Shown here: piece after piece, positions 1 through 64,000 of the stretch
Position numbering within the stretch: position 1 is the first letter of the stretch
Layout: every line of letters starts with the position of its first letter
NCBI GenBank assembly: GCA_026110335.1
Contig: GCA_026110335.1_3055.1
Source of the DNA: a phage
Length of the DNA: 64,000 nt
Reading direction: 5' to 3' (one strand)
Notes under the pieces: generated by a model
Told to the model about the DNA's origin: nothing
The model's input: only the letters and a program-made list of their open reading frames with translations
Databases searched by the model: none
Program-made: the position numbers and the translations under genes

Positions 1-248
1 ATAGACGGCCCGCGCGGTTGTAGGTGTTCATATTGTTCTTCCGTTAAAACAGTAATATCGTAGTAACAGTCAGAAGAAGTTTTAACTGTAGAAATTTTAT
101 TATCAAAATACTCACGAGTCATTTTATGAGTATAATATTTTTTGCCATAAATGATAATAGGCTGATTTGGTCCTGGAACTTCTAACTCACTTGGATTAGG
201 AAGTGTAAAAAGAACTACACCAGAAGTATCTTTAAATCGTAAAATCAT
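1..248 (-). CDS. hypothetical protein, 5' part only (ORF runs off the left edge of the window)
   Basis: ATG at 248 preceded by GAGGA Shine-Dalgarno; open frame continues to position 1; lies downstream of td where T4 has small nrdA-proximal ORFs. Confidence 0.4.
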
Positions 249-268
249 ATATCCTCGCAATAATAAAA

Positions 269-1129
269 TTACACCGCCATTTTTCCTTTCAAGACACCGT
301 GGGACTGATAATCTTTGAGAACGAAATCTTTAGGCCTGAGTTTAAGAACATATTCCAATTGTTCTTTAGTAGAAAGATAACGGAATTTATAAGGCAATCC
401 GCCTATTACCAGTTCACAAAGCTCTTTAGGTTCACGACGCAAAATTTCTTTACATTGTTCGACATGATTCATATAGATATGAGTATTACCACCGGAAAAT
501 ATCAAATCTCCTGGAATAAGATTACACATCTTAGCTACAATATGAACGAACGCAGCATATGATGCAATGTTGAATGGCAAGCCCAAGAACACGTCAACAC
601 TTCTTTGATACCACTGCAAATCCAAATAGCCATTACGCACATTAAACTGATAGAACATATGACAAGGCGGTAATGACATATATTTAAGTTCAGCTGGATT
701 CCATGCAGAAACAATTTGACGTCTATCATTTGGTAGTTTTTTAATACGATCAACAACTTCTATAATTTGGTCTACACCGCCAAAATCACGCCATTGTTTT
801 CCATAAATTGGACCAAGTTCACCACTATGATATCCTAAATCTTTTGCTTGATTTTCGTAATTTTCATCCCAGACTGTTTTGCCTTGAATTAATGAATTGT
901 GTTGAATTAATCGTAAATCATTGACATTTGTGCTTCCTGATAAAAACCATATTAGCTCAGCAATGCAAGCTTTCCAGGCGAGCTTCTTAGTTGTTACCGC
1001 AGGAAAACCTTTAGTTAAATCCCAGCGTAATTTAGTACCGAACAAAGCAATTGTTCCTGTGCCTGTTCGGTCATCGGTTTCATAGCCATTTTCAAAAATG
1101 TCTTTAATTAAATCTTGGTATTGTTTCAT
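269..1129 (-). CDS. td: thymidylate synthase, intronless
   Basis: 286 aa; TS catalytic-cysteine motif '[10 protein letters not shown]'; co-linear over full length with T4 Td as recalled; uninterrupted ORF, so no group I intron. Confidence 0.95.
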
Positions 1130-1174
1130 TTAGTACCTTATATAAATTATAATACATTTTATGAAGCTAAATAA

Positions 1175-2371
<1,197 letters not shown>

Positions 2372-2381
2372 ATTATTTTCC

Positions 2382-2624
2382 TTAAACAGACTTTTTCACA
2401 ATTTTCCAATCAGCTTTAAACTGTTCAACGTCAGAATGGTAAATCCAAAATCCTGCGCTTTCTCCATCCTCATAAAGAGGGCATCCATCGCATTCATCTT
2501 CCCATCCAATGTCACGTAAAAGATGTTCAGCTTTTTCAACAAGTTCAGAATCTTTACCGATGATATTAAAATACCATTTACCTCTAACTTCCGAATCTTT
2601 GATGCTCTGACGTTGTAATCTCAT
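2382..2624 (-). CDS. hypothetical protein
   Basis: 80 aa; ATG with GAGGAG SD; own early promoter immediately upstream. Confidence 0.55.
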   Translation of the reverse strand: MRLQRQSIKDSEVRGKWYFNIIGKDSELVEKAEHLLRDIGWEDECDGCPLYEDGESAGFWIYHSDVEQFKADWKIVKKSV

Positions 2625-2682
2625 TTTATTCTCCTCAAGTTGATAAGGCTATAGTATCATTACCATAGCCTGTTGTAAACAT

Positions 2683-2910
2683 TTATTTTTGAATTAAGCC
2701 CATATAAAATTTAGCATCTTCAGGATACATGCCATCACAATACTCATTGGTCATAAAACTGATAAGGTCTTCAAGAGGACCTTGGACTTCAATTTGAATA
2801 CTAAAGAATTGAGTATCTTTAATGTAAGCCATACTCAAAGAAGGATAACGATTGCGGATAACTTCGTAAGTGTATTCAAAATCAACAATATCAATATTAA
2901 CCTTAGCCAT
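2683..2910 (-). CDS. hypothetical protein, paralog A of tandem pair
   Basis: 75 aa from '[13 protein letters not shown]' (GAGGAAAATAAA-ATG); clearly paralogous to the 3394-3621 product; track start at 2949 is GTG inside the promoter. Confidence 0.55.
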
Positions 2911-2940
2911 TTTATTTTCCTCATGTAGTTGATAGGGTAA

Positions 2941-2969
2941 TAGTATCACACTACTACCCTACTGTAAAC
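2941..2969 (-). promoter_or_regulatory. early promoter for paralog A
   Basis: GTTTAC -35 (overlapping the stop of the 126-aa ORF), TGATACTAT-type -10. Confidence 0.45.
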
Positions 2970-3349
2970 TACTTTTTGAAAGTTTTTCGCAAAAGTTCAA
3001 TGATTTCATCTACATTGTTTTCGTCTACAATGCAGTGAATTTTTGTTACGCCAGAAACCGGGTCTTTGACTTCATCTTCTTCAGAAGTCGGTTCTTTATA
3101 CTCACGAAAACAATGAAATTCGTCTTCGCAAATTTCTAAAAGTCTATCTTTGAGGTAAAAATGCTTTCCATTTGCGCATTCAATGTGTTTTACTGCTTTA
3201 TATCCATTAGCGACGGAAACTTCTTTAACTTCAAACCATCCGCCATTATCTCGAATGGCTTTAACTATTGATGAATTAGAACACGGACTATAATTAATAA
3301 ATGTATCAATAAGTCTTGGAATAAGTTCATACTTTTTACCAGTATACAT
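2969..3349 (-). CDS. hypothetical Cys/His-containing protein
   Basis: 126 aa; ATG with GAGGAAAA SD; 5 Cys and 4 His ('HIECANGKH', 'EDEFHCF', 'KIHCIV'); no promoter of its own, sits between the paralogs. Confidence 0.55.
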   Translation of the reverse strand: MYTGKKYELIPRLIDTFINYSPCSNSSIVKAIRDNGGWFEVKEVSVANGYKAVKHIECANGKHFYLKDRLLEICEDEFHCFREYKEPTSEEDEVKDPVSGVTKIHCIVDENNVDEIIELLRKTFKK

Positions 3350-3393
3350 TGCGTTTTCCTCATTTTAATAGGGGCTTGATAGCCCCTTGATAA

Positions 3394-3621
3394 TTACTGT
3401 TCAATAAATCCTGTGTAAAATTCTACATCTTCAGCATCCATACCGTCGCAGTATTCATTAACCATAAACTGTTTAAGACGATTTAAAGGACCTTCAATAA
3501 CAACTGAAACATTACAATTAGGATCATTTAGTGCGCTTATGATACTAAGTTCAGGATAACGATTACGAATAATTTCTTCAATATATTCAAAATCAACAAC
3601 ATCAATATCAATTTTAGCCAT
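3394..3621 (-). CDS. hypothetical protein, paralog B of tandem pair
   Basis: 75 aa from '[13 protein letters not shown]' (GAGGAAAATAAT-ATG); shares 'NRYP', 'EGPL', 'NEYCDGM' with paralog A. Confidence 0.55.
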
Positions 3622-3675
3622 ATTATTTTCCTCTTTAATCATCAGCAGTATTGCCGATAGTTGTATAGTACCATA

Positions 3676-3704
3676 AAGCTTTATGCTTGTAAACCGTTTT
3701 GTGA
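3676..3704 (-). promoter_or_regulatory. early promoter for paralog B
   Basis: GTTTAC -35, spacer with ATAAAGCTTTAT palindrome, TGGTACTAT -10. Confidence 0.45.
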
Positions 3705-3714
3705 AAAAATTTTA

Positions 3715-3744
3715 AAATAAAAAAGGGGGACCTCTAGGGTCCCC
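3715..3744 (-). terminator. rho-independent terminator after gene 32
   Basis: hairpin GGGGACC-n5-GGTCCCC then U-run on the minus strand. Confidence 0.6.
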
Positions 3745-3766
3745 GATTAATTAGTAATATAATCTA

Positions 3767-4675
3767 TTAAAGGTCATTCAAAAGGTCATCCAGGTCCGTG
3801 TCATCAGCACTAGATGAACTGCCAGAGCTTGAACTCATAAAATCATCTTCAGTTTTTGTATTGAAGTCATCAACATTGAATGCATCCAAATCATCAGCAA
3901 CTTTATCAGCTTTCTTAGCGGCAGTTGCTGCGGCACCACCCATAGCAGCAGTTCCCATAACTTGACTGAACTTAGTGCTCAGTTCTTCAAATGATTTAAA
4001 TTTATCTTTAGAAGTCATTTCAGAAAGGTCAACCATTTGTTCGAACAGTTCTTTCTGGAAAGATTCATCATCAATGTTTGGAATCGCAGATTGATTCAGG
4101 AATTTAGATTCGTCGTAGTTACTAAAACCAGAAACTTGTTTAACTTTCAGTACAAAGTTAGCACCTTCCCATGGACAAGTTACATCAACCGGAGTTTCAC
4201 CCATTTCAACATCAACCGCAATCATTGCATTGATTTTATCCCAGATTTTCTTACCGAAACGGTATTTAAATACTTTACCTTCGTTTTCTGGAGCAGCTGG
4301 GTCTTTTACTACAAGAATGTTAGCCCAGTAAGAAGTTTTACGTTTAACAAGACTGTACTCTTTATTGTCAGTGTTATACAAATCATTTTTACTGATGTAC
4401 TGACATACTGGACAAGAATCGTAATCACCGTGGGTAGATGAACAGTTTTCAATATACCATTTACCATTTTTCTTGAAACCGTGATTTACAAGAATTGCGA
4501 ATGGTGCTTGTTCATCATTTTTAGACGGAAGAAAACGAATTACTGCTTGACCGTTACCCGCATTGTCGAGTTTCAGTTTCCACTCGCCTTTATCTTCAGA
4601 AGAAAAACCACCTTTATTTCCAGCCAGTTTAGCCATTTGTGCAGCGAGTTCAGCAGTAGATTTACGTTTAAACAT
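3767..4675 (-). CDS. 32: single-stranded DNA-binding protein gp32
   Basis: 302 aa; N-terminal 'MFKRKS'; zinc subdomain '[12 protein letters not shown]'; acidic Ser/Asp-rich C-terminus; matches T4 gp32 as recalled. Confidence 0.95.
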
Positions 4676-4745
4676 TTTTATTTCCTTTTTAATTTAATTA
4701 ACAGTTGGTGCTATGACGATGTATGACCTCATAGCTGGTCAGTGA
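4676..4745 (-). promoter_or_regulatory. gene 32 translational operator (pseudoknot plus AU-rich leader)
   Basis: minus-strand 'GACCAGCUAUGAGGUCAUACAUCGUCAUAGCAC' forms two interleaved stems, followed by repeated UUAAA up to the SD. Confidence 0.7.
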
Positions 4746-4774
4746 GATAATTATAATCTATTTATAATAAGCAA

Positions 4775-5428
4775 TTAATACTTGCAGGATTTCACAGTTT
4801 CAATGAAAACACTTTTGGCTTTCTGTGAATCAATATTTAAAATTTTTCTATAAGCCTTTAACTTTATAGAATAATTATTCCAGACTAAATTATCAGTCTG
4901 TTCATCATGTTTATCAATTATATTTAAAAACGAATCAAGCAAGATAAACGTCTCAAACGAAATTATATTCGATTGAAGCAGTTTAAAAATATAACTTGAT
5001 TGAACTTTTGGATTATACTCAAAGATTTCTTTAAAAGCAGAAACTTCAACTTTTTTACTAAAATAATAAATGTTGCGAATATCTTCTTCAAACTTAAATT
5101 TAATTTGCTTTAAGCGTCCGATATATTCACGATAAAACACAAGTGCATCAGCGTCAGAGATGTCACCAATCCAAGCATCCTGGTTAGCAACCAGATTGCT
5201 TATAAAGATTAAAGCAAGTTCCTTTAATTTATATTTTTCTGATAACTTCTGGAAAAAATACTTATCCCTTCGCTTTTGATAAGCGGCATCAGACACCCGC
5301 ATGCACCAATTATACTTAATTACATCATACTTTCCATTCATATGTTGTTTTATCATTAAGTATAATTTATAAACTGATTTACCATCAATATATCTTTCAC
5401 CACCAGCAGGCATGCGGAGTTTAATCAT
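4775..5428 (-). CDS. 59: helicase loader gp59
   Basis: 217 aa; position between 32 and 33; length and sequence match T4 gp59 as recalled. Confidence 0.85.
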   Translation of the reverse strand: MIKLRMPAGGERYIDGKSVYKLYLMIKQHMNGKYDVIKYNWCMRVSDAAYQKRRDKYFFQKLSEKYKLKELALIFISNLVANQDAWIGDISDADALVFYREYIGRLKQIKFKFEEDIRNIYYFSKKVEVSAFKEIFEYNPKVQSSYIFKLLQSNIISFETFILLDSFLNIIDKHDEQTDNLVWNNYSIKLKAYRKILNIDSQKAKSVFIETVKSCKY

Positions 5429-5763
5429 AGTAGAAAATCTAATGTATTAGTTTTTTCACAACGAACAACAGAAGGACGTAAAAGATTTTCGTCAATAGCT
5501 TCTGACTGAATTTTTTCAATTATACCCGAAGGAATAAATTTAGCAAATTGAGTTTCAGGAATAGAATTTTCTTCCAAGAATGCTGTTGTAGCTTCAAGAT
5601 AACTCATTCCAAACTCTTCTACCATTTTTTCAATAATAAATCCATTTTCTTGACGATCAAGAAGCTTTGCTATTTCATCCTTTTCTTTCTTAATTGAAAG
5701 TTCTTTTTCTGAAAGACCGGTCTCATCGACCGGACGAATATCATTTAGAGAAAACTGTGTCAT
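5425..5763 (-). CDS. 33: late transcription co-activator gp33
   Basis: 112 aa from 'MTQFSLNDIRP'; synteny with 59/dsbA; track start is a TTG three codons upstream. Confidence 0.8.
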   Translation of the reverse strand: MTQFSLNDIRPVDETGLSEKELSIKKEKDEIAKLLDRQENGFIIEKMVEEFGMSYLEATTAFLEENSIPETQFAKFIPSGIIEKIQSEAIDENLLRPSVVRCEKTNTLDFLL

Positions 5764-6010
5764 AAAGTTCAACTACCTCTTCAGTTTCAGCTTCAAACAC
5801 ATCACGATTATCTTTATGATACAAAGCTAACAGACGATTAAACATCTTACCATCAACGCCAAGTTCATCTTTGGCACGAATTCGAATATCTTTAATCAAT
5901 TCATTATAACCGGAAATTTTCAGTTTATGATCAGATGCTTCTTTAATAAATTTAGCTAAGTCTTCGCCGTGGATAGCTTCATCAAATTCAACCATTTCTT
6001 TTTTAGCCAT
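5741..6010 (-). CDS. dsbA: dsDNA-binding protein DsbA
   Basis: 89 aa; position between rnh and 33. Confidence 0.75.
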   Translation of the reverse strand: MAKKEMVEFDEAIHGEDLAKFIKEASDHKLKISGYNELIKDIRIRAKDELGVDGKMFNRLLALYHKDNRDVFEAETEEVVELYDTVFSK

Positions 6011-6018
6011 TATTCACC

Positions 6019-6936
6019 TCAAAATTCATTAATGCTATTAGTTAATTTAGAAAGACCCGCTTTTACAAAATATGAATAAATTTTGCCACGCGGTGGTAAT
6101 TTATATGAATTATAGTAATTCACAATGTTTGAAGCAATATTATCAGGAATATAATCAAAATCAATTAGAACTAAATTTTCTTTGTATCGATTATATTCAG
6201 ATTCGGTAAGAAGCACCTTAGCTTGCTCACGGTCATTAGCAATAGCTTCAACGATTGAAGTTTTCATTGAAGGAGTTCGTTCACCTTCAACTCTGGTAAA
6301 CCAAAAGTCAGACCGTACTTTAACTGAAGCAACGTTATCCTTTTTGTCGCCTTTAAGGATTTTAGTCATACAGTCAATTTCAGCAGAACCACTTTTAATT
6401 TTAACCCATTTCTTGTGCATCGGTGACCATTGCTTAACATTTGGATATTTGTGAAGTTGAGTAAAGTCACCATCCGATGAAATGATTAAAACCTTATGTC
6501 CTTCTAAAGAGAACTTTTTAACCAAAACAGCAATATGATCATCTGCTTCATACTTATCAATATCCATAACAATGTATGGCATATAAGCTTTCAATTCATC
6601 TATAACTTTATGGCTGGATTCAAAATAACCTTCCCAGTCCCAAGTAGATTCTTCTCGTGCTTTTCCACGGTTTTTCTTATAATAATAAGCAAAATCACGA
6701 CGCCAGTATCCAGATTTCGCGTTATCAATACACAGTACAATTTTAGTGTATCCAAGCGTTTTTGCTTTTTTGACATTAAACTTAATTGAGTTCAATATCA
6801 AATGACGAACCATTGATAAGTTAATTTTTTCTTTATCTGGGAAGTTTACTAAAGCAGTTGAAAGCGCAATCTGACTAAAGTCAATTAAGCAAATTCCTTC
6901 TTTGTAATCTTCATCCAGCATCATTTCTAAATCCAT
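6019..6936 (-). CDS. rnh: RNase H (5'-3' exonuclease, FEN-1 family)
   Basis: 305 aa from 'MDLEMMLDEDYKEG' (GAGG SD); matches T4 RNase H as recalled. Confidence 0.85.
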   Translation of the reverse strand: MDLEMMLDEDYKEGICLIDFSQIALSTALVNFPDKEKINLSMVRHLILNSIKFNVKKAKTLGYTKIVLCIDNAKSGYWRRDFAYYYKKNRGKAREESTWDWEGYFESSHKVIDELKAYMPYIVMDIDKYEADDHIAVLVKKFSLEGHKVLIISSDGDFTQLHKYPNVKQWSPMHKKWVKIKSGSAEIDCMTKILKGDKKDNVASVKVRSDFWFTRVEGERTPSMKTSIVEAIANDREQAKVLLTESEYNRYKENLVLIDFDYIPDNIASNIVNYYNSYKLPPRGKIYSYFVKAGLSKLTNSINEF

Positions 6937-6965
6937 ATGAACCTCGTTCAATTAGTGAGATTTTT

Positions 6966-6995
6966 ATTATATACCATCCAAATCTTAAAGTAAAC
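6966..6995 (-). promoter_or_regulatory. early promoter for rnh
   Basis: GTTTAC -35, ~17-bp spacer, TATATAAT -10 on minus strand. Confidence 0.5.
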
Positions 6996-6998
6996 AAG

Positions 6999-7006
6999 TA
7001 TAAATA
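6999..7006 (+). promoter_or_regulatory. late promoter for gene 34
   Basis: exact TATAAATA about 35 nt upstream of gene 34 ATG. Confidence 0.7.
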
Positions 7007-7040
7007 CTTATTATTGAAAACACAATAGGAGCCCGGGAGA

Positions 7041-10000
7041 ATGGCCGAGATTAAAAGAAAGTTCAGAGCAGAAGATGGTCTGGACGCAGGTGGTGATAAA
7101 ATAATCAACGTAGCTTTAGCTGATCGTACCGTAGGAACTGACGGTGTTAACGTTGATTACTTAATTCAAGAAAACACAGTTCAACAATATGATCCAACTC
7201 GTGGATATTTAAAAGATTTTGTAATCATTTATGATAACCGCTTTTGGGCTGCTATAAATGATATTCCAAAACCAGCAGGAGCTTTTAATAGCGTACGATG
7301 GAGAGCGTTACGTACCGATGCAAACTGGACAACTGTTTCATCAGGACCTTATCAATTAAAGTCAGGTGAATCAATTTCAGTTGATACTGCAGCTGGTAAT
7401 GACATTACATTTACTTTACCATCTACCCCAATTGACGGTGATACTATCGTTCTCCAAGACATTGGAGGAAAACCTGGAGTTAACCAAGTTTTAATTACAG
7501 CTCCAGTACAAAGCATTGTAAATTTTAGAGGTCAGCAAGTACGTTCAGTACTAATGACTCATCCAAAATCACAGATAGTTTTAATTTTTAGTAATCGTCT
7601 GTGGCAAATGTATGTCGCTGATTATAGTAGAGAAGCTGTAGTTGTAACGCCTGCGAGTCTCTATCAGGCGCAATCAAACGATTTTATCGTACGTAGATTT
7701 ACTTCTGCTGCACCAATTAATGTTAAACTTCCAAGATTTGCTAATCATGGCGATATTATTAATTTCGTCGATTTAGATAAACTAAATCCGCTTTATCATA
7801 CAATTGTTACTACATACGATGAAACGACTTCAATACAAGAAGTTGGAACTCATTCCATTGAAGGCCGTACAACGATTGACGGTTTCTTGATGTTTGATGA
7901 TAATGAGAAATTGTGGAGATTGTTTGACGGGGATAATAAAGCGCGTTTACGTATTATAACAACTAATTCCAATATTCGTCCAAATGAAGAAGTTATGGTA
8001 TTTGGTGCGAATAACGGAACAGCTCAGACAATTGAACTTCAGCTTCCGACTGATATTTCTGTTGGTGATACTGTTAAAATTTCCATGAATTACATGAGAA
8101 AAGGACAAACAGTTAAAATCAAAGCTGCCGGTGAAGATAAAATTGCTTCTTCAGTTCAATTGCTGCAATTCCCAAAACGTTCAGAATATCCGCCTGAAAC
8201 TAAATGGGTGACTGTTCAAGAATTAGTTTTTAACGGTGAAACTAATTATGTTCCAGTTTTGGAGCTTGCTTATATAGAAGATTCTGATGGAAAATACTGG
8301 GTTGTACAACAAAACGTTCCAACCGTAGAAAGAGTAGATTCTTTAAATGATTCTACTAGAGCAAGATTAGGCGTAATTGCTTTAGCTACACAAGCTCAAG
8401 CTAATGTCGATTTAGAAAATTCTCCACAAAAAGAATTAGCAATTACTCCAGAAACGTTAGCTAATCGTACTGCTACTGAAACTCGTAGAGGTATCGCAAG
8501 AATAGCAACTACTGCTCAAGTTAACCAGGATACTACATTCTCTTTTGCTGATGATATTATCATCACTCCTAAAAAGCTGAATGAAAGAACAGCTACTGAA
8601 ACTCGCAGAGGTGTTGCTGAAATTGCTACGCAGCAAGAAACTAATGCAGGTACTGATGATACTACAATCATTACTCCTAAAAAGCTTCAAGCTCGTCAAG
8701 GTTCTGAATCATTATCTGGTATTGTAACTTTTGTATCTACTGCAGGTGCTACTCCAGCTTCTAGCCGTGAATTAAATGGTACGAATGTTTACAATAAAAA
8801 CACTAATAATTTAGTTGTTTCGCCTAAAGCTTTGGATCAGTATAAAGCTACTCCAACACAGCAAGGTGCAGTAATTTTAGCAGTTGAAAGTGAAGTAATT
8901 GCTGGACAAAGTCAGCAAGGATGGGCAAATGCTGTTGTAACGCCAGAAACGTTACATAAAAAGACATCAACTGATGCAAGAATTGGTTTAATTGAAATTG
9001 CTACGCAAAGTGAAGTTAATACAGGAACTGATTATACACGTGCAGTCACTCCTAAAACTTTAAATGACCGTAGAGCAACTGAAAGTTTAAGTGGTATAGC
9101 TGAAATTGCTACACAAGTTGAATTCGACGCAGGCGTCGACGATACTCGTATCTCTACACCATTAAAAATTAAAACCAGATTTAATAGTACTGATCGTACT
9201 TCTGTTGTTGCTCTATCTGGATTAGTTGAATCAGGAACTCTCTGGGACCATTATACACTTAATATTCTTGAAGCAAATGAGACACAGCGTGGTACACTTC
9301 GTGTAGCTACACAGGTCGAAGCTGCTGCAGGAACATTAGATAATGTTTTAATAACTCCTAAAAAGCTTTTAGGTACTAAATCTACTGAAGCACAAGAAGG
9401 TGTTATTAAAGTTGCAACTCAGTCTGAAACTGTGACTGGAACATCAGCAAATACTGCTGTATCTCCAAAAAATTTAAAATGGATTGTGCAGAGTGAACCT
9501 ACTTGGGCAGCAACTACTCTGATAAGAGGTTTTGTTAAAACTTCGTCTGGTTCAATTACATTCGTTGGTAATGATACAGCCGGTTCTACCCAAGATTTAG
9601 AACTGTATGAGAAAAATAACTATGCAGTATCACCATATGAATTAAACCGTGTATTAGCAAATTATTTGCCGTTAAAAGCAAAAGCTGCTGACGCAAATTT
9701 ATTAGATGGCCTAGATTCATCTCAGTTCATTCGTAGGGACATTGCACAGACGGTTAATGGTTCACTAACCTTAACCCAACAAACGAATCTGAGTGCCCCT
9801 CTTGTATCATCTAGTACTGCTACGTTTGGTGGTTCAGTTTCGGCAAATAGTGTACTAACTATTTCTAATACTGGAACGGCAACTCGTCTGATTTTTGAGA
9901 AAGGACCTCAAACTGGAACGAACCCGGCTCAAACGATGACAGTCAGCGTGTGGGGGAATCAATTTAGTGGGGAATCAAACACAACACGTTCTACCGTATT

Positions 10001-10913
10001 TGAAGTTGGTGATGAAACATCTTATCACTTTTATTCTCAACGTAATAAAGAAGACGGGAATATAGCGTTTAGCATTAATGGTACTGTAATGCCAATAAAC
10101 ATTAATGCTTCCGGCTTGATGAATGTTAATGGCGTTGCAACATTTGGTCGTTCAGTTACAGCCAATGGTGAATTCATTAGCAAGTCTGCAAATGCATTTA
10201 GAGCAATTAGTGGTGATTACGGATTCTTTATTCGTAATGATGCTGCTAATACCTATTTTATGCTCACCGCAGCTGGTGATCAGACCGGTGGATTTAATGG
10301 ATTACGTCCTTTAGCTATTAATAATGCATCCGGCCAAGTAACGATTGGTGAAAGCTTAATCATTGCCAAAGGTGCTACTATAAATTCAGGCGGTTTAACT
10401 GTTAACTCGAGAATTCGTTCCCAGGGTTCTAAAACTGCTGATTTATACACTCGTGCTCCTACTGCTGATACAGTCGGATTCTGGTCAATCGATATTAACG
10501 ATTCAGCCACTTATAACCAGTTCCCGGGTTATTTTAAAATGGTTGAAAAAACTAATGAAGTGACTGGACTTCCATACTTAGAACGTGGTGAAGAGGTTAA
10601 ATCTCCTGGTACACTGACTCAGTTTGGTAACACACTTGATTCGCTTTACCAAGATTGGATTACTTATCCAACAACACCAGAAGCGCGTACCACTCGTTGG
10701 ACTCGCACATGGCAGAAAACCAAAAACTCTTGGTCAAGTTTTGTTCAGGTATTTGATGGAGGTAACCCTCCTCAACCGTCTGATATTGGTGCTTTACCAT
10801 CTGATAATGCTATAATGGGTAATCTTACTATTCGTGATTTCTTACGAATTGGTAATGTTCGCATTGTTCCTGACCCAGTGAATAAAACGGTTAAATTTGA
10901 ATGGGTTGAATAA
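7041..10913 (+). CDS. 34: long tail fibre proximal subunit gp34
   Basis: 1290 aa; late promoter TATAAATA upstream; internal repeats 'TPKKL..RTATETRRGxAxIATQ'. Confidence 0.9.
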   Translation: MAEIKRKFRAEDGLDAGGDKIINVALADRTVGTDGVNVDYLIQENTVQQYDPTRGYLKDFVIIYDNRFWAAINDIPKPAGAFNSVRWRALRTDANWTTVSSGPYQLKSGESISVDTAAGNDITFTLPSTPIDGDTIVLQDIGGKPGVNQVLITAPVQSIVNFRGQQVRSVLMTHPKSQIVLIFSNRLWQMYVADYSREAVVVTPASLYQAQSNDFIVRRFTSAAPINVKLPRFANHGDIINFVDLDKLNPLYHTIVTTYDETTSIQEVGTHSIEGRTTIDGFLMFDDNEKLWRLFDGDNKARLRIITTNSNIRPNEEVMVFGANNGTAQTIELQLPTDISVGDTVKISMNYMRKGQTVKIKAAGEDKIASSVQLLQFPKRSEYPPETKWVTVQELVFNGETNYVPVLELAYIEDSDGKYWVVQQNVPTVERVDSLNDSTRARLGVIALATQAQANVDLENSPQKELAITPETLANRTATETRRGIARIATTAQVNQDTTFSFADDIIITPKKLNERTATETRRGVAEIATQQETNAGTDDTTIITPKKLQARQGSESLSGIVTFVSTAGATPASSRELNGTNVYNKNTNNLVVSPKALDQYKATPTQQGAVILAVESEVIAGQSQQGWANAVVTPETLHKKTSTDARIGLIEIATQSEVNTGTDYTRAVTPKTLNDRRATESLSGIAEIATQVEFDAGVDDTRISTPLKIKTRFNSTDRTSVVALSGLVESGTLWDHYTLNILEANETQRGTLRVATQVEAAAGTLDNVLITPKKLLGTKSTEAQEGVIKVATQSETVTGTSANTAVSPKNLKWIVQSEPTWAATTLIRGFVKTSSGSITFVGNDTAGSTQDLELYEKNNYAVSPYELNRVLANYLPLKAKAADANLLDGLDSSQFIRRDIAQTVNGSLTLTQQTNLSAPLVSSSTATFGGSVSANSVLTISNTGTATRLIFEKGPQTGTNPAQTMTVSVWGNQFSGESNTTRSTVFEVGDETSYHFYSQRNKEDGNIAFSINGTVMPININASGLMNVNGVATFGRSVTANGEFISKSANAFRAISGDYGFFIRNDAANTYFMLTAAGDQTGGFNGLRPLAINNASGQVTIGESLIIAKGATINSGGLTVNSRIRSQGSKTADLYTRAPTADTVGFWSIDINDSATYNQFPGYFKMVEKTNEVTGLPYLERGEEVKSPGTLTQFGNTLDSLYQDWITYPTTPEARTTRWTRTWQKTKNSWSSFVQVFDGGNPPQPSDIGALPSDNAIMGNLTIRDFLRIGNVRIVPDPVNKTVKFEWVE

Positions 10914-10921
10914 GAGGTATT

Positions 10922-12037
10922 ATGGAAAAATTTATGGCAAAGTTTGGACAAGGATATGTCCAAACGCCATTTTTATCGGAAAGTAATTCAGTAAGATATA
11001 AAATAAGTATAGCGGGTTCTTGCCCGCTTTCTATAGCAGGACCATATGTCAAATTTCAGGATAATCCTATCGGAAGTCAAACATTTAACACAGGTCTTCA
11101 TTTAAGAGTTTTTGACCCTTCTACGGGAGCATTAGTTGATAGTAAGTCATATGCTTTTTCGACTTCAAATGATACTACATCAGCTGCTTTTGTTAGTTTC
11201 ATGAATTCTTTTTCAAACAACAGACTTGTTGCTATATTAACAAGTGGAAAGGTTAATTTTCCTCCTGAAGTAGTATCTTGGTTAAGAACAGCAGGAACGT
11301 CTGCTTTTCCATCTGACTCTGTATTGTCAAGATTTGATGTATCATATGCTGCTTTTTACACTTCTTCTAAAAGAGCTATTGCATTAGAACATGTTAAACT
11401 GAGTAATAGAAAAAGCACAGATGATTATCAAACTATTTTAGATGTTGTATTTGACAGTTTAGAAGATGTTGGAGCTACCGGGTTTCCAAGAAGAACGTAT
11501 GAAAGTGTTGAGCAATTTATGTCAGCGGTTGGTGGAACTAATAACGAAATTGCACGTTTACCAACTTCATCCGCGATAAGTAAACTCTCTGATTATAATT
11601 TAATTCCTGGCGATGTTCTTTATCTTAAAGCACAGCTATATGCTGATGCCGATTTACTTGCGCTTGGAACTACAAATATATCTATCCGTTTTTATGATGA
11701 ATCGAATGGATATATTTCTTCAACACATGCTGAGTTTACTGGACAAGCTGAGTCATGGGAATTAAAGGAAGATTATGTAGTTATTCCAGAAAATGCAGTA
11801 GGATTTACGATATATGCACAAAGAACTGCACAAGCAGGTCAAGGTGGCATGAGGAATTTAAGTTTTTCTGAAGTATCAAGAAATGGCGGAATTTCAAAAC
11901 CTGCTGAATTTGGCGTCAATGGTATTCGCGTTAATTATGTCTGTGAATCTGCTTCACCTCCGGATATAATGGTACTTCCTACACAAGCATCGTCTAAAAC
12001 TGGTAAAGTGTTTGGACAAGAATTTAGAGAAGTTTAA
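10922..12037 (+). CDS. 35: long tail fibre hinge protein gp35
   Basis: 371 aa; GAGG SD; immediately follows gene 34. Confidence 0.8.
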   Translation: MEKFMAKFGQGYVQTPFLSESNSVRYKISIAGSCPLSIAGPYVKFQDNPIGSQTFNTGLHLRVFDPSTGALVDSKSYAFSTSNDTTSAAFVSFMNSFSNNRLVAILTSGKVNFPPEVVSWLRTAGTSAFPSDSVLSRFDVSYAAFYTSSKRAIALEHVKLSNRKSTDDYQTILDVVFDSLEDVGATGFPRRTYESVEQFMSAVGGTNNEIARLPTSSAISKLSDYNLIPGDVLYLKAQLYADADLLALGTTNISIRFYDESNGYISSTHAEFTGQAESWELKEDYVVIPENAVGFTIYAQRTAQAGQGGMRNLSFSEVSRNGGISKPAEFGVNGIRVNYVCESASPPDIMVLPTQASSKTGKVFGQEFREV

Positions 12038-12040
12038 ATT

Positions 12041-12069
12041 GAGGGAGCCTTCGGGTTCCCTTTTTCTTT
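12041..12069 (+). terminator. terminator after gene 35
   Basis: hairpin GGGAGCC-UUCG-GGUUCCC followed by TTTTTCTTT. Confidence 0.6.
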
Positions 12070-12076
12070 ATAAATA
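12069..12076 (+). promoter_or_regulatory. late promoter for genes 36-37
   Basis: exact TATAAATA 24 nt upstream of gene 36 ATG. Confidence 0.7.
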
Positions 12077-12099
12077 CTATTAAAATAAAGGGGCATACA

Positions 12100-12756
12100 A
12101 TGGCTGATTTAAAAGTAGGTTCAACAACTGGAGGCTCTGTCATTTGGCATCAAGGAAATTTTCCATTGAATCCAGCCGGTGACGATGTACTCTATAAATC
12201 ATTTAAAATATATTCAGAATACAATAAACCGCAAGCTGCTGATAACGATTTTGTTTCTAAAGCTAATGGTGGTACTTATTTAAATAAAGTAATTTTTAAT
12301 AAAGGAATGACTGTTCCTGGCGCAGGGTCAGGCGATAACGGTATTTTTGCTGGTCCTGGTGATAGTGCCACGTATGATACTACAAATATGGATATTGTTT
12401 CGTGGTATGGTATTGGTTTTAAATCATCACAAGGAACAGCAGGTAGAACTGTAGTAATTAACACACGAAATGGAGATATTAGCTCAAAGGGCGTAATTGA
12501 AGCATCACAAATCCGTGTAACTTCGTTATCACCAGTAAATAATTATGACCTTACGCGGAAAGATTATGTTGATGGAGCAATAAATATTGTTACAGCAAAC
12601 GCAAACTCTAGGGTATTACGCTCTGGAGATACTATGACAGGAAATTTAACTGCGCCAAACCTTTTTTCACAGAATCCTGCATCTCAACCCTCGCATGTTC
12701 CACGATTTGATCAAATTGTTATTAAGGATTCTGTTCAAGATTTCGGCTATTATTAA
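12100..12756 (+). CDS. 36: long tail fibre distal connector gp36
   Basis: 218 aa; own late promoter; position between 35 and 37. Confidence 0.8.
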   Translation: MADLKVGSTTGGSVIWHQGNFPLNPAGDDVLYKSFKIYSEYNKPQAADNDFVSKANGGTYLNKVIFNKGMTVPGAGSGDNGIFAGPGDSATYDTTNMDIVSWYGIGFKSSQGTAGRTVVINTRNGDISSKGVIEASQIRVTSLSPVNNYDLTRKDYVDGAINIVTANANSRVLRSGDTMTGNLTAPNLFSQNPASQPSHVPRFDQIVIKDSVQDFGYY

Positions 12757-12764
12757 GAGGACTT

Positions 12765-15700
12765 ATGGCTACTTTAAAACAAATACAATTTAAAAGAAGC
12801 AAAACTGCAGGAGCACGTCCTGCCGCTTCAGTATTAGCCGAAGGTGAATTGGCTATAAACTTAAAAGACCGCGTACTTTTTACTAAAGATGACCAAGGAA
12901 ATATTATTGATCTGGGTTTTGCTAAAGGCGGTAGTATTGACGGGAATGTTATTCATACAGGTAATTATAACCAAACCGGCGATTATACTTTAAATGGCAC
13001 CTTCACTCAGACAGGTAATTTTAATTTAACTGGTATTGCTCGAGTAACTCGCGATATTATTGCCGCTGGGCAGATTATGACTGAGGGCGGAGAACTTATT
13101 ACAAAAAGCTCAGGTACAGCGCATGTTCGTTTTTTCGATAACAATAGCCGCGAACGTGGAATCATTTATACCCCGGCCAATGATGGTTTAACTACACAAG
13201 TACTTAATATCAGGGTTCAAGACTACGCCGCTGGTGATGAAAGCACCTATGCATTTTCGGGCAGTGGCCTATTTACTTCACCTGAAGTATCAGCATGGAA
13301 ATCTATTTCGTCTCCACAAATTCTGACCAACAAAGTCATTACAAATGGGAAGAAGACCGGCGATTATGACATTTATTCATTATCAAATAACACTCCAATG
13401 GCAGAAGGCGAAACGGCTATTAACCACCTCCGTGTTATGCGAAATGCTGTAGGAGCAGGTATTTTCCACGAAGTTAATGTTAATGACGGAATAACCTGGT
13501 ATTCCGGAGATGGCTTAGACACTTATCTTTGGTCGTTTAACTGGGCCGGTGGATTGAAAGCAGGCCATTCTATTTCTATAGGTCTTCCGGGTGGCTCTAA
13601 AGGATATTCTGAATTAGGGACTGCCTCAATTGTTCTTGGGGATAATGATACCGGATTTAAATGGCATCAGGACGGATATTATTTCAGCGTTAATAATGGA
13701 ACAAAAACGTTTTTATTTAGTCCCAGCGAAACAACTAGCCTAAGAAAATTTGTAGCTGGATATTCTACTAACGGAACCGATTTAACTACTCCTCCAACTG
13801 AAAACTATGCTTTGGCCACTGTTGTTACTTACCATGATAATAACGCGTTTGGAGACGGTCAGACTCTTTTAGGATATTATCAAGGTGGTAATTATCATCA
13901 TTATTTCCGCGGTAAGGGTACTACAAACATTAATACTCACGGTGGTTTGTTAGTTACTCCTGGTAATATTGACGTTATTGGTGGTTCTGTTAATATTGAT
14001 GGTCGTAATAATTCTTCTACGCTGTTGTTTAGAGGTAACACGACCGGAGCTAGTTCAGTTGATAATATGACAATTTCCGTTTGGGGCAATACGTTTACTA
14101 ATCCTAGTGTAGGTAATCGTAAAAACGTCATGGAAATTTCTGACGCAACTAGTTGGATGAGCTATATTCAAAGACTTACAACAGGTGAAGTAGAAATGAA
14201 CGTTAACGGTTCATTTGAATCATCTGGTGTTACTGCTGGAAATAGAGGAGTTCACACAACAGGCGAAATTTCATCTGGAGCAGTGAATGCGCTTCGTATT
14301 TGGAATGCAGATTATGGAGCTATTTTTAGACGTTCAGAAGGTAGTCTTCATATTATTCCAACTGCTTACGGTGAAGGTAAACATGGTGATATCGGTCCAC
14401 TTCGCCCGTTTAGTATGGCTTTAGATACCGGTAAAGTTACTATTCCAGATTTACAATCAAGTTACAATACGTTTGCTGCTAACGGTTATATTAAATTTGC
14501 TGGTCATGGAGCGGGTGCCGGCGGTTATGCTATTCAATATGTTCAAGCAGCTCCTATTTTCCAGGAAATCGATGATGATGCTGTAAGCAAATATTATCCT
14601 ATTGTTAAACAGAAGTTTTTAAACGGTAAAGCTGTCTGGTCTTTAGGTACTGAAATTAATTCGGGTACATTCGTTATTCATCATCTGAAAGAAGATGGTT
14701 CACAAGGCCATACGTCTCGTTTTAATCAAGACGGTACTGTTAACTTCCCAGATAACGTTGCTGTCGGCGGCGGTGAAGCTACTATTGCTCGTAATGGTAA
14801 CATCTGGTCTGATATCTGGAAAACGTTTACTTCAGCTGGTGACGTAACTAATATTCGCGATGCTATTGCTACTCGCGTTGCCAAAGAAGGCGACACGATG
14901 ACAGGCCGTTTAACTCTTAATGCCAACTCGGATGCTATTATTATTAACAGTGCTGCAACCGAATCTTGTTATGTGAAAGGACAAAAAGCGGGCGTTAATA
15001 ACTGGTATGTTGGTAATGGTGGGGCTGATAATGCCATATCGTTTTATAGTTTCCGAAATAATTCAGGCATAATTGTTAATAATGGTGGCGATATTGCTTT
15101 AAACCCAGAAGGGTCAGCCACTTTTAATTTTAATAGGGACCGACTTTTTATTAATGGCTCTGTCTGGACCAGTCACCAGGCCGGCGATTGGGGAAATCAA
15201 TGGCGCCAGGAAGCTCCGATATTTGTGGATTTTGGCTACGTCGGTAATGATAGTTATTATCCAATTATCAAAGGAAAATCTGTTATTACGAATGAAGGAT
15301 ACGTATCTGGTGTTGATTTCGGTATGCGCCGTATCACTAATACTTGGGCACAAGGTATTATCCGTGTAGGTAATCAGGAAAACGGTTCCAGCCCACAAGC
15401 TATCTATGAATTTCACCACAATGGAGTTATGTATGTTCCTGACATGGTTAAAACTGGAGCAAGATTATCAGCTGGCGGTGGTGACCCGGTGTGGACTGGA
15501 CCATGTCTTGTTATTGGTGATAATGATACCGGATTAGTTCATGGTGGTGACGGTCGTATTAACATGGTTGCAAATGGAATGCATATTGCTTCATGGTCGT
15601 CCGCTTACCATCTCCATGAAGGTCTTTGGGATACCACTGGTGCTTTGTGGACTGAACATGGAAGAGCTATTATTTCTTTTGGTCATTTAATCCAACAAAG

Positions 15701-16076
15701 CGATGCCTATTCTACATATGTTCGAGATGTTTATGTCCGTTCGGATATTCGTGTTAAAAAAGACCTTGTTAAATTTGAAAATGCTTCTCAGAAGCTTTCT
15801 AAAATTAACGGTTACACTTATATGCAGAAGCGAGGCCTAGATGAAGAAGGCAATCAGAAATGGGAACCTAACGCCGGTTTAATTGCTCAAGAAGTTCAAG
15901 CTATTTTACCAGAATTAGTTGAAGGTGACCCTGATGGCGAAGCTTTACTTCGTTTGAACTATAACGGTGTAATTGGTTTAAATACAGCTGCAATCAATGA
16001 GCATACTGCAGAAATTGCAGAACTTAAATCAGAAATCGAAGAACTTAAAGCATTAGTTAAATCATTGTTAAAATAA
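12765..16076 (+). CDS. 37: long tail fibre distal subunit gp37 with C-terminal chaperone-like module
   Basis: 1103 aa; GAGG SD; C-terminal ~110 aa coiled-coil segment ('[37 protein letters not shown]') resembling intramolecular chaperone domains. Confidence 0.85.
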
Positions 16077-16081
16077 TAAGA

Positions 16082-16095
16082 GGGGCTTCGGCCCC
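16082..16095 (+). other. C(UUCG)G hairpin between genes 37 and 38
   Basis: GGGGC-UUCG-GCCCC directly 5' of the gene 38 GGAGG SD; no U-run. Confidence 0.6.
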
Positions 16096-16107
16096 TTGGA
16101 GGTTTAT

Positions 16108-16884
16108 ATGGCAGTAACAGGACCATGGGTAGGATCGTCTGCAGTAGTTAATACAGGACAAAATTGGATGGGTGGCGCGGCCCAACGATTAAGAATGGGT
16201 GCTCCATTTTGGATGAGTAATATGATAGGTCGATCTGTTGAAATAATTCACACGCTTGGAGCAGACCATAACTTCAATGGTCAATGGTTCCGAGATAGAT
16301 GTTTTGAGGCAGGTAGTGCACCTATAGTGTTTAATATCACTGGAGATTTAGTATCATATTCTAAAGATGTTCCTTTATTCTTCATGTACGGAGATACACC
16401 GAATGAATATGTTCAACTGAATATACATGGTGTAACGATGTATGGCCGTGGCGGGAATGGCGGTAGCAATGGTCCTGGCTCAGCTGGAGGTCATTGTATT
16501 CAAAACGATATTGGTGGGAGACTAAGAATTAATAATGGCGGAGCTATCGCAGGCGGTGGCGGTGGTGGCGGTGGTGGGTATTATTCTCCTACGAAACCAA
16601 TGAAATTAACCTTTGGTGGTGGTGGCGGTCGTCCGTTTGGTGCTGCTGGTGGATCTGCCAACATGCAATCAGGCGCAACTGCTGGTACTCTTTATGCGCC
16701 TGGTTCGGGGTCTGTAAACGGTGTCTACAATGGCGGAAACGGTGGCGAAGTTGGCTCCGCAGGAGGTAGATGTAATATTCGTGGTCAAGGATCTGAACAT
16801 AATGGCGGAGCTGCTGGTTATGCCGTCATAGGGTCTACACCGACATGGCAAAACGTTGGAGCAATATATGGTCCAAGAGTATAA
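16108..16884 (+). CDS. 38: T2-type tail-fibre adhesin gp38
   Basis: 258 aa from ATG at 16108 (GGAGG SD; track start is TTG); poly-Gly blocks '[11 protein letters not shown]', '[15 protein letters not shown]'. Confidence 0.8.
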
Positions 16885-16914
16885 TTTGAATAAATATCCT
16901 TAAAAGGAGGGTCT

Positions 16915-17571
16915 ATGGCAGCACCTAGAATATCATTTTCGCCCTCTGATATTCTGTTGGGTGTTCTAGATCGCTTGTTCAAAGATAACGCTACCGGGAA
17001 GGTTCTTGCTTCCCGGGTAGCTGTCGTAATTCTTTTATTTATGATGGCGATTGTTTGGTATAGGGGAGATAGTTTCTTTGAGTACTATAAGCAATCAAAG
17101 TATGAAACATACCGTGAAATTGTTGAAAAGGAAAGAACTGCACGCTTTGAATCTGTCGCCCTGGAACAACTCCAGATAGTTCATATATCATCTGAGGCAG
17201 ACTTTAGTGCGGTGTATTCTTTCCGCCCTAAAAACTTAAACTATTTTGTTGATATTATAGCATACGAAGGAAAATTACCTTCGACAATAAGTGAAAAATC
17301 ACTTGGAGGATATCCTGTTGATAAAACTATGGATGAATATGCAGTCCATTTAAATGGACGTCATTATTATTCTAACTCAAAATTTGCTTTTTTACCAACT
17401 AAAAAGCCTACTCCCGAAATAAACTACATGTATAGTTGTCCATATTTTAATTTGGATAATATCTATGCTGGAACGATAACCATGTACTGGTATAGAAATG
17501 ATCATATAAGTAATGACCGCCTTGAATCAATATGTGCTCAGGCGGCCAGAATATTAGGAAGGGCTAAATAA
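16915..17571 (+). CDS. t: holin T
   Basis: 218 aa; AGGAGG SD; single N-terminal TM segment 'VAVVILLFMMAIVWY' plus large C-terminal domain; matches T4 holin as recalled. Confidence 0.9.
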   Translation: MAAPRISFSPSDILLGVLDRLFKDNATGKVLASRVAVVILLFMMAIVWYRGDSFFEYYKQSKYETYREIVEKERTARFESVALEQLQIVHISSEADFSAVYSFRPKNLNYFVDIIAYEGKLPSTISEKSLGGYPVDKTMDEYAVHLNGRHYYSNSKFAFLPTKKPTPEINYMYSCPYFNLDNIYAGTITMYWYRNDHISNDRLESICAQAARILGRAK

Positions 17572-17844
17572 TTATTTGTTCGTATACATCTCTAGATATC
17601 GATATACACCCTCAAAACCCTCGTTGAATTCGTCGATGAGGGTTTTCTTATCTTCTTGAGTTAATTCAGAAACAATTTTACGGAATGAATTCTGATTTAA
17701 TTTTCTACCTTCATGCGTTACTCCAATCTCATTCAGAAATGCAATAAAATTAGCACGATTCTCAACAATATCTTCTCTGGAAAATTTAATCAAAATAGAC
17801 GCAACAGTAATAATTTCACGAACTGTATCAATATTTTTATTCAT
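17572..17844 (-). CDS. asiA: anti-sigma70 protein AsiA
   Basis: 90 aa; convergent with t, zero intergenic gap; sequence matches T4 AsiA as recalled. Confidence 0.85.
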   Translation of the reverse strand: MNKNIDTVREIITVASILIKFSREDIVENRANFIAFLNEIGVTHEGRKLNQNSFRKIVSELTQEDKKTLIDEFNEGFEGVYRYLEMYTNK

Positions 17845-17856
17845 TAACTATACCGC

Positions 17857-18009
17857 TCAATTAGTTGACTTTGTTATAATATCATCAGACGCTTGATTTG
17901 TAAACTGGTCTGTGTTATTTTCTTCAAAAATTTTTTCTATGAATTCCTTGAACGACTCACGTTCCTGAGCTACATTATGCTCGATTACCTTTTCAAGATT
18001 ATGACTCAT
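17857..18009 (-). CDS. hypothetical 50-aa acidic protein
   Basis: ATG overlaps arn stop (ATGA); below the 60-aa track cutoff; contains the asiA promoter, so coding status is uncertain. Confidence 0.35.
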   Translation of the reverse strand: MSHNLEKVIEHNVAQERESFKEFIEKIFEENNTDQFTNQASDDIITKSTN

Positions 18010-18284
18010 TCGAAATAATCTTCAATTTCATAATCATGGACATAAATCATTATAGTTTTTAATACATCATCAATACTTTTTCCTGGAGCTGGAATTACGT
18101 AGAAATATCCTGCTTTTGAGAGGTCTTTATAAGTTCCAATCAAGAAATCATTATTCTCAAGATGTAGTTCTTCAACTAATTCATTAACAATTGAGTGGTA
18201 TAAATTTGGTAGAAACTTATATAGCTTTTCTAGAATATCAATTTTGATTGTGTATTGAACCACGGACTGAGAATCAATAATCAT
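18006..18284 (-). CDS. arn: anti-restriction nuclease Arn (candidate)
   Basis: 92 aa, the length recalled for T4 Arn; position just upstream of asiA. Confidence 0.6.
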   Translation of the reverse strand: MIIDSQSVVQYTIKIDILEKLYKFLPNLYHSIVNELVEELHLENNDFLIGTYKDLSKAGYFYVIPAPGKSIDDVLKTIMIYVHDYEIEDYFE

Positions 18285-18367
18285 AGACCTTCCCCTTATG
18301 TTTCTGTTTGCGATTAGATTCTTTAAACGCTTTCTTCTTATCCTTATGAACAGAAGCTTTATTAAAA

Positions 18368-18586
18368 TTATGTTTTGCGACTAAATTGTTCATAGTGCTG
18401 AATTACCTCTCTCAAACATTTGCATGTGAATGAAAACTTTTTAGCTACACCACATTCAAATATATGTTCTCTTAAATCGCGTGTATCGGTATATCCCATC
18501 TCAACGATAAAATGCCGTATTAGATTTTTATCTTTATCATTGAGAGAATTAAAATAATCAGATTTTGAATTAATTTCCCTGGCCAA
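18368..18586 (-). CDS. hypothetical protein
   Basis: 72 aa if the TTG start (AAGGTGA SD) is used; overlaps the upstream ORF by 17 nt. Confidence 0.4.
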   Translation of the reverse strand: MAREINSKSDYFNSLNDKDKNLIRHFIVEMGYTDTRDLREHIFECGVAKKFSFTCKCLREVIQHYEQFSRKT

Positions 18587-18866
18587 ATTGAATCACCTTC
18601 AGTTGACGTTTTAACTCTTTTATCATTTCTTCGTTCATCGCAATATAAAGATCGCGTAAAGCAGGTTTTAGCATTCCATTTACTGGAGAACTAAATGGAC
18701 ATACATAATCTTTTCCTACAAGCTTTTTGGCGAATTCCATATCGCAGAACTTAAATCCCGGCTCATTGGTATAAATTCCCCAATTAGTTGACATCATTTT
18801 ATTGGCATATTCCAATGCCTGGATTTGATTCATAATTCCATCAATTTGAAACTTTTTAATATTCAT
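18570..18866 (-). CDS. hypothetical protein
   Basis: 98 aa; ATG; stop/start TAATG overlap with upstream gene. Confidence 0.5.
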   Translation of the reverse strand: MNIKKFQIDGIMNQIQALEYANKMMSTNWGIYTNEPGFKFCDMEFAKKLVGKDYVCPFSSPVNGMLKPALRDLYIAMNEEMIKELKRQLKVIQFGQGN

Positions 18867-19327
18867 TAGTAAAGGTCCTCAGAGTAAAGTTCTTTTTCAC
18901 TACCACCACGTTCAATACGTACTTGTCCAGCGTAAGTTGCAATAATCATTGCTTCTTCACGTGTCCAATAATTACTATATTGGTCAATAAACCCTTGGTC
19001 ATCATCACAAACTTGTTGAGTAACTAATTGAGGTTTAACTACATCTAAAACTTCTGCCATATCTTTAGAATAATGACGAGCACCTGGAATAATAAGAGTT
19101 CGTCCATCTTTTAATTTAAAACGGTTGGCTGCGCAGACAATTCGTCGTTGATACTTTTGGTTTTCATCCCAATACGCAGTCTGCCAACAGATTTCAGGAA
19201 CTTCTTTCAGAATATCTTCTTCTGTGCATTTATAACCATGCGCTTTAAATTTTTGAACAAGACTCTCCGGAGTCTCACGAGATAAAGGAACATTTAGCAT
19301 TTTTAAACGATTAATAAATGGGTTCAT
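18866..19327 (-). CDS. hypothetical protein
   Basis: 153 aa; arn-motA interval. Confidence 0.5.
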
Positions 19328-19653
19328 TTAAACCATCCTTTAATACGTTGCCACAAAGTTTTCTGTTGAGCTTTGTTAACACCAATTGAACGAATAACTG
19401 GTTGAGATTCCTGGAATTCTTTATAATCAGCAAGGTAAATTTCGTAAGCTGCATCCGTAAATGAACTTATCGCTGCCATAAAATTATTGCGAATACCTAC
19501 TGGAGCATCTTTACTTTCACGAATAATCATGTATTTACCAGTCTTAATCTTTACGATAGTTCCAAGATAAGCTCCGTGGTACCAGATGTCCCAACCCTCT
19601 TGAGTAGGTTCTGCGCAACGACGAAGTTCATTAACGATTTCTAACTTGTTCAT
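19324..19653 (-). CDS. hypothetical protein (motA.1-like position)
   Basis: 109 aa; immediately downstream of motA. Confidence 0.5.
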
Positions 19654-19663
19654 TATTTATTCC

Positions 19664-20299
19664 TCACAGTTCAGATGCTACAGTGATTACAGCTTCAATG
19701 TTTTCTGCCGAGCGTTTAATGTCAAGATACACATTACCGTTTTTAGCGATTTTACATGACATTCCGATATCAGTAAATTTCTGAATATGATGTTCCATCA
19801 TTTTGTATCCAAAAATTCGCATATTTCCATTGTTGTTAATTTCAAAATTACGAATTCCGTGAGTGCGTTTTTCTAAAATAGCAAGATAGTTACTACGATA
19901 AGTTTCAACTTTTTTAAGAACAAATCCATTTTCATCCAAAAGTTTTAACATGAAGTCTTTATCTTCTTCCATATCAGAAGTAATCTCACGAGCTTTACGA
20001 GTTGCTCGTTTTTTCAGCAGTTCCGGAGCGTTTTCCTGTGCGTATAAAGTTGCTGCATTTGAAATAATATCCTGAGCTTCACCAGTAATGATTAATCCAT
20101 CACCAGATTTCTCCACCAGGCCTTTTTTAATCAATACCCCAATATTACTATTAACTACTGCATTACCTAAATCTGGATGCACCTCACGAACTTCTGCAGC
20201 TGTAATGAAATCTTTCTTAGCAATAGTAATTAAAATCGCAGCAGTTTTTTCATTCAGAACATCGTTAGAAGCTTTGATGATGTAAGTTACTTTAGACAT
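19664..20299 (-). CDS. motA: middle-promoter transcription activator MotA
   Basis: 211 aa; early promoter and terminator hairpin upstream; length and sequence match T4 MotA as recalled. Confidence 0.85.
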   Translation of the reverse strand: MSKVTYIIKASNDVLNEKTAAILITIAKKDFITAAEVREVHPDLGNAVVNSNIGVLIKKGLVEKSGDGLIITGEAQDIISNAATLYAQENAPELLKKRATRKAREITSDMEEDKDFMLKLLDENGFVLKKVETYRSNYLAILEKRTHGIRNFEINNNGNMRIFGYKMMEHHIQKFTDIGMSCKIAKNGNVYLDIKRSAENIEAVITVASEL

Positions 20300-20340
20300 T
20301 TTCTAATCTCCGTAATTCTGTATCAGTAGTTGATAGTTGT

Positions 20341-20370
20341 ATAGTACCACAGTATGCTTTGGTTGTAAAC
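20341..20370 (-). promoter_or_regulatory. early promoter for motA
   Basis: minus strand GTTTAC, spacer, TGGTACTAT; AT-rich UP region upstream. Confidence 0.5.
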
Positions 20371-20402
20371 CGTTTTGTGAAAAAAATTTTTGAAATAAAA
20401 AA

Positions 20403-20422
20403 GGGAGAGCCTCGGCTCTCCC
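20403..20422 (-). terminator. terminator downstream of gene 52 and the 49-aa ORF
   Basis: GGGAGAGC-n4-GCUCUCCC hairpin followed by UUUUUUAUUU on the minus strand. Confidence 0.6.
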
Positions 20423-20427
20423 TAAAA

Positions 20428-20577
20428 TTACTGCATGACTGTGACAACTATCATGATAACACGTTGAATGCCGAACGCAAGAAGACCTCCTGCTACGGCT
20501 GGAACAACGCCTAAACCCGCCAGTAAAATGCCGCCAGATACTAATGCTGCGCTTGTAATACCAATGAATGGACTCAT
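20428..20577 (-). CDS. hypothetical 49-aa Gly/Ala-rich membrane peptide
   Basis: 'MSPFIGITSAALVSGGILLAGLGVVPAVAGG...'; ATG overlaps gene 52 stop (ATGA); followed by terminator hairpin. Confidence 0.45.
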   Translation of the reverse strand: MSPFIGITSAALVSGGILLAGLGVVPAVAGGLLAFGIQRVIMIVVTVMQ

Positions 20578-21902
20578 TTGATTTCCTCTAAATCTTTGGT
20601 GTATTCGGTAACTACATCAGTAGTTTTCCAATATTCGTTTTCTTCTTTTTTAGCTTTAGCTTCTTCAGCAAGTTTCTTTGCTTCATCAGAAGTCATATGA
20701 AAAATATTCATTCCAACTAGTTTATCAACATAAGAAGAATACATGTCGATTTTCGAAAGTTCTTCGGTCAGTTCTTTACGAGTTTTACCCTGTACAACAA
20801 TTTCACCTGAAATTACTTTCTTAATGAAATGTGCCTTGGCAAAGGCTAAACGAAATGCTGATTCAGTTTCTTTGATTTTGTTATCAATTCGTTTTTGGAC
20901 ATAAGTTTTACGAACTTCAACAAAGTCTTTAATTAAATCAACTACGTTATCGTAAACTTGCAGCTTTCCTTTCTCATTAATGACTGTAATATTTTGGGAA
21001 CGACGCTCAATCAACCCGAAGTCTTTCATGATTTTTGCATGGCGTTCTTCTTCGTTATCACTCAAAGAATATTCTTTACGGAATTTAACTTTAAAGCCAA
21101 AGCCATGTTCACCACAAGCATCATCCCATGTAATGAAGCCTTTATCTTCAAGCGGGTCTAAGATTTTACTCACATAAGTTTCACGATCATACTTATACGG
21201 AATCTCAGTGATATTCATTTGAGTTCGTGAAGTAAACTTGTACGTTCCACGAATTTCATATTGACCGTCAATTTCAACGACTTCACCACGAAATTCTGGG
21301 AATTCTACTTTCGGTTTAGTTACTTTCTTTCCTTGAAGAGCTTGTAATACAGCTTTCTTAACAGAAGAAACACTATGAGGAAGAATGTAAGTTGCATAAC
21401 CAGTTGCAATACCGGAAACGCCATTAAGAAGAACAGTAGGAATAACAGGCAAATAGAAAGCAGGCGGAATGTGTTCTTTATCTTGATGTACCGGAGCATA
21501 TTCAGTATCTTTATATACGTTATAGAAATTTTTACTTACACGAGCAAAAATATAACGACTTGCTGCTGCCTTTTGGACAGTACGAGAACCAAAGTTTCCT
21601 TGACCATCTAACAAAGGAAAGTTATTATTCCAAGTATTAGCCATCAAAGCACCTGCGTCTTGCGCAGAGTTTTCACCATGATGATATCCAAGGTCCGCTA
21701 CACCGCCTGCGATAGAAGCGAGTTTGTGAAACTTATCTTTATTTCCTCGTGCCAAATCAAGAGCTCGAGCAATAACAAATCGTTGAACTGGCTTAAATCC
21801 GTCAATCATATTTGGAATGGCACGATTTTCAACCGTGTACATAGCATAAGCCAATGCTTCATTATCAATGATACTTTTTAAATCGCGATTATTCAGTTGC
21901 AT
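20574..21902 (-). CDS. 52: DNA topoisomerase II medium subunit gp52
   Basis: 442 aa; GyrA-like N-terminal domain; matches T4 gp52 as recalled. Confidence 0.9.
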   Translation of the reverse strand: MQLNNRDLKSIIDNEALAYAMYTVENRAIPNMIDGFKPVQRFVIARALDLARGNKDKFHKLASIAGGVADLGYHHGENSAQDAGALMANTWNNNFPLLDGQGNFGSRTVQKAAASRYIFARVSKNFYNVYKDTEYAPVHQDKEHIPPAFYLPVIPTVLLNGVSGIATGYATYILPHSVSSVKKAVLQALQGKKVTKPKVEFPEFRGEVVEIDGQYEIRGTYKFTSRTQMNITEIPYKYDRETYVSKILDPLEDKGFITWDDACGEHGFGFKVKFRKEYSLSDNEEERHAKIMKDFGLIERRSQNITVINEKGKLQVYDNVVDLIKDFVEVRKTYVQKRIDNKIKETESAFRLAFAKAHFIKKVISGEIVVQGKTRKELTEELSKIDMYSSYVDKLVGMNIFHMTSDEAKKLAEEAKAKKEENEYWKTTDVVTEYTKDLEEIK

Positions 21903-21906
21903 AAAT

Positions 21907-22047
21907 TTACCATACTAGTGAATGTAGTGCCATAATAACATCAGAAATGAAAAGCACGACTTGAATTAATCCGAACATTATTCCGTAATATAATGCTATC
22001 AATAAAATAGCAAGGGCTAGTGAATAGCCCAAGATTTTCTTAATCAT
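21907..22047 (-). CDS. hypothetical 46-aa hydrophobic peptide
   Basis: 'MIKKILGYSLALAILLIALYYG...'; ATGA overlap with next ORF; ends 4 nt before gene 52. Confidence 0.4.
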   Translation of the reverse strand: MIKKILGYSLALAILLIALYYGIMFGLIQVVLFISDVIMALHSLVW

Positions 22048-22198
22048 TAGTAGATAACAACACAAATGTTAAATATGCACACATACCCTGAGCTAAAGCT
22101 TGCGAAAACACACTGCTGGCATCAATACAGATAGTTAAAACACATGCTACTATCCAACAAATAAATGAAATAACTCCTAATAATTTTGCGATATTCAT
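22040..22198 (-). CDS. hypothetical 52-aa hydrophobic peptide (ac-like position and size)
   Basis: 'MNIAKLLGVISFICWIVACVL...'; GAGGAAAAT-ATG; hairpin upstream. Confidence 0.4.
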   Translation of the reverse strand: MNIAKLLGVISFICWIVACVLTICIDASSVFSQALAQGMCAYLTFVLLSTND

Positions 22199-22205
22199 AT
22201 TTTCC

Positions 22206-22286
22206 TCACTGGCGTCCGAAGACGCCTTTGGTTTTAAGATTGTTACGATAGAACTGCATCACGTGTTCATTGTGGAAATTACTCAT
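22206..22286 (-). CDS. stp: 26-aa Stp-like peptide
   Basis: '[26 protein letters not shown]'; TAATG overlap with ndd stop; size and position match T4 Stp as recalled. Confidence 0.5.
22211..22226 (-). other. C(UUCG)G hairpin inside the stp 3' end, just upstream of next SD
   Basis: GGCGUC-UUCG-GACGCC on the minus strand. Confidence 0.55.
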
Positions 22287-22744
22287 TAATATGCCTGCAA
22301 AACAAATTTAAAGTTATCAGCCAACATACGATTCATTTCTTCAAGTGTTTGATACTCAGAATGATGATTACGAGTAAACGCCAAAGCTAACTGTCCTTTT
22401 CCAAATCCCGTCGTCAAAGGTTTCATCTTAGAAGCAGGCAGATAAAATACTGTGTATGGAACATTGTTATTTGCAATAGTACGTGCAAGCTGAGACCGAC
22501 GTTGACGAATATGACTTAGAACTGCGCTGAATCCTTGCTTAGAACGTTGATTACCTACATAAAATCGTGCAGACACACATGGATTACTAAATGGACGACC
22601 ATCTAATTTACTTACTAAAAAGTAAAATCCAGGTTTAGACAAAATGTCTTTATGCGGAGTTCCAAAAACCCATTCACCGCCCTTGATTGTACCAATAACA
22701 GTAGCACCTGCATTATTCAGATCAGTAACAGTCATGTATTTCAT
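22286..22744 (-). CDS. ndd: nucleoid disruption protein Ndd
   Basis: 152 aa from 'MKYMTVTDL' (GAGGAAATTAAT-ATG); matches T4 Ndd as recalled. Confidence 0.8.
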
Positions 22745-22802
22745 ATTAATTTCCTCTAAATTATTTTCTACTCCAAGGCCGCATGAATACGCGGCCGATA
22801 AA

Positions 22803-23018
22803 TTAATCGTCACAGTCGACGCTCAATTCCCAAAACTCTTCTACGGTATAAGTTTCAGTATCATTTTCAATACAGAAACGTTCATTACTGTTATTTGCTA
22901 AAGTAGCGTTAACTGTCGGTTTCTCGCTAGTGCTCTTAAGAGGTGAAATACGAATTAACTGATCACCGTTATCTAAACAGAAAATTTCACCAACTTTTAC
23001 ATCTTTAAAACTTTTCAT
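22803..23018 (-). CDS. hypothetical protein
   Basis: 71 aa; ATG with GAGGTGA SD. Confidence 0.5.
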
Positions 23019-23133
23019 AATTCACCTCAAGGAGTATAAAATCCGAATGCAGTTGTTGACCATCCCATCCAATATGGGAAATTTGCACCAATGTAAAACA
23101 TGAGAATATAAAACCAAATGTTTAGTAAATTCA

Positions 23134-23331
23134 TCATTTTACACCATTCCAAATTGTTTCAACCACAGATTTTAAACCATTTTGATGAATATCAATTCCG
23201 ACTACCGCCATCAAATAGATTCCAACTACAACTGAACCTAAGGCAAAAATCAGCATGAAAATGAATAAAGCCGGAAAAATATTATCGAAAAACCATTCAA
23301 TAAATGTAAAAGCACTGCGTTTACGCTTCAT
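23134..23331 (-). CDS. hypothetical membrane protein
   Basis: 65 aa from 'MKRKRSAF' (GAGGAAAAT-ATG); one TM segment. Confidence 0.45.
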   Translation of the reverse strand: MKRKRSAFTFIEWFFDNIFPALFIFMLIFALGSVVVGIYLMAVVGIDIHQNGLKSVVETIWNGVK

Positions 23332-23338
23332 ATTTTCC

Positions 23339-23452
23339 TCACATAAATCCAAAATAAACGTTTAATACATCAATCATTAAAACGATTGGGAATATACTCA
23401 AAACTATTAGTATTATAACTACATTCCATATAGCTTTAACAATCTTTTTCAT
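23339..23452 (-). CDS. hypothetical 37-aa membrane peptide
   Basis: 'MKKIVKAIWNVVIILIVLSIFPIVLMIDVL'; GGAGG SD; the longer track ORF would swallow the promoter. Confidence 0.35.
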   Translation of the reverse strand: MKKIVKAIWNVVIILIVLSIFPIVLMIDVLNVYFGFM

Positions 23453-23695
23453 TTTCTGTTCCTCCGTAGTTGATAGGGTAATAGTACCACAAAGGAACAG
23501 TCTTGTAAACAACTTTTTTAAAAATATTCGTAATAAATGTGAATACCAACTACTACCGCTGAAACCTGTGCAACCCACCACGCGCAAGCAATAAGTACAG
23601 AATTCAAAATTTTCATAATAACCTCATCACAAAAGTAAATGTTAAACAAATTACTGGAATACTAATTAACCAAACAAAACACCACCACAATGAAC

Positions 23696-23959
23696 TCATA
23701 GTTCAATCTCAATGATTTCAAGATTATTTTCTTTAATAGCTTTCTTTAAATCATCGTAAATAAGAACTTCCCAAGAATTGTTTAAATCACCATTCAACAA
23801 ACGCTCTTGTTGCAATTTATCAGTCAGATATGGTTGATCTGATTCATATTTAGACAATCCCAATGAAATAAATGATGTTGCATCGTCAATTTCAGAATAT
23901 TGTACATAAACAAATTCACCTGTGATTTTATGTTTAACATAAAAGAATTTAAATTTCAT
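23696..23959 (-). CDS. hypothetical protein
   Basis: 87 aa; own early promoter at 23987-24016. Confidence 0.5.
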   Translation of the reverse strand: MKFKFFYVKHKITGEFVYVQYSEIDDATSFISLGLSKYESDQPYLTDKLQQERLLNGDLNNSWEVLIYDDLKKAIKENNLEIIEIEL

Positions 23960-23986
23960 TTTTGTTCCTCTGTAGTTGATAGTTGT

Positions 23987-24016
23987 ATAGTACCACAGTC
24001 CTTGTGGTATGTAAAC
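23987..24016 (-). promoter_or_regulatory. early promoter with palindromic spacer
   Basis: GTTTAC, spacer TACCACA-n5-TGTGGTA, TGGTACTAT -10. Confidence 0.45.
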
Positions 24017-24032
24017 CGTTTTGTGAAATTTT

Positions 24033-24590
24033 TTAAATGGAAAGATACCATCCGTTGTAGTTGCTTTTTCTTACAACCTTACGAAGGTCTTCTCTATCAC
24101 CGATGAACTTCGGAGTGTACTGGATGACACCTGGGTGAATTTCTTTAGTGTTGAATATAATTATACAGTCAGCGACCTGATGATTCAGAATGGGCCCTAG
24201 ATTTATTCCAGAACCATATGGATACTCTCCGCTGCATCCTGTTGTTACAGAAATCCAACGTGAGTCAGTTTGATGTGTCTTAACTTCTACACGAAGCCCG
24301 CAGTATCTTGGATGCGCCAATACATCCCATGCGTATGTATACGGGTCATTAACGTCCTCTTGGCCTTTGTTAACATACCCGCTTAGCCAATCTGCTACAA
24401 AAAACTCTGCGTACACCGCGATACGGCATCTTTCGATAACTTCTGCTTTATCCTGGTTCGGGTTTTGTTTTAAAGAGTATCTTGCTGTATCAGCAATTTT
24501 GACCTTCATTTCACTAGTCAAATCACTGTTCGATAGGGTAAATGTCGGAATCTGAAATAGTCTCTGTAAACCCGGATTCGTTTTCTGCAT
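24033..24590 (-). CDS. denB: endonuclease IV DenB
   Basis: 185 aa; position between ndd region and rIIB; length and sequence match T4 DenB as recalled. Confidence 0.75.
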   Translation of the reverse strand: MQKTNPGLQRLFQIPTFTLSNSDLTSEMKVKIADTARYSLKQNPNQDKAEVIERCRIAVYAEFFVADWLSGYVNKGQEDVNDPYTYAWDVLAHPRYCGLRVEVKTHQTDSRWISVTTGCSGEYPYGSGINLGPILNHQVADCIIIFNTKEIHPGVIQYTPKFIGDREDLRKVVRKSNYNGWYLSI

Positions 24591-24852
24591 TTAGACTTTC
24601 CTTTTTACCGCTGAGATAAGCGTTATATACTTTAAGAGTGCCGTAATAAATTCGGTCATTTTCATCTAAAGACTCACGGTCAAGCTCATCGAGTTCCTTT
24701 TTATCCATGACTATAACATCATTACAGTAAAGAAACCCAAGTTTTTCGTGACCAAACTCAAATTTATTACAGTACACAATATTAGCGTGATGATTTCCGT
24801 GTAGAGAAATTTCTTTTATGTCGGAATCACCGATATTCATACAATAAATCAT
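24523..24852 (-). CDS. hypothetical protein
   Basis: 110 aa from 'MIYCMNIGD' (AAGGAAAATT-ATG after a UUCG hairpin); overlaps denB start by 68 nt. Confidence 0.45.
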   Translation of the reverse strand: MIYCMNIGDSDIKEISLHGNHHANIVYCNKFEFGHEKLGFLYCNDVIVMDKKELDELDRESLDENDRIYYGTLKVYNAYLSGKKESLNAENESGFTETISDSDIYPIEQ

Positions 24853-24889
24853 AATTTTCCTTAAAACAAAGGGGCCGAAGCCCCTTATT

Positions 24890-25084
24890 TTATTTGAATT
24901 GTGCAATTCTTTTCTCTAAACAATCTGCATAAGATTTCATTGAGATAAATTGTGAAAGCAACAGTTCTTGCTCAACTGCATTAACTGTTAGAAACTTTGT
25001 GCTTTCTAAAAATTTGCTCAGTGCATTAATTTTGAGCATTAATTGATCGTATTCTTCTTTTACTCGTGCTTGATAACCTAACAT
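24890..25084 (-). CDS. hypothetical protein
   Basis: 64 aa; AAGGAAAATT-ATG after hairpin. Confidence 0.5.
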   Translation of the reverse strand: MLGYQARVKEEYDQLMLKINALSKFLESTKFLTVNAVEQELLLSQFISMKSYADCLEKRIAQFK

Positions 25085-25116
25085 AATTTTCCTTAATATG
25101 ATAAGGGCCGAAGCCC

Positions 25117-26055
25117 TTATTTAAATTGTTCAGTAACGTCTTCAACTACTTCGTATTGGCAGGTACGCATTTTAGCATCGTTGTAATCAATCGGAATTGA
25201 TACTACATCACGCGGATGTACTTTAACTTTTACAACTCGGCTGGTTGAACTGCCAAAGTGACGAATATAAGATTTAGAACACACATGCAGACCGCGAGAA
25301 CAAGTTTGTGTATCATCGTCATTCACACGAGTACGTGGCATTTTAACTACTTTACCAGGACTGTTATCAAAGGTGTTTGAGTGACAGTCAAAGTAATTGT
25401 TGCGAACTACTTTCCAAGCATAGAAGTAACCATCTTCTGTAATTTCAATATCGTTTGCTACCAAGAAATCAAAGAGTCGAGATACCGCTTTTTGGCTTGG
25501 GTTTTCCAACAGATTTTCCAAGAACGGAAAATAAAATTCAAAGTTTTCACCTTTTTCCATCGAATCGAGAATACGATCAACCAAACCAGACCGCAATTCG
25601 ATATTTTGATAGAACAAGCTTCCACCTTCAATTCGAACATCGCCGGAAATATATTTTTCAACAGCGCGACGAACATTAATTTTTTGCGCAGCTTCTTCCA
25701 GCTTATCCGCTACAAGCAGATTAAGAATTTCCTGGAAGTTTGAATGAGTATTAGGAGTTGCGTTATAAGTTACACCGTCAACAGTAATTGAAATGAATTT
25801 TTTAGATGCATTCCAAATAATGTCAGATTTAGCAACTGGAGCAATAACTGCATCGCTATTAACTTTAACTGTAATATCACCGCTAATAGTAACTTTAGGG
25901 CGTTTAGCTTCTTCAGCATTTTTCAAAACACGACGGATTGTGTCAACCGATACACCTTGCCAATCAGCCAATTCCTGTTGGGTGTAATTACCACTTGAAT
26001 ACAGCTTAACAATTTCAGCTTGTTCGTTTTTGGTCAGGCATTTAATATTGTACAT
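25117..26055 (-). CDS. rIIB: rIIB protein
   Basis: 312 aa; matches T4 rIIB as recalled; hairpin plus AAGGAAAATT-ATG upstream. Confidence 0.9.
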   Translation of the reverse strand: MYNIKCLTKNEQAEIVKLYSSGNYTQQELADWQGVSVDTIRRVLKNAEEAKRPKVTISGDITVKVNSDAVIAPVAKSDIIWNASKKFISITVDGVTYNATPNTHSNFQEILNLLVADKLEEAAQKINVRRAVEKYISGDVRIEGGSLFYQNIELRSGLVDRILDSMEKGENFEFYFPFLENLLENPSQKAVSRLFDFLVANDIEITEDGYFYAWKVVRNNYFDCHSNTFDNSPGKVVKMPRTRVNDDDTQTCSRGLHVCSKSYIRHFGSSTSRVVKVKVHPRDVVSIPIDYNDAKMRTCQYEVVEDVTEQFK

Positions 26056-26066
26056 AATTTTCCTTA

Positions 26067-28244
26067 TTAGGCCGCAAGGGCCTTCATAGTTTTAGCGATT
26101 TGGGAAACTTCATCATCACTTAAAGAATTGCGATAACCGATGAAGTCGGAAACAATACGGAATTTCTTGGTAAACTCAGCAACCATTTTATCACTGTTTT
26201 TTGAAGCATTATTTGATAATACATCAAAAAGATTAGTTACTGTCCAGATGTCATGACCGATGGTATCTCTTCCACCATTAAAATATACACCCTGTAATGA
26301 ACTAACCATATTAGCGAGTCGTGTATATTCTTCAGAAACTTCATCTACACTGAAGTACTTCATCATAAAATCTAGTTCAGGATACTTGATAATTTTATCA
26401 ATATATCGTTTAGCTGAACTTGAATAACCTACGTACTTATCATAATCTACATCATCAAAAGCATCTACATATAAATCACGCAAAGCTTCAAAAATACATT
26501 GGCACTGACCGAGTTCTTTTACCTTTTTCTGTAAAAGCGGACGAATAACATAAAATTCATTAATGCCAATAAGATTAGCCATACGAATCAAAATATTCGT
26601 AGATGAATGACAAAGAGATGTAGTACCATCCATAGAGAAAATATCAGAACGATGCATATACGCTACATAACCAGTAATTTCATCTGCTTCTGACGTAAGT
26701 GTAAATAGTTCCTCTTTTTCCCATCGCCCATCTTTAATTTCAAATTTAAATGCTGTAGCAGCTTTAGGACGAGGAGCTTTACTTTTAACTACCTTTGGAA
26801 TATAGCTTTTAACTAAAGCTTCGATTTCTGACAAATAATGAATGTTAACTTCATCACTTTCAAACATTGCCATAATATCAGGAAGCAAATCAATCTGCGA
26901 TTCTACTTCTGGGTTAATAAACAGAAGACGCTCATTGTGATGAATATTTAAAGTATTATTAAATTCACTATCATCTAACGCACGTGCTAATCCACGGACA
27001 ATATTAACACGATTTTTAATATCATCAATAACGATATTAATTTTTGTTGTATTAATACCAAACAGACGATAGCTTGATGCAACGGCTGAAGTTTCATGGC
27101 TTTGCTTAATACGTTTCAGCCGAGGGTCAAGATTTACTTCATACACAACTCCTGCATTGCATAACTTACTGTCAGGTTCAAACATGCTCTGCATCTTCTT
27201 ATATGACAGATTTTTAGTCGTGAATTTGACTGAATTACTAATCATATAATCTCGAGCAGAATACCCCATCTTCATTAATTCGCGATATGTATGACGAGGA
27301 GATGTAGATTCTTTAAATCGTTTTACATCTTCATTAAATGCTTTCTCACTGAGTTCTTTAACTCGTTCAATAATATTTTTACGAGTGCGATCATCCAGCG
27401 AAAGAGCCTCGCGAGATGGAGCAATATCAAGTGAACCCATTGGAAACTTAATGTAATTCACTTCATTGCGAATGCTTAACCAGTTGCGGTCTCTAATAAC
27501 ACCATCAATAGGATAAACAATACCGCCGTAGATAGCATATAATCCACCACGATCAGGCCAGTATCTTTCTGGATTTACACCGTAATAGTCATCAAAATCC
27601 GGAAAATAATCAATTTCGCGGTCAAGACCATTAATGATAGCCAAATCTTTGAATGGTCGCATGATATAAGAAACTTCATAAGCAAAGTTTCTAAAGTCTT
27701 TTTCTTCAACTGGAACTACGATTTCAATACCAGTTTTATCATCTGGACCCATTTCTTTTACGAATGTAGGTTTAATCTGCGGGCCATCGCCATCCATGTA
27801 AGCTACATAACCACGAATTTCACCTTTATGATACGAAGTAATACTAAATGTATCAGTATAACTAAATGGAGATTTAGAACCTAAACCAAATCCGCCAATG
27901 AAATCATTAGATTCAGCCTTAGATGAACTGAAGTATGAATTATACAGACCAGGAGAATTATCATCACCCTGAATATCAAAATCACTCATACCCGGACCAA
28001 AATCTCGACAAACAAATCGTGGATCTAAACGTCCAGGAACTTGTATGATAAATTTTTCAGGATTTCCATTGAGTGCATGGGCATCAATCATGTTAGTAAT
28101 CAATTCACGGACTACTGCGCGAATTTTGTTTGTATACAAATCAGATGACAGAATTTTAAATACTTTAGGAGATGCTGTGATGCTAAATGCTTTTGATTTA
28201 GAACCATTACCAAGAATAGTTTCTTTTTCAGTGGTGATAATCAT
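26067..28244 (-). CDS. rIIA: rIIA protein
   Basis: 725 aa; matches T4 rIIA as recalled. Confidence 0.9.
26070..26082 (-). other. hairpin between rIIA stop and rIIB SD
   Basis: GGCC-CUUGC-GGCC directly after rIIA stop, followed by AAGGAAAATT-ATG. Confidence 0.5.
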
Positions 28245-28254
28245 AATTTCCTCA

Positions 28255-28458
28255 TTAATTCATATTACGCTTAATAACTTCAGCAACTTCTAGTAGTTCA
28301 TCTTTAGTTGCGGTGTCGGATTGAATTTTATCTCTAATATCCTTAAAGCGGTTTTTAAATTCTTCGGCTTCTCCCATATCGAAAAAGCGTTGAATGATTC
28401 TATATTCTCGATGAACTGCTTTATCAAAAAGTTCTAAATTTACTCTATATGATTTCAT
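28255..28458 (-). CDS. hypothetical protein (rIIA.1-like position)
   Basis: 67 aa; early promoter with TGGTATAAT extended -10 upstream. Confidence 0.5.
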
Positions 28459-28486
28459 TTCAATATCCTCATTTGCCCAATTAATT

Positions 28487-28513
28487 ATACCACATCCTTG
28501 TGGTAAAGTAAAC
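28487..28513 (-). promoter_or_regulatory. early promoter for rIIA.1/rIIA
   Basis: GTTTAC (overlaps gene 39 stop), spacer TACCACA-n4-TGTGGTA, TGGTATAAT -10. Confidence 0.5.
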
Positions 28514-30330
28514 TACTGGCTCATCCATTCTTTACGAAGGTCAGCGTTATCTCCCATGAGCATTTCAAAAAGCTCTTTCCAATTCTCAGGAAGTTTAACA
28601 ACATCATATACTGGATTTTGAATCATCTCACGATATTCAGATTTTTCCAAAGAGCCAAGTCCCTTAATATAACGGATGCTATGTTTAGGTAGAGCATCTT
28701 TGGCACTCTCATATTCAGCGACTGTATAAAACCATTCTTGTTTTTTACCGACCTGAGCGATGATTACAGGAGTTTTGACAAAGCGAATTCGTCCTTGCTC
28801 AAACAATTCTGGCCAATTACTAAAAAATCCGAGCAGAGAAGGATAAATGCTTCCTAGACCATCGTGGTCAGCATCAGTCATAATAGCGATATTATGATAA
28901 TTCAAGTTTTCAGCTTTTTCACCAAGAACTAATCCAGTGATTGCGCAAATATCAAATAGTTCTTTGTTTTTAAGCATATCTGCATAAGACATACCCCAGC
29001 TGTTGAGAACTTTACCACGCAATGGATAACCACCGTGAAGTTCTTTATCACGAACATCAATAAGATAGCCGATAGCAGAATCACCCTCAGTCAAGAAAAG
29101 AGTAGTATCAGCATCTTTACCACAAAGATTCGCTTTAATATGTTTATGAACCTTAGCTTTAGAAGCCTTTTTAGCTGCTTTAGTTTCTGCTGCTTTTTCT
29201 GCCGCCAATTTACGAGCTAGTGCAGCTTCAATAATCGGCATCAAAATCGCTTCATTATTTAGAATAGCGCGTGAAATCTTTTTAGCATCAAGTTGAATAT
29301 GACTACGGATTTCACCAAATGGAGAAGTCAAACGCTCTTTAGTTTGAGAATCAAATCGCATGTTTTTCATATCACGAACAAACATAACGATAGTCAAACA
29401 TTCTTTAACACGCGCTTTAGTTACATCAATTTTGAACTTGCGTTTGATTTGTGGAATAAGGTCTTCACAAATATCATCCATAACACAGTCAATGTGATGG
29501 CCACCATTCTTAGTGTGAATGTTATTGACGTACGTCAACTGACGAAAACCATCCGGTGAACGACCAACCGCAATAGAACAATTTTCTTGTTCTTGAACGA
29601 TAGCATGTTCATCATACTGTCGTGCATATTTCTTAAAATTGCCCTGAACCTTTTTACCATTAAAGGTAAATTGAATATCAGGATAAACAACAGCAAGTGT
29701 CTGGAGACGATCTAGTGTAATGTCAAGATAAACTTGGGACAGCTCATTAGTTTCAAATGACATAAAATCAGGAATGAAAGTAACACGAGTTCCTTTCCAT
29801 TTTCCAGGAATATCTTCCCATGATTTATTTTCCATGCCATTTGAACAACGAACTACAATATTATTTTGACCATCACCAGTTTCACCAACAAACATCACAG
29901 AAAAAATGTTTGTCAAACTAGAACCAACACCATTCATACCGCCAGTGACGCGCTCTTTATCATCACCGAAGTTACCACCTGCTTTTGGAATAGTCCATGC
30001 AGCAACAGGGCCAGGAATTTCTTCACCAGTAGGTGTTTTAACCATCGCTTGTGGAATACCACGACCGTTATCTTCAACTGTTACTTGATTGTTTTTAATA
30101 GTAACATTAATTTTATTTGCGAATTTAAACTTAGTACGAATACCTTCATCTACTGAGTTATCGATAATTTCATCAATAAGCTTAACAAGACCAGGTACAT
30201 ACTGAACACTTTCCCATTTACCAAACAGAAAGCGCTCATGCATTTCATTAGCAGAAGAGCCAATATACATGCCGCTACGCTTTTTGATATGTTCAATATC
30301 GCTCAGAATTTTAATTTCATTCTTAATCAT
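28513..30330 (-). CDS. 39: DNA topoisomerase II large subunit gp39, fused 39+60 form
   Basis: 605 aa from ATG at 30330 (GAGGA SD); GyrB-like ATPase motifs 'EIIDNSVDE', 'DNGRGIP'; single uninterrupted ORF. Confidence 0.9.
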   Translation of the reverse strand: MIKNEIKILSDIEHIKKRSGMYIGSSANEMHERFLFGKWESVQYVPGLVKLIDEIIDNSVDEGIRTKFKFANKINVTIKNNQVTVEDNGRGIPQAMVKTPTGEEIPGPVAAWTIPKAGGNFGDDKERVTGGMNGVGSSLTNIFSVMFVGETGDGQNNIVVRCSNGMENKSWEDIPGKWKGTRVTFIPDFMSFETNELSQVYLDITLDRLQTLAVVYPDIQFTFNGKKVQGNFKKYARQYDEHAIVQEQENCSIAVGRSPDGFRQLTYVNNIHTKNGGHHIDCVMDDICEDLIPQIKRKFKIDVTKARVKECLTIVMFVRDMKNMRFDSQTKERLTSPFGEIRSHIQLDAKKISRAILNNEAILMPIIEAALARKLAAEKAAETKAAKKASKAKVHKHIKANLCGKDADTTLFLTEGDSAIGYLIDVRDKELHGGYPLRGKVLNSWGMSYADMLKNKELFDICAITGLVLGEKAENLNYHNIAIMTDADHDGLGSIYPSLLGFFSNWPELFEQGRIRFVKTPVIIAQVGKKQEWFYTVAEYESAKDALPKHSIRYIKGLGSLEKSEYREMIQNPVYDVVKLPENWKELFEMLMGDNADLRKEWMSQ

Positions 30331-30355
30331 CACTTATCCTCGTTTGGTTTCGGGA

Positions 30356-30382
30356 ATATTATACTCCAATAATCATAAAGCT
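30356..30382 (-). promoter_or_regulatory. MotA-dependent middle promoter for gene 39 (candidate)
   Basis: minus strand TAGCTTTA (one mismatch to MotA box TGCTTTA), 12 nt, TATAAT. Confidence 0.4.
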
Positions 30383-30384
30383 AA

Positions 30385-30398
30385 AGGCCCGAAGGCCT
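30385..30398 (-). other. C(UUCG)G hairpin after the lipoprotein gene
   Basis: AGGCC-UUCG-GGCCU on the minus strand. Confidence 0.55.
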
Positions 30399-30659
30399 TT
30401 ATTTAAAACGGATAGTTGAATCCTTAAAGAACAGCCCAGAACATACTGTTCCTTCTACTTTCTGCCCAGTAGGTCCAATAGCACGAAATCCAGTATGCTG
30501 GAAATCATTTTCAGAGCAACCGAACCAATTATATCCAGTGATTTCAATATTAGTAAAACCACTTGAAGACAAAACTTTAGTTGCATTATCAGCATCAGTA
30601 CATCCTACTAAAGACACTACTAATACTAATGCTGCAATAGAACGATTAATATATTTCAT
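30399..30659 (-). CDS. small lipoprotein
   Basis: 86 aa; signal peptide with lipobox 'LVGC'. Confidence 0.55.
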   Translation of the reverse strand: MKYINRSIAALVLVVSLVGCTDADNATKVLSSSGFTNIEITGYNWFGCSENDFQHTGFRAIGPTGQKVEGTVCSGLFFKDSTIRFK

Positions 30660-30661
30660 AA

Positions 30662-30838
30662 TTACCCTTTAAGCAAGTCGTAAAAACCACCATTCACATG
30701 CTTAGGAGCGGAAACTAACCGAATAGCAATCCGATGACAATCAGGACATACATCAGTATCCCTTTCAGAAATTTTCTTGATTTTTTCGTATTCTTTTGCG
30801 CAGTCTTTGGATTGACATTTATAATCATAAAGAGGCAT
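30662..30838 (-). CDS. zinc-ribbon protein, FmdB-like
   Basis: 58 aa; 'YDYKCQSKDC...DVCPDC' two CxxC pairs; AAGGA SD; below the track cutoff. Confidence 0.5.
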   Translation of the reverse strand: MPLYDYKCQSKDCAKEYEKIKKISERDTDVCPDCHRIAIRLVSAPKHVNGGFYDLLKG

Positions 30839-30840
30839 AA

Positions 30841-31260
30841 TTATTCCTTAAAGTGAGCTTTCAACATCTGATACAAGGACCATGCCTGTTCATTATTTTC
30901 AATAATAACTTCCATGACAGGAAATTCGGCGAAATCTTCTATTTGTTCTTGCTCTTCCTGCTCTTGCTCTTCAGCTGCCTGATATGGATTTTCCACTTCA
31001 TCAAAGAACCCAGCTTCGTTAGTAGAGAGCCAGATAAAGTTTTCGTCAAGGATATCACCACCGGCACAACGTTTGAGCACACCTATGGATGTCATAATTT
31101 TAGTAGGACGCCCAAGATAATCAGCATCTAAAATTTTAAAAGGCTCCATACCTAAACGCCGCGCATAGATTCCGTTATCAGTATGGTCTTTAATAAAAGA
31201 CTCTTGAGCTTGTTTATTTTTAAATTGATACCATTTATTAACTTCAAATTTAATAGCCAT
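30841..31260 (-). CDS. hypothetical acidic protein (goF-like position)
   Basis: 139 aa; acidic '[13 protein letters not shown]' stretch. Confidence 0.5.
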
Positions 31261-31478
31261 TAATAAATTTCCTTCCAGTAAGTTGTACCGTCTTCAGTGA
31301 TTTCACGGAATACACCATAAATCGGTTGTTTATCACCGACTTTCTCATACACATAAACAGAAGTCAAGTGAGTAAACTTGCTAGTATGTTCCTTTTGAAC
31401 TACTACCAAATTTGGATCAAATAATACATCTTCAAATTCATCATTAGTGCAATTCTGAACAATTTTACGTTTCATCAT
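31260..31478 (-). CDS. hypothetical protein (cef-like position)
   Basis: 72 aa. Confidence 0.5.
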
Positions 31479-31576
31479 AATTTCCTCATTAATTGAACAT
31501 TGGAGCGATGCGTTTCAGAAGAGTATCAGCGCACCTTTAACGAATTATTCATTTTATTCTTCAAGTTGTTTTCTGT

Positions 31577-31619
31577 ATCAGTAGTTGATATTGATATAGT
31601 ACCATAATCAACTACTGAT
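31577..31619. repeat. 13-bp perfect inverted repeat
   Basis: ATCAGTAGTTGAT ... ATCAACTACTGAT separated by 17 bp containing a promoter -10-like ATAGTACCA. Confidence 0.8.
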
Positions 31620-31648
31620 GTATATAGTTTTATGAAAAATTTTAAACT

Positions 31649-32146
31649 TTATGCACAGCGAGCTTTGCTATAGTGTTTAATCCAACTTTCAGGAATGACT
31701 TTGTATGTTCCTAAAAATACCGCGTTGTACAACTTAACGCCATCTTCTACCCATTGATCGGTAATGTATGCACACATAGCACGAGTACGATGTTTTTGAA
31801 CAACCCCTTCCTCATCTTCGGTAAATTCGAATTCATAAGGAGCAATGAACTTAATAGCCTGACCGAGTTTCCACTTAAAGTCTACACCTACATGCGAAGT
31901 ATCAATCGTTTCAATTTCTTTAGCGGGAACAGCTTTCAAAAACGCAGATTCAAGAAATTTCGCGCGAACATAACCAAACTGAGGTTTAGACTTTCCATCT
32001 TTAGGAATGATACGCACTTTTACTTCAGAATCTTCATCTTTAACGCCGTGTTTAAGCTGAATGCTTACAATTTCGACCAATTTTCCTGCTGCTTTAGAGC
32101 GGGATTTATCAGATACACGAGCAATTTCACCAATATTAATAATCAT
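31649..32146 (-). CDS. hypothetical protein, MotB-like paralog 1
   Basis: 165 aa; C-terminal 'ITDQWVEDGVKLYNAVFLGTYKVIPESW' shared with next ORF. Confidence 0.5.
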   Translation of the reverse strand: MIINIGEIARVSDKSRSKAAGKLVEIVSIQLKHGVKDEDSEVKVRIIPKDGKSKPQFGYVRAKFLESAFLKAVPAKEIETIDTSHVGVDFKWKLGQAIKFIAPYEFEFTEDEEGVVQKHRTRAMCAYITDQWVEDGVKLYNAVFLGTYKVIPESWIKHYSKARCA

Positions 32147-32222
32147 AGTTATCTCTCACTTGTTAAAAAGATTTTATACTCCACAGGACCATTATACTCT
32201 GGTCCCAAGAGTTTGTAAACTA

Positions 32223-32768
32223 TTAATTCAAAATAGCTACCACCGCACTACGAGGTACTACACTAAAATCTCCTGCATGGACAACGTTCAGAAGCTCAAC
32301 ACCATCTTCAATCCACTGGTCTGTTACCCAACCACAGATAGGATTATCAAAAGGACGACGGATAGACACAGCAGCACACAACAGGTCTGTAGGGTCTTGT
32401 TCTTCAACTTCTTGGAACAGGATGAACTCATCTTCATAAACCAGGTTTTTCTTTATTTTGTTATTATCTAACCGGCGACCGTGGATGACGTAAGATTTGT
32501 CAAACCACTCACTTTTGGCAAATTCTTCAACAATAAATTCGCCTTCGCCAAAAACATCAGTCAGAGTTTTATGACCAGAAATCAAGGCATTAGTTTTAAT
32601 TTTAGGTTCAACCAGTTTGTAGGTTTTGCCGATTTCAATAGCGGTAGTCATAGTAGGTTCCTTAATTTCCAATGGTTTAACAGGGCATACATAAGTACTT
32701 ACAACGTCAAAATCAATCAGTTTAGCTGCCGGATTCGGTGTGTATTCAGGATTATAATTAAATTTCAT
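32223..32768 (-). CDS. hypothetical protein, MotB-like paralog 2
   Basis: 181 aa; C-terminal 'VTDQWIEDGVELLNVVHAGDFSVVPRSA'. Confidence 0.5.
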   Translation of the reverse strand: MKFNYNPEYTPNPAAKLIDFDVVSTYVCPVKPLEIKEPTMTTAIEIGKTYKLVEPKIKTNALISGHKTLTDVFGEGEFIVEEFAKSEWFDKSYVIHGRRLDNNKIKKNLVYEDEFILFQEVEEQDPTDLLCAAVSIRRPFDNPICGWVTDQWIEDGVELLNVVHAGDFSVVPRSAVVAILN

Positions 32769-32770
32769 AA

Positions 32771-33283
32771 TTATCTCATTTCAATAAAATCTACAAGTTC
32801 AGCATGGGATTTACGGAACATTACTTGGTGCCCGCCAATGATAACTTCATCTTCAGGAACTTCATAAATCGCAATGTACATTCCACGATCTTTTAAGTCT
32901 TCACGCTCTTCTCGGGTGAACCATCTCATCATATCATATTCACTAGCGAAAGCAAAATGATATAATGAAATAAGCCACAATGGAATATAATTTTCAAATT
33001 GTGAATAATCTTTATTCCATTTAGTTTTAATAGCATCATTAGCATTTTCAACTAATAACTTATCATCATGCGGAATAGGAATACTTTCATGACTTTCATA
33101 ATTATCGCTATGATGATGAAATGATGATGAATTAATACCGCAAAATTTTAGCCAAGTTCGAGTTTTCATAGAATCAAATCCACGATAAGGAGTTGATTGA
33201 ACGCATAACTCTTGCCTAATTTTCATTATACCACTATCATCATTTAATGCGCTAAACGATGATTCAACACGATAAATTTTCAT
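32771..33283 (-). CDS. hypothetical His-rich protein
   Basis: 170 aa; 'SSFHHHSDNYESHESIPIPHDD'; early promoter upstream. Confidence 0.5.
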   Translation of the reverse strand: MKIYRVESSFSALNDDSGIMKIRQELCVQSTPYRGFDSMKTRTWLKFCGINSSSFHHHSDNYESHESIPIPHDDKLLVENANDAIKTKWNKDYSQFENYIPLWLISLYHFAFASEYDMMRWFTREEREDLKDRGMYIAIYEVPEDEVIIGGHQVMFRKSHAELVDFIEMR

Positions 33284-33346
33284 TTTATTATCCTCAGTAG
33301 CTATGGTGTTATAATACCATAACTAACCGAGGAAGTAAACAACTTT

Positions 33347-34030
33347 TTATCGTTTTGTTGAAAGAGACAGAGGATCGCACTCTTCCTCTGATGGAGCGTC
33401 TTCAAGACCCATAGCATACCGCAAAGCATACTTCATCATCAGGATGTCTTTCGCACAGTCATGAATAGAATTATGCGCAACAAATCCATCTAAAGTTCCC
33501 TTTGGAAGAGGACACGTGGTCATATCACGAACAAGGAGAAGTGCTTCAATTCTGGTACGAATATCACGCTGATTCCAGAATTTACATGGTTCTAACTTAA
33601 ATGTATCAAGCTCATTCTCAGAAACGCCGTTAAGGCGTTGAATATCGCGAATGAGATCGACTAAAATTGGAAAATCAAACGACATTCCACGGCACCAGCC
33701 TTGAGATTTCCAAGGATCAATATTATGCGCATTGATGTAATCATTAAATTTTGCAATACCATCAATGGTGCTTACATCTTCATCTGATGGTGCAATATTT
33801 TTTCTAGCTTCAGGTGATTGATTTTTCCACCATTCGATAGTGCTTTTAGTAAAAAGACGATGTCCTTTTTGGCTTTTTAAATCAAATTTGATTTTAATGC
33901 CACGTGAAACTAGTTCATCGAATGTTTCAACGACTTCTGGATTAGGGTCAAAGGCAATAACAGCCAAATCAATAACAGCTGCCTTTTCGCCACTTCCCAT
34001 TGTTTCAAAATCTATAATAAAATCAAACAT
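33347..34030 (-). CDS. dexA: exonuclease A (DEDDh 3'-5' exonuclease)
   Basis: 227 aa; 'FDFIIDFETMG' Exo I motif; matches T4 DexA as recalled. Confidence 0.85.
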   Translation of the reverse strand: MFDFIIDFETMGSGEKAAVIDLAVIAFDPNPEVVETFDELVSRGIKIKFDLKSQKGHRLFTKSTIEWWKNQSPEARKNIAPSDEDVSTIDGIAKFNDYINAHNIDPWKSQGWCRGMSFDFPILVDLIRDIQRLNGVSENELDTFKLEPCKFWNQRDIRTRIEALLLVRDMTTCPLPKGTLDGFVAHNSIHDCAKDILMMKYALRYAMGLEDAPSEEECDPLSLSTKR

Positions 34031-34272
34031 TAAATTTTCCTTGCTAAATCGCGAATTTGACCTACAGTATAATCTTGAATATAAACTTTATTAATAGGTT
34101 CATCAATAAATTTTGCCATAGATTCAATGTCTTTTTGTATCTCTTCAAGACTGTATACTATCTTTGAAGCTTTTTCGCGAATAGTAATATTTTCAGGACC
34201 CGGATTTTCTTCAATGACAGCTTTAACATTTGTCATAAGAGATTTAAACTGGTACCAACTCAATTCAATCAT
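34030..34272 (-). CDS. hypothetical protein (paralogous to next ORF)
   Basis: 80 aa; shares 'LEEI..D', 'DY..G.I' pattern with 34265-34525. Confidence 0.45.
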   Translation of the reverse strand: MIELSWYQFKSLMTNVKAVIEENPGPENITIREKASKIVYSLEEIQKDIESMAKFIDEPINKVYIQDYTVGQIRDLARKI

Positions 34273-34525
34273 TAATAATCGCCTTATAAAGATAGCTAAT
34301 TTCGCCTAAAATATAATCATTGATTGTAACAGTTTTCACTTCACCACAAAAGAATTCTAACGCAATTAAATCTCGTTCAATTTCTTCTAATTGAAGCCTC
34401 AACTTACTAGATTCTATTTTTACAGTTTCACGATTTTTGCTATAAGCAATTTCATAAATTTCGCTTACTTTATCTTGAAGAAGATAAAACTGATCTTTAG
34501 TTATTTCCACGAATAGCTTCCTCAA
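34265..34525 (-). CDS. hypothetical protein
   Basis: 86 aa. Confidence 0.45.
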   Translation of the reverse strand: MRKLFVEITKDQFYLLQDKVSEIYEIAYSKNRETVKIESSKLRLQLEEIERDLIALEFFCGEVKTVTINDYILGEISYLYKAIIND

Positions 34526-34531
34526 ATTTAA

Positions 34532-35851
34532 TCATACATAAAATACATCATAACGACCACGGGTAACACCAACATAAAGAAGTTGTTGGGCCAATTCAGC
34601 ATCTGCATAATGAATACAAGGCGTATAAATGAAAGCACGGTCTACAGACATGCCCTGAGCTTTATGGAATGTTGATGCAGGAAGTGCTTTCACTTTACTG
34701 AACTGTGATTTAGCATCCCAAAAATCACTCCACGGAGCTTTTCCGCCTTTGTTCCAATTTTTATAAGTTTCTGCCGTTTTACCTAAAAATAGGTTAAACT
34801 TATATAGCTCTTCATCAGATGAAATTATTTTAATTTTTTCACGATAATATTCATCATCGCCGTAAGTTTCTACTGTTAAATCCCAATGACGAATTAAGTA
34901 TTCTCCAGGAACACCACGAGCTTTAACAAACGTTGATGTATACTCTGCTTCTATAATACGAACTAACTGTCCGTTATTAAAAATAATTTCTGACACAGGC
35001 TTTCCATCAATTTTATATGTTTTAATTAATGGTTCCTGCATTACAATAATTTCACCGACAATAAAATCTTTATCAGTTTCAAAAATCTTTTTACGAATAA
35101 TGCTATTTAACTTGTCAACAGATTTATTCGTAAATGCCATTACGCGATTTTCAAACAAATCATCTAGAGATTTGACGATTGAAAAATAATTTACCATAAA
35201 ATCACGTAAAGCGGTATCACCAGTAAATCCACGTACTCCATGCCCGTCAACAATTTTATCATAAATCCACTTACCGTTACGAACGTCAGTAGCTACATCA
35301 ATAATAGGAGCATTACTGCGTTTAACTTCAGTGAGTTCACACTGATAAAAATCTTTGTGTGTAAAGAATGGACTGATATAAGCAGTATTTTCTCCTGGGT
35401 CAACAGGTCTAATTTGCTTATTATCGCCTATTCCAATTATAGTACACCACGGCGGGATAGTTGAAAGCAGAATTTTAAATAGCTTTCTATCATACATTGA
35501 CACTTCGTCGCAGATTAATACCCTGCATTTAGCTAAATCTGGCACTTCCTTCTGTTCAAAAAGAACGTTTTCTTCATACGTAACTGGGTTAATTTTAAGA
35601 ATACTGTGAATAGTACTCGCTTCTTTCCCCGACAGTTTTGAAAGAATCTTTTTAGCTGCATGTGTAGGAGCTGCCAAAATGATACCAGTTTCACCCGTAG
35701 ATATTAAAGCTTCAATGATGAACTTAGTAAGAGTAGTCTTACCGGTACCGGCAGGTCCATTAATAGTTACATGATGTTTCTTTTCTTTAATAGCCTTCAT
35801 AACGATGTTAAAGGCATTTTTCTGGCCTTCTGTCAAATCATCAAATGTCAT
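34532..35851 (-). CDS. dda: Dda DNA helicase (SF1B)
   Basis: 439 aa; Walker A 'GPAGTGKT'; matches T4 Dda as recalled. Confidence 0.9.
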   Translation of the reverse strand: MTFDDLTEGQKNAFNIVMKAIKEKKHHVTINGPAGTGKTTLTKFIIEALISTGETGIILAAPTHAAKKILSKLSGKEASTIHSILKINPVTYEENVLFEQKEVPDLAKCRVLICDEVSMYDRKLFKILLSTIPPWCTIIGIGDNKQIRPVDPGENTAYISPFFTHKDFYQCELTEVKRSNAPIIDVATDVRNGKWIYDKIVDGHGVRGFTGDTALRDFMVNYFSIVKSLDDLFENRVMAFTNKSVDKLNSIIRKKIFETDKDFIVGEIIVMQEPLIKTYKIDGKPVSEIIFNNGQLVRIIEAEYTSTFVKARGVPGEYLIRHWDLTVETYGDDEYYREKIKIISSDEELYKFNLFLGKTAETYKNWNKGGKAPWSDFWDAKSQFSKVKALPASTFHKAQGMSVDRAFIYTPCIHYADAELAQQLLYVGVTRGRYDVFYV

Positions 35852-36159
35852 CGGAAAGTCCCTGCAATTGGAATACTAACAATACGCCCAGTATCTAAAA
35901 TTCGCTGATATAATCTTTGTGTCTCCGCATCTAGTTTAACGTGTTTCATTTCAAGCTTATTAAACCAGAACTTACGCGGAGTTTCGACCATTCTTAGAAC
36001 TCCCATTTTTAAATCTGTTTTATACTGCGTTTTCAAAGTATCGAAAACTTTATCTGCAATATCCTTTCTAAAAAATACTGCAGGACGATGCTCATCAAGT
36101 GGAACCGGGACAGTAAATCCTTCCATATCTCGATAAACTATTGCATATACATAAACCAT
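35848..36159 (-). CDS. hypothetical protein (dda.1-like position)
   Basis: 103 aa; overlaps dda start by 4 nt. Confidence 0.5.
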   Translation of the reverse strand: MVYVYAIVYRDMEGFTVPVPLDEHRPAVFFRKDIADKVFDTLKTQYKTDLKMGVLRMVETPRKFWFNKLEMKHVKLDAETQRLYQRILDTGRIVSIPIAGTFR

Positions 36160-36161
36160 AA

Positions 36162-36911
36162 TTAACCTTTAATCAGTTGGAATAATGATGCGCTAAGTGG
36201 TAAGCCACGTTTCAATTTTAATTTACCAATGAAACCAATCTTTTCAAAACGTTGCAGACCTTGGATAACTTTATCATATGTTTCGAAAAGCGATTCAGCG
36301 TTAGTTAATTTAGTTTTAGTTTTCCAGTCAGAGCCTTTAAGAAGAACGTTGAGTTTAGTAAGTTCATGACCTTCTGCTTGATGTGAGCCATTAATGCGTG
36401 CTTTCAAAGCAACAATTTTAAGTTTAGATTCGTTAGATAAAGGTTGATTTTTCATCATGTTCGCCATATGCTTAACACGATTTTCACGTTTTGCTCGGAT
36501 TTTTAAAATAGTGCCATAAACCTTTTTAATTTGGGCCCACTTCTTCTCGTCGAGATTAAGTTTCTCTACTTTACGGGCAGAAGGATTAGCGATACGTCTT
36601 GCAATGGCATCACGTTTCTCAATAAGTTCTTCTAATGTTAAATCAGAACGAGCCGTGTTATATTTTTTCTTAACCGGGATAACATTACCTTTAATGTAGC
36701 CGATATCGTTATTAAAACGTTCTAACGATAATTTCTCTCCTTCAATACGATTATCAAAAGGTTCTCCTGAGTAAGCGCAAACTTTCTGATCTAAAATGTT
36801 CTTAATGTAATTGAAGTCTAAGTTAAAATCTTTAGAACGTCTTTTAGCTGATGCCTGAGTGTGCTCTAAACGACGTTTAATTTTACGAATTTGATTATTA
36901 GACAGTTTCAT
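36162..36911 (-). CDS. srd: Srd-like protein
   Basis: 249 aa; position between dda and modA; basic, helical. Confidence 0.55.
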   Translation of the reverse strand: MKLSNNQIRKIKRRLEHTQASAKRRSKDFNLDFNYIKNILDQKVCAYSGEPFDNRIEGEKLSLERFNNDIGYIKGNVIPVKKKYNTARSDLTLEELIEKRDAIARRIANPSARKVEKLNLDEKKWAQIKKVYGTILKIRAKRENRVKHMANMMKNQPLSNESKLKIVALKARINGSHQAEGHELTKLNVLLKGSDWKTKTKLTNAESLFETYDKVIQGLQRFEKIGFIGKLKLKRGLPLSASLFQLIKG

Positions 36912-36992
36912 ATTTTTCTCACATCTTACGGACGGTTAACTACTTATACTATAACATTTTTACTTCAGATTGTAAACAACTTTATGTAAAAA

Positions 36993-37017
36993 TGCTTTAA
37001 AAATTTCATGGTATAAT
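36993..37017 (+). promoter_or_regulatory. canonical MotA-box middle promoter on the plus strand, antisense to modA
   Basis: aaaaTGCTTTA, exactly 12 nt, TATAAT; no plus-strand ORF downstream. Confidence 0.4.
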
Positions 37018-37034
37018 GAATCTAAGTCCTTCCA

Positions 37035-37637
37035 TTATAGATTAAATCCTTCAAAATCAAGAGTATAGATAGTATATGTTGAATACTTTTTGTACTCATA
37101 TCTATCTGCAATTCTAAATACACTTCCAGCTGGTATCATTACTTCTTGTTCATCTGAAACTAATTCCATATTACGATAACGATGGCTATCCGGAAACTTA
37201 AAGTTTGGATTGTATTCTTTACAGCGTAGAGCTTTTATAGCATACTCCTGGAAATTGAATACCATGGGAGCTTTGAATTCAAAAATAACTTGTGTGTTAT
37301 ACTCTAAACCGGAAGCAAAATGTAGAGCTATGTTTTTATCATATGAAGCTGATACGACTTTATCAAATGTAATAATATCAATTCCTTGATTTAACACCTG
37401 CTTAGTCTCAGCTGGAACACCTCTCCAAAGAGGTTTATCGTTTGGAACCAAACGAGATTTGATTATTTCATTTAACCAAGTATGGTCATCTGGTTTGTTG
37501 GTAATACAATGAATTAAAAGTTCAATTTCAGATAAATTAAACCCTTCAGAAAGTAATTCTTCACGAATAGAAGCACGCACCGATGCATCCATTGATTTTA
37601 TTTTAAAATCTTTTAGTTGCATTACTGAGTATTTCAT
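37035..37637 (-). CDS. modA: ADP-ribosyltransferase ModA (candidate)
   Basis: 200 aa; position and length as recalled for T4 ModA; paralogous to neighbour. Confidence 0.6.
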   Translation of the reverse strand: MKYSVMQLKDFKIKSMDASVRASIREELLSEGFNLSEIELLIHCITNKPDDHTWLNEIIKSRLVPNDKPLWRGVPAETKQVLNQGIDIITFDKVVSASYDKNIALHFASGLEYNTQVIFEFKAPMVFNFQEYAIKALRCKEYNPNFKFPDSHRYRNMELVSDEQEVMIPAGSVFRIADRYEYKKYSTYTIYTLDFEGFNL

Positions 37638-38257
37638 TCAACTACCTCAATATCATAAACTTTAAATGTTCCAAATGAATCGTGTAATTTTTCTTTTGAA
37701 ATAGAAGTTATTTTATACTTTCCAATTGGAATCATCCATTCTTGTTCACACACAATCATCATTAAGTTATCAGTACGCTCTGAATCTAGCCCATCAGTAT
37801 CTTCATACGTGTACTTGAACTCAGTATTAGGAGAAGAAAGTATAATATCGCTGATATGGTCAGAATAATTAAAAGCTTTATCAGTTTTTAAGCGAAATAT
37901 TATTTCAGTGGAATATTCAACATAAGAAAAACCACATGCTGTGTGCAAACTAGTAGTAAATGAATCTACTCTGTTCGTTGAAAACACTTCTCCAACTTGT
38001 AAATCTTTAATAAGTTCTTCTGTTGATTTTGATATACCACGATATAACTGATAAGGCGATTTAGTTAAATGCTTTTTAATGATTTTATTCAATTGCCGAT
38101 GAAGAGCTTCATTCTTTTTAGCTTCCATACATTGCCAAAGAACAGACTGCTCAAAGTCAGTAAATTTTTCACAGACCTTTTTATACATATCATATTGAAA
38201 ATCAACGCTTTCAGCTTTTATAGATAACTGTTCAACATCTGCAAGATTAATAATCAT
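37634..38257 (-). CDS. modB: ADP-ribosyltransferase ModB (candidate)
   Basis: 207 aa; position and length as recalled for T4 ModB. Confidence 0.6.
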   Translation of the reverse strand: MIINLADVEQLSIKAESVDFQYDMYKKVCEKFTDFEQSVLWQCMEAKKNEALHRQLNKIIKKHLTKSPYQLYRGISKSTEELIKDLQVGEVFSTNRVDSFTTSLHTACGFSYVEYSTEIIFRLKTDKAFNYSDHISDIILSSPNTEFKYTYEDTDGLDSERTDNLMMIVCEQEWMIPIGKYKITSISKEKLHDSFGTFKVYDIEVVE

Positions 38258-38324
38258 GATAGCCTCCGTATACTTCAGAAGCTATCATATCATCGTTAGA
38301 AAGGAAAGTAAACAACTTTTTGAA

Positions 38325-38507
38325 TTATTTTGCCCAGGGAGCCCAAGGCGGAGGGTCAAGATGGTATGAAGCTAGTTCTTCTAGAAGAGCATCTGGGGCT
38401 TCAATTCCATAATTCTGTAATACTATACGGTACTCTTTCTTATAATCACTAGAATCATTCTGGATATTCGTAGAATGATTATCTTCTAACATCTCAAATA
38501 AATCCAT
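38325..38507 (-). CDS. hypothetical protein
   Basis: 60 aa. Confidence 0.4.
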   Translation of the reverse strand: MDLFEMLEDNHSTNIQNDSSDYKKEYRIVLQNYGIEAPDALLEELASYHLDPPPWAPWAK

Positions 38508-38515
38508 ATTAATTC

Positions 38516-38986
38516 CTAGCGATAAAAACCAAAGTGACGATTAGCTTCAACAATCTTTCTTTCTTCTTCAGACATTCTCCAGCGTAGTCCAACATCAAAA
38601 TGAGCCCAGACCATCCTAACAAATGCATTTATATCTTTAATATCTTCAATAATGAATGTTTTACTTTTAGAAGGTTGACTCGCTAATTTAACTTTATCGT
38701 CTTCAAACATGTCAAAAAGACCATATTCATGAGCTCTTTTATAGCCTTTAATAGTTAAAGCTTCAGAAGAAGAAAACGGTGAATCAGTATTCTGCAAAAT
38801 ATCTTCAGTATGCTTTATAATTAGAATAACATTTTCTGGATATTTTCTTTCTTTTATATCTTTAATTAAAATATCCGGATTTTCTGCTAAAGGAATAATT
38901 AACGAGCATTTTTTATCAAGTGTATTTACTGATTTACCTTCTTTAGACATAAATTCTATTGAATAATGTTTTGCTACTTCAATCAT
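38516..38986 (-). CDS. hypothetical protein
   Basis: 156 aa. Confidence 0.5.
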
Positions 38987-39139
38987 GTGATTTCCTTTTG
39001 CCTACTAATGGACCGTCAGGAATTTTGTTTTCCTGGATATATTTCTCATTTTCTTCCATCATTTTACTGCCAATTTTAAGAAGCAAATCCATTGCTTCAT
39101 TTGCTTTAGCTTTAGCCTCTTCTAACGTCATATCTCTGT

Positions 39140-39343
39140 TCACGATTTATCCCCATAGATGTCTCTCATCAATTTAAGCGCTGAGCGTTCTAGTTTCTTT
39201 TCTTTCTCAGCACTAATCATTGATTTCATCCATTCTTCCGATTCGTTCTGAATTTCTTTATTTGCTTGTTCAACCCAACCATCATCAATATACATTGAGT
39301 TTGGTCTACTAAACCATTCAAGAATCTTCTTGAGAACTTTCAT
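39140..39343 (-). CDS. hypothetical protein
   Basis: 67 aa. Confidence 0.45.
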
Positions 39344-39803
39344 TTGTTTTACCTAAAACAATAGTAGGAGCATCGTCAAATTCATGAATTTTTAGCAATT
39401 TTGGATTTAAATTATTCCATACATAATAAATAAAGTATGATAAAGCATCTTCACTCGCAATTATAAATTTATTTCCTTTATCTATTTTCCAGTCATATAC
39501 TGAATCGTACGAATAAAAAGATAAAGGGTTATCATTATATTGTTCTGCGCTAACATTAATGTATTCGGATTTAGTAAATGCTTCAATTGCTCTAAACGGA
39601 CTATTTGACACAGTTTCAATAATTCCGATCTTTTTAAGTTTTATTTCAGCATCTTCTGGAACTGGCATTGAAACGAAATTTTCTACGAGATACATAGGGT
39701 TACGATAACCCTTATCAATCATTACGGCTACAGTAATTGGAACATCTTTAGCAAACGACATGCTATTACTGCTAATATACATTTCAAACAAAATCGCTTC
39801 CAT
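39318..39803 (-). CDS. mrh: Mrh-like protein (candidate)
   Basis: 161 aa from ATG at 39803 (GAGGAAAATT-ATG; track start is TTG); length and position as recalled for T4 Mrh. Confidence 0.45.
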
Positions 39804-39811
39804 AATTTTCC

Positions 39812-40153
39812 TCAATCACAAGATGTAGATGAACAGCTAGAATCACAAGAACTTCCACATGAATCGCCCGTCCATACATGAACAGGAACATTAGTGTCAT
39901 ATGAATCAGAACTAGACTGTATATTCTGCGTATTAGATGATGTAGTAGGTGGTGACCAGCGCCAAGGATTTTTATAATATTCTTGGGCTTCTTCATAAGT
40001 CATAGTAACTGCTTCTACTGTTCCATCTCCCATATAAACATACTCAACTACAGTTAAAGGAAGGTAGTCATTTGAAATAGGAACTACACCTTCTCCGGGA
40101 GTTGTAGAGAAAAAATCCGTAAAGAAACTTTTAAACCAATTAAAGATAAACAT
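39812..40153 (-). CDS. hypothetical protein with Cys/Ser-repeat C-terminus
   Basis: 113 aa; hydrophobic N-terminus '[15 protein letters not shown]'; C-terminal '[18 protein letters not shown]'. Confidence 0.5.
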
Positions 40154-40359
40154 TACAAAAAGCCTCTTTTGAATTCGACTTGCTTTTCACCATAATCATA
40201 TCGAATCTCTGCATTAAATTCGACAGAACCATCTGCGTACATCATAAATGAATGCACAACAACTTCTGTGGACCATGGTTGTAGTTCATATTTCTTCATT
40301 ACATGCCGTGAAATGATAATATCTAAATCTTCATTCGGTTTAATCCAACGATTTAACAT
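40153..40359 (-). CDS. hypothetical protein
   Basis: 68 aa; early promoter upstream. Confidence 0.45.
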   Translation of the reverse strand: MLNRWIKPNEDLDIIISRHVMKKYELQPWSTEVVVHSFMMYADGSVEFNAEIRYDYGEKQVEFKRGFL

Positions 40360-40457
40360 AGTGCTCTCCTCTATAAGATAATTCTATTATACCATACTCA
40401 TTTTGGAAAGTAAACCATTTAAATGAAAAAAGGACTCCCGAAGGAGTCCTTGAATTA

Positions 40458-40694
40458 TTAACCACCTATTGCTGTAGGCGTAAACATTGCAGCATTCTTA
40501 GTTTTCCAAGTTGCTGCATCGGAAACTACATCAGAATAAGCTGCTTTTTCTGACGGAAAGATTTGATAATGAGAATCTGCAATACGATGCTCGTTAGAAT
40601 AGATTTCAAATGGAACAGAAACTTCCATACCTTTAACTTCTTTGCCTTCACCCGCTGGATGAGTAAAGGTCTTGATGTTAACGAAACCACCCAT
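40458..40694 (-). CDS. soc: small outer capsid protein Soc
   Basis: 78 aa; late promoter TATAAATA 32 nt upstream; 'VNIKTF', 'HYQIFPSEKAAYS' match T4 Soc as recalled. Confidence 0.8.
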   Translation of the reverse strand: MGGFVNIKTFTHPAGEGKEVKGMEVSVPFEIYSNEHRIADSHYQIFPSEKAAYSDVVSDAATWKTKNAAMFTPTAIGG

Positions 40695-40725
40695 AATAAA
40701 CTCCTTTATTGTTTAATTACAGGTG

Positions 40726-40733
40726 TATTTATA
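40726..40733 (-). promoter_or_regulatory. late promoter for soc
   Basis: TATAAATA on minus strand 32 nt upstream of soc ATG. Confidence 0.65.
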
Positions 40734-40736
40734 TCA

Positions 40737-41255
40737 TCAATAACCTCGGTCTTGACGAGCGAAGTTTTCAGCATTTTTCAGATAATAAAGTTTAAAGATT
40801 TCTTCAGCTGACATTCCAAGAGCAATGAATTTATTCATGAAAAAGTGAAATTGGTCAATTAGTTCAAATTTAATTTCAAGCTGATCTTCAGGAGATAAAT
40901 CTTGAATTTTCTTGGATTGCATTTCAGAATAACGTTTCTTCCAAGGTTTCCATACAGCAGAAGCTTCTTTTTCGCCATTACTCATACCGCCAAGAGAAGT
41001 ATATAACTCGCGAGTTTCGTCTGCGATATAATCGTCTTGGTTTCGCAACCAAGCAAGAACTTCTCCTGCAGTTTCAAGTGAATCGGGATGACGATTTGTT
41101 TCTGGTTTATCATTAGCCAAACGAATCTGTAAATGCCGCTGCATATCAAGCATAACCTGCAGTGGGTCAATATTGTGCATAATATTCTCAGCATATGCAC
41201 GATTTGCTTTATCAACACCTTCGATCAAATGAGCACATTCATTAAAGTGAGCCAT
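40737..41255 (-). CDS. 56: dCTPase/dUTPase gp56
   Basis: 172 aa from 'MAHFNECAHL' (AAGGA SD; track start is TTG); MazG-like fold expected. Confidence 0.8.
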   Translation of the reverse strand: MAHFNECAHLIEGVDKANRAYAENIMHNIDPLQVMLDMQRHLQIRLANDKPETNRHPDSLETAGEVLAWLRNQDDYIADETRELYTSLGGMSNGEKEASAVWKPWKKRYSEMQSKKIQDLSPEDQLEIKFELIDQFHFFMNKFIALGMSAEEIFKLYYLKNAENFARQDRGY

Positions 41256-41315
41256 TATTTTTCCTTTCAATTCATCAATAAGTTAAATAATTATATCATT
41301 TGAATATGTAAGCAA

Positions 41316-42104
<789 letters not shown>

Positions 42105-42206
42105 TCATTTATTGCAGCAAAAAACGAATTATACAATTCTTCATCATATGTATTTGATAGTAATACTAACACGTTTTGCGATAAATATTAATTTAAAGGA
42201 GGACAT

Positions 42207-42407
42207 ATGGTACAAAAATTAATGGCACTTGTTAATGCCATAAAAGGTAATAAGAAACGTATAGCTTTTACTATTTCTGCTATGATAGGAATTTTACTTT
42301 GGAATTTTGTTTTATCGCCAGTTGCTATTGCTCATGGCGTTAGTATTCCAGTAGTTACTCTTGATACATTCGTAGATTTAGCATTTGCTTTAGTTGGGTT
42401 AATTTAA
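42207..42407 (+). CDS. hypothetical two-TM membrane micro-protein, plus strand
   Basis: 66 aa; AAGGAGG SD 4 nt before ATG; two hydrophobic helices; stop overlaps the gene 61 stop convergently. Confidence 0.5.
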   Translation: MVQKLMALVNAIKGNKKRIAFTISAMIGILLWNFVLSPVAIAHGVSIPVVTLDTFVDLAFALVGLI

Positions 42408-43432
42408 ATCTTAGCATATTTAGATAGCCGCATTTTAGCCATCAACCCCTGGGCAATATTATTTTTCATATATTCCATAATTTGTTCAGGGGTTGCACCT
42501 TCCTTTCTAATCATATCATTAACATCTTTTGATTTCCAGGGAGATTTATCCCAAAACATAACCCTTTCTCCTGCATCAACTAATTTAGTCATTCGCTTAA
42601 TAGTGTCAGGGTGACGAGGTTCATTATCTAAAACCCACACTCGTTTATCTTTAAATGGAACAACTTCTAGGTCTAATTGACCACCCGTAATAGCTATACC
42701 ATTTTCAATAAAAAGTGAATCTATAGGTCCTTCTAGAACATATACATCACCATCTTTAACTCGTTCAACCCCGTAAATTTTTGTTGCCTCAGGATAAGCT
42801 TTGATGGTGATATATTTTTGGGGAGCATCTTTCTTTAATGCACGCCCTTGAAACGACTCGGCTTTTCCATTAGCATTATAAATTGGAATAACAAGACGAG
42901 GCTCAGGTATTTCCTTTTTATATGTTCCCGGTGCTATGCTATTAACTAATTTAGGCCATTCAGTTGTAAACCAAAGATATTTCCATTTATCCTTTGGAAT
43001 ACAACGAGCTTTTATATATTTTATAATTGCATGGTCTTCCGCCAGTTTATCTAATCTAACACATGACGGAAGAGATTTAATTATTTTCTTCTCAGGTTGT
43101 TTAGGAAGTTCTTTAGGTTTTTCTACTGGACGACTTTTACATTTTTCTTTTCTTATTTCAAAGATATACTCACGATATAAATCAGGTTCAAACTCCTTTA
43201 AATATATTCCGATTGGTGCATGATAGTTACAGTTATAACAATGAATATTTCCTTCATTATTATCGCCGTAATACCATCCACGGGCTTTATTTTGGTCGGT
43301 TTTTGAATCTCCACAGACAGGGCATCTAAACCGTAATTTAAAAGTTGAACTATTATTTACTTGTGTGAATTTAGGTAAATGAGCTAATGCACGATACGCA
43401 AACTCATTATCAATCCAAGGTATTGATGACAT
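42404..43432 (-). CDS. 61: DNA primase gp61
   Basis: 342 aa; zinc ribbon 'CPVCGDS...CYNC'; matches T4 gp61 as recalled. Confidence 0.9.
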   Translation of the reverse strand: MSSIPWIDNEFAYRALAHLPKFTQVNNSSTFKLRFRCPVCGDSKTDQNKARGWYYGDNNEGNIHCYNCNYHAPIGIYLKEFEPDLYREYIFEIRKEKCKSRPVEKPKELPKQPEKKIIKSLPSCVRLDKLAEDHAIIKYIKARCIPKDKWKYLWFTTEWPKLVNSIAPGTYKKEIPEPRLVIPIYNANGKAESFQGRALKKDAPQKYITIKAYPEATKIYGVERVKDGDVYVLEGPIDSLFIENGIAITGGQLDLEVVPFKDKRVWVLDNEPRHPDTIKRMTKLVDAGERVMFWDKSPWKSKDVNDMIRKEGATPEQIMEYMKNNIAQGLMAKMRLSKYAKI

Positions 43433-43435
43433 TCT

Positions 43436-43600
43436 TTACTCTTCTTTTTCTTTAGATTCCTCTTTTTTCTTTTTAGGAATCTGTTCAGGACCTTTATTTA
43501 CTACAGCGCCTGACGTTGTTCCAGTAGAGATATTTTCAGGATTACAACCTGAATCTCCAGCTACCATATCTTCTTTGATAAATTCTTTATATGTTTTCAT
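43436..43600 (-). CDS. hypothetical 54-aa protein (61.1-like position)
   Basis: ATG with GAGG SD; Lys/Glu-rich C-terminus; below track cutoff. Confidence 0.4.
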   Translation of the reverse strand: MKTYKEFIKEDMVAGDSGCNPENISTGTTSGAVVNKGPEQIPKKKKEESKEKEE

Positions 43601-43601
43601 A

Positions 43602-44228
43602 TTAACCTCTATTCATAAAAGCATTAAAAATTTGGTCATCAATAGAAACATTTACTTTAGACTGTTTTTCAGATGGCAATTCATATCCACATATTACAAT
43701 TTTATGATCAATATCAAAATACACAGAAGCAATATGATTAATGATATTTTCAGTGAAGTCTAAATCAACATCAATGTCTTTTTGACCAAAACCCAAAGGA
43801 TAAATAATGCGAGTAATTCGATTATCTTTAACAAAGATTCCACCGACATACTCTGTGCTGCGTTTAAAGTCTACACGCCGACGAAATGAAAAATATTCAG
43901 GCTCTTTATGAGCTCGGCTCATAGGGCACAACGAATAACTAGAATAAGAGATGTCAAATCCTACGCCTTCAATATGAACTAAATTGTCATGATTAAACCA
44001 ATTATAATCATATGCCAAGTCCATTAGATTGTCATATGTGAAAGGCACCGGATTAACATCATTGGTCACAAGCATATAATTAGCAACTGCTATAATTTCA
44101 TTATTTTTAACGAAAACAAACCGTGATTGATGCGAATGACCTGGACCTGTGTTTTCACGATTAATGATATAACACTGGGCACCTTTATATTTGTACGTGT
44201 CTTTACACTTGTGCATTTGATAAAGCAT
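43602..44228 (-). CDS. hypothetical protein (61.2-like position)
   Basis: 208 aa; 'ENTGPGHSHQSRF' His-containing motif. Confidence 0.5.
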   Translation of the reverse strand: MLYQMHKCKDTYKYKGAQCYIINRENTGPGHSHQSRFVFVKNNEIIAVANYMLVTNDVNPVPFTYDNLMDLAYDYNWFNHDNLVHIEGVGFDISYSSYSLCPMSRAHKEPEYFSFRRRVDFKRSTEYVGGIFVKDNRITRIIYPLGFGQKDIDVDLDFTENIINHIASVYFDIDHKIVICGYELPSEKQSKVNVSIDDQIFNAFMNRG

Positions 44229-44521
44229 TATTCACCTACCACTTCAGCGATGATATTTTTATTATTGAAGTTTTTATCACAATACAGAACATAATTATAC
44301 TGCATTACACCGCCAGACTTAAGCTGTTTTTGCACTTCAGCTTTCATTTCAGGACGATCGCGCTCAACGATATTCATAATATCCGCTTCAATTTGAGTTT
44401 CAACCTCAGTCTGATCTGCAGTCATAGACCATTCGCACAAATCTTTATCATAATCTGCCATAGCAGGCTGAGCAGCGCAAGAAGCTAAAGCAAAAATTGT
44501 AGCAAAGATAAATTTTTTCAT
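44228..44521 (-). CDS. sp: Spackle periplasmic protein
   Basis: 97 aa; signal peptide 'MKKFIFATIFALASCAAQPAMA'; size and position as recalled for T4 Sp. Confidence 0.65.
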   Translation of the reverse strand: MKKFIFATIFALASCAAQPAMADYDKDLCEWSMTADQTEVETQIEADIMNIVERDRPEMKAEVQKQLKSGGVMQYNYVLYCDKNFNNKNIIAEVVGE

Positions 44522-44578
44522 GATAATCTCCTCAGTAGTTTATGTTTATATAGTATCTCAATTTCTAACAAAAGTAAA

Positions 44579-44833
44579 CTATTTTATTTCCTCAAGTTCG
44601 TTAATCAATAAAAGTTCTCTGACGCTAAAAACAAAGAAAAATGTGTTCCCATCAACCAGAGCATGACCGCTAATAGAACACCCTCTGCGGAATTTAGAAA
44701 CTTCACAATCTAGAACTGTAAAGGGTTTTAATCCTATGACTTTAGCTGTGCGTCTATTCAGTTCACAACCACTTGCGAATTTTTCCAAATCTTCTTCTGA
44801 TTTAAACTGATATTCTCTATTAACTAGCATCAT
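44579..44833 (-). CDS. hypothetical protein (61.4-like position)
   Basis: 84 aa; own early promoter. Confidence 0.5.
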   Translation of the reverse strand: MMLVNREYQFKSEEDLEKFASGCELNRRTAKVIGLKPFTVLDCEVSKFRRGCSISGHALVDGNTFFFVFSVRELLLINELEEIK

Positions 44834-44896
44834 TTTCTTTTCTCCACGATTAGCTGATAGAATTACTATAACACAACTCTATCAGCTTGTAAACTA

Positions 44897-45139
44897 CTAT
44901 TTTACTAGCATCAATAACTGTTTCTCTAACTTGACTATTTTACGAAAGTATCTTTTGCATTGACGAATCTGTCGCTTCGTAGGGCGCACAGCAAACTTAA
45001 TAAATTCCACTCGACCAAATGGAGGGCTTTCTTCTGCTGGAATATCTAACACCAATTCCCACGTATCTGCAATAAGTGCTTTGAATTGAGTATTTTTCCT
45101 GATGTTATACGGTGTAGGTTTAAATAAAACAATATGCAT
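44897..45139 (-). CDS. hypothetical basic protein
   Basis: 80 aa from 'MHIVLFKP' (GAGGATAAT-ATG); basic C-terminus 'RPTKRQIRQCKRYFRKIVK'. Confidence 0.45.
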   Translation of the reverse strand: MHIVLFKPTPYNIRKNTQFKALIADTWELVLDIPAEESPPFGRVEFIKFAVRPTKRQIRQCKRYFRKIVKLEKQLLMLVK

Positions 45140-45140
45140 A

Positions 45141-45323
45141 TTATCCTCGGCAATCCACTTCACATACTTTCTTGTCATCAATGAAAGCTTTAACTAATGC
45201 TTTATTAACTTCAGCATATTGAGTAGTAGCCCATTGAACGTCATCTTTCATCATTGTGATTTCTTTAGTAAACATGCTTTCATTCTTAAACCACCCCATA
45301 AAAACTACCTTTACCAATTCCAT
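45141..45323 (-). CDS. dmd: Dmd, discriminator of mRNA degradation (antitoxin against RnlA/LsoA)
   Basis: 60 aa; 'MELVKVVFMGWFKNESMFTKEI' matches T4 Dmd as recalled. Confidence 0.75.
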   Translation of the reverse strand: MELVKVVFMGWFKNESMFTKEITMMKDDVQWATTQYAEVNKALVKAFIDDKKVCEVDCRG

Positions 45324-45381
45324 AAAAATCTCCTCATTTAACCAACAAGACTACTATACCATAGTCTTGTCAGCTTGTAAA

Positions 45382-46809
45382 CTAAAATTTTAATTCATTC
45401 GCCAAAGCATCTAACTGAGCTCGAGTGGATTCATTTCTTTGATAGCGATTCTGTTCAGCCTGAATCTGCTGTGAACCTGCTACTTCACTCACTCCAGTTG
45501 GAGTAGAATCTTGTTCAATTTCTACCCATTTCTGATTTCCTTTTTGAACACCCATCAAAAACTTATTCCATTTGTTCTTATCACCATATCGTGATTTGAT
45601 TTGCTTAATGAGCTGTTGTTCAGCCGCTGCTAACTCTTCAGTTTCAATGACCGCAAGCATAAAATCAGCTGTTGCTGGAAGACCAGCGGATTCTGCAATA
45701 TCGCTCATGTTAACATCGGAAGAGTCCCAAGCTTGTTTACCAACCTGTGCTGCAGTCCAAAGAACAGTTTCGGTTTCAACAGCCAGAGCACGCAACTCCT
45801 CTGCAATAGCTTTAACAGTTGTGTAACTATTTTCTGAATAAACTCTAATGCGGCAAGATTTACAAATACCTAGATAGTCGACAATAATGATTGTTGGAAC
45901 AAAATTCTTCTTGAGCTTCAATTCGTTTAAAAGAGATCGAAATGTATTAGCATCTGCTCCACCAGTGGGATATTGCTTAACGATTAAACGACCGAGAGTA
46001 GATTTCTCACGCCATTTTTCCATTTTTCCTTTATACTCAGCGTAAGAAATATGTCCATCATCAATGTCATCAAGAGAAACATCAAGCATATTAGCGTCAA
46101 TACGCTTAGCACAGACTTCTTCTGCCATTTCCATGGAGATATAAAGAACGTTATGACCAAGCTGCAAATAATCTGCTGCTAATGAACACAATCCTAATGA
46201 CTTACCAACGTTAACACCAGCCATTAAAACGTTCAGTGTTCCAGTCTCAGCTCCGCCTTTAGTAATTTTGTTTAGAATTCTGAGTTTAAATGGAACCTTA
46301 CGAGCTTTATTCATATAAGATAGCCAACGTGCTTCGTAGTCATCCATCCAATCATGACCAACGTAGCTATCAAATGAAATTGATAATGCTTGACGCATAA
46401 TGTCAGGAATAGCACCAACATCCGGCATTTTCTTATTTCGTTTTTCCGGAGGAAGCTCAGCATTAGTTTGAATTTCGATTATTTTAGACGTAGCATTAAA
46501 CATCGCCCTTTGCTGAACATATTTTTCTGTTTCTTTTACTAACCAGCTGTGGTCTTCCGGAGAATCAGCTAGTTTTGAAATAAGTGTTTTTACACCAGAA
46601 TATTCTGTTTCAGTAAATGAACTATTTTCTAATGCAACATTTAACGCATTAATAGATGGAACGCTATGATACTCATTGACATGAGATTTAATTAATTTGA
46701 ATGTATTTTTAGCTGGACCACTTTCAAAATATTCTGAATCCATATATGGCCAAACTTTTGAAAAATAAGCTTGATCAAATATGAGATGAGAAAGAATAAT
46801 TTCTACCAC
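45382..46809 (-). CDS. 41: replicative DNA helicase gp41
   Basis: 475 aa; GTG start with AAGGAG SD; Walker A 'GVNVGKS'. Confidence 0.9.
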   Translation of the reverse strand: MVEIILSHLIFDQAYFSKVWPYMDSEYFESGPAKNTFKLIKSHVNEYHSVPSINALNVALENSSFTETEYSGVKTLISKLADSPEDHSWLVKETEKYVQQRAMFNATSKIIEIQTNAELPPEKRNKKMPDVGAIPDIMRQALSISFDSYVGHDWMDDYEARWLSYMNKARKVPFKLRILNKITKGGAETGTLNVLMAGVNVGKSLGLCSLAADYLQLGHNVLYISMEMAEEVCAKRIDANMLDVSLDDIDDGHISYAEYKGKMEKWREKSTLGRLIVKQYPTGGADANTFRSLLNELKLKKNFVPTIIIVDYLGICKSCRIRVYSENSYTTVKAIAEELRALAVETETVLWTAAQVGKQAWDSSDVNMSDIAESAGLPATADFMLAVIETEELAAAEQQLIKQIKSRYGDKNKWNKFLMGVQKGNQKWVEIEQDSTPTGVSEVAGSQQIQAEQNRYQRNESTRAQLDALANELKF

Positions 46810-46818
46810 ACTTACTCC

Positions 46819-47163
46819 TTAAAAGAATTTAAATTTTTTCTTTGACCTTTTATTAAATGCATCTTGCAGTTGCATTGTAATACATTTTTCTACATGAGGA
46901 GCTAACTCAGCTTTTCTTTCTTGGTCAAGAACAGCAAAGTCCATTACGACTTTTCCATCAACCCAATCTAATTTTGTCACATACACAATGTGTGTAGAAC
47001 CATCTTCTAGTTTAATGACAATCTCCTGGATAACATTTTCCATGGCAGATTTAATTATCTTAAGAGACTCATTAAAAAGACGTTCTTTTCTTTCTTCTTC
47101 CCCCTCCGAAGAGGGGGATTCATCGATAATTTCTAGATCTAAGTCTAAATCATCTTTATTCAT
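46819..47163 (-). CDS. 40: gp40 head assembly protein (candidate)
   Basis: 114 aa from ATG at 47163 (GGAAG SD); position between 41 and uvsX. Confidence 0.6.
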   Translation of the reverse strand: MNKDDLDLDLEIIDESPSSEGEEERKERLFNESLKIIKSAMENVIQEIVIKLEDGSTHIVYVTKLDWVDGKVVMDFAVLDQERKAELAPHVEKCITMQLQDAFNKRSKKKFKFF

Positions 47164-48331
47164 TAAATTCTTCCATATCACTTAACTGCTCGAGGTCAGT
47201 TTCTAAATCAGCTGCTGATTTACTTTTACTTTCTGGAGATTTAAATTTTTCAACCTTTGAGTTAATCAATTCATCAACTTCAGCTTCAACAATTTCATTA
47301 CTATCAATAGCACCTAACTGATAAGCACGTTTAATAGCATCTCGGAATGGCTGATGTTTAAATAAAGGACCCCAGAATGTAGTGCAGTTGGTATCTTTTG
47401 CACGCCAAGATTTTTCTTCGCGAATCATCTCGCCGGTTTCTTCGTCAAGAAATTCACGAGCATACCAACCATTTTTAGGTTTTACCACAAATCCTAATTC
47501 TAGAGCCATATCTAACAACCCAGAATAAGGATCGATACCACCGTCAAATTTAACATCAATAAAGAATTTACTTTTTTCTTTAACGGTACGAGATTTTTCT
47601 ACATTTAGAACAAATTGATACCCCTGAAGATCAGAACCATCTTTAATCTGACGTTTACCGATAATGAATACGGTATCAGCAGAATACATCGGTCCAGTAC
47701 CACCTCCCATAACTGTTTTACTAAACATTTCTTGTGTTTCGTATGTATGGTTAATAGCAATACATGGAATATTTTTAGTACTAAAATAGGGAGTTACGAT
47801 ACGAAATAAGCTTTTCATTGTTTTAGCTCTAGTCATATCACTAACAACTTTTTCATTTAAAGCATCTTCAGTTTCTTTCTTAGAAGCTAAGTTACCAAGT
47901 GAATCGATAAAAACGACTACCTTTTCGCCGCGTTCAATTGCATCCAATTGATTAACCATGTCAATACGTAATTGCTCAAGTGATTGAACCGGAGTATGAA
48001 TTACTCGTTCTGGATCGACTCCCATAGACCGCAAATAAGCAGGAGTAATACCAAATTCACTATCATAAAACAAGCATACTGCATCAGGATATTGACGCAT
48101 GTAAGATGACACCATTGTTAATCCAAAGTTTGATTTAAATGATTTTGATGGACCTGCCAAAATTAACAGACCAGATTGCATACCACCAGTAATTTCACCA
48201 GAAAGTGCAATATTCATCATAGGAATTTTTGTTCGAACTACATCTTTTTCATTAAAGAATTTAGATGCTGTTAATTCTGCTGTCAATTTAGAAGTAGAAG
48301 CTTTAATCAAACGAGATTTTAAATCAGACAT
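47156..48331 (-). CDS. uvsX: UvsX recombinase (RecA/Rad51 family)
   Basis: 391 aa; Walker A 'GPSKSFKS'; matches T4 UvsX as recalled. Confidence 0.95.
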   Translation of the reverse strand: MSDLKSRLIKASTSKLTAELTASKFFNEKDVVRTKIPMMNIALSGEITGGMQSGLLILAGPSKSFKSNFGLTMVSSYMRQYPDAVCLFYDSEFGITPAYLRSMGVDPERVIHTPVQSLEQLRIDMVNQLDAIERGEKVVVFIDSLGNLASKKETEDALNEKVVSDMTRAKTMKSLFRIVTPYFSTKNIPCIAINHTYETQEMFSKTVMGGGTGPMYSADTVFIIGKRQIKDGSDLQGYQFVLNVEKSRTVKEKSKFFIDVKFDGGIDPYSGLLDMALELGFVVKPKNGWYAREFLDEETGEMIREEKSWRAKDTNCTTFWGPLFKHQPFRDAIKRAYQLGAIDSNEIVEAEVDELINSKVEKFKSPESKSKSAADLETDLEQLSDMEEFNE

Positions 48332-48339
48332 ATAATACC

Positions 48340-49005
48340 TTATAGTAGTGTTCTTGTTCCACGAAATACTTCGAGCATTCTTGCATAAGATTTATTTGGA
48401 AATCCAGCTTCAATTGCTAATTTTTTAAGCTTAATAGCACCGGGTTTTCCAGAGTTTTCCCATATTTCTTTAATCTTTTCAATGTTATCCCACATTATTG
48501 GGTCACGTTTATGTGATGGTTTATTTCTATTATAACCATATGGATTATTAAGCAAAGCTTCTTTTCGTTTTGCTTTAGTTTCTTCTGACTGCTTTTTGCC
48601 TAGCTGGGCTTTCCGGCAAACATCACTAAATCCAAGATGTTTTGGTTTTCCTTTTTGGGCTTTTGAAATTTTTTCTTTGGTTTCTGATGAAACTCTATAA
48701 CCAATTCTTCTACCACCCTCTCCACCAATTTTTAAATTATAAGTCATAGGATCATTTACCACATCTATTGTTACTAATTCTCTTTCAGCATCACGGGCTG
48801 ATTTAAAATCTTTATAAAACCCAAGAATGCTTAAATTAAAATTTTTCTTACCATACTTTTTCTTGGCTTGTGCTAATAAAGTTCCTGATCCCATATAACC
48901 ATCATTTAAATCATCGGTTGAATGAGTTCCATAGTAAATTTTATTATTAACTAAATTAGTTATAACATAAGTATAATTATATTTCTTTTCTTTATGTCTT
49001 TTCAT
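48340..49005 (-). CDS. segA: GIY-YIG homing endonuclease, SegA-like
   Basis: 221 aa from ATG at 49005; 'YNYTYVITNLVNNKIYYGTHS' GIY-YIG motif; position beside uvsX as recalled for T4 segA. Confidence 0.7.
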   Translation of the reverse strand: MKRHKEKKYNYTYVITNLVNNKIYYGTHSTDDLNDGYMGSGTLLAQAKKKYGKKNFNLSILGFYKDFKSARDAERELVTIDVVNDPMTYNLKIGGEGGRRIGYRVSSETKEKISKAQKGKPKHLGFSDVCRKAQLGKKQSEETKAKRKEALLNNPYGYNRNKPSHKRDPIMWDNIEKIKEIWENSGKPGAIKLKKLAIEAGFPNKSYARMLEVFRGTRTLL

Positions 49006-49009
49006 GTCA

Positions 49010-49852
49010 TTAATCAACTGCTATTGGATGAATAGCATTAAACTTATGAAATGCTTCTGATTTTTCTTTACGCGAAACACACATGCGAAGAACCTTTAGT
49101 GGTTCATCTTCTTCACCCAACGATTTTCGTTTTTCAATATTTGAAGTTTTCCAACGAGCTTGCTCTGGAAACTCTCTATTGATTTGCTCAAGCGCTCTAT
49201 TATGTTTAGAATTACTACGAATTGAACTACACCCACCGGGAGCGTGTGATTTTCCAGATACAACTAGATATTTGAACAAGGCCAAATGCGGATAACCTTG
49301 ATTAATTAAATTGAGAAATGCATACATATCTTCGCATAAATCAATTTTTCCATACCCAATTTGTTCTGTCGTAAGTTTTCCGAGGTCATACCATGTATTC
49401 GTGAATCCATATGAGTTTTCACGATAATTACCCCAAGATGAAGTAATTTTAAAAATTGGTAGACGAGCATGACCGTGATAATACCCGCAATCCATGGCAT
49501 CTTCAACGTATTGAATTAATTCATAGAACTGTTCACGAGTTAATTGATTAATTTTATCTACGCGCCGTTTATCGTCTCTCTTTCGTATTGAACTCATACG
49601 AATAGTAGTATCATCATCGATCATCCAAATTCGTTGACCTGCATACATATCAGTAATTGCTTTACGAGTACCGGCAATTCCATTAACATCATCAGGAATA
49701 GTTACAATTTTAGCTCTAGACCCATAAGCATCATAATAAGCTTTTTCTTCGTGTTCACGCACTACAATATGGGGTTCATAATCAGTCGGAAACATATTAA
49801 GGGCAGAAACTGCCCCTACACGCTGATAACTTGGAATTACGAATTGAATCAT
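49010..49852 (-). CDS. putative GT-A-type glycosyltransferase at the beta-gt locus
   Basis: 280 aa from ATG at 49852; 'FVIPSYQR' start and 'WMIDDDTT' DXD-like motif; no resemblance to T4 beta-gt as recalled. Confidence 0.6.
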   Translation of the reverse strand: MIQFVIPSYQRVGAVSALNMFPTDYEPHIVVREHEEKAYYDAYGSRAKIVTIPDDVNGIAGTRKAITDMYAGQRIWMIDDDTTIRMSSIRKRDDKRRVDKINQLTREQFYELIQYVEDAMDCGYYHGHARLPIFKITSSWGNYRENSYGFTNTWYDLGKLTTEQIGYGKIDLCEDMYAFLNLINQGYPHLALFKYLVVSGKSHAPGGCSSIRSNSKHNRALEQINREFPEQARWKTSNIEKRKSLGEEDEPLKVLRMCVSRKEKSEAFHKFNAIHPIAVD

Positions 49853-50589
49853 TTCCACTCACCGTTATAATCTTTTTTCACAATATGAGTTTCGCCAGTA
49901 TTCCACCAATGATCAACCAAGTAAAAATGACGAGAATATACATGAAGACTTCCAACATTCCATATAATAGAACCTGCTTTATACTGACGAGTTGAATCGC
50001 CTGCATTCAAATCAGATACTAATTTATCTAATACGTATTTTTGCCATGCATAATCATTACGGAATCCGAAGACCACGTCATTTGAGCGCATGCTTACTAC
50101 TGCATTGACTTTCTTATCACGAATCAGGTACTGTACTGTATTAGTACACATGAAATCTGACATGCCATCTTTATTATAGTCAAATTGCATGGATGGACGA
50201 GTATAAATCATGATACCACGTCGAGAATCAGGATTTTGACCAAGTTCAGCTAAACACATATCATACTGGGCATAGTTATCTTCTGACCAAATAGCCCAGC
50301 CATAATTCGAGTTAATTTCGCCTTTAGAAGATGCTACCTGCTGCCAAATCTTTGGTGTTTCACCTGGAATATCTTTAACAAACAGACTTTGAGACTTGTA
50401 CCATTCAAGTTCACGCTGAATGTATTCATCATTAAGAGCGCCAAAAATAAACGGTTCATCTGCTACAAATGATGCGCCAATAATTTCAATAGTTTTAACA
50501 CCGGTTTTATCAACCACGAAATCTTTTTCTTTTAATGCAAGCCCCAAACGAAGACGGATTTCTTCAACTGTCATAGAGTCACTAATCAT
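49849..50589 (-). CDS. 42: dCMP hydroxymethylase gp42
   Basis: 246 aa; TS-like fold; matches T4 gp42 as recalled. Confidence 0.9.
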   Translation of the reverse strand: MISDSMTVEEIRLRLGLALKEKDFVVDKTGVKTIEIIGASFVADEPFIFGALNDEYIQRELEWYKSQSLFVKDIPGETPKIWQQVASSKGEINSNYGWAIWSEDNYAQYDMCLAELGQNPDSRRGIMIYTRPSMQFDYNKDGMSDFMCTNTVQYLIRDKKVNAVVSMRSNDVVFGFRNDYAWQKYVLDKLVSDLNAGDSTRQYKAGSIIWNVGSLHVYSRHFYLVDHWWNTGETHIVKKDYNGEWK

Positions 50590-50596
50590 TTAAACC

Positions 50597-50746
50597 TCAA
50601 TTGATACATTCATATTTAACTTGTAACAGTAATAAGCTCCAACCTAAAATAATAGTTGGAATCATAAGAGGAACCGTTACACTATAGTATATACTTATTA
50701 TAATCATCAAGATTAAAAGCAACACTGTTATAATTTTGCTTTTCAT
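50597..50746 (-). CDS. hypothetical 49-aa membrane peptide (imm.1-like)
   Basis: 'MKSKIITVLLLILMIIISIYY'; ATG overlaps imm stop (ATGA). Confidence 0.4.
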   Translation of the reverse strand: MKSKIITVLLLILMIIISIYYSVTVPLMIPTIILGWSLLLLQVKYECIN

Positions 50747-50994
50747 TCCTTCTCTCTGATGATAATTACTTGATTTGGTTGTGCAGACTTTTTAGTTTCA
50801 CCTGCAATTGACCAAATAAATGTAATAAACCAACCAATAATTGACCAGTTAAACAGTAAAGATGTGAAAAAGATTCCTACTGTCGATTTTGACCCACGCA
50901 TCAAGGCGATAAACCATGGAAGCATGTATATAATAATAGCCAACACACCTGAAACTAAAACCATAAAAATTGAACCTGCTACTAAAGTTTCCAT
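50743..50994 (-). CDS. imm: superinfection immunity protein Imm
   Basis: 83 aa; two TM helices; matches T4 Imm as recalled. Confidence 0.8.
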   Translation of the reverse strand: METLVAGSIFMVLVSGVLAIIIYMLPWFIALMRGSKSTVGIFFTSLLFNWSIIGWFITFIWSIAGETKKSAQPNQVIIIREKE

Positions 50995-51001
50995 GTTTTC
51001 C

Positions 51002-51382
51002 TCACTTAGTCAAATTTTTTACGCATGAATTATAAGAATTCACTACATACTCCATCGGAGCATTTTTACCAGTACGCCATTGATAATTATTAGCCCAATT
51101 AGCCCAAAGTTCAGCACAGTAGTTTTCAATTTTTTCTTCACGTGTAATCACATCTGAATTACGATATGCTTGAGCAGATTCATCTGGACGAATAGCTTCG
51201 TCAAAATTCGCCTGCATTTGTTCTACTGTCTGTTTTGGAGCTTCTTTATAACACTTGACATTAGGATTATAAAATTTGCTTGAACAGTTTACAATTTTTC
51301 CTACATCAGACTGATTTACTACCGATCCTTGAGCTACACAACCAGCAAGACCTAATGTAATAACCAAAATAGCGATTTTCAT
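51002..51382 (-). CDS. small lipoprotein
   Basis: 126 aa from 'MKIAILVITLGLAGC' (lipobox LAGC; GGAGAA SD); early promoter upstream. Confidence 0.55.
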   Translation of the reverse strand: MKIAILVITLGLAGCVAQGSVVNQSDVGKIVNCSSKFYNPNVKCYKEAPKQTVEQMQANFDEAIRPDESAQAYRNSDVITREEKIENYCAELWANWANNYQWRTGKNAPMEYVVNSYNSCVKNLTK

Positions 51383-51412
51383 TTCATTCTCCAAATCCGT
51401 ATCAGTTGATAG

Positions 51413-51446
51413 TTGTATAGTACCATAGAAGAACAGGGATGTAAAC
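51413..51446 (-). promoter_or_regulatory. early promoter for the imm-proximal lipoprotein gene
   Basis: GTTTAC -35 and TGGTACTAT-type -10 with AT-rich UP region. Confidence 0.45.
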
Positions 51447-51526
51447 AGTTTTGTGAAAAAATTTTTAGGGAATCCAAAGGGTCCAGAATCATCTCTTTTT
51501 CATAAGTATAGATTTATATTACTTGT

Positions 51527-51550
51527 ATGAAAAAGGGACCTGGAGGTCCC
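51527..51550 (-). terminator. terminator after gene 43
   Basis: GGGACC-n4-GGUCCC hairpin followed by UUUUU on the minus strand. Confidence 0.6.
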
Positions 51551-51563
51551 TAGATTTATTCTA

Positions 51564-54260
51564 TCAGCCAAACAGGAAGTCTAACGAAGCTTTTTCTTCA
51601 TAGTCCATGCCAGCTGATTCACACATACCCGCAAGCGGTTTAACAAACGATTTTTGGAACAAAGTTGAGTAGTCAATCCAAGACAATACATCAGAACGAA
51701 TTTCTTTTGGAAGTTCTGTACCCGACGGCCAAGCAATGCACTTATCACCAAATGGATTTCCTTCACGTAATGGAAGAACCATTACCTTATTTCCATCCAA
51801 AATTGGAGCTACACCTAGACCACTAACAGCTCGACGATAAGTTAGCACCCCACGAATGTGGAACGGGCATTTAAATCCTGGCCAACCTTTATCATCATAT
51901 TTCGCTATATCGTTCGCAGTTTTTACTTCAGCAATAACTTTATAGTCGAGTTGACGATATTCTTTCTCGAAGTTCTTGTAATATTCTTGGACAGACTCTT
52001 CACCTTCCTGAAGAATACGACGAATACTTTCTTCGAGAGCTTCTTGTACTGCTTTTGGTGTTGAACTCTGTTGAGTTTCCATACCCATGATTTTTAGATG
52101 CGGTTCAGCAAATCGCTTATCTTCCATATCATAAACGTTCAGAGCATAACGCTTTTTCGCTTTCCAAAATCCACCAACACCCTTTGAACCAAGTGGAGGG
52201 CAAGAAATAGCTTCACGGTCCATATGCATCAGATGCTCGCGGTTATTCATATAATCACATAACTCACGATATGCAACATCAATCATAGGTTCCATCTTTT
52301 TCTTACCGAACTGATTCATAAATTCAACCAAATCGTTCTGCTCTTTGAATCGGTCAAGACCAACTTTTTCAATAACTTTATCTACGCAAACATATACCGA
52401 ATCAGTATCACCTGCTGCAATGAAATCTTCATCATTAGTTCCGCATACTTTATTCAGATATTCATTAATTTTACGAGCAATCCACTGAATACCAACTTGG
52501 CCGAAAATTGTGATAGCAGTAGCATTTCGCAAATCATAGTAACGGAAATGAATATTACCAAGAGCACCATAAAGACTGTTAATAAGAATTTTACGGTTCA
52601 GCTGATTTGTATTAGCAAGTGTAGCAGCTTTTTCACATTCTTCAATCAGACTATTGAGAACAGATTCAGTATAATTCGATAGTTCATTTAAGAAATCATC
52701 ACTGAACTTAACATATCGTTCAACTTCTGGTTTAGTTGAACAAGACCCTGCGCCTTTCATAATAATCTTTTTAATAGCTTCGGCATTCATTTCTTCAGCG
52801 AACATTTTCTTTTTCCAATCTTTACGCTGGAAAAATACTTTAGCGATTTCCTTTGGAATGATACCTTCTTGATGCTTATCATACATCCATCCATTCGGAG
52901 AACAAGAATATTCATCACTCGGTTTAGGAGCTGTTCCTGCGATATATTCATGAATTGGATGAACTTTAAATTGTCCACGAATAGTCTCAGGACTAATGTT
53001 AACCTGACGAATAATGCTAGGATACAGAGACGTCAAGTCAAAACTCATAATATATCGACGAGCAATTGGTTTAGGTTCAAACACAAATGCACCCGGAAAA
53101 CTTTGTTTAACGTGCGAACCTTGTTGAGGAATAACCTTATGTTCACCTTTCAATGAGTTAAAAATAATAGCATCCCAAGTTTTAATAGGACTCATTACAC
53201 CAGAAAAAGGCATTTTAGCATAATAAGACATACTTAAAACTAGATCGATAAACCCGCGAATTTTATCAATTGCTTGAACTGATTCTACGTCAATGATGTT
53301 ATAACTAATGTATCGTTGATGATTAGTCTCACGAAGTTTATTAATAGGACCGTCGTATGGTAATTTACCTTTTTTGGTTTCATGTTGAGCAACTGATTCC
53401 AAAGAGAATGACGGCAAATTAGTAAATGCGAATTTCTTGTACAAATCTAAATAATCAAGAATAGATACGCCATCAATAGAATAAATTTCTTTGCTACCGT
53501 ACACATTTTGAATTAGTTTAGATTTTACCCGACCGATTGGAGAGAAACGTTTCATACTGCGTTCACCCAGAATCATTTTAACGCGATTCATGATATATGG
53601 AACGTCAAACCCCTCAATATTCCAACCAGTAAAAATAGCAGGTCGTTTCTGTTCCCAGAGATTGATATATTCCATGAGCATATCACGCTCATTATCGAAT
53701 GGCATATAAATTACTCGGTCAAGAATTTCTTGAGGAACTTCATCACCACCTTCACAGTCAAGCTTAGCAGCTAACTTTGCATCCCATTTTGATACTGAAC
53801 CGTACATTGAATTCAAAAGGTCGAAAACATAAAAACGATCGTCAATTGAATCGTAATGAGTGATAGCATCAATTTCATATTCTGCTTTCATTGGGTCAGG
53901 AAATTTATCACCAGTAACCTCAATGTCACAGTTAGCTATACGAACAAATTTTCGGTCATAAACAATTTCTGAACCATATGTATCACTGATATAAGCGAGT
54001 TTAAAATCGTTCATACCGAGAGCTTCGAGACCGATGTCTTCCATTCGCTTCATCCAATCTCGAGCATCTTTCATTGATGGAAATTTTTGAGGAGCGCAGT
54101 TTTTACCATAGATGTCTTTGTACTTTGACTCTTCCTTACAATGCCTAAACATAGTCGGAAGATATTCTACTTCACGAGTACGTTCCTTTCCATTTTCATC
54201 AATATAACGTTCAACAATGTTATTTCCGACTGTTTCAATAGAGATATAAAATTCTTTCAT
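51564..54260 (-). CDS. 43: DNA polymerase gp43 (family B)
   Basis: 898 aa; Exo I 'CDIEV', motif A 'DLTSLYPSII', 'KKRY', motif C 'GDTDS'; uninterrupted. Confidence 0.97.
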   Translation of the reverse strand: MKEFYISIETVGNNIVERYIDENGKERTREVEYLPTMFRHCKEESKYKDIYGKNCAPQKFPSMKDARDWMKRMEDIGLEALGMNDFKLAYISDTYGSEIVYDRKFVRIANCDIEVTGDKFPDPMKAEYEIDAITHYDSIDDRFYVFDLLNSMYGSVSKWDAKLAAKLDCEGGDEVPQEILDRVIYMPFDNERDMLMEYINLWEQKRPAIFTGWNIEGFDVPYIMNRVKMILGERSMKRFSPIGRVKSKLIQNVYGSKEIYSIDGVSILDYLDLYKKFAFTNLPSFSLESVAQHETKKGKLPYDGPINKLRETNHQRYISYNIIDVESVQAIDKIRGFIDLVLSMSYYAKMPFSGVMSPIKTWDAIIFNSLKGEHKVIPQQGSHVKQSFPGAFVFEPKPIARRYIMSFDLTSLYPSIIRQVNISPETIRGQFKVHPIHEYIAGTAPKPSDEYSCSPNGWMYDKHQEGIIPKEIAKVFFQRKDWKKKMFAEEMNAEAIKKIIMKGAGSCSTKPEVERYVKFSDDFLNELSNYTESVLNSLIEECEKAATLANTNQLNRKILINSLYGALGNIHFRYYDLRNATAITIFGQVGIQWIARKINEYLNKVCGTNDEDFIAAGDTDSVYVCVDKVIEKVGLDRFKEQNDLVEFMNQFGKKKMEPMIDVAYRELCDYMNNREHLMHMDREAISCPPLGSKGVGGFWKAKKRYALNVYDMEDKRFAEPHLKIMGMETQQSSTPKAVQEALEESIRRILQEGEESVQEYYKNFEKEYRQLDYKVIAEVKTANDIAKYDDKGWPGFKCPFHIRGVLTYRRAVSGLGVAPILDGNKVMVLPLREGNPFGDKCIAWPSGTELPKEIRSDVLSWIDYSTLFQKSFVKPLAGMCESAGMDYEEKASLDFLFG

Positions 54261-54338
54261 AGATATTCCTTAGTTTATAGCCCGAGTTATTAGGCTCTTG
54301 ATATATTATACTCCAAATAAGGGGCCGAAGCCCCTTGC

Positions 54339-54707
54339 TTAATTACCAATCGTATATTTAGGAACGAGTTTCCATTCATGTTTTTGTTTAAAAGAAATAA
54401 CTCGGAAGTTATTAGTTAAATCTTTCATAAAAGTTCTTTGACCAGGAACGATTTCAATCAGTCCCCAATCTTCTAATAGCCATGCAATCGAATCACGACG
54501 AACTTCATCTTCTTCTGTCATTTCAACTTGGCGACCATCCATACGAAGCATTTCTTTAAAATGAACGATATAGTATAGTCCTTTTTTCTGGAGAATGTGG
54601 CAGGACTGATACAGAACTTTATCTTTATTATTAGCAATTCCCATACGAGTCAAAGTTTCTTTTACTTTCAGAAAATCTTCAGGTTTTTTAAGAGTAATTT
54701 CAATCAT
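54339..54707 (-). CDS. regA: translational repressor RegA
   Basis: 122 aa; position between 62 and 43. Confidence 0.8.
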   Translation of the reverse strand: MIEITLKKPEDFLKVKETLTRMGIANNKDKVLYQSCHILQKKGLYYIVHFKEMLRMDGRQVEMTEEDEVRRDSIAWLLEDWGLIEIVPGQRTFMKDLTNNFRVISFKQKHEWKLVPKYTIGN

Positions 54708-54708
54708 T

Positions 54709-55272
54709 TTACCATTCCAATGCTAGTTTTTTGAGTTGTTTCTGTTCTTTTACGTTCTTAGTCACTTCTTTCAAAAAATCATCCGTGACTAAACCTTTTA
54801 GTTCTTTTAATACTAAAGGAAGTTTTCCATTTTTAGTAAGAATTGATTTATAGTTAATTGCATCATTTGTATTAACTTGATACCGCTTAGCAAGTAACTT
54901 AATAATCAATACTTCTGTGGAATCTTCAACCAGCTTTGCCCATTTACCATATCTTTTACCACGAGGAACTGCAGCCATCAGATAATTAAAATGAGCTTCA
55001 TCACTTAAGCCTGATCCAATTAAATTCATAGCATATACAGCTGGCATGCATTCAGGAAATTGTGATAATGCATTCTCAACCATGTATTTTGAATAATCTT
55101 TTTGAGCAATAGAGCATTTAGTTTTATTATTAATAGCTCCAATTATTTCAAAAAATTCATTTTCAGCTTTTTCCTTGAAAGAATCAGCAGCGGATTGGAC
55201 AGCTGTCCAATCTTTTGAATACCAAGCAACTTGATGCTCGTTTAATTGAATATCATCTTCAAATAAGCTCAT
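54709..55272 (-). CDS. 62: clamp loader small subunit gp62
   Basis: 187 aa from '[14 protein letters not shown]'; ATGA overlap with gene 44. Confidence 0.85.
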
Positions 55273-55273
55273 A

Positions 55274-56233
55274 TCACTTCCACTGCATTTCACATGCCAA
55301 TTGAATGAAAAGATAAGCTAAATGTAATTCAGTATTAGCCGCAATTCCATGATACTGGTTATTTTCGCCGACAATTTCATACATACGAATAATGCTCTGT
55401 GGAGTTACACGTGAATAGATTTCTTCGGCAAGTTTACCAACAAACCAAGAATAATCTGCTGCATATTTTGGTGCTAAAGCTCTGAGTTGTTTAACATCTT
55501 TATTTTTGAGAGACTCAAGAACATCATCAATAGCACCACGATCGTTAGTAACCAGTGATAAAATACCAGCATCCAAAACACCTTTAGATGAATAACTATC
55601 GAGCTCGCCAATAGTTTTACGAAAATCAGGAAAATTCTTTTTAACCAAAGCTGCTACAACTTTCATATCAGCTATAGCAATTCCTTCACGCTTGCAGATT
55701 TCAGTCAACCGACGAATCATCTGCTTCATCATTTCAATTTTATCTTCATCGGTCGGTTGACCGAATGTGATAACTCGACAGCGTGACTGAAGCGGTTTAA
55801 TAATACCATCAATATTGTTAGCAGTAATAATAATACTACAGTTTGAACTATAAGCTTCCATAAAGGAACGAAGATGTCGCTGAGACTCTGCTAAACCTGA
55901 ACGGTCAAATTCATCAATAACGATTACTTTTTGACGACCATCAAATGAAGCTGCACTAGCAAAATTAGTCAAAGGACCACGAACGAAATCAATTTTACAA
56001 TCTGACCCATTCACAAACATCATATCAGCATTTACATCATGACACAATGCTTTTGCTACAGTTGTTTTACCTGTTCCTGGAGAAGGAGAATGAAGAATAA
56101 TATGTGGAATCTTACCTTTACTTGTAATAGATTTAAAGGTTTCTTTATCAAAGGCGGGAAGAATACATTCATCGATAGTAGATGGACGATATTTCTGTTC
56201 AAGAATGTGTTCTTTTTCATTTACAGTAATCAT
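55274..56233 (-). CDS. 44: clamp loader ATPase gp44
   Basis: 319 aa from 'MITVNEKE'; Walker A 'GTGKTT', 'DEFD' Walker B. Confidence 0.9.
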
Positions 56234-56284
56234 AATTTCCTCATTCAAGTTTTAGTGTAAATTATAAAGGGCCGAAGCCCTCTA

Positions 56285-56971
56285 TTAAAAATCGTGGGTA
56301 GAATCAGCTTCAAGAGCTACTACATAATTCGCGTGTTCACCTTCAAATTTAGCAGCACCTTGTTTACCTTTTGCCCAGAGCAGAAGTTTATAATTTCCTG
56401 GTTGCATTTTCATATTTGCCATATTGATAATGAAATTAAATGTATTTTCACCATCATAATCACCAAGAGTCAAAGAATATTTAACACGGGTCAAAGCAGA
56501 ATCTTCTACTTTATTAAAACCGTTAATTACGATTTTACCTTCTTTTACTGTGATAGCAATTGTATCAATTTGCAGACCACGAGATACACGCAACAGCTGT
56601 TGAAGGTCTTCAGCTTTAATTTCAGTAACAACAGATGCTACCGGGAATGGAATTGGTTTATTAGGAGCAACTACTGTACTCGGATCGGCTGCTGGCCAAA
56701 AAATTGTTGAGCGGGCATCAGCAATTTTAATATTTCCATCTTCTGACTGTGAAATTTCTGCATCATCATTAACTAGAGACAGAATACCGAGAAAACCGTT
56801 CAAATCGTAAATTGCTACATCAAAATCAATAACGTCAGAAATATTTGCTTCCGCATAAGTTGTACCATTAACTGCGCGAGTCATAATAAATTGACCGGAT
56901 TTAAGCATAATGCCAGAGTTAATAGTAGCGAAATTTTTCAGCAGAGCAGTAGTATCTTTAGACAGTTTCAT
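56285..56971 (-). CDS. 45: sliding clamp gp45
   Basis: 228 aa; matches T4 gp45 as recalled. Confidence 0.9.
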   Translation of the reverse strand: MKLSKDTTALLKNFATINSGIMLKSGQFIMTRAVNGTTYAEANISDVIDFDVAIYDLNGFLGILSLVNDDAEISQSEDGNIKIADARSTIFWPAADPSTVVAPNKPIPFPVASVVTEIKAEDLQQLLRVSRGLQIDTIAITVKEGKIVINGFNKVEDSALTRVKYSLTLGDYDGENTFNFIINMANMKMQPGNYKLLLWAKGKQGAAKFEGEHANYVVALEADSTHDF

Positions 56972-57026
56972 GTAATTTCCTTCAATTCAAATGAGATTTA
57001 ATTTTATAACTAATTTAATAAAGCAA

Positions 57027-57416
57027 TTAACGATTAAAATCAGCCGCAATTGTTTCAGCAACAATTTGAGCAGCAACAATTAGACGTTCATCTGCATTAC
57101 CGCAATAATCATCTTCAAGGCGTTCACCACATGAAGTCATAATAAATTTAGCACCGGCGTTTAGGGATTCTGTAGTATGTTTGCGCATTAGTTCAATCCA
57201 TTTATTACTTACTTCACGATCGATAGCTTCATAATACGCATGACGAGCAGGTGCAGATTTAATTTTGTTCTGAATAACTTCCATTGCGTTATCAGAAAGA
57301 GACAAAACCCATGCGCGACGAATTTTATTTTGGTTTTGTGGATTTGATTCAGAACGCACGTGTTTTGGCTGAATATCTTTTACATCAACAGTATAATTCA
57401 CAGTAATTTTAGTCAT
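57027..57416 (-). CDS. rpbA: RNA polymerase-binding protein RpbA
   Basis: 129 aa from '[10 protein letters not shown]'; position downstream of 45. Confidence 0.7.
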
Positions 57417-57426
57417 AATACAACCT

Positions 57427-57615
57427 TTAGTCATAATAATCAGTAACAGTCCAAGCTTCATTTCTGTTGGACATTATTTTCGTATATTCTGATTTAAATG
57501 CATTCTTAAGCATAGATTCAGTAACTATATGCTCTTCATTAGAAAAATTATTTCTCAGAATATATCGTTTTATTTCAGGAAAAGTTAATAAATGCTGTCC
57601 AGTTGAATATTCCAT
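57427..57615 (-). CDS. hypothetical protein (45.2-like)
   Basis: 62 aa. Confidence 0.45.
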
Positions 57616-57670
57616 GTTTTTCCTCCATAGAGATTATACTCTAATAAATTAAAGCATAATCTCTTATAAA

Positions 57671-59353
57671 TTAAACCATTACAGTAAATCGACCAACTTT
57701 CTTCATTTGAAGATGCTGACCATATTCTTGTGGGTCATGGTCTTTATGCGAAATTATAAAGACATTAGTGTTTTTCATTGAATTTATAATATTAGCTACA
57801 CCTTTAATACCTTCGGCATCAAATGACCCATCAAACACTTCATCAAGAATTAATGTACTAATACTAACACCAGATACGATAGAAGCAATATCACGCCAAG
57901 TAAATAAAAGAGCAATATCGATTCGTGCCTTTTCACCTTCACTAAATGAAGCATAACTAAAATCTTCACGACCACGGGATTTAATTGTCTCATTAAATTC
58001 TTCATCTAATGTAAACACATAATCCGCTTCCATTATTTTAAGATAATGGTTAATCTGCTTATTAAATAATGGAATGTACTTTTTAATAATAGCACCTTTA
58101 ATACCAGAATCTTTGAGCATATCAGTCAAAATTCCTCGGTGGTATTTTTCCATTACTAAATTAGTTTTTGTCTTAACAATTTTATCAAGTTCTTCTTGAA
58201 GCAGTGCTATTTCATCAGCATGGTCAATAAACTCAGAAGATGCTTTTTCTATAGCTGCTTTAACCTTTTTAGCTTTATCTACTGCTGCGATCAGAGATTG
58301 CTTTTTATTGCGAATATCATTTGCCAACGTCTGCTGGGTTTTAATATTATCTCGGTATTCATCAACAAGAACTTTTAAATTATCACGATGTGTTGAAAGC
58401 TGTTCAAACGAATGCGTGCATTCAGAAACTTTATCTTTAATTTTAGAAACAACTTTATCACCGGAACTTAATTGTGACAAACAGGTTGGACATAATCCAC
58501 CTTCGTGATACATATTAATGACTTTATTATACGAGTCAATTTTTGATTTAATTAAAAATGCTTCTTGACCGATTTTATTAAATGCATCAGTCGGGTCTTC
58601 ATCCAAAACAATATTAACTAATCTTTCATTAGCTTCTTCTATTTCCGATTTTAGCGTTCTAGCTTCCTTTGCCAAATCGTCATACATATTCTGCAGACGA
58701 GTAAGGTTTTCACCAGACAATTTTTTCTGGCGTTCAACATTATCGTTATATATTTTAATTTGTTGGATAATACTATCTTTTTTAACATCAAGCACTTGGT
58801 TCTGCGAATTTAATTCACGTATTAGTGCTTTATTAAGCTTATCCATTTCAGCTAATGTTCCTACCTCAAGCAGGTCTTCCACAAGCTTTCTTCGCGCAGG
58901 GGTCGACAAACCCATGAAAGGGGTATACCCTGCTGTACCAAGGACAACAATCTGCTTGAAACTGGCATATGACATTCCGATAAGCTGTTCAAATTCTGCT
59001 TGGAAATCTTTACTGCTGGCAGATTCATTAAGACGTGTACCGTTAACGGTGATTTCGAAAACGTTCGGTTTTTGTCCTCTTTTAATATAGTACTTTTTCT
59101 CATCATATTCCATCCACAGTTCAACTAAAAGTTCTTTCTTATTTGTGCTGTTTATTAATTGACCTTTCTTTACATCACGAAATGGCTTGCCAAAAAGACC
59201 AAATGTGATGGCTTCTAGCATAGTAGACTTACCACCGCCATTTCGTCCAGTAATAAGAGTTTTTTGAACCTTATCTAATTGAATGTCAATCCCATTTTGA
59301 CCAACTGACATTATATTTTTATATTTTACTCTATTAAGTTTAAAATTCTTCAC
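57671..59353 (-). CDS. 46: recombination nuclease subunit gp46 (Rad50/SbcC-like)
   Basis: 560 aa; Walker A 'GRNGGGKST'; zinc hook 'CPTC'; coiled-coil. Confidence 0.9.
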   Translation of the reverse strand: MKNFKLNRVKYKNIMSVGQNGIDIQLDKVQKTLITGRNGGGKSTMLEAITFGLFGKPFRDVKKGQLINSTNKKELLVELWMEYDEKKYYIKRGQKPNVFEITVNGTRLNESASSKDFQAEFEQLIGMSYASFKQIVVLGTAGYTPFMGLSTPARRKLVEDLLEVGTLAEMDKLNKALIRELNSQNQVLDVKKDSIIQQIKIYNDNVERQKKLSGENLTRLQNMYDDLAKEARTLKSEIEEANERLVNIVLDEDPTDAFNKIGQEAFLIKSKIDSYNKVINMYHEGGLCPTCLSQLSSGDKVVSKIKDKVSECTHSFEQLSTHRDNLKVLVDEYRDNIKTQQTLANDIRNKKQSLIAAVDKAKKVKAAIEKASSEFIDHADEIALLQEELDKIVKTKTNLVMEKYHRGILTDMLKDSGIKGAIIKKYIPLFNKQINHYLKIMEADYVFTLDEEFNETIKSRGREDFSYASFSEGEKARIDIALLFTWRDIASIVSGVSISTLILDEVFDGSFDAEGIKGVANIINSMKNTNVFIISHKDHDPQEYGQHLQMKKVGRFTVMV

Positions 59354-59613
59354 AAAAGATTCCTTTTAATGTATCTTTTAGACCATTCTATCATATCATC
59401 ATAATCTAAAAAGTATTCATCAAATTCAGCCATGCAAACAACACCTTGTGCTGTTTTTGATGTAATATAAATTATTCCAACATATCTAGAATCTTCTTCG
59501 GTGTAATCAATGTTTGCTATGAATTCATCATTAATATCAAATGTCGAAAACTTCACAGTATGCATCCTTAATACAAGATACGGCCATATCTCGCAACGAT
59601 TTAGGTGTGTCAT
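59350..59613 (-). CDS. hypothetical protein (46.1-like)
   Basis: 87 aa. Confidence 0.45.
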   Translation of the reverse strand: MTHLNRCEIWPYLVLRMHTVKFSTFDINDEFIANIDYTEEDSRYVGIIYITSKTAQGVVCMAEFDEYFLDYDDMIEWSKRYIKRNLL

Positions 59614-59800
59614 TATCTAAAATGTTGAAGTTAAAAGATACTGCCCAGTCAGTGCAGACTGTAACCTTTTTAATACAATTATCTTCAACTTCTAGTGGTT
59701 CAAACCAATATTCAATAATTTCTTTATGTCCAATATCATCTTTTACTTCGCATTCAAAATGCTGACTCATCATAACATTTTTAAATTCATCAAAAGTCAT
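59537..59800 (-). CDS. hypothetical protein (46.2-like)
   Basis: 87 aa; overlaps previous ORF in another frame. Confidence 0.45.
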   Translation of the reverse strand: MTFDEFKNVMMSQHFECEVKDDIGHKEIIEYWFEPLEVEDNCIKKVTVCTDWAVSFNFNILDNDTPKSLRDMAVSCIKDAYCEVFDI

Positions 59801-60816
59801 TGTGTTGCCTCTACATATAGCTGATTTGCATATTGAATAAGTGCTTCACGGTCAGAATCAGTGATGTCTGGAATTGCATTAATGTATTCTTCCATCAACG
59901 TCTGAAGAGATTGAACTTCAACTTCTTCACTGTCATCTGACTCGACAGAGTTATCAATTTTTGACACAACTCGTAATGAATGCACAACTTTTTCTAGTTC
60001 AGATTCGAACTTCGTTAGATTTTTGTCTACTTCAGTTACTATAACACGTACTGATAGATTTGTAAAATCTTTATAATCAATTTTTCCTTTAAATGGATAA
60101 TGAATTCTACGATGCCAGGTAGTGTTGTTTGGAATAAATTCCATTCGTTCTGTTTCTGTATCAAACATCCAGAACCCACGAGGGTCATTCTCGTCACCTG
60201 CAGTTAGTGTCCATGGTGTCCCAATATATCTGACGTTAGCAGCCTCAGAGATAGTATGGAAGTGACCAGACCACACTTCTTTATAAGTCTTAAGGAAATC
60301 AGGTTCAAGACCGTGAGATTTCATTCCTTTATAAAAATAAAATCCATTCAGTTCCCAGTGACCAACGCAAAAAGAAGCAGATGAAGTTTTGATGTGCTCA
60401 AGAATTTCACCAGTATTTTCTTCGCACATCCACGGAATTAAATCAATTAAACATCCGTCAAAATCTACTGTAGTAGGCTTATCATATACTTTAACATTAG
60501 GATATTTAGCCAAAAGCTCAGTAGAGGCATTTGGATGCATTACATTTTTGTAGTGGAGATCGTGATTTCCTACAATAGTATGTAATGTGATTCCAGCACC
60601 ATCAAGCATTTGAACTATTTCACGGGCAAACTCCATAGTTTTATGCGTGATCGCTTTTCGCACATCAAAAATATCACCGTATTGAATCCATACCGTAATT
60701 CCATTTTTCTTAGAATATTCTATCGCTTGCTTAATTCCATCAATTTGAATACCGCGAATCCACTCATCATCAGCTTTAACGCCTAAATGCCAATCACCTA
60801 AATTTAAAATTTTCAT
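59797..60816 (-). CDS. 47: recombination nuclease subunit gp47 (Mre11/SbcD-like)
   Basis: 339 aa; phosphoesterase motifs 'GDWHLG', 'GNHD'. Confidence 0.9.
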   Translation of the reverse strand: MKILNLGDWHLGVKADDEWIRGIQIDGIKQAIEYSKKNGITVWIQYGDIFDVRKAITHKTMEFAREIVQMLDGAGITLHTIVGNHDLHYKNVMHPNASTELLAKYPNVKVYDKPTTVDFDGCLIDLIPWMCEENTGEILEHIKTSSASFCVGHWELNGFYFYKGMKSHGLEPDFLKTYKEVWSGHFHTISEAANVRYIGTPWTLTAGDENDPRGFWMFDTETERMEFIPNNTTWHRRIHYPFKGKIDYKDFTNLSVRVIVTEVDKNLTKFESELEKVVHSLRVVSKIDNSVESDDSEEVEVQSLQTLMEEYINAIPDITDSDREALIQYANQLYVEATQ

Positions 60817-60953
60817 ATATCAAGAACCGTCATTGAAATGCAAAATAAAATTATTGAAATAAACCCATCTGGTGTGCTAAAGAAACCAATCCAGCATGCT
60901 CTAGTGAATAGATAAAATGCAAGAAAAAGTATCACATATCCAAGAAATATCAT
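60813..60953 (-). CDS. hypothetical 46-aa membrane peptide (47.1-like)
   Basis: 'MIFLGYVILFLAFYLF'; GGAG SD; stop overlaps gene 47 start. Confidence 0.4.
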   Translation of the reverse strand: MIFLGYVILFLAFYLFTRACWIGFFSTPDGFISIILFCISMTVLDI

Positions 60954-60992
60954 TATATCAAACTCCATATAAAGCTAAAGGGCCGAAGCCCT

Positions 60993-62195
60993 TTATTTTG
61001 TAATAATGTCAAACTGCTCTTTAAAGCAGAAGCTTGAATCTTGATGCTGATACAAAAATTCATATGCTTTTTCGCGTTCGCGGTCATAAAGAGTTCGGTC
61101 AGATGACAGTTCTTTAATACGTTCAAATGTTGGTTCCATGTCATTTTCATCAAACCAAACGATACCGCTATCATGCGAGGTCAAAGGAGTATTATCAACA
61201 CGGAATTTTAAATTATCACCCGTTGATTTCCAGAAAACAGGAATTGTTCCACATGCACCAAGCTCGAGATGAGTATATTCGAGTGAGCGTTGTAAGTATT
61301 TCTGGTTAAGTTTACTCAACTGATATCCAAAGCCAGATTTACTCATTCGTTCAAGCATTTCACTATTAATATAACAATCTAGGATTTGTGCCGGTTGATT
61401 CGGCGCGAGATTCATTTTATCAATCTCACGATTACCGTAATATTCATACGGAATACCTTTTTCCTTAATTGCAATAAAAGCAGGGGAACGTTCAAGACCT
61501 TCCATTACAGTGGATTTACCAGCAGGTTTTAAGAATTTTTCATGAAAATCAAACATCTGATAAAAACCTTTCCATGTAGTCGTACGACCAATCCAACGGT
61601 TGATGTTCATGTTAATTTCAGAAACATCTTTCCAATAAGTTGACCGAACCTTCGCAATATCCATAGGAGGCTGAAAATTATATACTGTTGGTGCTTCTTC
61701 AATATCATCAAACAGAGAAACAGTTTCTGGATACCATTCTTTCATCAGAACTTTATTAAAATCACCATTATCAGAATGGCTAAAAATAACGTCAGCTCGA
61801 CGAACAGTTTCTTCTAATCCCAAATTTCGACGCAAAGAAAGCACAGAATGATCATGCTGATAAACTACAACACGAATAGAAGGTTTAATATTATCTAAAA
61901 GTTTTTTATAGTTATTAATCGTAGCTTCTTGAACGGAAGTAGCAGGAACAGAATTAATAATTAGAATATCACAATCATTTACCAGCTTAAGTGCTTTATC
62001 GTATTCTTTAGCTAAAATAACTGGAATTGAAAATGATTTGTGGTCATGAGAACTTGTACGAGTAAATGATTTATCTTTAGCATAAACCAAAGTTACTTCA
62101 TGACCATTTTTAATAAACCAATCACGCTGCTCAAGAGAAAATTTAGTTACACCGCAACCTTCAAGACCCCGAGCCAGAAAAATGCATACTTTCAT
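60993..62195 (-). CDS. agt: alpha-glucosyltransferase (candidate)
   Basis: 400 aa; position between 47 and 55; length as recalled for T4 alpha-gt. Confidence 0.75.
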   Translation of the reverse strand: MKVCIFLARGLEGCGVTKFSLEQRDWFIKNGHEVTLVYAKDKSFTRTSSHDHKSFSIPVILAKEYDKALKLVNDCDILIINSVPATSVQEATINNYKKLLDNIKPSIRVVVYQHDHSVLSLRRNLGLEETVRRADVIFSHSDNGDFNKVLMKEWYPETVSLFDDIEEAPTVYNFQPPMDIAKVRSTYWKDVSEINMNINRWIGRTTTWKGFYQMFDFHEKFLKPAGKSTVMEGLERSPAFIAIKEKGIPYEYYGNREIDKMNLAPNQPAQILDCYINSEMLERMSKSGFGYQLSKLNQKYLQRSLEYTHLELGACGTIPVFWKSTGDNLKFRVDNTPLTSHDSGIVWFDENDMEPTFERIKELSSDRTLYDREREKAYEFLYQHQDSSFCFKEQFDIITK

Positions 62196-62262
62196 TTAAT
62201 ATCCTCTTTGTTTTGGTTTATTTTATCAAAAAATTTATAAAGCAATATAGGAGCCGAAGCTC

Positions 62263-62451
62263 CTATCCGCATAATACGCCATATAGAGGCTCATTTGAAC
62301 TTTTAAATCGAATGGGCTTGTACGTAATAGTTCCTTCGGCTTTAGCTTTATCATAAGACTCTTTAAAACGTCTCATTCTTTCTGCTTTGCCTTTACGGAT
62401 TTTATCGAAATTTTCAGAAGTCTGGTGTTCATCTTTCACAGTTGCCACCAT
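62263..62451 (-). CDS. hypothetical protein
   Basis: 62 aa; basic. Confidence 0.4.
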   Translation of the reverse strand: MVATVKDEHQTSENFDKIRKGKAERMRRFKESYDKAKAEGTITYKPIRFKSSNEPLYGVLCG

Positions 62452-62642
62452 TTTTTGACTTGATAAGAATCAACCCACACTTTCATATTAGGGTCTGCTC
62501 TTACAATAGGAGGATTAACTTCTTTAATTGAACTATCATGGTATTCTTTTTCAGAAATTTTCACACAAAGATGACCATTCAAAGATTCAGTAAATCCTGC
62601 ATTAATTTTAAGACGCTTGAATTTTACATGTGTAAGCATCAA
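62436..62642 (-). CDS. hypothetical protein
   Basis: 68 aa. Confidence 0.4.
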   Translation of the reverse strand: MMLTHVKFKRLKINAGFTESLNGHLCVKISEKEYHDSSIKEVNPPIVRADPNMKVWVDSYQVKKWWQL

Positions 62643-62925
62643 TCATATCCTCAATTTGCGATCTAGTAGTCTTCCAAAGAATACTGATGAGTTCATCGTT
62701 ATATGGCTGTTTTAGAATATCCCGACTTTTCTTGATAGCATATTCGTATTGAGCAAAATTATTATTTTCAGCTGCGATCTGAGCGTGCTTATAAAGACGA
62801 TTCAGTTCGCGTTTGTTTTTAGACAATAACTTATTTGCTTTTCTTTCTGCTTCAAGACGGTTCTTTTCTTCAATAGAAGAAATAAGCTTTTCCACTTCAT
62901 CATTAATTTCGGGTTTATCAGTCAT
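62608..62925 (-). CDS. hypothetical protein
   Basis: 105 aa; helical, charged. Confidence 0.45.
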   Translation of the reverse strand: MTDKPEINDEVEKLISSIEEKNRLEAERKANKLLSKNKRELNRLYKHAQIAAENNNFAQYEYAIKKSRDILKQPYNDELISILWKTTRSQIEDMIDAYTCKIQAS

Positions 62926-62926
62926 A

Positions 62927-63145
62927 TTATTTCTCTAATATAAAATAAAAATCATCATCTGTTAAATGATACCGATAGTTTAATTCTACACCATTAGATT
63001 TAAAAGCGGTATCATACGGATTTTCTGGATCAATATCAATGTCAAGAGCTAAAACTTCCCTGAGATACATTTTAAGTAAATAGGGAATAGCTTCAACTTC
63101 AGGTATTTCTTCCAAGAATCCGGAGAGGTTAATCGTTAGCCTCAT
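62927..63145 (-). CDS. hypothetical protein
   Basis: 72 aa. Confidence 0.45.
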
Positions 63146-63686
63146 ATAAAAAATCCAAACTAGGAGAATCGTCTACAACACTTTTCTTTTCAGCCCCCGG
63201 TGTTCTATAGGTTGATTCTTCGTAATGCGTCATTTTATCGTAGATGTCTTGAATAAAAGTTTCATCTACTAACGCAACCATATCGTCGTCACGGCTGTCA
63301 TAGACATTGTGAACGAAGTAACTATATTTCTTTGCAACTTCCTTACGTTCTTTTTTAATACGCTGGACGAATGCATTAAAACAAGCTTGAGTTATATACG
63401 CATGTGGGTTTTTATATTTCGTTTCATCAAAATTATGAAGCCCCTTAATAGAAGCTTCTATACCATCTGCAATCATTTCTTGTTTCCAAGACTGGGTGTA
63501 TCCTGAAAAGTTGAAACGTTTAGATAAGCCTTCTGCAATAAGCATAATGGCTAATCCGATAGTATCATTCTGACGAACTACTTTATTTGGGTCTTTATTA
63601 TTTGCTAATTCTGTTTTCCAATCAATAATAGCTTGTAAAAGCTCTTTATTGTTTACGTAATTATATTTAGGCTTAGTTTCTGACAT
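63129..63686 (-). CDS. 55: late sigma factor gp55
   Basis: 185 aa from '[20 protein letters not shown]'; matches T4 gp55 as recalled. Confidence 0.85.
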
Positions 63687-63764
63687 TTTCACCTCTTAGC
63701 TCAATTCATAGATCTATTATATCATAATATTTGAAGATCTATCTTAAAGCATAGAGGATATCAG

Positions 63765-63971
63765 TTATCTAAGTAAACAGTATGCTTGGAATACTTTCTC
63801 CATCATCTTTTTAAATTCATGAATATCTATGTAATGATCATTAATATCAGCGCGATATAAAAAGTCTAAAAACTTTTTATGGGTATTAGAATATTTACTT
63901 CCAGTTAATTCAGAAACATGGCTTTCCCAATATCCAACACCAGTTTTATTTGGGAAAAATGAAATTTTCAT
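63765..63971 (-). CDS. hypothetical protein (55.1-like)
   Basis: 68 aa; another ORF begins beyond 63972 and runs off the window. Confidence 0.45.
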   Translation of the reverse strand: MKISFFPNKTGVGYWESHVSELTGSKYSNTHKKFLDFLYRADINDHYIDIHEFKKMMEKVFQAYCLLR

Positions 63972-64000
63972 GTATTGGTCAACATAGAAAATACCAAAAT

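Follow-up and report, generated by a model that had tools for sequence, protein, structure and literature searches.

The window, by which we mean the whole 64-kb stretch of phage DNA that was analysed, contains two homologous ORFs of 75 aa on either side of an ORF of 126 aa. Did the two small genes arise by duplication of one gene in place, or did they come together in another way? The preliminary description of this DNA proposed a tandem duplication, in a small module shaped by dosage or diversifying selection. Although real and non-random, the sequence features belong to known genes in a known hyperplastic region, and the earlier interpretation as a whole was partly supported.

Genes and predicted promoters of the locus

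The phage is T4-like, a Tequatrovirus, and the window includes its gene 32-frd hyperplastic region. According to their Pfam matches, the two 75-aa ORFs, the 126-aa ORF, and an 80-aa ORF are the T4 genes frd.3, frd.2, and frd.1. All genes of the locus (2625-3750) are on the minus strand, which was absent from the preliminary description; its coordinates were all correct. From about 4700 to 260 on this strand, the order is gene 32, frd.3 (copy B), frd.2, frd.3 (copy A), and the DUF5417 protein of 80 aa, followed by an 81-aa ORF, frd (dihydrofolate reductase), a 123-aa ORF, and td. With the predicted signals included (Table 1), the layout is gene 32, terminator, early promoter, copy B, hairpin, frd.2, early promoter, copy A, early promoter, and frd.1. 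JB75 has an annotated terminator at the place equivalent to the gene 32 terminator of the window.

Table 1. Features of the gene 32-frd.1 interval in the window
Feature	Position	Strand	Description
Gene 32	3767-4675	minus	
Gene 32 intrinsic terminator	3726-3744	minus	GGGGACC-loop-GGTCCCC, then T-run; directly upstream of the copy B promoter
Copy B early promoter (predicted)	3665-3694	minus	GTTTAC-N15-TGgTACTAT; palindrome CATAAAGCTTTATG between -35 and -10
frd.3 copy B	3394-3621	minus	75 aa; resident Tequatrovirus allele at the canonical site adjoining gene 32
Hairpin between copy B and frd.2	3370-3387	minus	Conserved and GC-rich, GGGGCU-AUCA-AGCCCC, no U-tract; -12.9 kcal/mol, z -2.3; putative attenuator or RNA-stability element
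frd.2	2969-3349	minus	126 aa; Pfam PF03197 FRD2
Tequatrovirus-type frd.2/frd.1 PeSL	2932-2969	minus	Now upstream of copy A; predicted promoter 2940-2969
Upstream crossover interval	2925-2936	minus	Shared CCTATCAACTAC
frd.3 copy A	2683-2910	minus	75 aa; very probable Dhakavirus/Gaprivervirus-type xenolog
Donor-type frd.3/frd.1 PeSL	2638-2682	minus	Very probably arrived with copy A; now upstream of frd.1
Downstream crossover interval	2621-2637	minus	Shared TGAGGAGAATAAAATGA; RBS and start of frd.1
frd.1	2382-2624	minus	80 aa, DUF5417, Pfam PF17438; Tequatrovirus-type recipient flank

The homology of the two 75-aa ORFs was confirmed. The proteins are identical at 38 of 75 positions (51%) without gaps (BLASTP E 9e-29), and both matched Pfam PF05798 (Phage_FRD3) over residues 1-75 of 75, copy A with 123.4 bits and copy B with 110.9 bits, while the gathering score of this family is 28.1 bits. 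As DNA, the two ORFs agree at about 70% of positions, with 82% identity in the 5' 92 nt that include the RBS. Both copies have the common RBS context that had been described, GAGGAAAATAA(A/T)ATG. An ATG at 3642 in the frame of copy B would give an ORF of 82 aa, and it has no SD.

Three sites on the minus strand have the form TTTACA-17-TACTAT with TG at -15/-14. They precede copy B (3665-3694), copy A (2940-2969), and frd.1 (2651-2680), and they agree with the early promoter consensus of PST and T4, TTTACW-N17-TAYWAT (PMC4122927). The pattern GTTTAC-N15-TGnTAYWAT has 11 matches in the window, all on the minus strand, whereas 0.01 would be expected by chance. Thus, each frd.3 copy has its own predicted early promoter (GTTTAC-N15-TGnTACTAT), as had been claimed. 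The -35 GTTTAC of the promoter at 2940-2969 overlaps the stop codon of frd.2. It had also been claimed that the 126-aa ORF is promoter-less, and its 44-nt upstream spacer indeed contains the hairpin only. Over the 40-44 nt that align, JB75, T4, and REP4 have exactly this spacer (100% identity), and the segment 3622-3766, which holds the copy B promoter, is 96.6% identical to T4.

The intergenic regions match the published description of promoter-early stem-loops (PeSLs), which consist of a stop codon/AT-rich tract, a promoter of the sigma-70 type, a stem-loop that overlaps the hexamers or lies between them, an SD, and ATG. PeSLs are concentrated in hyperplastic regions and have been implicated in indels and mini-circle formation (PMC2839356). 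Besides the sigma-70-like promoters of the T4/PST consensus at the three sites, we found stable and conserved stem-loops in or over the promoters. Upstream of copy A, the spacer and the -10 lie within a 14-bp stem (2932-2962; -24.1 kcal/mol, z -4.6). Before frd.1, an 11-bp stem (2646-2671) overlaps the -10 (-14.7 kcal/mol, z -2.3). The palindrome in the copy B promoter is weaker than these two stems. The stem arms differ between the PeSLs and show compensatory changes (GGCT/AGCC, GGGTA/TACCC, and GTCT/AGAC). The PeSLs are also the boundary of a gene indel between close relatives, a 286-bp insert in the window compared with JB75, T4, and REP4. An Rfam search for a hidden RNA gene at the locus gave a chance match to SNORD45 only (E 0.78).

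We infer promoter use, read-through into frd.2, and attenuation by the stem-loops from these elements. Host sigma-70 RNA polymerase would transcribe each cassette immediately after infection, as the consensus suggests. Transcripts that start at the copy B promoter would continue into frd.2, so that the two genes are presumably co-transcribed. The stem-loops might act as attenuators and also as portable homology for further shuffling.

Origin and junctions of copy A

T4, JB75, and REP4 have a single frd.3 in the order 32-frd.3-frd.2-frd.1. JS98, VR7, and VR5 also have a single frd.3, but the order is 32-frd.2-orfX-frd.3-frd.1, with frd.3 directly upstream of frd.1. Copy B is thus at the site of the first group, and copy A is exactly at the site of the second. 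The frd.3 region of Dhakavirus (JS98, JS10, and VR5) and Gaprivervirus (VR7) has 89-93% DNA identity with 2625-2968 of the window. Copy A together with its downstream promoter is 89-97% identical to the version of these two genera and 70-79% to the Tequatrovirus versions. Copy A itself is 89-92% identical to the former (91.7% to VR7 and VR5, 89.5% to JS98) and 70-76% to the latter, and for the promoter spacer at 2625-2682 the identities are 93-97% (JS98, VR7, and VR5) and 79% (JB75 and REP4).

The flanks have the opposite affinity. For frd.1, identity is 95-97% with Tequatroviruses and 74-76% with Dhakavirus/Gaprivervirus. The spacer at 2911-2968 is 94.8% identical to the frd.2/frd.1 spacer of JB75, while its matches in the other two genera (78-90%) are partial or non-homologous. 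frd.2, copy B, and gene 32 are of the Tequatrovirus type, with 66-77% identity to Dhakavirus/Gaprivervirus where there is any match, and neither the hairpin spacer at 3350-3393 nor the segment 3622-3766 has a match there. Copy B is 99.6% identical to frd.3 of JB75 and 96.9% to that of REP4.

Synonymous divergence agrees with this picture. Between copy A and frd.3 of Dhakavirus/Gaprivervirus dS is 0.29-0.41 (0.33 for VR7), whereas for the adjoining frd.1 it is about 1.8-2.7 (1.77 for VR7). Between copies A and B it is about 1.05, which is near the value for T4 and JS98 (0.94). Among sequenced phages, no donor exceeds about 93% nucleotide identity. Therefore, the actual donor is unsampled, or the transfer was not very recent.

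The junctions could be placed precisely. When JB75 was aligned to the window, the unaligned stretch was 2694-2907, which corresponds to copy A, and JB75 2023-2094, its frd.2/frd.1 spacer, aligned twice, at 2622-2693 and at 2908-2980. Therefore, the insert is bounded by direct repeats 286 bp apart. At the upstream junction, the spacer before copy A is of the recipient type through the stem GGGTAGTA...TACCC and of the donor type from ACATGAGGAAAATAAAATGG on, which places the crossover in the shared 12 nt, with recipient-type sequence 5' and donor-type sequence 3'. This interval is identical in all 10 two-copy contigs that have the upstream flank; in L019, which ends nearby, it has a 1-base difference. 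At the downstream junction, the spacer before frd.1 is of the donor type through ...TATCAACT, and frd.1 is of the recipient type from its second codon. Here the switch of identity is sharp and takes place within the shared 17 nt. A second type of downstream junction was found in L010, L011, L014, and L016, where the crossover is in TATCAACT and recipient-type CAACTACTGAGG follows downstream. In these four contigs both exchanges are at the same position of the spacer, as the single-site integration of a circle carrying the gene and one spacer would give. The two downstream variants indicate more than one event or later recombination.

At the sequence level, the comparison between genera showed both the junctions of copy A and its Dhakavirus/Gaprivervirus-like origin. 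Copy A is very probably a xenolog, a Dhakavirus/Gaprivervirus-like frd.3 that was imported as a 286-bp cassette of one gene and one PeSL. Since the genera keep frd.3 at different sites, before frd.1 or beside gene 32, recombination would have stacked both versions in one genome during a mixed infection by a donor-like phage and a Tequatrovirus. One exchange would have taken place downstream of the promoter stem-loop, within the 12 nt that separate it from the RBS, and the other at the RBS/ATG of frd.1. The route may have been a double crossover or the integration of a PeSL mini-circle, and the data fit either.

At the same junction, T4 carries a hydrophobic micro-ORF of 22 aa, and Jbel carries an ORF of 86 aa.

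Spread of the cassette and alternative explanations

In the collection of deposited phages, 734 records carry FRD3 in 738 places, and thus at most 4 records have two FRD3 matches. Most Tequatroviruses align to 2100-3800 of the window in two pieces, with 85-87% covered. VEc74 was the only one of the 734 deposited genomes identified with the layout of the window at high identity, in a count by junction queries that is partial because megablast extended through the divergent flanks. In the assembly collection, the exact copy A protein was found in 37 blocks. We read 23 contigs, and each of the 10 places listed had the layout gp32-FRD3-FRD2-FRD3-DUF5417. The cassette is present in at least 10 other contigs, in which the neighbouring alleles varied. 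Among the two-copy contigs, copy A is 98.2-99.6% identical at the nucleotide level, while the canonical copy is 81-100% and frd.2 is 86-99.5% identical. Since copy A is nearly uniform while its neighbours vary, the cassette has essentially one origin and has come to occupy many different recombinant backgrounds of Tequatrovirus. Copy A of VEc74 differs from that of the window by 5% synonymous change, and none of the differences is nonsynonymous.

These data bear on whether frd.3 was duplicated in situ beyond frd.2, with dosage or diversifying selection acting as the copies diverged. The two ORFs are homologous and 711 bp apart, they have similar promoters and RBSs, and no other member of the FRD3 family was found elsewhere in the window, all of which a duplication would explain. 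Yet copies that were duplicated in place should be mutually closest or of the same lineage, and they are neither. Copy A is closer to frd.3 of Dhakavirus/Gaprivervirus than to copy B, its adjoining promoter is of the donor type too, it sits at the frd.3 site of those genera, and the dS between A and B equals the divergence between genera. Two matches are moreover present in no more than 4 of the 734 deposited genomes. Duplication in place is thus hardly credible, and a protein identity of 51% is unfit for the dosage reading. The preliminary description had itself named single-copy relatives with the 126-aa ORF elsewhere as evidence against its reading; this is largely what we found, as relatives are mostly single-copy, but frd.2 is not elsewhere and keeps its place.

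A different history would start from a T-even coliphage with two copies, of which Tequatroviruses lost the frd.1-proximal one and Dhakavirus/Gaprivervirus the 32-proximal one, while the lineage of the window kept both. We consider this very unlikely, although it would explain why each genus has its own frd.3 position, and although each copy is intact and shows purifying selection. Copy A (dS 0.29-0.41) and its PeSL (93-97%) are much closer to Dhakavirus/Gaprivervirus than the adjoining frd.1 is (dS 1.8-2.7, 74-76%), with a sharp switch within 17 nt. Copy A is also 98-99.6% identical across backgrounds whose neighbours differ by up to 18%, and few Tequatrovirus isolates have two copies. Finally, the cassette could be a neutral or selfish passenger that was inserted by chance through PeSLs and persists without benefit, so that a functional reading of two alleles would be unnecessary. 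PeSL-flanked genes are frequently gained and lost in hyperplastic regions (PMC2839356, PMC4122927), other small inserts are present at the same junction (the T4 micro-ORF and the Jbel ORF), and T4 remains viable with an amber mutation in frd.2 (Kim et al. 2025, PMC12152347), which indicates that genes in the frd region are dispensable in the laboratory. Against this, copy A has changed only synonymously relative to VEc74, its dN/dS relative to the donor types is 0.14-0.17, and it is intact in many contigs with reshuffled neighbours. We consider a mere passenger improbable. The data suggest that copy A is maintained, although recency could give the same picture.

The import of a cassette remains the preferred reading. 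It is highly likely that the apparent duplication is the insertion of a xenologous cassette by the known mechanism of PeSL shuffling and not a new kind of system. The explanation as a whole, which comprises the imported cassette, PeSL recombination, expression, and function, is quite likely. Because the insert is a divergent allele of a resident gene, the outcome mimics a duplication. An apparent pair of phage paralogs can thus arise when two genera keep one gene at different positions and recombine, and this calls for caution when duplication, dosage, or diversifying selection is deduced from raw sequence. The locus is also a clean natural case of PeSL-mediated transfer between T-even genera, with junctions located to 12-17 nt, two variants, and many Tequatrovirus backgrounds.

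The FRD3 and FRD2 proteins and known systems

The AF2 model of FRD3 (pLDDT 95.5) has the order beta-alpha-beta-beta-alpha-alpha, and copy A is acidic (12 D/E and 6 K/R). The conserved blocks of the family are residues 1-23, GPL, NEYCDGM, and EDxxFY, while the variable columns, residues 24-43, form the beta2-beta3 hairpin. The family is small, with 8 cluster representatives among 1.84 billion proteins in a full-library HMM search. Two of the 8, P0043 and P0047, are repeat proteins and look spurious or share a short motif only. Tequatrovirus frd.3 falls into at least three allele classes, the T4 type, the JB75/B type, and the Jbel type. One database sequence, P0010, looks like a chimera of the T4 type and the A type. 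All pairwise dN/dS values are 0.04-0.44, which indicates purifying selection, rules out gene-wide positive selection, and gives no positive sign of an arms race. The suggestion of diversifying selection was weakly borne out by the deep allele classes and the variable hairpin, but not by the dN/dS values.

Searches for the function of FRD3 gave little. BFVD matches were FRD3 homologs from other Tevenvirinae and unknowns and nothing else, a profile search of PDB found no solved structural relative (best E 0.82), NCBIfam gave no meaningful match, PHROGs gave an entry of 'unknown function' only, and the papers searched contained nothing on frd.3 function. The mRNA of T4 frd.3 is among the most abundant NAD-capped phage RNAs, and thus the gene is expressed early in T4. 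Tentatively, FRD3 might be a small acidic ferredoxin-like protein, restricted to T-even phages, that binds a host or phage macromolecule early, and two alleles may widen its targets or hosts. Our best guess, which has weak support, is that FRD3 is an accessory protein that binds a target early and owes its specificity to the variable hairpin. It is conceivable but rather doubtful that FRD3 confers specificity in a conflict between host and phage early in infection, for instance by inhibiting a host defence or a takeover target that it would recognise through the variable beta2-beta3 hairpin, and that phages gain breadth when they stack genus-divergent alleles via PeSLs. If this were true, the two-copy lineage would be an adaptive 'allele-stacking' variant and not a neutral mosaic.

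The 126-aa ORF has the FRD2 profile. Its model (pLDDT 84) has an N-terminal SH3/LSm-like barrel of five strands, a disordered acidic linker, and a C-terminal helix, which is invariant in FRD2. This agrees with the placement of Frd.2, GoF, and MotB.1 in the LSm-like fold family; RNA binding by that family is a published hypothesis and is hypothetical for Frd.2 (Kim et al. 2025, PMC12152347). The ORF contains 5 Cys and 4 His as had been claimed, which hinted at metal binding. Across the family, however, H105 is invariant and C106 nearly so, whereas C23, C58, C74, C80, H55, H63, and H79 vary, and there is no CxxC. We therefore rejected a zinc-finger-like metal-binding site. The gene is deeply polymorphic (37-98% identity across 758 records). 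A co-adapted FRD3-FRD2 pair was not supported either, because frd.3 alleles assort independently of frd.2 alleles, and in Dhakavirus/Gaprivervirus a further ORF lies between the two genes. As deeply polymorphic early genes, frd.3 and frd.2 may have host-specific roles that are worth testing.

Compared with T4 Frd.2, the 126-aa protein is 65% identical, and it is strongly different in the N-terminal domain. Its Cys/His content is specific to the allele and is not a feature of the Frd.2/GoF/MotB.1 family. Compared with T4 frd.3 (NP_049853; PF05798, 'uncharacterized 8.8 kDa protein in frd-Gp32 intergenic region'), both copies in the window are full-length members of 75 aa, and the T4 protein shares 68% of its residues with copy A and 69% with copy B. 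Copy B has its position in common with T4 frd.3, and also its promoter and the gene 32 terminator upstream of it. While T4 and almost all relatives have one frd.3, the window adds a Dhakavirus/Gaprivervirus-type allele at a second site.

The closest known system is that of the PeSLs, mobile regulatory cassettes in T4-type phages (Arbiol et al. 2010, PMC2839356; Comeau et al. 2014, PMC4122927). In the window, promoter and terminator function is predicted from sequence and folding. The order of the intergenic unit is the same here, the locus is likewise a hyperplastic region, and the indel is exactly one small gene and one PeSL between PeSL repeats. The junction type of L010, L011, L014, and L016 is the expected product of single-site integration of a PeSL mini-circle. 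Two differences stand out. The crossovers are in the 3', RBS-proximal part of the unit and not in the promoter hexamers, and the insert is not an ORFan but a second, genus-divergent allele of a gene that the recipient already has.

Possible mosaic structure and doubling of frd.2

FRD2, the 126-aa product of frd.2, is conserved unevenly along its length. In the FRD2 alignment (A4), alleles that are only 37-40% identical over the N-terminal domain stay near-invariant over the C-terminal ~27 residues, and in the window this C-terminus reads GVTKIHCIVDENNVDEIIELLRKTFKK. Because the C-terminus is so constant despite the divergent N-terminal domains, the alignment suggests that frd.2 is a mosaic gene, or that the C-terminus is a constant interaction module adjoining the promoter-early stem-loop (PeSL) spacer. 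In JS98 (L004), frd.2a and frd.2b lie side by side; in its genus, Dhakavirus, the doubled gene is frd.2 and not frd.3.

The junction upstream of frd.1

Copy A, the frd.3 gene of Dhakavirus/Gaprivervirus type, occupies the PeSL/ribosome-binding-site junction between frd.2 and frd.1 in the window. In T4 (L003, NC_000866) a hydrophobic micro-ORF of 22 codons, MFAPYIMAAVMLVCLYLLIKAC, is found at exactly this junction and is preceded by its own SD; it is absent from the RefSeq table for NC_000866 among the features shown. We compared the spacer upstream of frd.1 in four two-copy contigs (L010, L011, L014, and L016) with that of the window and of L009, L012, L013, L015, and L017-L019. The same cassette (286 bp, copy A and one PeSL) has two junction variants, CAACTACTGAGG and CAACTTGAGG. 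The two variants imply either that the cassette was inserted twice or that recombination took place later within the PeSL.

FRD3-like sequences elsewhere

The metagenomic FRD3 protein P0010 (82 aa) is T4-type over its N-terminal two thirds and copy A-type over its C-terminal third, and it looks like an intragenic recombinant of frd.3 alleles. Another metagenomic protein, P0047 (454 aa), contains the motif GMNAEDARYYAGL in four tandem repeats. This motif resembles DGMDxEDAEFYMGL of the FRD3 C-terminal block, a likeness that may reflect chance or a short motif in common. Tblastn reported FRD3 at two places in Salmonella phage Jbel (PP942088), only one of which is within the 32-frd region examined.

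Other features of the window

The strict early-promoter pattern GTTTAC-N15-TGnTAYWAT has eight additional matches in the window, every one of them on the minus strand; two of these eight are near neighbours and have rows of their own in the table. We also compared the td and segG positions of the window with those of loci L009-L018. The td gene of the window (286 aa) has no intron, and segG is absent between genes 32 and 59. Among the two-copy contigs that otherwise resemble the window, several have the I-TevI intron, a 210-aa ORF where T4 has segG, or both.

Coordinates of the features discussed
Feature	Genome	Position	Strand
Micro-ORF	T4	4016-4084	minus
frd.2a and frd.2b	JS98	2112-2870	
FRD2 C-terminus	window	2969-3050	
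Eight additional early-promoter matches	window	17876-51446	minus
Neighbouring early-promoter match	window	23481-23510	minus
Neighbouring early-promoter match	window	23987-24016	minus
td	window	269-1129	
Interval between genes 32 and 59	window	4676-4775

Follow-up and report, generated by a model that had tools for sequence, protein, structure and literature searches.

In class Ia ribonucleotide reductase, R1 has a flexible C-terminal tail whose cysteine pair serves as a shuttle reducible by thioredoxin or glutaredoxin. Metallothioneins have segments rich in Cys, Ser, Gly and Asp, which the T4-type C-terminal tail of Mrh.1 resembles; Mrh.1 is a small early protein of T4-like phages belonging to the DUF7206 family. 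The R1 tail may be likened to that of DUF7206 in having a Cys pair a few residues apart at a disordered and acidic extreme C-terminus, which could swing to a partner; the two differ in that they share no sequence homology, the spacing in DUF7206 is 4-10 residues, and the tail is carried by a putative docking module of 60 residues instead of by an enzyme. Metallothioneins and phytochelatin-type chelators also place Cys beside carboxylates in an unstructured peptide rich in Ser, Gly and Asp, although the Cys density of most DUF7206 proteins is far lower (2 in about 110 residues), and the family has neither CxC nor CxxC and matches no metallothionein profile. In T4 itself, the mrh.1 transcript has been classed as early (PMC9697503 Table S2), and mrh.1 is one of the five T4 genes whose function is entirely unknown and for which a CRISPRi-ART knockdown phenotype has been described (PMC11879866). 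Knockdown with dCas13d at the mrh.1 start was scored as "Semi-Fit" and is marginal (score 0.79, p 0.069), and the knockdowns of mrh.2, mrh, srh and modA.4 were scored as "Not Fit" (PMC11879866 supplement).

The DNA analyzed here (the window) is a stretch of 64,000 nucleotides from a phage (GenBank assembly GCA_026110335.1, contig GCA_026110335.1_3055.1). Judged by its sequence, the interval 38325-40359 of this window is the standard early-gene block of phage T4 from modA.2 to mrh.2, with no novel content. Its seven genes lie on the minus strand in the order of T4 (modA.2, modA.3, modA.4, srh, mrh, mrh.1, mrh.2; Table 1), nucleotide identity to T4 is about 95% over the interval, which is collinear with T4 positions 13198-15573, and at least 80% of it is covered in one piece by 498 of the 566 matching phage records. 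A preliminary description of this DNA had regarded the interval as plastic, a view that these figures do not sustain. In fact, the hyperplastic regions of T4 are recognized by a gene content differing from that of T4 or its close relatives, and no such difference was found at this locus; plasticity was seen between genera only, mrh being absent in Bp7 and additional small ORFs being present in Moon and F48. The same description had listed six small ORFs between modB and soc, all of which were found on the minus strand where it had placed them, and had suspected a further ORF of 50 aa in the gap at 38979-39131. This last ORF is real and corresponds to the modA.4 orthologue. As for the literature, a search on the mrh.2 and modA.x names yielded nothing but unrelated papers on magnesium, the terms "mrh.1" and "DUF7206" are absent from the searchable main texts, and the HIDEN-SEQ preprint does not mention the genes of the interval.

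The genes from mrh.2 through mrh.1, mrh, srh, modA.4 and modA.3 to modA.2 are predicted to form an ordinary T4-type early transcription unit, read on the minus strand from an early promoter that follows closely on the soc terminator. The annotation of phage fPS-90 has a "predicted early promoter" and a terminator at the equivalent places. Within this unit, the mrh.2 stop codon overlaps the mrh.1 start codon (TAATG) and AAGAGG lies upstream of the mrh.1 ATG, an arrangement by which both genes appear to be translationally coupled; the mrh.2-mrh.1 adjacency is maintained in Dhakavirus, Mosigvirus and YenM_P8. The ribosome-binding site of mrh (GAGGA) in turn overlaps the mrh.1 stop codon. The mrh ORF as listed runs from 39318 to 39815, with the ATG equivalent to that of T4 at 39803, and its product has an amino acid identity to T4 Mrh of only 79%, against 95-98% for its neighbors. 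A paralogue of mrh is found in modA.3, since both match the same Pfam family (PF24070 T4_MRH). In modA.4, whose product is identical to T4 ModA.4 in 53 of 54 residues, a GTG start replaces the ATG of T4 and overlaps the srh stop codon as GTGA; the T4 protein has been seen by mass spectrometry (MS; PMC9697503 Table S2). Finally, srh is postulated in the T4 annotation to be a decoy of the host sigma-32.

Table 1. Features of the modA.2-mrh.2 interval and of the Mrh.1 protein (positions are those of the window).
Feature	Position	Strand	Evidence and remarks
modA.2 orthologue, 60 aa	38325..38507	-	59/60 aa identical to T4 ModA.2; phrog_1647 E 2e-31; position as T4p022
modA.3 orthologue, 156 aa	38516..38986	-	PF24070 T4_MRH E 4e-38; 95.5% aa identity to T4 ModA.3
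modA.4 orthologue	38979..39143	-	54 aa from GTG, 50 aa from ATG at 39131; phrog_2681 E 2e-37
srh orthologue, 67 aa	39140..39343	-	phrog_2441 E 9e-40; 95.5% aa identity to T4 Srh
mrh orthologue, 161 aa from T4-equivalent ATG	39318..39803	-	PF24070 E 1.5e-42
mrh.1 orthologue, Cys/Ser-tailed, 113 aa	39812..40153	-	PF23836 DUF7206; phrog_2031 E 6e-36; pI about 4.05
Mrh.1 residues 96-113, tail with C99, C103, C107, C112	39815..39868	-	C103 and C112 align with the family-wide SCD cysteines
Mrh.1 residues 62-95, Ser/Thr/Asn-rich variable linker	39869..39970	-	pLDDT <50 for residues 71-102
Mrh.1 residues 33-61, conserved beta-hairpin and short helix	39971..40057	-	AF2 strands 34-40 and 46-52, helix 53-61; block-mean pLDDT 75-84
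Mrh.1 residues 1-16, N-terminal aromatic amphipathic helix	40106..40153	-	AF2 helix 3-15; block-mean pLDDT about 70
mrh.2 orthologue, 68 aa	40153..40359	-	67/68 aa identical to T4 Mrh.2; phrog_1873 E 1e-36
Early-type promoter of the mrh.2 to modA.2 unit	40386..40414	-	TTTACT-17-TATAAT, extended TG, 10/12 matches, best site of the region
Intrinsic terminator after soc	40430..40451	-	9-bp stem with GC pairs, TTCG loop, T run

The 113-aa ORF is almost certainly mrh.1 and a member of DUF7206. Its product is identical to T4 Mrh.1 (NP_049642.1, UniProt P20706, T4p027) in 110 of 113 residues (97%), with three substitutions (T68P, T78I, and A95T), and residues 3-113 match the whole DUF7206 profile (PF23836, positions 1-107 of 107) with an E of 2.4e-28 and 99.3 bits against a cutoff of 25.6. 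All family hallmarks are present, namely the N-terminal W-x-K helix, the Y-x-G-D-G-x-x-E-E-V hairpin and the C-terminal Cys-Asp. The ORF exists as first described and ends exactly in the 18 residues then reported; the accompanying remark that this Cys/Ser repeat was not recognized from T4 proteins has to be corrected, since T4 Mrh.1 carries the same 18-residue tail. Neighbors, gene order and start/stop coupling to mrh.2 are also those of T4, with no structural or contextual difference between the two proteins. Therefore, mrh.1 is an already catalogued and functionally unstudied T4 gene, present in about 500 Tequatrovirus genomes, and its copy in the window is an ordinary T4-type one.

Mrh.1 is a small acidic protein of four parts: an amphipathic helix, a beta-hairpin, a variable and disordered Ser-rich linker, and a C-terminal tail of Ser, Asp, Gly and Tyr, in which the Cys residues are set. 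The helix has a polar face formed by N5, K8/S9, T12/D13 and S16 (hydrophobic moment, muH, of 0.39-0.63 among family members), and W6, K8 and F15 are near-invariant in the family. In DUF7206 as a whole, G44, E47 and C112 are invariant, and W6, K8, E37, Y40, G42, D43, E48, V49, C103 and D113 are kept in at least 90% of members. On the other hand, the linker is unalignable between genera, family lengths range from 78 to 164 aa, and the length polymorphisms of the linker (1-3 copies of NTQ; a 51-aa insert in fPS-90, Sf24, and 235Ecol030PP) are all in frame; the 9-bp NTQ repeat was not scored by Tandem Repeats Finder. In AF2 models of both the T4-type and JS98-type proteins, N-terminal helix and hairpin recur and the tail is of low confidence, and their pTM values (0.28 and 0.25, respectively) argue against a globular fold. 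No sign of an ordered metal knuckle was given by AF2 in Mrh.1. A PDB sequence search with the family profile returned no match at E up to 1, and Foldseek against the PDB, with a query model whose pTM is only 0.28, returned none at E ≤0.001 (best E 1.2, TM <0.3), an outcome to be expected from such a model and of no significance. A beta-clamp (gp45) binding motif in the N-terminus was rejected on inspection on account of its unsuitable spacing, as were a C-terminal degron and a CaaX or sorting-signal tail, for which the matching features are absent.

The reach of the family depended on the search. A word-indexed search with the single protein sequence found near-identical matches only, an exhaustive HMMER search of Mrh.1 gave 11 matches with three usable distant homologues, and a profile search was required to reach about 130 clusters; the counts given here are those of 116 full-length family clusters. 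Low-complexity matches (P0012 and P0014) were not significant in the exhaustive full-length search; tblastn alignments do not go past residue 94, since the tail is masked by the low-complexity filter, and tails were therefore read from the fetched loci. The clusters span several T4-like genera at 35-60% protein identity, and the hosts are those of T4-like phages only (Escherichia, Shigella, Yersinia, Klebsiella, Citrobacter, Enterobacter, Edwardsiella, Serratia, and Salmonella). A scan of IMG/VR added 13 loci, all with two Cys and a Cys-Asp end, in T4-like genomes of about 155-175 kb, and did not widen this host range. The DUF7206 proteins of JS98 and Bp7 (Dhakavirus), RB69 and HX01 (Mosigvirus), Moon, Kpn_F48, PEi20 and PS2 are like the Mrh.1 of the window in the MxxW[LI]K helix, the PGEG-xVP-I element, the conserved hairpin and the Ser-rich tail ending in SCD-COOH, and their genes likewise have gene 56/soc on one side and the Mod ADP-ribosyltransferase genes on the other. 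They differ in having two Cys instead of four, and two features set many of them apart, a charged helical linker and the small-hydrophobic stretch PIVVAAAVSSW, both missing from the 113-aa T4-type protein.

The cysteines of the family are concentrated at its very end. A Cys at position -2 occurs in all 116 clusters, the C-terminal Cys-Asp in 111, and a penultimate Cys placed within SCD in 101, counts that overstate the independent support because the clusters are phylogenetically related. Exactly two Cys are found in 105 of the 116, typically in the form ...YDSGSCDSSSSSCD-COOH, and no Cys lies outside the last 20 residues in 109; in YenM_P8 the terminal Cys is retained alone. The conserved core of the tail consists of two Ser-Cys-Asp units, the second one at the very C-terminus. 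The four-Cys repeat (CX3CX3CX4C) is restricted to Tequatrovirus clusters, where C99 and C107 are specific, and is a Tequatrovirus-specific doubling of the two-Cys motif. The Cys repeat, whose absence from homologues had been named as a refutation of the first reading, gives a mixed answer: the four-Cys repeat is missing outside Tequatrovirus, and nearly all homologues keep two Cys in C-terminal SCD units. A Cys-rich tail in one sequence is not statistically remarkable, because about 0.3 stretches of 16 residues with at least four Cys are expected by chance against one observed (window ORFs of at least 100 aa, 17,209 residues, Cys 1.0%). The tail is judged real because it is conserved, being identical in T4, T2 and others and keeping its last Cys throughout the clusters, and it is very probably a selected functional module. 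The family-wide invariance of the penultimate Cys was found in no paper among the searchable literature.

A conserved and selected tail, and not noise, makes a thiol-based function such as metal binding plausible for Mrh.1, as the preliminary description had suggested. The whole locus is read here, with moderate confidence, as an mrh.1 orthologue coding for a small, docked and tethered protein that would work through a pair of thiols at its C-terminus. The N-terminal helix and the hairpin would dock Mrh.1 to a partner or to a membrane surface, and the flexible linker would tether and present the C-terminal thiol-plus-carboxylate end as the working part. Most likely, these thiols would be ligands of a metal ion or of an Fe-S cluster, which two chains, or Mrh.1 and a host protein, might share. 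This metal-binding step is advanced tentatively; a chain with two Cys at a distance of 4-10 residues, and without CxxC or CxC, does not have a classical metal site, which counts against it. Alternatively, a redox-active dithiol might engage a host thiol-dependent protein, a step that is more doubtful.

A different use of metal would be that of a metallothionein-like monomer, in which the four Cys of one chain form a tetrathiolate Zn, Fe or Cd site that buffers or steals metal. The T4-type tail packs four Cys, with Asp and Ser at their sides, into 14 residues, is conserved throughout Tequatrovirus and resembles metallothionein segments. However, four Cys occur in Tequatrovirus clusters only, there is neither CxC or CxxC nor a Pfam metallothionein match, and a four-Cys monomeric site is not the conserved function of the family because 105 of the 116 clusters have two Cys and one phage has one; the proposal is improbable.

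Slightly less credit is given to a functionless tail, a low-complexity disordered segment retained by constraint at the DNA level, through the overlap with the mrh ribosome-binding site, or by phylogenetic inertia. It is true that in Tequatrovirus the last codons (GAT TGA) plus GGA make the mrh Shine-Dalgarno sequence, that Ser tracts readily arise by slippage, as the NTQ copy variation illustrates, and that the family members are related. Nevertheless, the downstream DNA context of mrh.1 varies among genera, and the Cys-Asp or Cys-Glu end persists in Dhakavirus, Moonvirus, Marfavirus and Mosigvirus despite another downstream gene and another spacing. The codons also change while the residues stay: T4, T2, SfPhi01, KMB40 and others share one and the same 18-residue tail in spite of synonymous changes (AGC/AGT, TCT/TCC, and TGT/TGC within Tequatrovirus), and TGT/TGC and GAT/GAC alternate at the C-terminus between genera. 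Moreover, the linker diverges past alignment and the two Cys remain fixed, in a window whose long ORFs have about 1% Cys, and both the 51-aa insert and the NTQ copy changes leave the tail in frame.

An exported or membrane-inserted small protein rich in disulfides was also considered. The hydrophobic N-terminus of the preliminary description is indeed aromatic, and several Cys are present. This N-terminus, however, is an amphipathic helix of no transmembrane character: its Kyte-Doolittle mean over 19 residues reaches 0.84 at best, no hydrophobic segment of at least 18 residues and no signal peptide were found, K8 and D13 break the stretch, and most N-termini of the family comprise some 10 residues (MIxWLKNLFK). 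Export is very unlikely, and the disulfide-rich tail then proposed is itself unlikely because nothing in Mrh.1 would take it out of the reducing cytoplasm, where its Cys would be kept reduced. Highly improbable, too, is a RiPP-like precursor with an N-terminal leader and a Ser/Cys core that an enzyme of the host or the phage would dehydrate, cyclize or cross-link. The Ser/Cys-rich C-terminus is similar to lanthipeptide or azoline core peptides, and residues 95-109 give a sub-threshold NCBIfam match to an FxLD lanthipeptide precursor (TIGR04363, E 0.016), but its 15.2 bits are half of the curated cutoff of 30 bits and the match is compositional and confined to the tail. In addition, no lanthipeptide synthetase, YcaO or radical-SAM gene occurs among the neighbors in six genera, which are only mrh.2, mrh, srh, modA.2-4, the Mod ADP-ribosyltransferase genes, soc and gene 56, and conservation falls here on the core-like tail, in RiPPs the part that usually varies.

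Translation of the ORF, on which the first reading had been made to depend, is supported indirectly by its ribosome-binding site, the coupling to mrh.2, the in-frame indels and the CRISPRi-ART phenotype; against it stands one T4 time-course proteome in which Mrh.1 was undetected (Class_P = NA; PMC9697503 Table S2). This non-detection is weak evidence because the tryptic peptides of Mrh.1 (8, 53, 4, and 48 residues) are unsuitable for MS. An untranslated ORF, conserved for another reason such as an RNA structure or an opposite-strand gene, is extremely unlikely, given the strength of the ribosome-binding site, the synonymous codon changes, a protein-level family in several genera, the weak phenotype of the start-codon knockdown, the lack of any match in Rfam and tRNA scans of 37900-40900, and opposite-strand ORFs across the interval of 72 aa at most.

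A broader and improbable view is that DUF7206 represents an unrecognized class of phage early effectors, active through a tethered SCD...SCD-COOH dithiol at the C-terminus, whose motif the T4 lineage would have doubled. The dithiol of such effectors could be a decoy substrate capturing host thioredoxin or glutaredoxin, an Fe-S or Zn center to which two chains, or Mrh.1 and a host protein, contribute, or a peptide modified post-translationally by a host enzyme. The analysis offers an explanation for the failure of tryptic proteomics to find Mrh.1, and it provides an experimental handle on the protein in C103 and C112 (T4 numbering), the terminal Cys-Asp and the modular model of dock, tether and thiol end. 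In biological terms, Mrh.1 would be an accessory host-takeover factor particular to T4-like phages of Enterobacterales, non-essential and of small fitness value.

The 113-aa ORF with a Cys/Ser-rich C-terminus located between modB and soc is, as judged from its sequence, the orthologue of T4 Mrh.1. In fact, translation of T4 14685–15026 gives 113 aa, identical to the window protein at 110/113 positions and throughout the 18-residue tail, and the window protein matches the whole Pfam profile of the Mrh.1 family (PF23836, DUF7206; 99.3 bits) and also PHROG 2031. The preliminary description gave this tail exactly ([18 protein letters not shown]); that it did not recognise the repeat from T4 proteins was an oversight rather than a discovery, since the same tail is present in T4 Mrh.1. 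The gene is not new: it is on record both as an annotated T4 gene and as a Pfam DUF of unknown function, and a literature search found no paper discussing the Mrh.1 protein itself.

Single-sequence searches returned few distant homologues, and a profile of 11 diverse members retrieved about 130 clusters of protein sequences, all with PF23836. The family is confined to Enterobacterales phages; where the source names a phage, it is T4-like and from this order. A Cys at position −2 has been found in 116/116 full-length clusters, the penultimate Cys is part of SCD in 101 of them, and the C-terminus is Cys-Asp in 111/116, Cys-Glu in 3/116 and Cys-Asn in 2/116. Exactly two Cys are present in 105/116, with a spacing of 4–10 residues (most commonly 6) among the full-length clusters, whose last 20 residues comprise 45% Ser, 17% Asp, 15% Gly, 10% Cys and 8% Tyr. 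Two Cys and the CD end were also found in 13/13 further IMG/VR loci, and one phage, YenM_P8, retains the terminal Cys alone. In the alignment, the family-wide pair corresponds to T4 C103 and C112, C99 and C107 being additions, and the four-Cys arrangement is limited to Tequatrovirus clusters; one 4-Cys cluster alone in the window is not statistically striking (about 0.3 expected). The Cys/Ser tail singled out beforehand is real, conserved and probably functional, although it is a known T4 feature in a standard interval, and what most homologues share is the C-terminal Cys pair, not the four-Cys repeat. Between genera, the Cys and Asp codons vary synonymously, the DNA context downstream differs, and the linker before the tail is unalignable and variable in length (family lengths 78–164 aa); the persistence of the Cys/CD end under these conditions indicates that the thiol motif at the C-terminus is under purifying selection and is not a product of low-complexity drift. 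Within Tequatrovirus, the linker carries NTQ in 1–3 copies (among T2, T4 and SfPhi01), and some members contain a Dhakavirus-like 51-aa in-frame insertion, the tail frame being kept in every case. For example, fPS-90, Sf24 and 235Ecol030PP encode a 164-aa Mrh.1 (compared loci L004:1501–1995 and L005:1447–1941; protein P0003) in which a 51-aa insert very similar to the linker of the Dhakavirus Bp7, with part of the 'MEE(I/V)IRQPEKAGNVG' segment present a second time, is followed by a T4-type 4-Cys tail, which points to inter-genus recombination inside mrh.1.

Features of the modB–soc interval, with amino acid identity to T4
Feature	Coordinates	Strand	Product or remark	Identity to T4 (%)
modB	37634-38257	minus	207 aa	
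modA.2	38325-38507	minus	60 aa	98
modA.3	38516-38986	minus	156 aa	95.5
modA.4	38979-39143	minus	54 aa, GTG start	98
srh	39140-39343	minus	67 aa	95.5
mrh	39318-39803	minus	161 aa counted from T4-equivalent ATG	79
mrh.1	39812-40153	minus	113 aa	97
mrh.2	40153-40359	minus	68 aa	98.5
early promoter	40414-40386	minus	TTTACT-17-TATAAT with TG; region's best sigma-70-type site; upstream of mrh.2	
soc terminator	40451-40430	minus	precedes early promoter	
soc	40458-40694	minus	78 aa	44

The coordinates rest on an ORF listing of window 37000–41500 and the raw sequence, in which closely packed minus-strand ORFs run from modB through soc and which bore out the preliminary description of the ORFs and of the 113-aa tail. 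Its six ORFs and suspected extra 50-aa ORF correspond exactly to the seven genes, modA.2 to mrh.2, that the T4 reference record lists between modB and soc (modA.2, modA.3, modA.4, srh, mrh, mrh.1 and mrh.2) with equal lengths. The extra ORF is real: it is modA.4, which starts (39141–39143) with GTG in the window phage versus ATG in T4, and this GTG and the srh stop overlap in GTGA, which keeps translational coupling intact. ModA.3 is a T4_MRH-family paralogue of Mrh by Pfam match. In many deposited genomes (e.g., OR539220.1, MT515751.1) modA.2, modA.3 and modA.4 are labeled 'molybdenum ABC transporter, periplasmic molybdenum-binding protein ModA', an annotation error spread through the name clash with bacterial modA. 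A 41-aa GTG ORF (40340–40465, minus strand) covers the soc terminator and early promoter, and SfPhi01 has a counterpart annotated as hypothetical protein (gene_61). The ORF probably results from spurious gene calling in regulatory DNA.

Relative to T4 and the genus, the interval is not plastic, contrary to the earlier proposal: it contains the same genes as T4, collinear by pairwise DNA alignment (mean 95%), and megablast of window 38200–40500 against 50,697 phage records gave 566 matching records, 498/566 spanning at least 80% in one piece and nearly all of them Tequatrovirus (top match 97.8% identity). Low identity to T4 is confined to mrh and soc amid flanking genes at 95–98%, which indicates local mosaic replacement. 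The segF homing-endonuclease gene, found in T4 between soc and gene 56, is absent from the window. Between genera, variation among the compared loci is moderate: mrh is missing in Bp7 and YenM_P8, Moon and F48 have additional small ORFs, and PS2 lacks nearly all interval genes apart from the DUF7206 gene, which, being retained in the most distant genomes, is the interval's most persistent member. In such genomes (L013, Serratia phage PS2, 3001–4018; L012, 3001–4917) a Mod ADP-ribosyltransferase gene lies downstream of it in the same orientation, immediately so in PS2, where mrh, srh, modA.2–4 and soc are absent.

Regarding expression, the annotation of phage fPS-90 places an early promoter at the position matching that of the window. 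The mrh.1 ATG, preceded by AAGAGG, overlaps the mrh.2 stop (TAATG), mrh.1 being translationally coupled to mrh.2, and the mrh Shine-Dalgarno sequence contains the mrh.1 stop. In time-resolved omics of T4, the mrh.1 transcript is early and Mrh.1 was undetected, Mrh.2, Mrh, Srh and ModA.4 being detected (PMC9697503, Table S2); this absence is uninformative because the tryptic peptides of Mrh.1 are 8, 53, 4 and 48 residues long. Knockdown of T4 mrh.1 has a weak fitness effect: in the CRISPRi-ART dCas13d screen it was 'Semi-Fit' (score 0.79, p 0.069), its neighbours 'Not Fit', and mrh.1 is one of five semi-fit genes that the authors list as having a purely unknown function (PMC11879866, supplement). 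Another signal is a 19-bp hairpin spanning the modA.2–modB spacer and modB start (38255–38312, minus strand; dG −22.3 kcal/mol; z −3.76; 0/200 shuffles as stable), identical in T4, which sequesters both the Shine-Dalgarno sequence and the AUG of modB. Because a promoter-like site (TTTACT-17-TATGAT with TG) lies across the 5' arm of the hairpin, RNAs begun at this site would be without that arm and leave the ribosome-binding site accessible, similar to the promoter-dependent translational unmasking that is a known theme in T4.

Mrh.1 is modular, with putative docking elements, a tether and a conserved thiol end. AlphaFold2 with a 116-sequence alignment (mean pLDDT 59, pTM 0.28) gave a helix at 3–15 and a beta-hairpin (34–40 and 46–52) followed by helix 53–61, these last two with block-mean pLDDT 75–84; confidence is low past about residue 70 (pLDDT <50 at 71–102 and 104–109). 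A JS98-type (Dhakavirus) model (pTM 0.25) has the same helix, hairpin and low-confidence tail, plus a charged helix at 60–80 and a short helix over a small-hydrophobic stretch. A PDB sequence search with the family gave no match, and Foldseek with the model no significant one. The protein is acidic (pI about 4.05), its N-terminal helix is amphipathic (muH 0.39–0.63), and by hydropathy no segment reaches transmembrane hydrophobicity. A start of the M-x(1-9)-W-[IL]-K type is common to Mrh.2 (MLNRWIKPN), Mrh.1 (MIxWLKNLF) and extra ORFs of Moon and F48 (L009:2068–2268, L011:2331–2504), and may reflect chance or a shared docking motif.

The terminal 'SCD...SCD-COOH' would be the working end of Mrh.1, where a flexible arm would set thiols beside carboxylates. 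Tentatively, the tail could be a ligand for a metal ion or an Fe-S cluster, which two chains, or one chain and a host protein, might share. Somewhat less probably, it could act as a redox-active dithiol engaging a host thiol-dependent protein, by analogy with the Cys pair at the C-terminus of R1 in class Ia ribonucleotide reductase. The disulfide-rich tail suggested earlier is unlikely as that of an exported protein because an export signal is absent. A RiPP precursor has as its sole basis a sub-threshold compositional match to TIGR04363 (15 bits vs 30), and no modifying enzyme was found nearby. Because most members have two Cys only, the conserved function cannot be that of a monomeric metallothionein-like site. 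Finally, the conserved dithiol at the C-terminus could, with low probability, be the mark of a new type of phage effector.

Follow-up and report, generated by a model that had tools for sequence, protein, structure and literature searches.

The interval at 43436-45323 of the window, which is the entire 64,000-nucleotide stretch of phage DNA that was analyzed, very probably corresponds in its gene identities and architecture to the hyperplastic region that extends from helicase gene 41 to primase gene 61 in a T4-type phage. This finding is largely known biology, to which two modest new leads can be added: an 84-amino-acid ORF and the 54-residue protein gp61.1. The earlier note had portrayed the stretch between genes 41 and 61 as a counter-defense neighborhood. 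That idea is correct but is not news, since dmd, tifA (61.4), and adfA (61.2) have been presented as a possible "anti-TA island" and the remaining genes there as attractive anti-toxin candidates (Srikant et al. 2022, eLife, PMC9391042). Literature on the island also includes Guegler et al. (2024, NAR, PMC10853763) and, as far as it is represented in PMC9391042, LeRoux et al. (2022). With the locus recognized as this published island and AdfA and TifA already named, the main claim calls for no further work. The useful remainder is the 84-aa cassette gene and gp61.1.

The source phage is a Tequatrovirus with ~97% identity to Shfl2, REP4, and G2540-3, and 631 records have the locus in common with the window. 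All six ORFs proposed for 43436-45323 were confirmed at their coordinates, on the minus strand between the primase and helicase genes, including those of 54, 208 (with its GPGHSHQ motif), 84, and 80 (basic) amino acids for which the note had offered no assignment. None of the six is a chance ORF; each has a curated family match or is kept in 84 to >1,300 phage records. The genes and regulatory elements are arranged as follows.

42404-43432, flank: primase gp61
43436..43600, minus strand: gene 61.1, 54 aa
43602..44228, minus strand: adfA (gene 61.2), 208 aa with GPGHSHQ; Pfam AdfA PF23813
44228..44521, minus strand: sp (spackle); Pfam T4_Spackle PF25676
44550..44578, minus strand: weaker early-promoter-like site upstream of sp, TTTACT-17-TACTAT, read by eye
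44579..44833, minus strand: 84-aa ORF, homolog of the GoF N-terminal domain, without a T4 counterpart
44838..44910, minus strand: PeSL-like element comprising the tifA stop codon, an early promoter, and a stem
44897..45139, minus strand: tifA (gene 61.4), 80 aa, basic; Pfam DUF7279
45141..45323, minus strand: dmd (gene 61.5); Pfam Dmd PF17587
45353..45381, minus strand: early promoter of the dmd-tifA operon, TTTACA-17-TATAGT with TG; 10/12 in the scan
45382-46809, flank: helicase gp41

This analysis establishes with high confidence which genes are present, what they are homologous to, and how the cassette is built; the T4 island has the same order of genes between the same flanks (41 ... 61). 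What Dmd, TifA, and AdfA do can be carried over by analogy from published orthologs that are 93-100% identical. The naming of Sp and Dmd in the earlier note was right. Dmd matches Pfam PF17587 (156.9 bits, E 2e-47 to 1.6e-46) and is identical to T4 Dmd at 60/60 residues; as an antitoxin-like inhibitor of the RNase toxins RnlA and LsoA (PMC9391042), it would bind and block these enzymes. Sp matches T4_Spackle (PF25676, 151 bits, E ~1.4e-44) and shares 95 of 97 residues with its T4 counterpart, matches that identify it as spackle, the periplasmic superinfection-exclusion protein, which would exclude superinfecting phage. The RB69 island also houses imm and imm.1.

TifA is an RNA-binding inhibitor of the endoribonuclease ToxN (PMC9391042, PMC10853763). 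The window protein matches DUF7279 with 71.6 bits against a cut-off of 24.5 (E 5e-20), and is identical to T4 gp61.4 at 73/74 positions over residues 1-74 (V13I is the sole change), after which the tail is swapped (QLLMLVK here, QFVTCDYAEILK in T4). The two proteins thus differ in their last residues and share the functional core, whose RNA-binding residues K55, R56, and R59 (PMC10853763) do not vary among the window, T4, and RB69. The exchanged tail is expected to be of no consequence, because RB69 TifA is fully active with 70 residues and without the variable tail. Residue 41 belongs to the interface, and Phe is the weaker allele (PMC10853763); Phe is found in the window as in T4, and His in RB69. 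TifA homologs differ in specificity and some are inactive (PMC10853763), and E. coli toxIN restricts T4 until tifA is amplified (PMC9391042, PMC10853763). Because of this restriction of T4 and the weak Phe41 allele, counter-defense by the window alleles against the tested systems may be marginal. With alleles like those of T4, the phage would be expected to behave as T4 does, namely to be restricted by toxIN and resistant to DarTG1 and RnlAB. Mechanistically, TifA would bind both RNA and the ToxN RNase, such that ToxN becomes trapped in an inactive ribonucleoprotein complex. A TTG-extended, 94-aa version of tifA that overlaps dmd was rejected as an ORF-calling artefact, given that T4 TifA begins with MHIV.

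AdfA aligns over its full length with Pfam PF23813 (ORF residues 1-208 with profile positions 1-211, E 1e-136, 453.5 bits against a cut-off of 27) and with T4 gp61.2 at 206/208 residues. Its His165 (...ENIINHIASVY...) is aligned with Arg164 of RB69 AdfA (...ENNINRIASVY...), and an R-to-H change at residue 164 of the RB69 protein leads to DarT1 binding (PMC11257639). From its sequence, the window protein is anti-DarT factor A with the DarT1-binding His allele, which it shares with T4 AdfA along with 99% identity, and it would bind DarT ADP-ribosyltransferase toxins. Deletion of adfA in T4 has no phenotype on DarTG1 (PMC11257639). A PADLOC match of AdfA to a Cas13 C-terminal model (E 0.014) was regarded as noise, and PADLOC yielded no meaningful match to antitoxins or defense components among the island ORFs. 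Likewise, an Rfam scan of 42300-46900 with E values up to 0.1 yielded no RNA family.

These assignments bear on the suggestion that all four ORFs are uncharacterized and represent new candidates for the inhibition of toxin-antitoxin systems, which is very unlikely to hold. Anti-TA genes are indeed concentrated at this locus, and the remaining genes are proposed as candidates in PMC9391042. Neither the 84-aa ORF nor gp61.1 received an assignment from Pfam or NCBIfam. The other two ORFs, though, are AdfA and TifA, known anti-toxin proteins whose characterized T4 orthologs have functions related to the one proposed, not unrelated to it. Moreover, gp61.1 carries the signatures of a capsid protein, and its spread over ~1,150 records is unlike that of host-specific counter-defense genes such as adfA (487 records) and the 84-aa ORF (84 records). 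Its family-wide conservation and head-protein signatures make gp61.1 a poor candidate for host-specific anti-defense. The 84-aa ORF is still a legitimate putative candidate.

T4-type phages carry promoter-early stem-loops (PeSLs; Arbiol et al. 2010, PMC2839356; Comeau et al. 2014, PMC4122927), regulatory cassettes that are mobile, and the layout of the island can be related to them. Three early-promoter-like sites precede dmd, the 84-aa ORF, and sp, respectively. Three of the previously unassigned ORFs had been credited with early promoters of their own; three such sites do exist, but among these four ORFs only the 84-aa one has its own. The start codon of tifA lies 1 nucleotide past the dmd stop codon, and no promoter was found between them in the scan, so the two genes appear to share one early promoter as in T4, for which the tifA promoter has been located upstream of dmd (PMC9391042). 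This promoter overlaps the gene 41 stop codon and sits inside a PeSL-like stem-loop (z = -2.7 for the DNA fold of 45326-45398).

The promoter of the 84-aa ORF (44893-44865) likewise matches 10/12 consensus positions in the scan. The accompanying stem has 13 base pairs, formed by arms at 44852-44864 and 44875-44887 (a 92% complementary inverted repeat), and the element at 44838..44910 has a fold z of -4.4, with none of 200 shuffles as stable. The promoter elements of dmd and the 84-aa ORF, 488 nucleotides apart, are 70% identical over 64 nucleotides. By comparison, the site upstream of sp scores below the scanner threshold of 9/12, overlaps the stop codon of the 84-aa ORF, differs from the T4 copy by one base, and gave nothing significant in stem-loop folding.

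The alignment with T4 breaks at the PeSL-like element, which forms the left end of a cassette without a T4 counterpart. In the gap between tifA and sp, ~343 nucleotides with an extra promoter and the 84-aa ORF take the place of 37 nucleotides in T4, and TAG(TAG)TTTAC promoter starts are present at both edges. The cassette was found in ~11% of relatives. As with PeSLs, an early promoter resides in a stable stem-loop right behind the preceding stop codon, and as in PeSL-mediated shuffling, an indel relative to T4 is edged by promoter sequences. The promoter upstream of sp differs in lacking a significant stem-loop, and the likeness is to the PeSL concept. In the proposed scheme, the island would be read leftwards as three early transcription units: dmd and tifA from the dmd promoter, the single 84-aa protein from the promoter-plus-stem-loop cassette, and a tightly packed series of sp, adfA, 61.1, and 61 from the weaker promoter. 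The adfA start codon overlaps the sp stop codon, and gene 61.1 follows these two genes.

The product of the cassette is, judging from alignment and a structural model, a stand-alone version of the N-terminal small beta-barrel (LSm/SH3-like) of GoF. It matches phrog_2980 (E 3e-20), and its residues 4-44 align with residues 7-47 of the GoF encoded in the window (37% over 41 residues, E 3e-8 by BLASTP). A small barrel made from a bent beta-sheet is predicted, in a model of moderate quality (pLDDT 70, pTM 0.56, from a 26-sequence alignment). [quoted passage not shown] 2025, PMC12152347).

Even with these likenesses, the ORF ends where the N-terminal domain of GoF ends and contains neither the linker nor the C-terminal domain. 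It is therefore termed a stand-alone homolog of the N-terminal domain, not GoF, because the two-domain architecture is missing. Opposite D25 of GoF it has Gly (counted by hand on the alignment). In contrast to GoF, which lies beside gene 39 and is conserved throughout Tevenvirinae (PMC12152347), the ORF is located in the 41-61 island and is an accessory gene that T4 lacks; its carriers include Shfl2, RB3, and RB6. An ortholog with 57% identity in Gaprivervirus SP18 also falls in the 41-61 interval, at another position. The existence of a truncated, 54-aa allele indicates that the 84-aa gene is dispensable in some phages.

The most likely role for the 84-aa protein is one directed at RNA or at an RNase, a judgment that is evenly balanced; it would act on RNA or on a host factor that cleaves RNA. 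Care must be taken when reasoning from GoF, whose effect on RNA is known only from the D25Y mutant, the wild-type protein being without demonstrated RNA activity (PMC12152347). The public label "goF mRNA metabolism modulator" on this ORF overstates present knowledge, and this label, "DNA polymerase," and "major capsid domain-containing protein" are all misleading as public annotations for island ORFs. A more specific proposal, that the protein is a third anti-TA factor that inhibits a host RNase toxin or another defense nuclease through direct binding, as Dmd and TifA do, is rather unlikely. The cassette gene is a concrete candidate that can be tested cheaply, and three of its neighbors in the island neutralize toxins. 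PADLOC revealed no sequence similarity to any antitoxin or defense component, and the paralogs GoF and MotB.1 are so far without a defense-related phenotype (PMC12152347). Position in the island is circumstantial, because imm and imm.1 are found there too in RB69. Among GoF-type beta-barrels, the ORF would be the first to stand alone and might provide a simple handle on the role of the fold.

The second lead, gene 61.1, is located 3 nucleotides upstream of primase gene 61. This conserved 6-kDa ORF has carried the label "function unknown" ever since T4-like genomes were first compared, and no report on its product was found in the searchable literature, including a T4 head review. At identities of at least 60%, gp61.1 is present in ~1,150 Straboviridae records, among them genera infecting Escherichia, Klebsiella, Acinetobacter, and Aeromonas, and this breadth argues that it is not a host-specific accessory gene. 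The protein consists of a leader (MKTYKEFIKE) resembling the T4 capsid-targeting sequence (CTS), a gp21-type I-x-E motif, a segment resembling the N-fist of the major capsid protein gp23, and a Lys/Glu-rich tail.

Homology with gp23 was recovered in three ways. Residues 2-38 align without gaps to residues 57-93 of T4 gp23 (43% identity, E 3e-9 by BLASTP), the HMM of the gp61.1 family matches gp23 among 1,352 ORFs (E 4.7e-13), and in a PDB profile search gp23 was the sole significant match (E 4e-9). The alignment spans the gp21 cleavage site (L-T-E|A in gp23, I-K-E|D in gp61.1) and takes in the first ~28 residues of mature gp23*, including the 25-residue N-fist, which in gp23 contacts four neighboring subunits and helps to form the Soc site (5VF3, 6UZC, 7VS5; reviewed in PMC9958956). 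Unlike gp23, gp61.1 has no HK97-fold body, and beyond Gly-Pro it continues with a Lys-rich tail where gp23 has the capsid N-arm. The signature is EIGGDHGY in gp23 and MVAGDSGG in gp61.1. Because the lineages keep these distinct signatures, an old paralogy is indicated, not recent copying; their retention across distant phages led to the rejection of a recent conversion event involving gene 23 and 61.1.

Homologs of gp61.1 occur in short, CTS-led forms and in long forms of 125-165 aa. In many genera, an N-terminal domain of 70-115 aa (phrog_2086) stands in place of the leader, and searches of Pfam and PHROGs with the long-form domain produced only the function-unknown families phrog_2086 and phrog_18642. 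Among 25 divergent homologs of both forms, [LIVF]-x-E directly precedes (D/E/A)MVAGD in most.

[quoted passage not shown] The CTS of IPII and IPIII (MKTYQEFIAE) equals that of gp61.1 at positions 4, 7, 8, and 10 (Y, F, I, E), and MKTFKEF of T4 gp61.1 is identical to IPI residues 1-7. By experiment, positions 4 and 7 determine targeting, and positions 8 and 10 determine processing (PMC9026906; also PMC8442874). The I8-K9-E10 of gp61.1 conforms to gp21 cleavage after Glu in L/I-x-E, and Glu occupies P1 as in the internal proteins. When ~160 kb of non-redundant T4-type DNA (the window and T4 loci) was searched in six frames with a CTS regular expression, only IPII, IPIII, and 61.1 were found. There are also differences from the internal proteins. 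The mature part of gp61.1 is short, at 44 residues, and in T4-type phages it lacks a basic character, the protein is conserved family-wide whereas internal proteins are conserved poorly (PMC9026906), and gene 61.1 has no late promoter nearby. No TATAAATA late promoter was found in 43300-45500, the nearest being at 40726-40733, and for this reason gp61.1 would need to persist from its early synthesis.

Together, these features suggest, tentatively and with a little less than even confidence, that gp61.1 is a head-targeted peptide that would be packaged and cleaved by gp21. Stated in full, gp61.1 might be a fourth CTS-type head protein, a possibility held somewhat short of probable: the leader would target it to the prohead core, and the gp21 prohead protease would cut it after Glu10, releasing a peptide of 44 residues similar to the N-fist at the N terminus of mature gp23. 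In distant Straboviridae, the propeptide of 70-115 aa would do the job of the 10-residue leader. The released peptide could fill N-fist binding sites that are missing one, for example beside gp24 vertices, take part in maturation through an effect on the core or the protease, or reach the next host.

This last destination recalls a different proposal, in which packaged and cleaved gp61.1 is injected with the DNA and serves as an anti-defense peptide or as a decoy for host sensors of the major capsid protein. Precedents can be cited, in that IPI, which like IPII and IPIII has the kind of leader that gp61.1 carries, is an injected anti-restriction protein (the target of IPI* is the restriction enzyme GmrSD, which it blocks), and T4-like phages are considered to load diverse proteins by means of the CTS (PMC9026906); gp61.1 also mimics a gp23 segment. 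Even so, this function is quite improbable. The peptide core hardly varies over very distant hosts, unlike the poorly conserved internal proteins, and therefore points to a phage-internal partner and not a variable host target. Furthermore, homology with gp23 stops at gp23 residue ~93-100, short of the conserved RRAIPNLIAFDICGVQPM block, presumably the Lit-activating Gol region of gp23. A role as Lit/Gol decoy is thus not supported, since the homology ends ahead of that block.

Gene position invites yet another explanation, in which gp61.1 assists the primase as an accessory factor of replication and its likeness to gp23 and the CTS is a functionless evolutionary relic. The 3-nucleotide gap to gene 61 recurs in T4-type phages, 61.1 is also near the primase gene in Acinetobacter phage DLP2 (where a homing endonuclease alone intervenes), and the gene is transcribed early. 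A relic is nonetheless difficult to reconcile with a family in which conservation coincides exactly with the gp23-like segment and the cleavage motif, and with retention of all four CTS determinant positions. Profile searches of Pfam, PHROGs, NCBIfam, and the PDB disclosed no similarity to any replication protein, and this explanation is very unlikely.

If gp61.1 as a head protein is truly packaged and processed, it would constitute an extra, family-wide component of the T4 head that has been overlooked for decades. The observation also joins the CTS, the N-fist, and the site of gp23 maturation into a single ancestral module. Within a representative library, eight stretches matching gp61.1 were encountered in a 4,358-aa protein (P0127). 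They are probably a compositional artefact: P0127, in which a hydrophobic N-terminal leader accompanies repetitive sequence rich in S, V, and G, gave no match to a loose N-fist regular expression.

Many Tequatrovirus genomes (vB_EcoM_G2540-3, REP4, G28, Shfl2, and others) share 94-97% DNA identity with the 2.1-kb interval and its flanks, and the locus is matched by 631 phage records in total. All convincing ORFs of the interval lie on the minus strand, and the coordinates assigned to them in an earlier note are correct. The features are listed in their order along transcription, followed by one gene from elsewhere in the window.

45382-46809, minus strand, gene 41 (helicase)
45141-45323, minus strand, dmd
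44897-45139, minus strand, 80-aa ORF (tifA)
44893-44865, minus strand, promoter of the 84-aa ORF (10 of 12 consensus matches, extended -10 TG)
44579-44833, minus strand, 84-aa ORF
44228-44521, minus strand, sp
43602-44228, minus strand, 208-aa ORF (adfA)
43436-43600, minus strand, 54-aa ORF (gp61.1)
42404-43432, minus strand, gene 61 (primase)
30841-31260, GoF (139 aa), adjoining gene 39

On the opposite strand, a hydrophobic 66-aa ORF (42207-42407, plus) sits between dam and gene 61; records of Shfl2, P8, and RB69 list it as a hypothetical protein at the same position.

The names Dmd and Sp both stand on Pfam matches and comparison with T4. Dmd is identical to its T4 counterpart at 60 of 60 residues (Pfam Dmd, 1.6e-46), and two residues distinguish Sp from its T4 version (Pfam T4_Spackle, 1.4e-44). 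The earlier note described four further ORFs as unassigned and proposed them as anti-defence candidates. This description is accurate as anatomy, but the label is wrong for the 208-aa and 80-aa ORFs, whose Pfam matches and near-identity to T4 proteins identify them as AdfA and TifA. The counter-defence interpretation was right in spirit, but it had already been published, with the region proposed as a possible anti-TA island and its other genes as candidates (PMC9391042). Two points of modest novelty concern the other two ORFs: a stand-alone gene for a predicted GoF-type barrel, carried on an element like a promoter-early stem-loop (PeSL) and a candidate anti-toxin open to testing, and the capsid-protein signatures that gp61.1 unexpectedly bears.

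The 208-aa ORF can be identified as AdfA from its full-length match to Pfam PF23813 (Anti-DarT factor A; E 1e-136) and its similarity to T4 gp61.2, with which it shares all but 2 of 208 residues. Gene 61.2 now bears the name adfA, and its product inhibits DarT toxins (PMC9391042). RB69 AdfA gains DarT1 binding by R164H, and phages with His-164 carry the functional allele (PMC11257639). Because His165 of the window protein aligns with RB69 Arg164, the window gene is predicted to be a DarT1-binding allele. The GPGHSHQ motif is not kept in RB69 AdfA when the two proteins are aligned. Some relatives (Shfl2 locus 1802-2158; SP18 locus 5016-5375) carry an extra 118-aa ORF of the 'RB51 ORF33c' type between 61.1 and adfA. 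This ORF, which is missing from the window, is a paralog of the AdfA C-terminal half (35% identity over 103 aa, E 2e-9) and shares the IDDQIFNAFMNRG end with it.

Similarly, the 80-aa ORF is identified as TifA by its match to Pfam DUF7279 and its identity to T4 gp61.4 over residues 1-74, with V13I the sole exception. The product of gene 61.4, now tifA, is a protein that inhibits the ToxN endoribonuclease; the gene shares its transcript with dmd, starting at a promoter upstream of dmd (PMC9391042). TifA binds both RNA and ToxN, trapping ToxN in a ribonucleoprotein complex (PMC10853763), and this RNA binding explains the Arg/Lys-rich C-terminal half remarked on previously. Residues K55, R56, and R59, which were mutated to abolish RNA binding (PMC10853763), are kept in the window protein, and Phe at residue 41 marks it as the weaker T4-type allele. 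Since T4 requires tifA amplification to escape toxIN (PMC9391042), the window phage would probably need it as well. The last six residues differ (QLLMLVK versus QFVTCDYAEILK in T4), but this should be of no consequence because the fully active RB69 TifA, at 70 aa, lacks the tail entirely. One public record (PV390659.2) mislabels TifA as 'DNA polymerase'.

Three early-promoter-like sites are present, upstream of dmd, the 84-aa ORF, and sp. Gaps of 1 nt separate dmd from tifA and the adfA stop from the 61.1 start, sp and adfA overlap at their stop and start codons, and 3 nt lie between the 61.1 stop and the gene 61 start. Given these promoter positions and spacings, only one of the four supposedly unassigned ORFs, the 84-aa ORF, has its own promoter, rather than three. 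Neither an Rfam family nor an intrinsic terminator was found in the interval. Across relatives, the segment between genes 41 and 61 is highly plastic: in RB69, imm and imm.1 (superinfection immunity) sit between sp and tifA (locus 5012-5690) and two further ORFs follow gene 41, and in SP18 two other ORFs without known role lie between the GoF-like gene and dmd (locus 3328-4016).

The 84-aa ORF is a cassette gene missing from T4. The window and T4 are collinear to tifA codon 75, where 37 nt of T4 give way to ~343 nt of window, and the two sequences run together again from the promoter ahead of sp. At either end, the replaced segment has TAG(TAG)TTTAC, a stop codon fused to an early-promoter -35 region. 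The promoter of the 84-aa ORF lies within a 13-bp stem-loop (fold z = -4.4; none of 200 shuffles folds as well) and matches the dmd promoter element, which likewise folds (z = -2.7), at 70% identity over 64 nt. Both elements show the published architecture of PeSL cassettes, through which genes are shuffled in the hyperplastic regions of T4-like phages (PMC4122927). Only 84 phage records carry the protein: 71 are near-identical Tequatroviruses, ~11% of those with the locus, and 13 hold ~57%-identical orthologs, with Gaprivervirus SP18 among the matches listed. The 41-61 interval also houses the ortholog in SP18, but there it comes immediately behind gene 41. A collection of 5.8 billion proteins yielded only five clusters of close relatives. 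One cluster (three member sequences) is a truncated 54-aa allele with a divergent end (...KFHRGCFY), which suggests that the gene may be decaying in some phages.

No match to the 84-aa protein was found in Pfam, NCBIfam, or PADLOC, and phrog_2980 ('goF mRNA metabolism modulator') gave a match at 3e-20. Residues 4-44 of the protein can be aligned to 7-47 of the window GoF (37% identity, E 3e-8), with weaker similarity up to where the GoF N-terminal domain ends. An AlphaFold2 model of moderate confidence (26-sequence alignment, pLDDT 70, pTM 0.56) has the form of a small barrel interrupted by two helices, for which Foldseek against viral models returned the SP18-type ortholog, T4 MotB.1 (P39415), and many uncharacterised T4-like proteins. 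The protein is not GoF itself, because the two-domain architecture is absent, and it is best regarded as a homolog of the GoF N-terminal domain that stands alone. For GoF, mRNA stabilisation is known only for the D25Y mutant (Kim et al., PMC12152347). Based on the fold family, early promoter, accessory distribution, and neighbours, an RNA- or RNase-directed role is the leading candidate, with an even chance of being correct; a specific anti-toxin role is rather unlikely. Public records mislabel the ORF as 'goF mRNA metabolism modulator' or 'ComC-alpha'.

The distribution of gp61.1 is far broader. By tblastn it is found in 1,369 phage records (1,149 at 60% identity or more), beside 641 for TifA, 487 for AdfA, and 84 for the 84-aa ORF, and its carriers infect Escherichia, Klebsiella, Acinetobacter, Aeromonas, Enterobacter, and others. 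A 2006 comparison of divergent T4-like genomes counted it among the few ORFs that are conserved but have no known function (PMC1524935). This conservation argues for a phage-internal partner over a host-specific defence target, and being so strong across hosts it makes gp61.1 the weakest of the proposed anti-defence candidates.

One of the tblastn matches was located in a gene for a major capsid protein. A gapless alignment pairs gp61.1 residues 2-38 with residues 57-93 of the T4 major capsid protein gp23 (43% identity, pairwise E 3e-9). A 27-member gp61.1 HMM run against 1,352 ORFs recovered T4 gp23 (E 4.7e-13) and Pseudotevenvirus gp23 (8e-15), with the next match at E 0.1, and a whole-PDB profile search gave significant matches only to gp23 chains (E 4e-9; residues 58-100, and residues 3-35 of the mature protein). 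The gp23 segment covers the maturation site of the prohead protease gp21 (LTE/AEIGG, cut at the slash) and the 25-residue N-fist of mature gp23*, which touches four neighbouring subunits and helps form the Soc binding site (PMC9958956).

The leader offers a second likeness. T4 internal proteins IPII and IPIII start with MKTYQEFIAE and IPI with MKTFKEFTSTTTPVSTITE, each followed by Ala; gp61.1 starts with MKTYKEFIKE in the window and MKTFKEFIKE in T4, each followed by Asp. MKTYQEFIAE is the capsid targeting sequence (CTS), which suffices to load foreign proteins into T4 heads and is then removed by gp21 (PMC8442874; PMC9026906). According to mutational work summarised in PMC9026906, positions 4 and 7 of the CTS govern targeting and positions 8 and 10 processing, and gp61.1 is identical to it at each of the four (Y/F, F, I, E). 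A regular expression for the CTS, applied in six frames to the window and T4 loci (~160 kb of non-redundant T4-type DNA), found only IPII, IPIII, and gp61.1. Among 25 divergent homologs, short forms have MK(T/S)F.(E/D)(F/L)-type leaders, and long forms (125-165 aa, phrog_2086) have an N-terminal domain of 70-115 aa in its place. Most homologs of either form carry [LIVF]-x-E directly before a near-invariant (D/E/A)MVAGD(S/A)GG.P.NIA.G.TSG.V.N.GP core, followed by a Lys-rich tail. A frameshift seems to have split the RB69 long form into ORF032c and the 92-aa protein annotated as gp61.1; ORF032c (63 aa; RB69 locus 3318-3784) matches the long-form N-terminal part to ...PEEK and then diverges.

Homology, conserved motifs, and a wide distribution are what the sequence comparisons show. 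We tentatively propose that gp61.1 might be targeted to the prohead core and cut by gp21 after Glu10, which would free a 44-residue N-fist-like peptide. Several points count against this proposal: no late promoter was found in the island, the T4-type peptide is not basic, and no report of such a peptide or of the CTS/gp23 likeness was found in the searchable literature. Codon 19 of the window gene (43544-43546) encodes Cys (GDSGCNP) versus Gly in T4, Shfl2, and vB_EcoM_P8, at a column (GD[SA]GG) at least 90% conserved in the family alignment; either a genuine variant or a sequencing error could account for it. Several public records mislabel gp61.1 as 'major capsid (domain-containing) protein'.

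Follow-up and report, generated by a model that had tools for sequence, protein, structure and literature searches.

Which host defences see T-even phage DNA is decided by the pattern of sugars on its hmC, the defences being McrBC, GmrSD/BrxU, Brig1 and the Brig3-BapA glycosylases. Gentiobiosyl-hmC amounts to ~72% in T6 and to ~5% in T2, a difference known since the 1960s. The second glucosyltransferase of these phages, beta-glucosyl-HMC-alpha-glucosyltransferase (ba-gt, also called ggt or TAGT), we take to be EC 2.4.1.28, glucosyl-DNA beta-glucosyltransferase. The product of the T2 and T6 TAGT is 5-gentiobiosyl-methylcytosine (PMC13216743). In T6 without ba-gt, gentiobiosyl-hmC was abolished and only alpha-glucosyl-hmC was found; the deletion raised the sensitivity of the phage to the Brig1 glycosylase and turned its DNA into a substrate of Brig1 in vitro (PMC11078745). 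The BapA glucosyl hydrolase was inactive on T6 DNA and active on the DNA of T6 lacking g-gt (bioRxiv 10.64898/2026.02.25.707755).

Ten natural Tequatrovirus isolates with alpha-GT and TAGT and without beta-GT contained hmdC, alpha-glucosyl-mdC and alpha-gentiobiosyl-mdC by HPLC/MS, and the beta-glucosyl form was absent (PMC13390438). The gentiobiosyl form made up roughly two-thirds of the modified cytidines in seven of the ten natural Tequatrovirus phages measured, and Durham Tequatrovirus phages carrying a Dam-like gene showed an intermediate ratio of hmC, alpha-glucosyl and gentiobiosyl forms of ~1:2:2 (PMC13390438). TAGT is located where T4 has beta-GT; alpha-GT together with TAGT is the usual arrangement, and the T4-style pair of alpha and beta enzymes is rare, being found in 6 of 753 genomes (PMC13216743 among the papers cited for both points).

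An intact ba-gt gene between gene 42 and uvsX

The DNA analysed here (the window) is a stretch of 64,000 nucleotides from a T-even phage (Tequatrovirus). Downstream of gene 42 it carries an ORF of 280 codons plus a TAA stop, and its product is very probably the Tequatrovirus ortholog of the T2/T6 ba-gt (Table 1). The protein starts with MIQFVIPSYQRVGA and also holds WMIDDDTTIR. It aligned without gaps to T2 ggt (MH751506), with 270 of 280 residues identical (96.4%; 10 substitutions), and to T6 ggt (MH550421), with 268 of 280 identical (95.7%; 11 substitutions plus the amber codon of that T6 record). A protein of phage JEP6 was 100% identical. With 40 bits, the match to PF20691 (TET-associated glycosyltransferase, TAGT) exceeded the gathering score of that family, 27.5, and covered profile positions 2-205 of 205; PHROG 842, 'beta-glucosyl-HMC-alpha-glucosyltransferase', was matched at E 5.9e-88, and NCBIfam had no model for the protein. 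The ORF did not arise by chance, since 689 phage records matched it in tblastn, 685 with a coverage of at least 80%. In ~475 Tequatrovirus-type records the homolog was at least 90% identical, and ~200 T4-like phages of Klebsiella, Enterobacter and Citrobacter had a homolog at ~64% identity.

Table 1. Positions of the ba-gt gene, its motifs and the associated genes in the window
Feature	Position	Strand	Evidence
ba-gt / ggt / TAGT ORF, 280 aa	49010..49852	minus	ORF call, homology
N-terminal FVIPSYQR, residues 4-11	49820..49843	minus	alignment and model strand
DDD, residues 79-81, DXD-type motif	49610..49618	minus	GATGATGAT in sequence, alignment
E174-D175 'ED' pair, candidate catalytic base	49328..49333	minus	conservation, GT2 analogy
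segA, GIY-YIG homing endonuclease	48340..49005	minus	220/221 identical to T4 SegA; PF01541, NUMOD3
uvsX recombinase, T4-like allele, downstream landmark	47156..48331	minus	PF21134, PF00154
gene 42, dCMP hydroxymethylase	49849..50589	minus	PF00303 E 1.3e-15; 99.2% identical to T2 gp42
a-gt, DNA alpha-glucosyltransferase, 400 aa	60993..62195	minus	PF11440 E 1.5e-257; 91.5% identical to T2
gene 56, dCTPase/dUTPase	40737..41255	minus	171/172 identical to T2 gp56 (99.4%)
dam, N6-adenine (GATC) DNA methyltransferase	41316..42095	minus	PF02086 E 6.5e-51; 100% identical to T2 Dam

The gene order in the window is 43 - imm.1 - imm - 42 - ba-gt - (segA) - uvsX. T2 and T6 likewise place ggt directly after gene 42 and ahead of uvsX; the T4-type segA that lies 3' of ba-gt in the window is absent from both. 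The window gene thus resembles those of T2 and T6 in its length of 280 aa, its slot between gene 42 and uvsX, its partners alpha-gt, 42 and 56, and its conserved motifs. The analysis establishes what the gene is, its synteny, its family and its fold class, and shows that its reading frame is intact and has the consensus residues. The gene, its product, fold class and phenotype are already published and the arrangement is the commonest in the genus, and the identification, which aids phage annotation and the choice of phages for therapy, holds nothing new for biology.

In T4, b-gt (351 aa) fills this slot, with gene 42 on one side and segA/uvsX on the other. We rejected a divergent beta-gt as an explanation for the window ORF, since BLASTP found no similarity between the window protein and T4 b-gt (best E 4.1, over 35 residues); PF09198, the T4 beta-gt family, gave no match in the window protein either. 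The two enzymes are alike in their slot downstream of gene 42, in the UDP-glucose donor and in the beta linkage made onto phage DNA. They differ in fold, GT-B (PF09198) for T4 b-gt and GT-A for ba-gt, and in acceptor, which is free hmC for the former and alpha-glucosyl-hmC for the latter. An earlier note, made from the sequence without database searches, had described a 280-aa protein at the beta-gt locus of T4, unrelated to T4 beta-gt and with the motifs FVIPSYQR and IDDDTT, as possibly the second glucosyltransferase of T2/T6, and had proposed a comparison with those enzymes. The ORF, its locus and its distinctness from b-gt were as described, the second motif lies at residues 78-83, and the comparison bore out the suggested identity by a full-length, gap-free match within a glycosyltransferase family.

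The ATG of ba-gt at 49850-49852 shares the sequence ATGA with the TGA stop of gene 42 upstream, and a Shine-Dalgarno-like GGTGAG stands just 5' of it. Both features are the usual compact, translationally coupled layout of T4-type phages. A GTG start at 49858, placed two codons upstream by the ORF finder, was dropped because the ATG at 49852 agrees with the T2 annotation and gives the ATGA overlap. Promoter-like sites were not in excess between 48200 and 51000 (16, compared to 13.3 ± 3.5 in shuffled sequences). Within ba-gt codons 12-18, just past the overlap with gene 42, the minus strand can form a GC-rich hairpin with a 9-bp stem (TAGGGGCAG TTT CTGCCCTTA; window 49798-49818), which is terminator-like but poor in its T-tail. 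Among related records, that of Yersinia phage fPS-2 has its ba-gt match annotated with a 'terminator' feature.

Fold class and conserved residues

The alignment, which also served as the AlphaFold2 input, was shallow, with 10 sequences, the window protein and nine homologs (from a large protein database, 11 clusters). Residues I6, P7, S8, Y9, R11, D79, D80, D81 and D175 were invariant across the aligned homologs, down to 31% identity, and E174 was nearly invariant. The window allele agrees with the consensus at all 41 invariant columns. The model was of medium confidence (pTM 0.70, mean pLDDT 68.7): the first 80 residues had pLDDT above 80, with strand E3-7 within FVIPSYQR, and the loops 125-151 and 194-210 fell below 50. 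GT-A fold matches were obtained for the model, and the protein has the acidic DXD-type motif, the combination that the earlier note had expected; the fold call leans mainly on the N-terminal half of the model built from these 10 sequences.

Judging from the model, the nucleotide-binding, Rossmann-like half probably begins with FVIPSYQR as its first beta-strand and loop. By analogy with GT-A enzymes, the invariant DDD is the predicted metal/UDP-sugar site, and E174-D175 is a candidate counterpart of the 'ED' catalytic base of GT2 enzymes. A beta linkage formed from UDP-alpha-glucose implies inversion, in agreement with a GT-A enzyme of the inverting, GT2-like kind. The cellular inverting GT-A enzymes of GT2 that we compared (BcsA catalytic domain, TarP/TarS, AvpGT) were 6-17% identical to ba-gt over the aligned residues, and Pfam GT2 gave no match in the ba-gt protein. 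Their acceptors are polysaccharides or lipids, in contrast to the DNA-borne glucose used by ba-gt. A PDB sequence search with ba-gt returned chance-level matches only (E 1.6-2, to PNPOx-like proteins); since all of these had E > 1, it appears that the TAGT family has no member of solved structure.

Predicted cytosine modification and its extent

The genes 42, 56 and dam and a 400-aa alpha-gt, which had been named in the earlier note, were all identified in the window by Pfam matches and/or by 91.5-100% identity to T2, and all four are intact. For gene 56, the ORF finder reported a TTG start at 41270, which precedes the T2-type ATG by 5 codons. The producers of the ba-gt acceptor, gp42 and alpha-gt, are thus encoded in the window as well, alpha-gt being the one that makes alpha-glucosyl-hmC.

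The activity of ba-gt and its phenotype, taken over from the literature on the T6 gene and natural relatives, suggest the following pathway. gp56 would remove dCTP from the pool, and gp42 would make hm-dCMP, which would then be incorporated as 5-hmC. After replication, alpha-gt would glucosylate part of the hmC in alpha linkage, and the GT-A-fold ba-gt would use UDP-glucose to add a second glucose, beta-1,6 onto the alpha-glucose, yielding gentiobiosyl-hmC. Beta-glucosyl-hmC would not be made, because ba-gt fills the T4 beta-gt slot in this 64-kb part of the genome. As the phage combines alpha-gt with ba-gt and lacks beta-gt at the T4 locus, its DNA is predicted to contain hmC, alpha-glucosyl-hmC and gentiobiosyl-hmC side by side. 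Gentiobiosylated sites are predicted to resist Brig1 and BapA in vitro, and sensitivity to GmrSD-type enzymes is predicted to continue.

How much gentiobiosyl-hmC would be made is a separate matter. The T2 gene is 96% identical to the window gene, yet T2 has only ~5% gentiobiosyl-hmC (PMC11078745), which indicates that presence of the gene does not set the extent of modification. The same enzyme might therefore act in the window phage at a T2-like low level, leaving mostly alpha-glucosyl-hmC and a few percent of gentiobiosyl-hmC, so that the phage would meet defences much as a mono-glucosylated phage does. This would be a variant of the T2/T6 second glucosyltransferase reading and not a denial of it. 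Besides T2, the Durham phages favour it, as their Dam-like gene has its counterpart in the window and their modification is intermediate (PMC13390438). The window allele, however, has R11 and P251, the consensus residues, at the two conserved positions where the T2 protein (MH751506) departs from it: T2 has His11 (20031-20033) against Arg in all other aligned homologs, and Ser251 (20751-20753) in place of a nearly invariant Pro. The high gentiobiosyl content of seven of the ten natural phages also argues against a low level, and on balance we consider a low level unlikely. R11H and P251S are candidate causes of the low gentiobiosylation of T2, as far as sequence comparison can suggest. With the window allele at the consensus and free of both changes, we lean towards substantial gentiobiosylation in the window phage.

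The T6 records bear on whether the window gene might be a non-functional or decaying copy, as lesion-like variants do occur in deposited laboratory stocks. In T6 MH550421 (3028-3030), ggt codon 10 is TAG and the annotated CDS begins at a Met further downstream; this amber codon was unique to that record among 473 matching records, and reflects either a mutation of the stock or a sequencing error. In T6 NC_054907/AP018814 (~1450-1455), a 3-nt in-frame deletion turns GATGATGAT into GATGAT and DDD into DD, giving a protein of 279 aa. This DD variant (YP_010067197.1) is the T6 TAGT reference in PMC13216743. The window gene, in contrast, is full length, retains all invariant residues, is coupled to gene 42 through ATGA and encodes a protein 100% identical to that of another isolate; decay is hence very improbable. 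We give just as little credence to a TAGT-family enzyme with another donor sugar or acceptor, acting for instance directly on hmC or with a sugar other than glucose. The family is indeed broad: 288 of 753 phage genomes have homologs, of substrates not known, either together with beta-GT or alone, with neither alpha- nor beta-GT (PMC13216743). A change of specificity is nonetheless very unlikely given the 96% identity to the genetically characterised T6/T2 enzymes, the same synteny and the intact alpha-gt.

The mosaic junction at segA

The segA gene, a neighbour of ba-gt that is outside the modification pathway, appears as a 225-codon ORF; its true ATG, at 49005, follows the ba-gt stop by 4 nt. 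Among 510 related phage records, segA and ba-gt occur together in only 9. Over 46770-49032, which includes uvsX and segA, the window matches T4 at 98.8% identity; from 49008 onward, in ba-gt, gene 42, imm and gene 43, it resembles T2/T6 instead, at 95-96%. This change from a T4-like to a T2/T6-like block places a mosaic junction at the 3' end of ba-gt, in its last codons, as could result from SegA-associated homing or co-conversion.

T4 itself (NC_000866, 2237-2263, aligned to window 49006-49032) has kept the last ~27 nt of ba-gt with one mismatch. This remnant holds the codons for H-P-I-A-V-D-stop and lies immediately upstream of the segA ATG. It suggests either that an ancestral ba-gt was displaced by beta-gt or that a flank moved together with segA. 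We tentatively entertain, as a possibility of rather low probability, a picture in which the window carries a 'clean' consensus allele and the laboratory records lesion-like ones, R11H and/or P251S limit gentiobiosylation in T2, and, separately, beta-gt displaced ba-gt. If so, R11H/P251S would be a simple molecular explanation of the difference in gentiobiosyl content between T2 and T6, and the modification level of any Tequatrovirus would be predictable from its sequence, with the window phage predicted to be T6-like.

Elsewhere in the window, a 606-aa ORF (28513-30333, minus strand) is found where T2 has its unsplit gene for the topoisomerase II large subunit, as judged from size and map position. 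This gene is split into 39 and 60 in T4.
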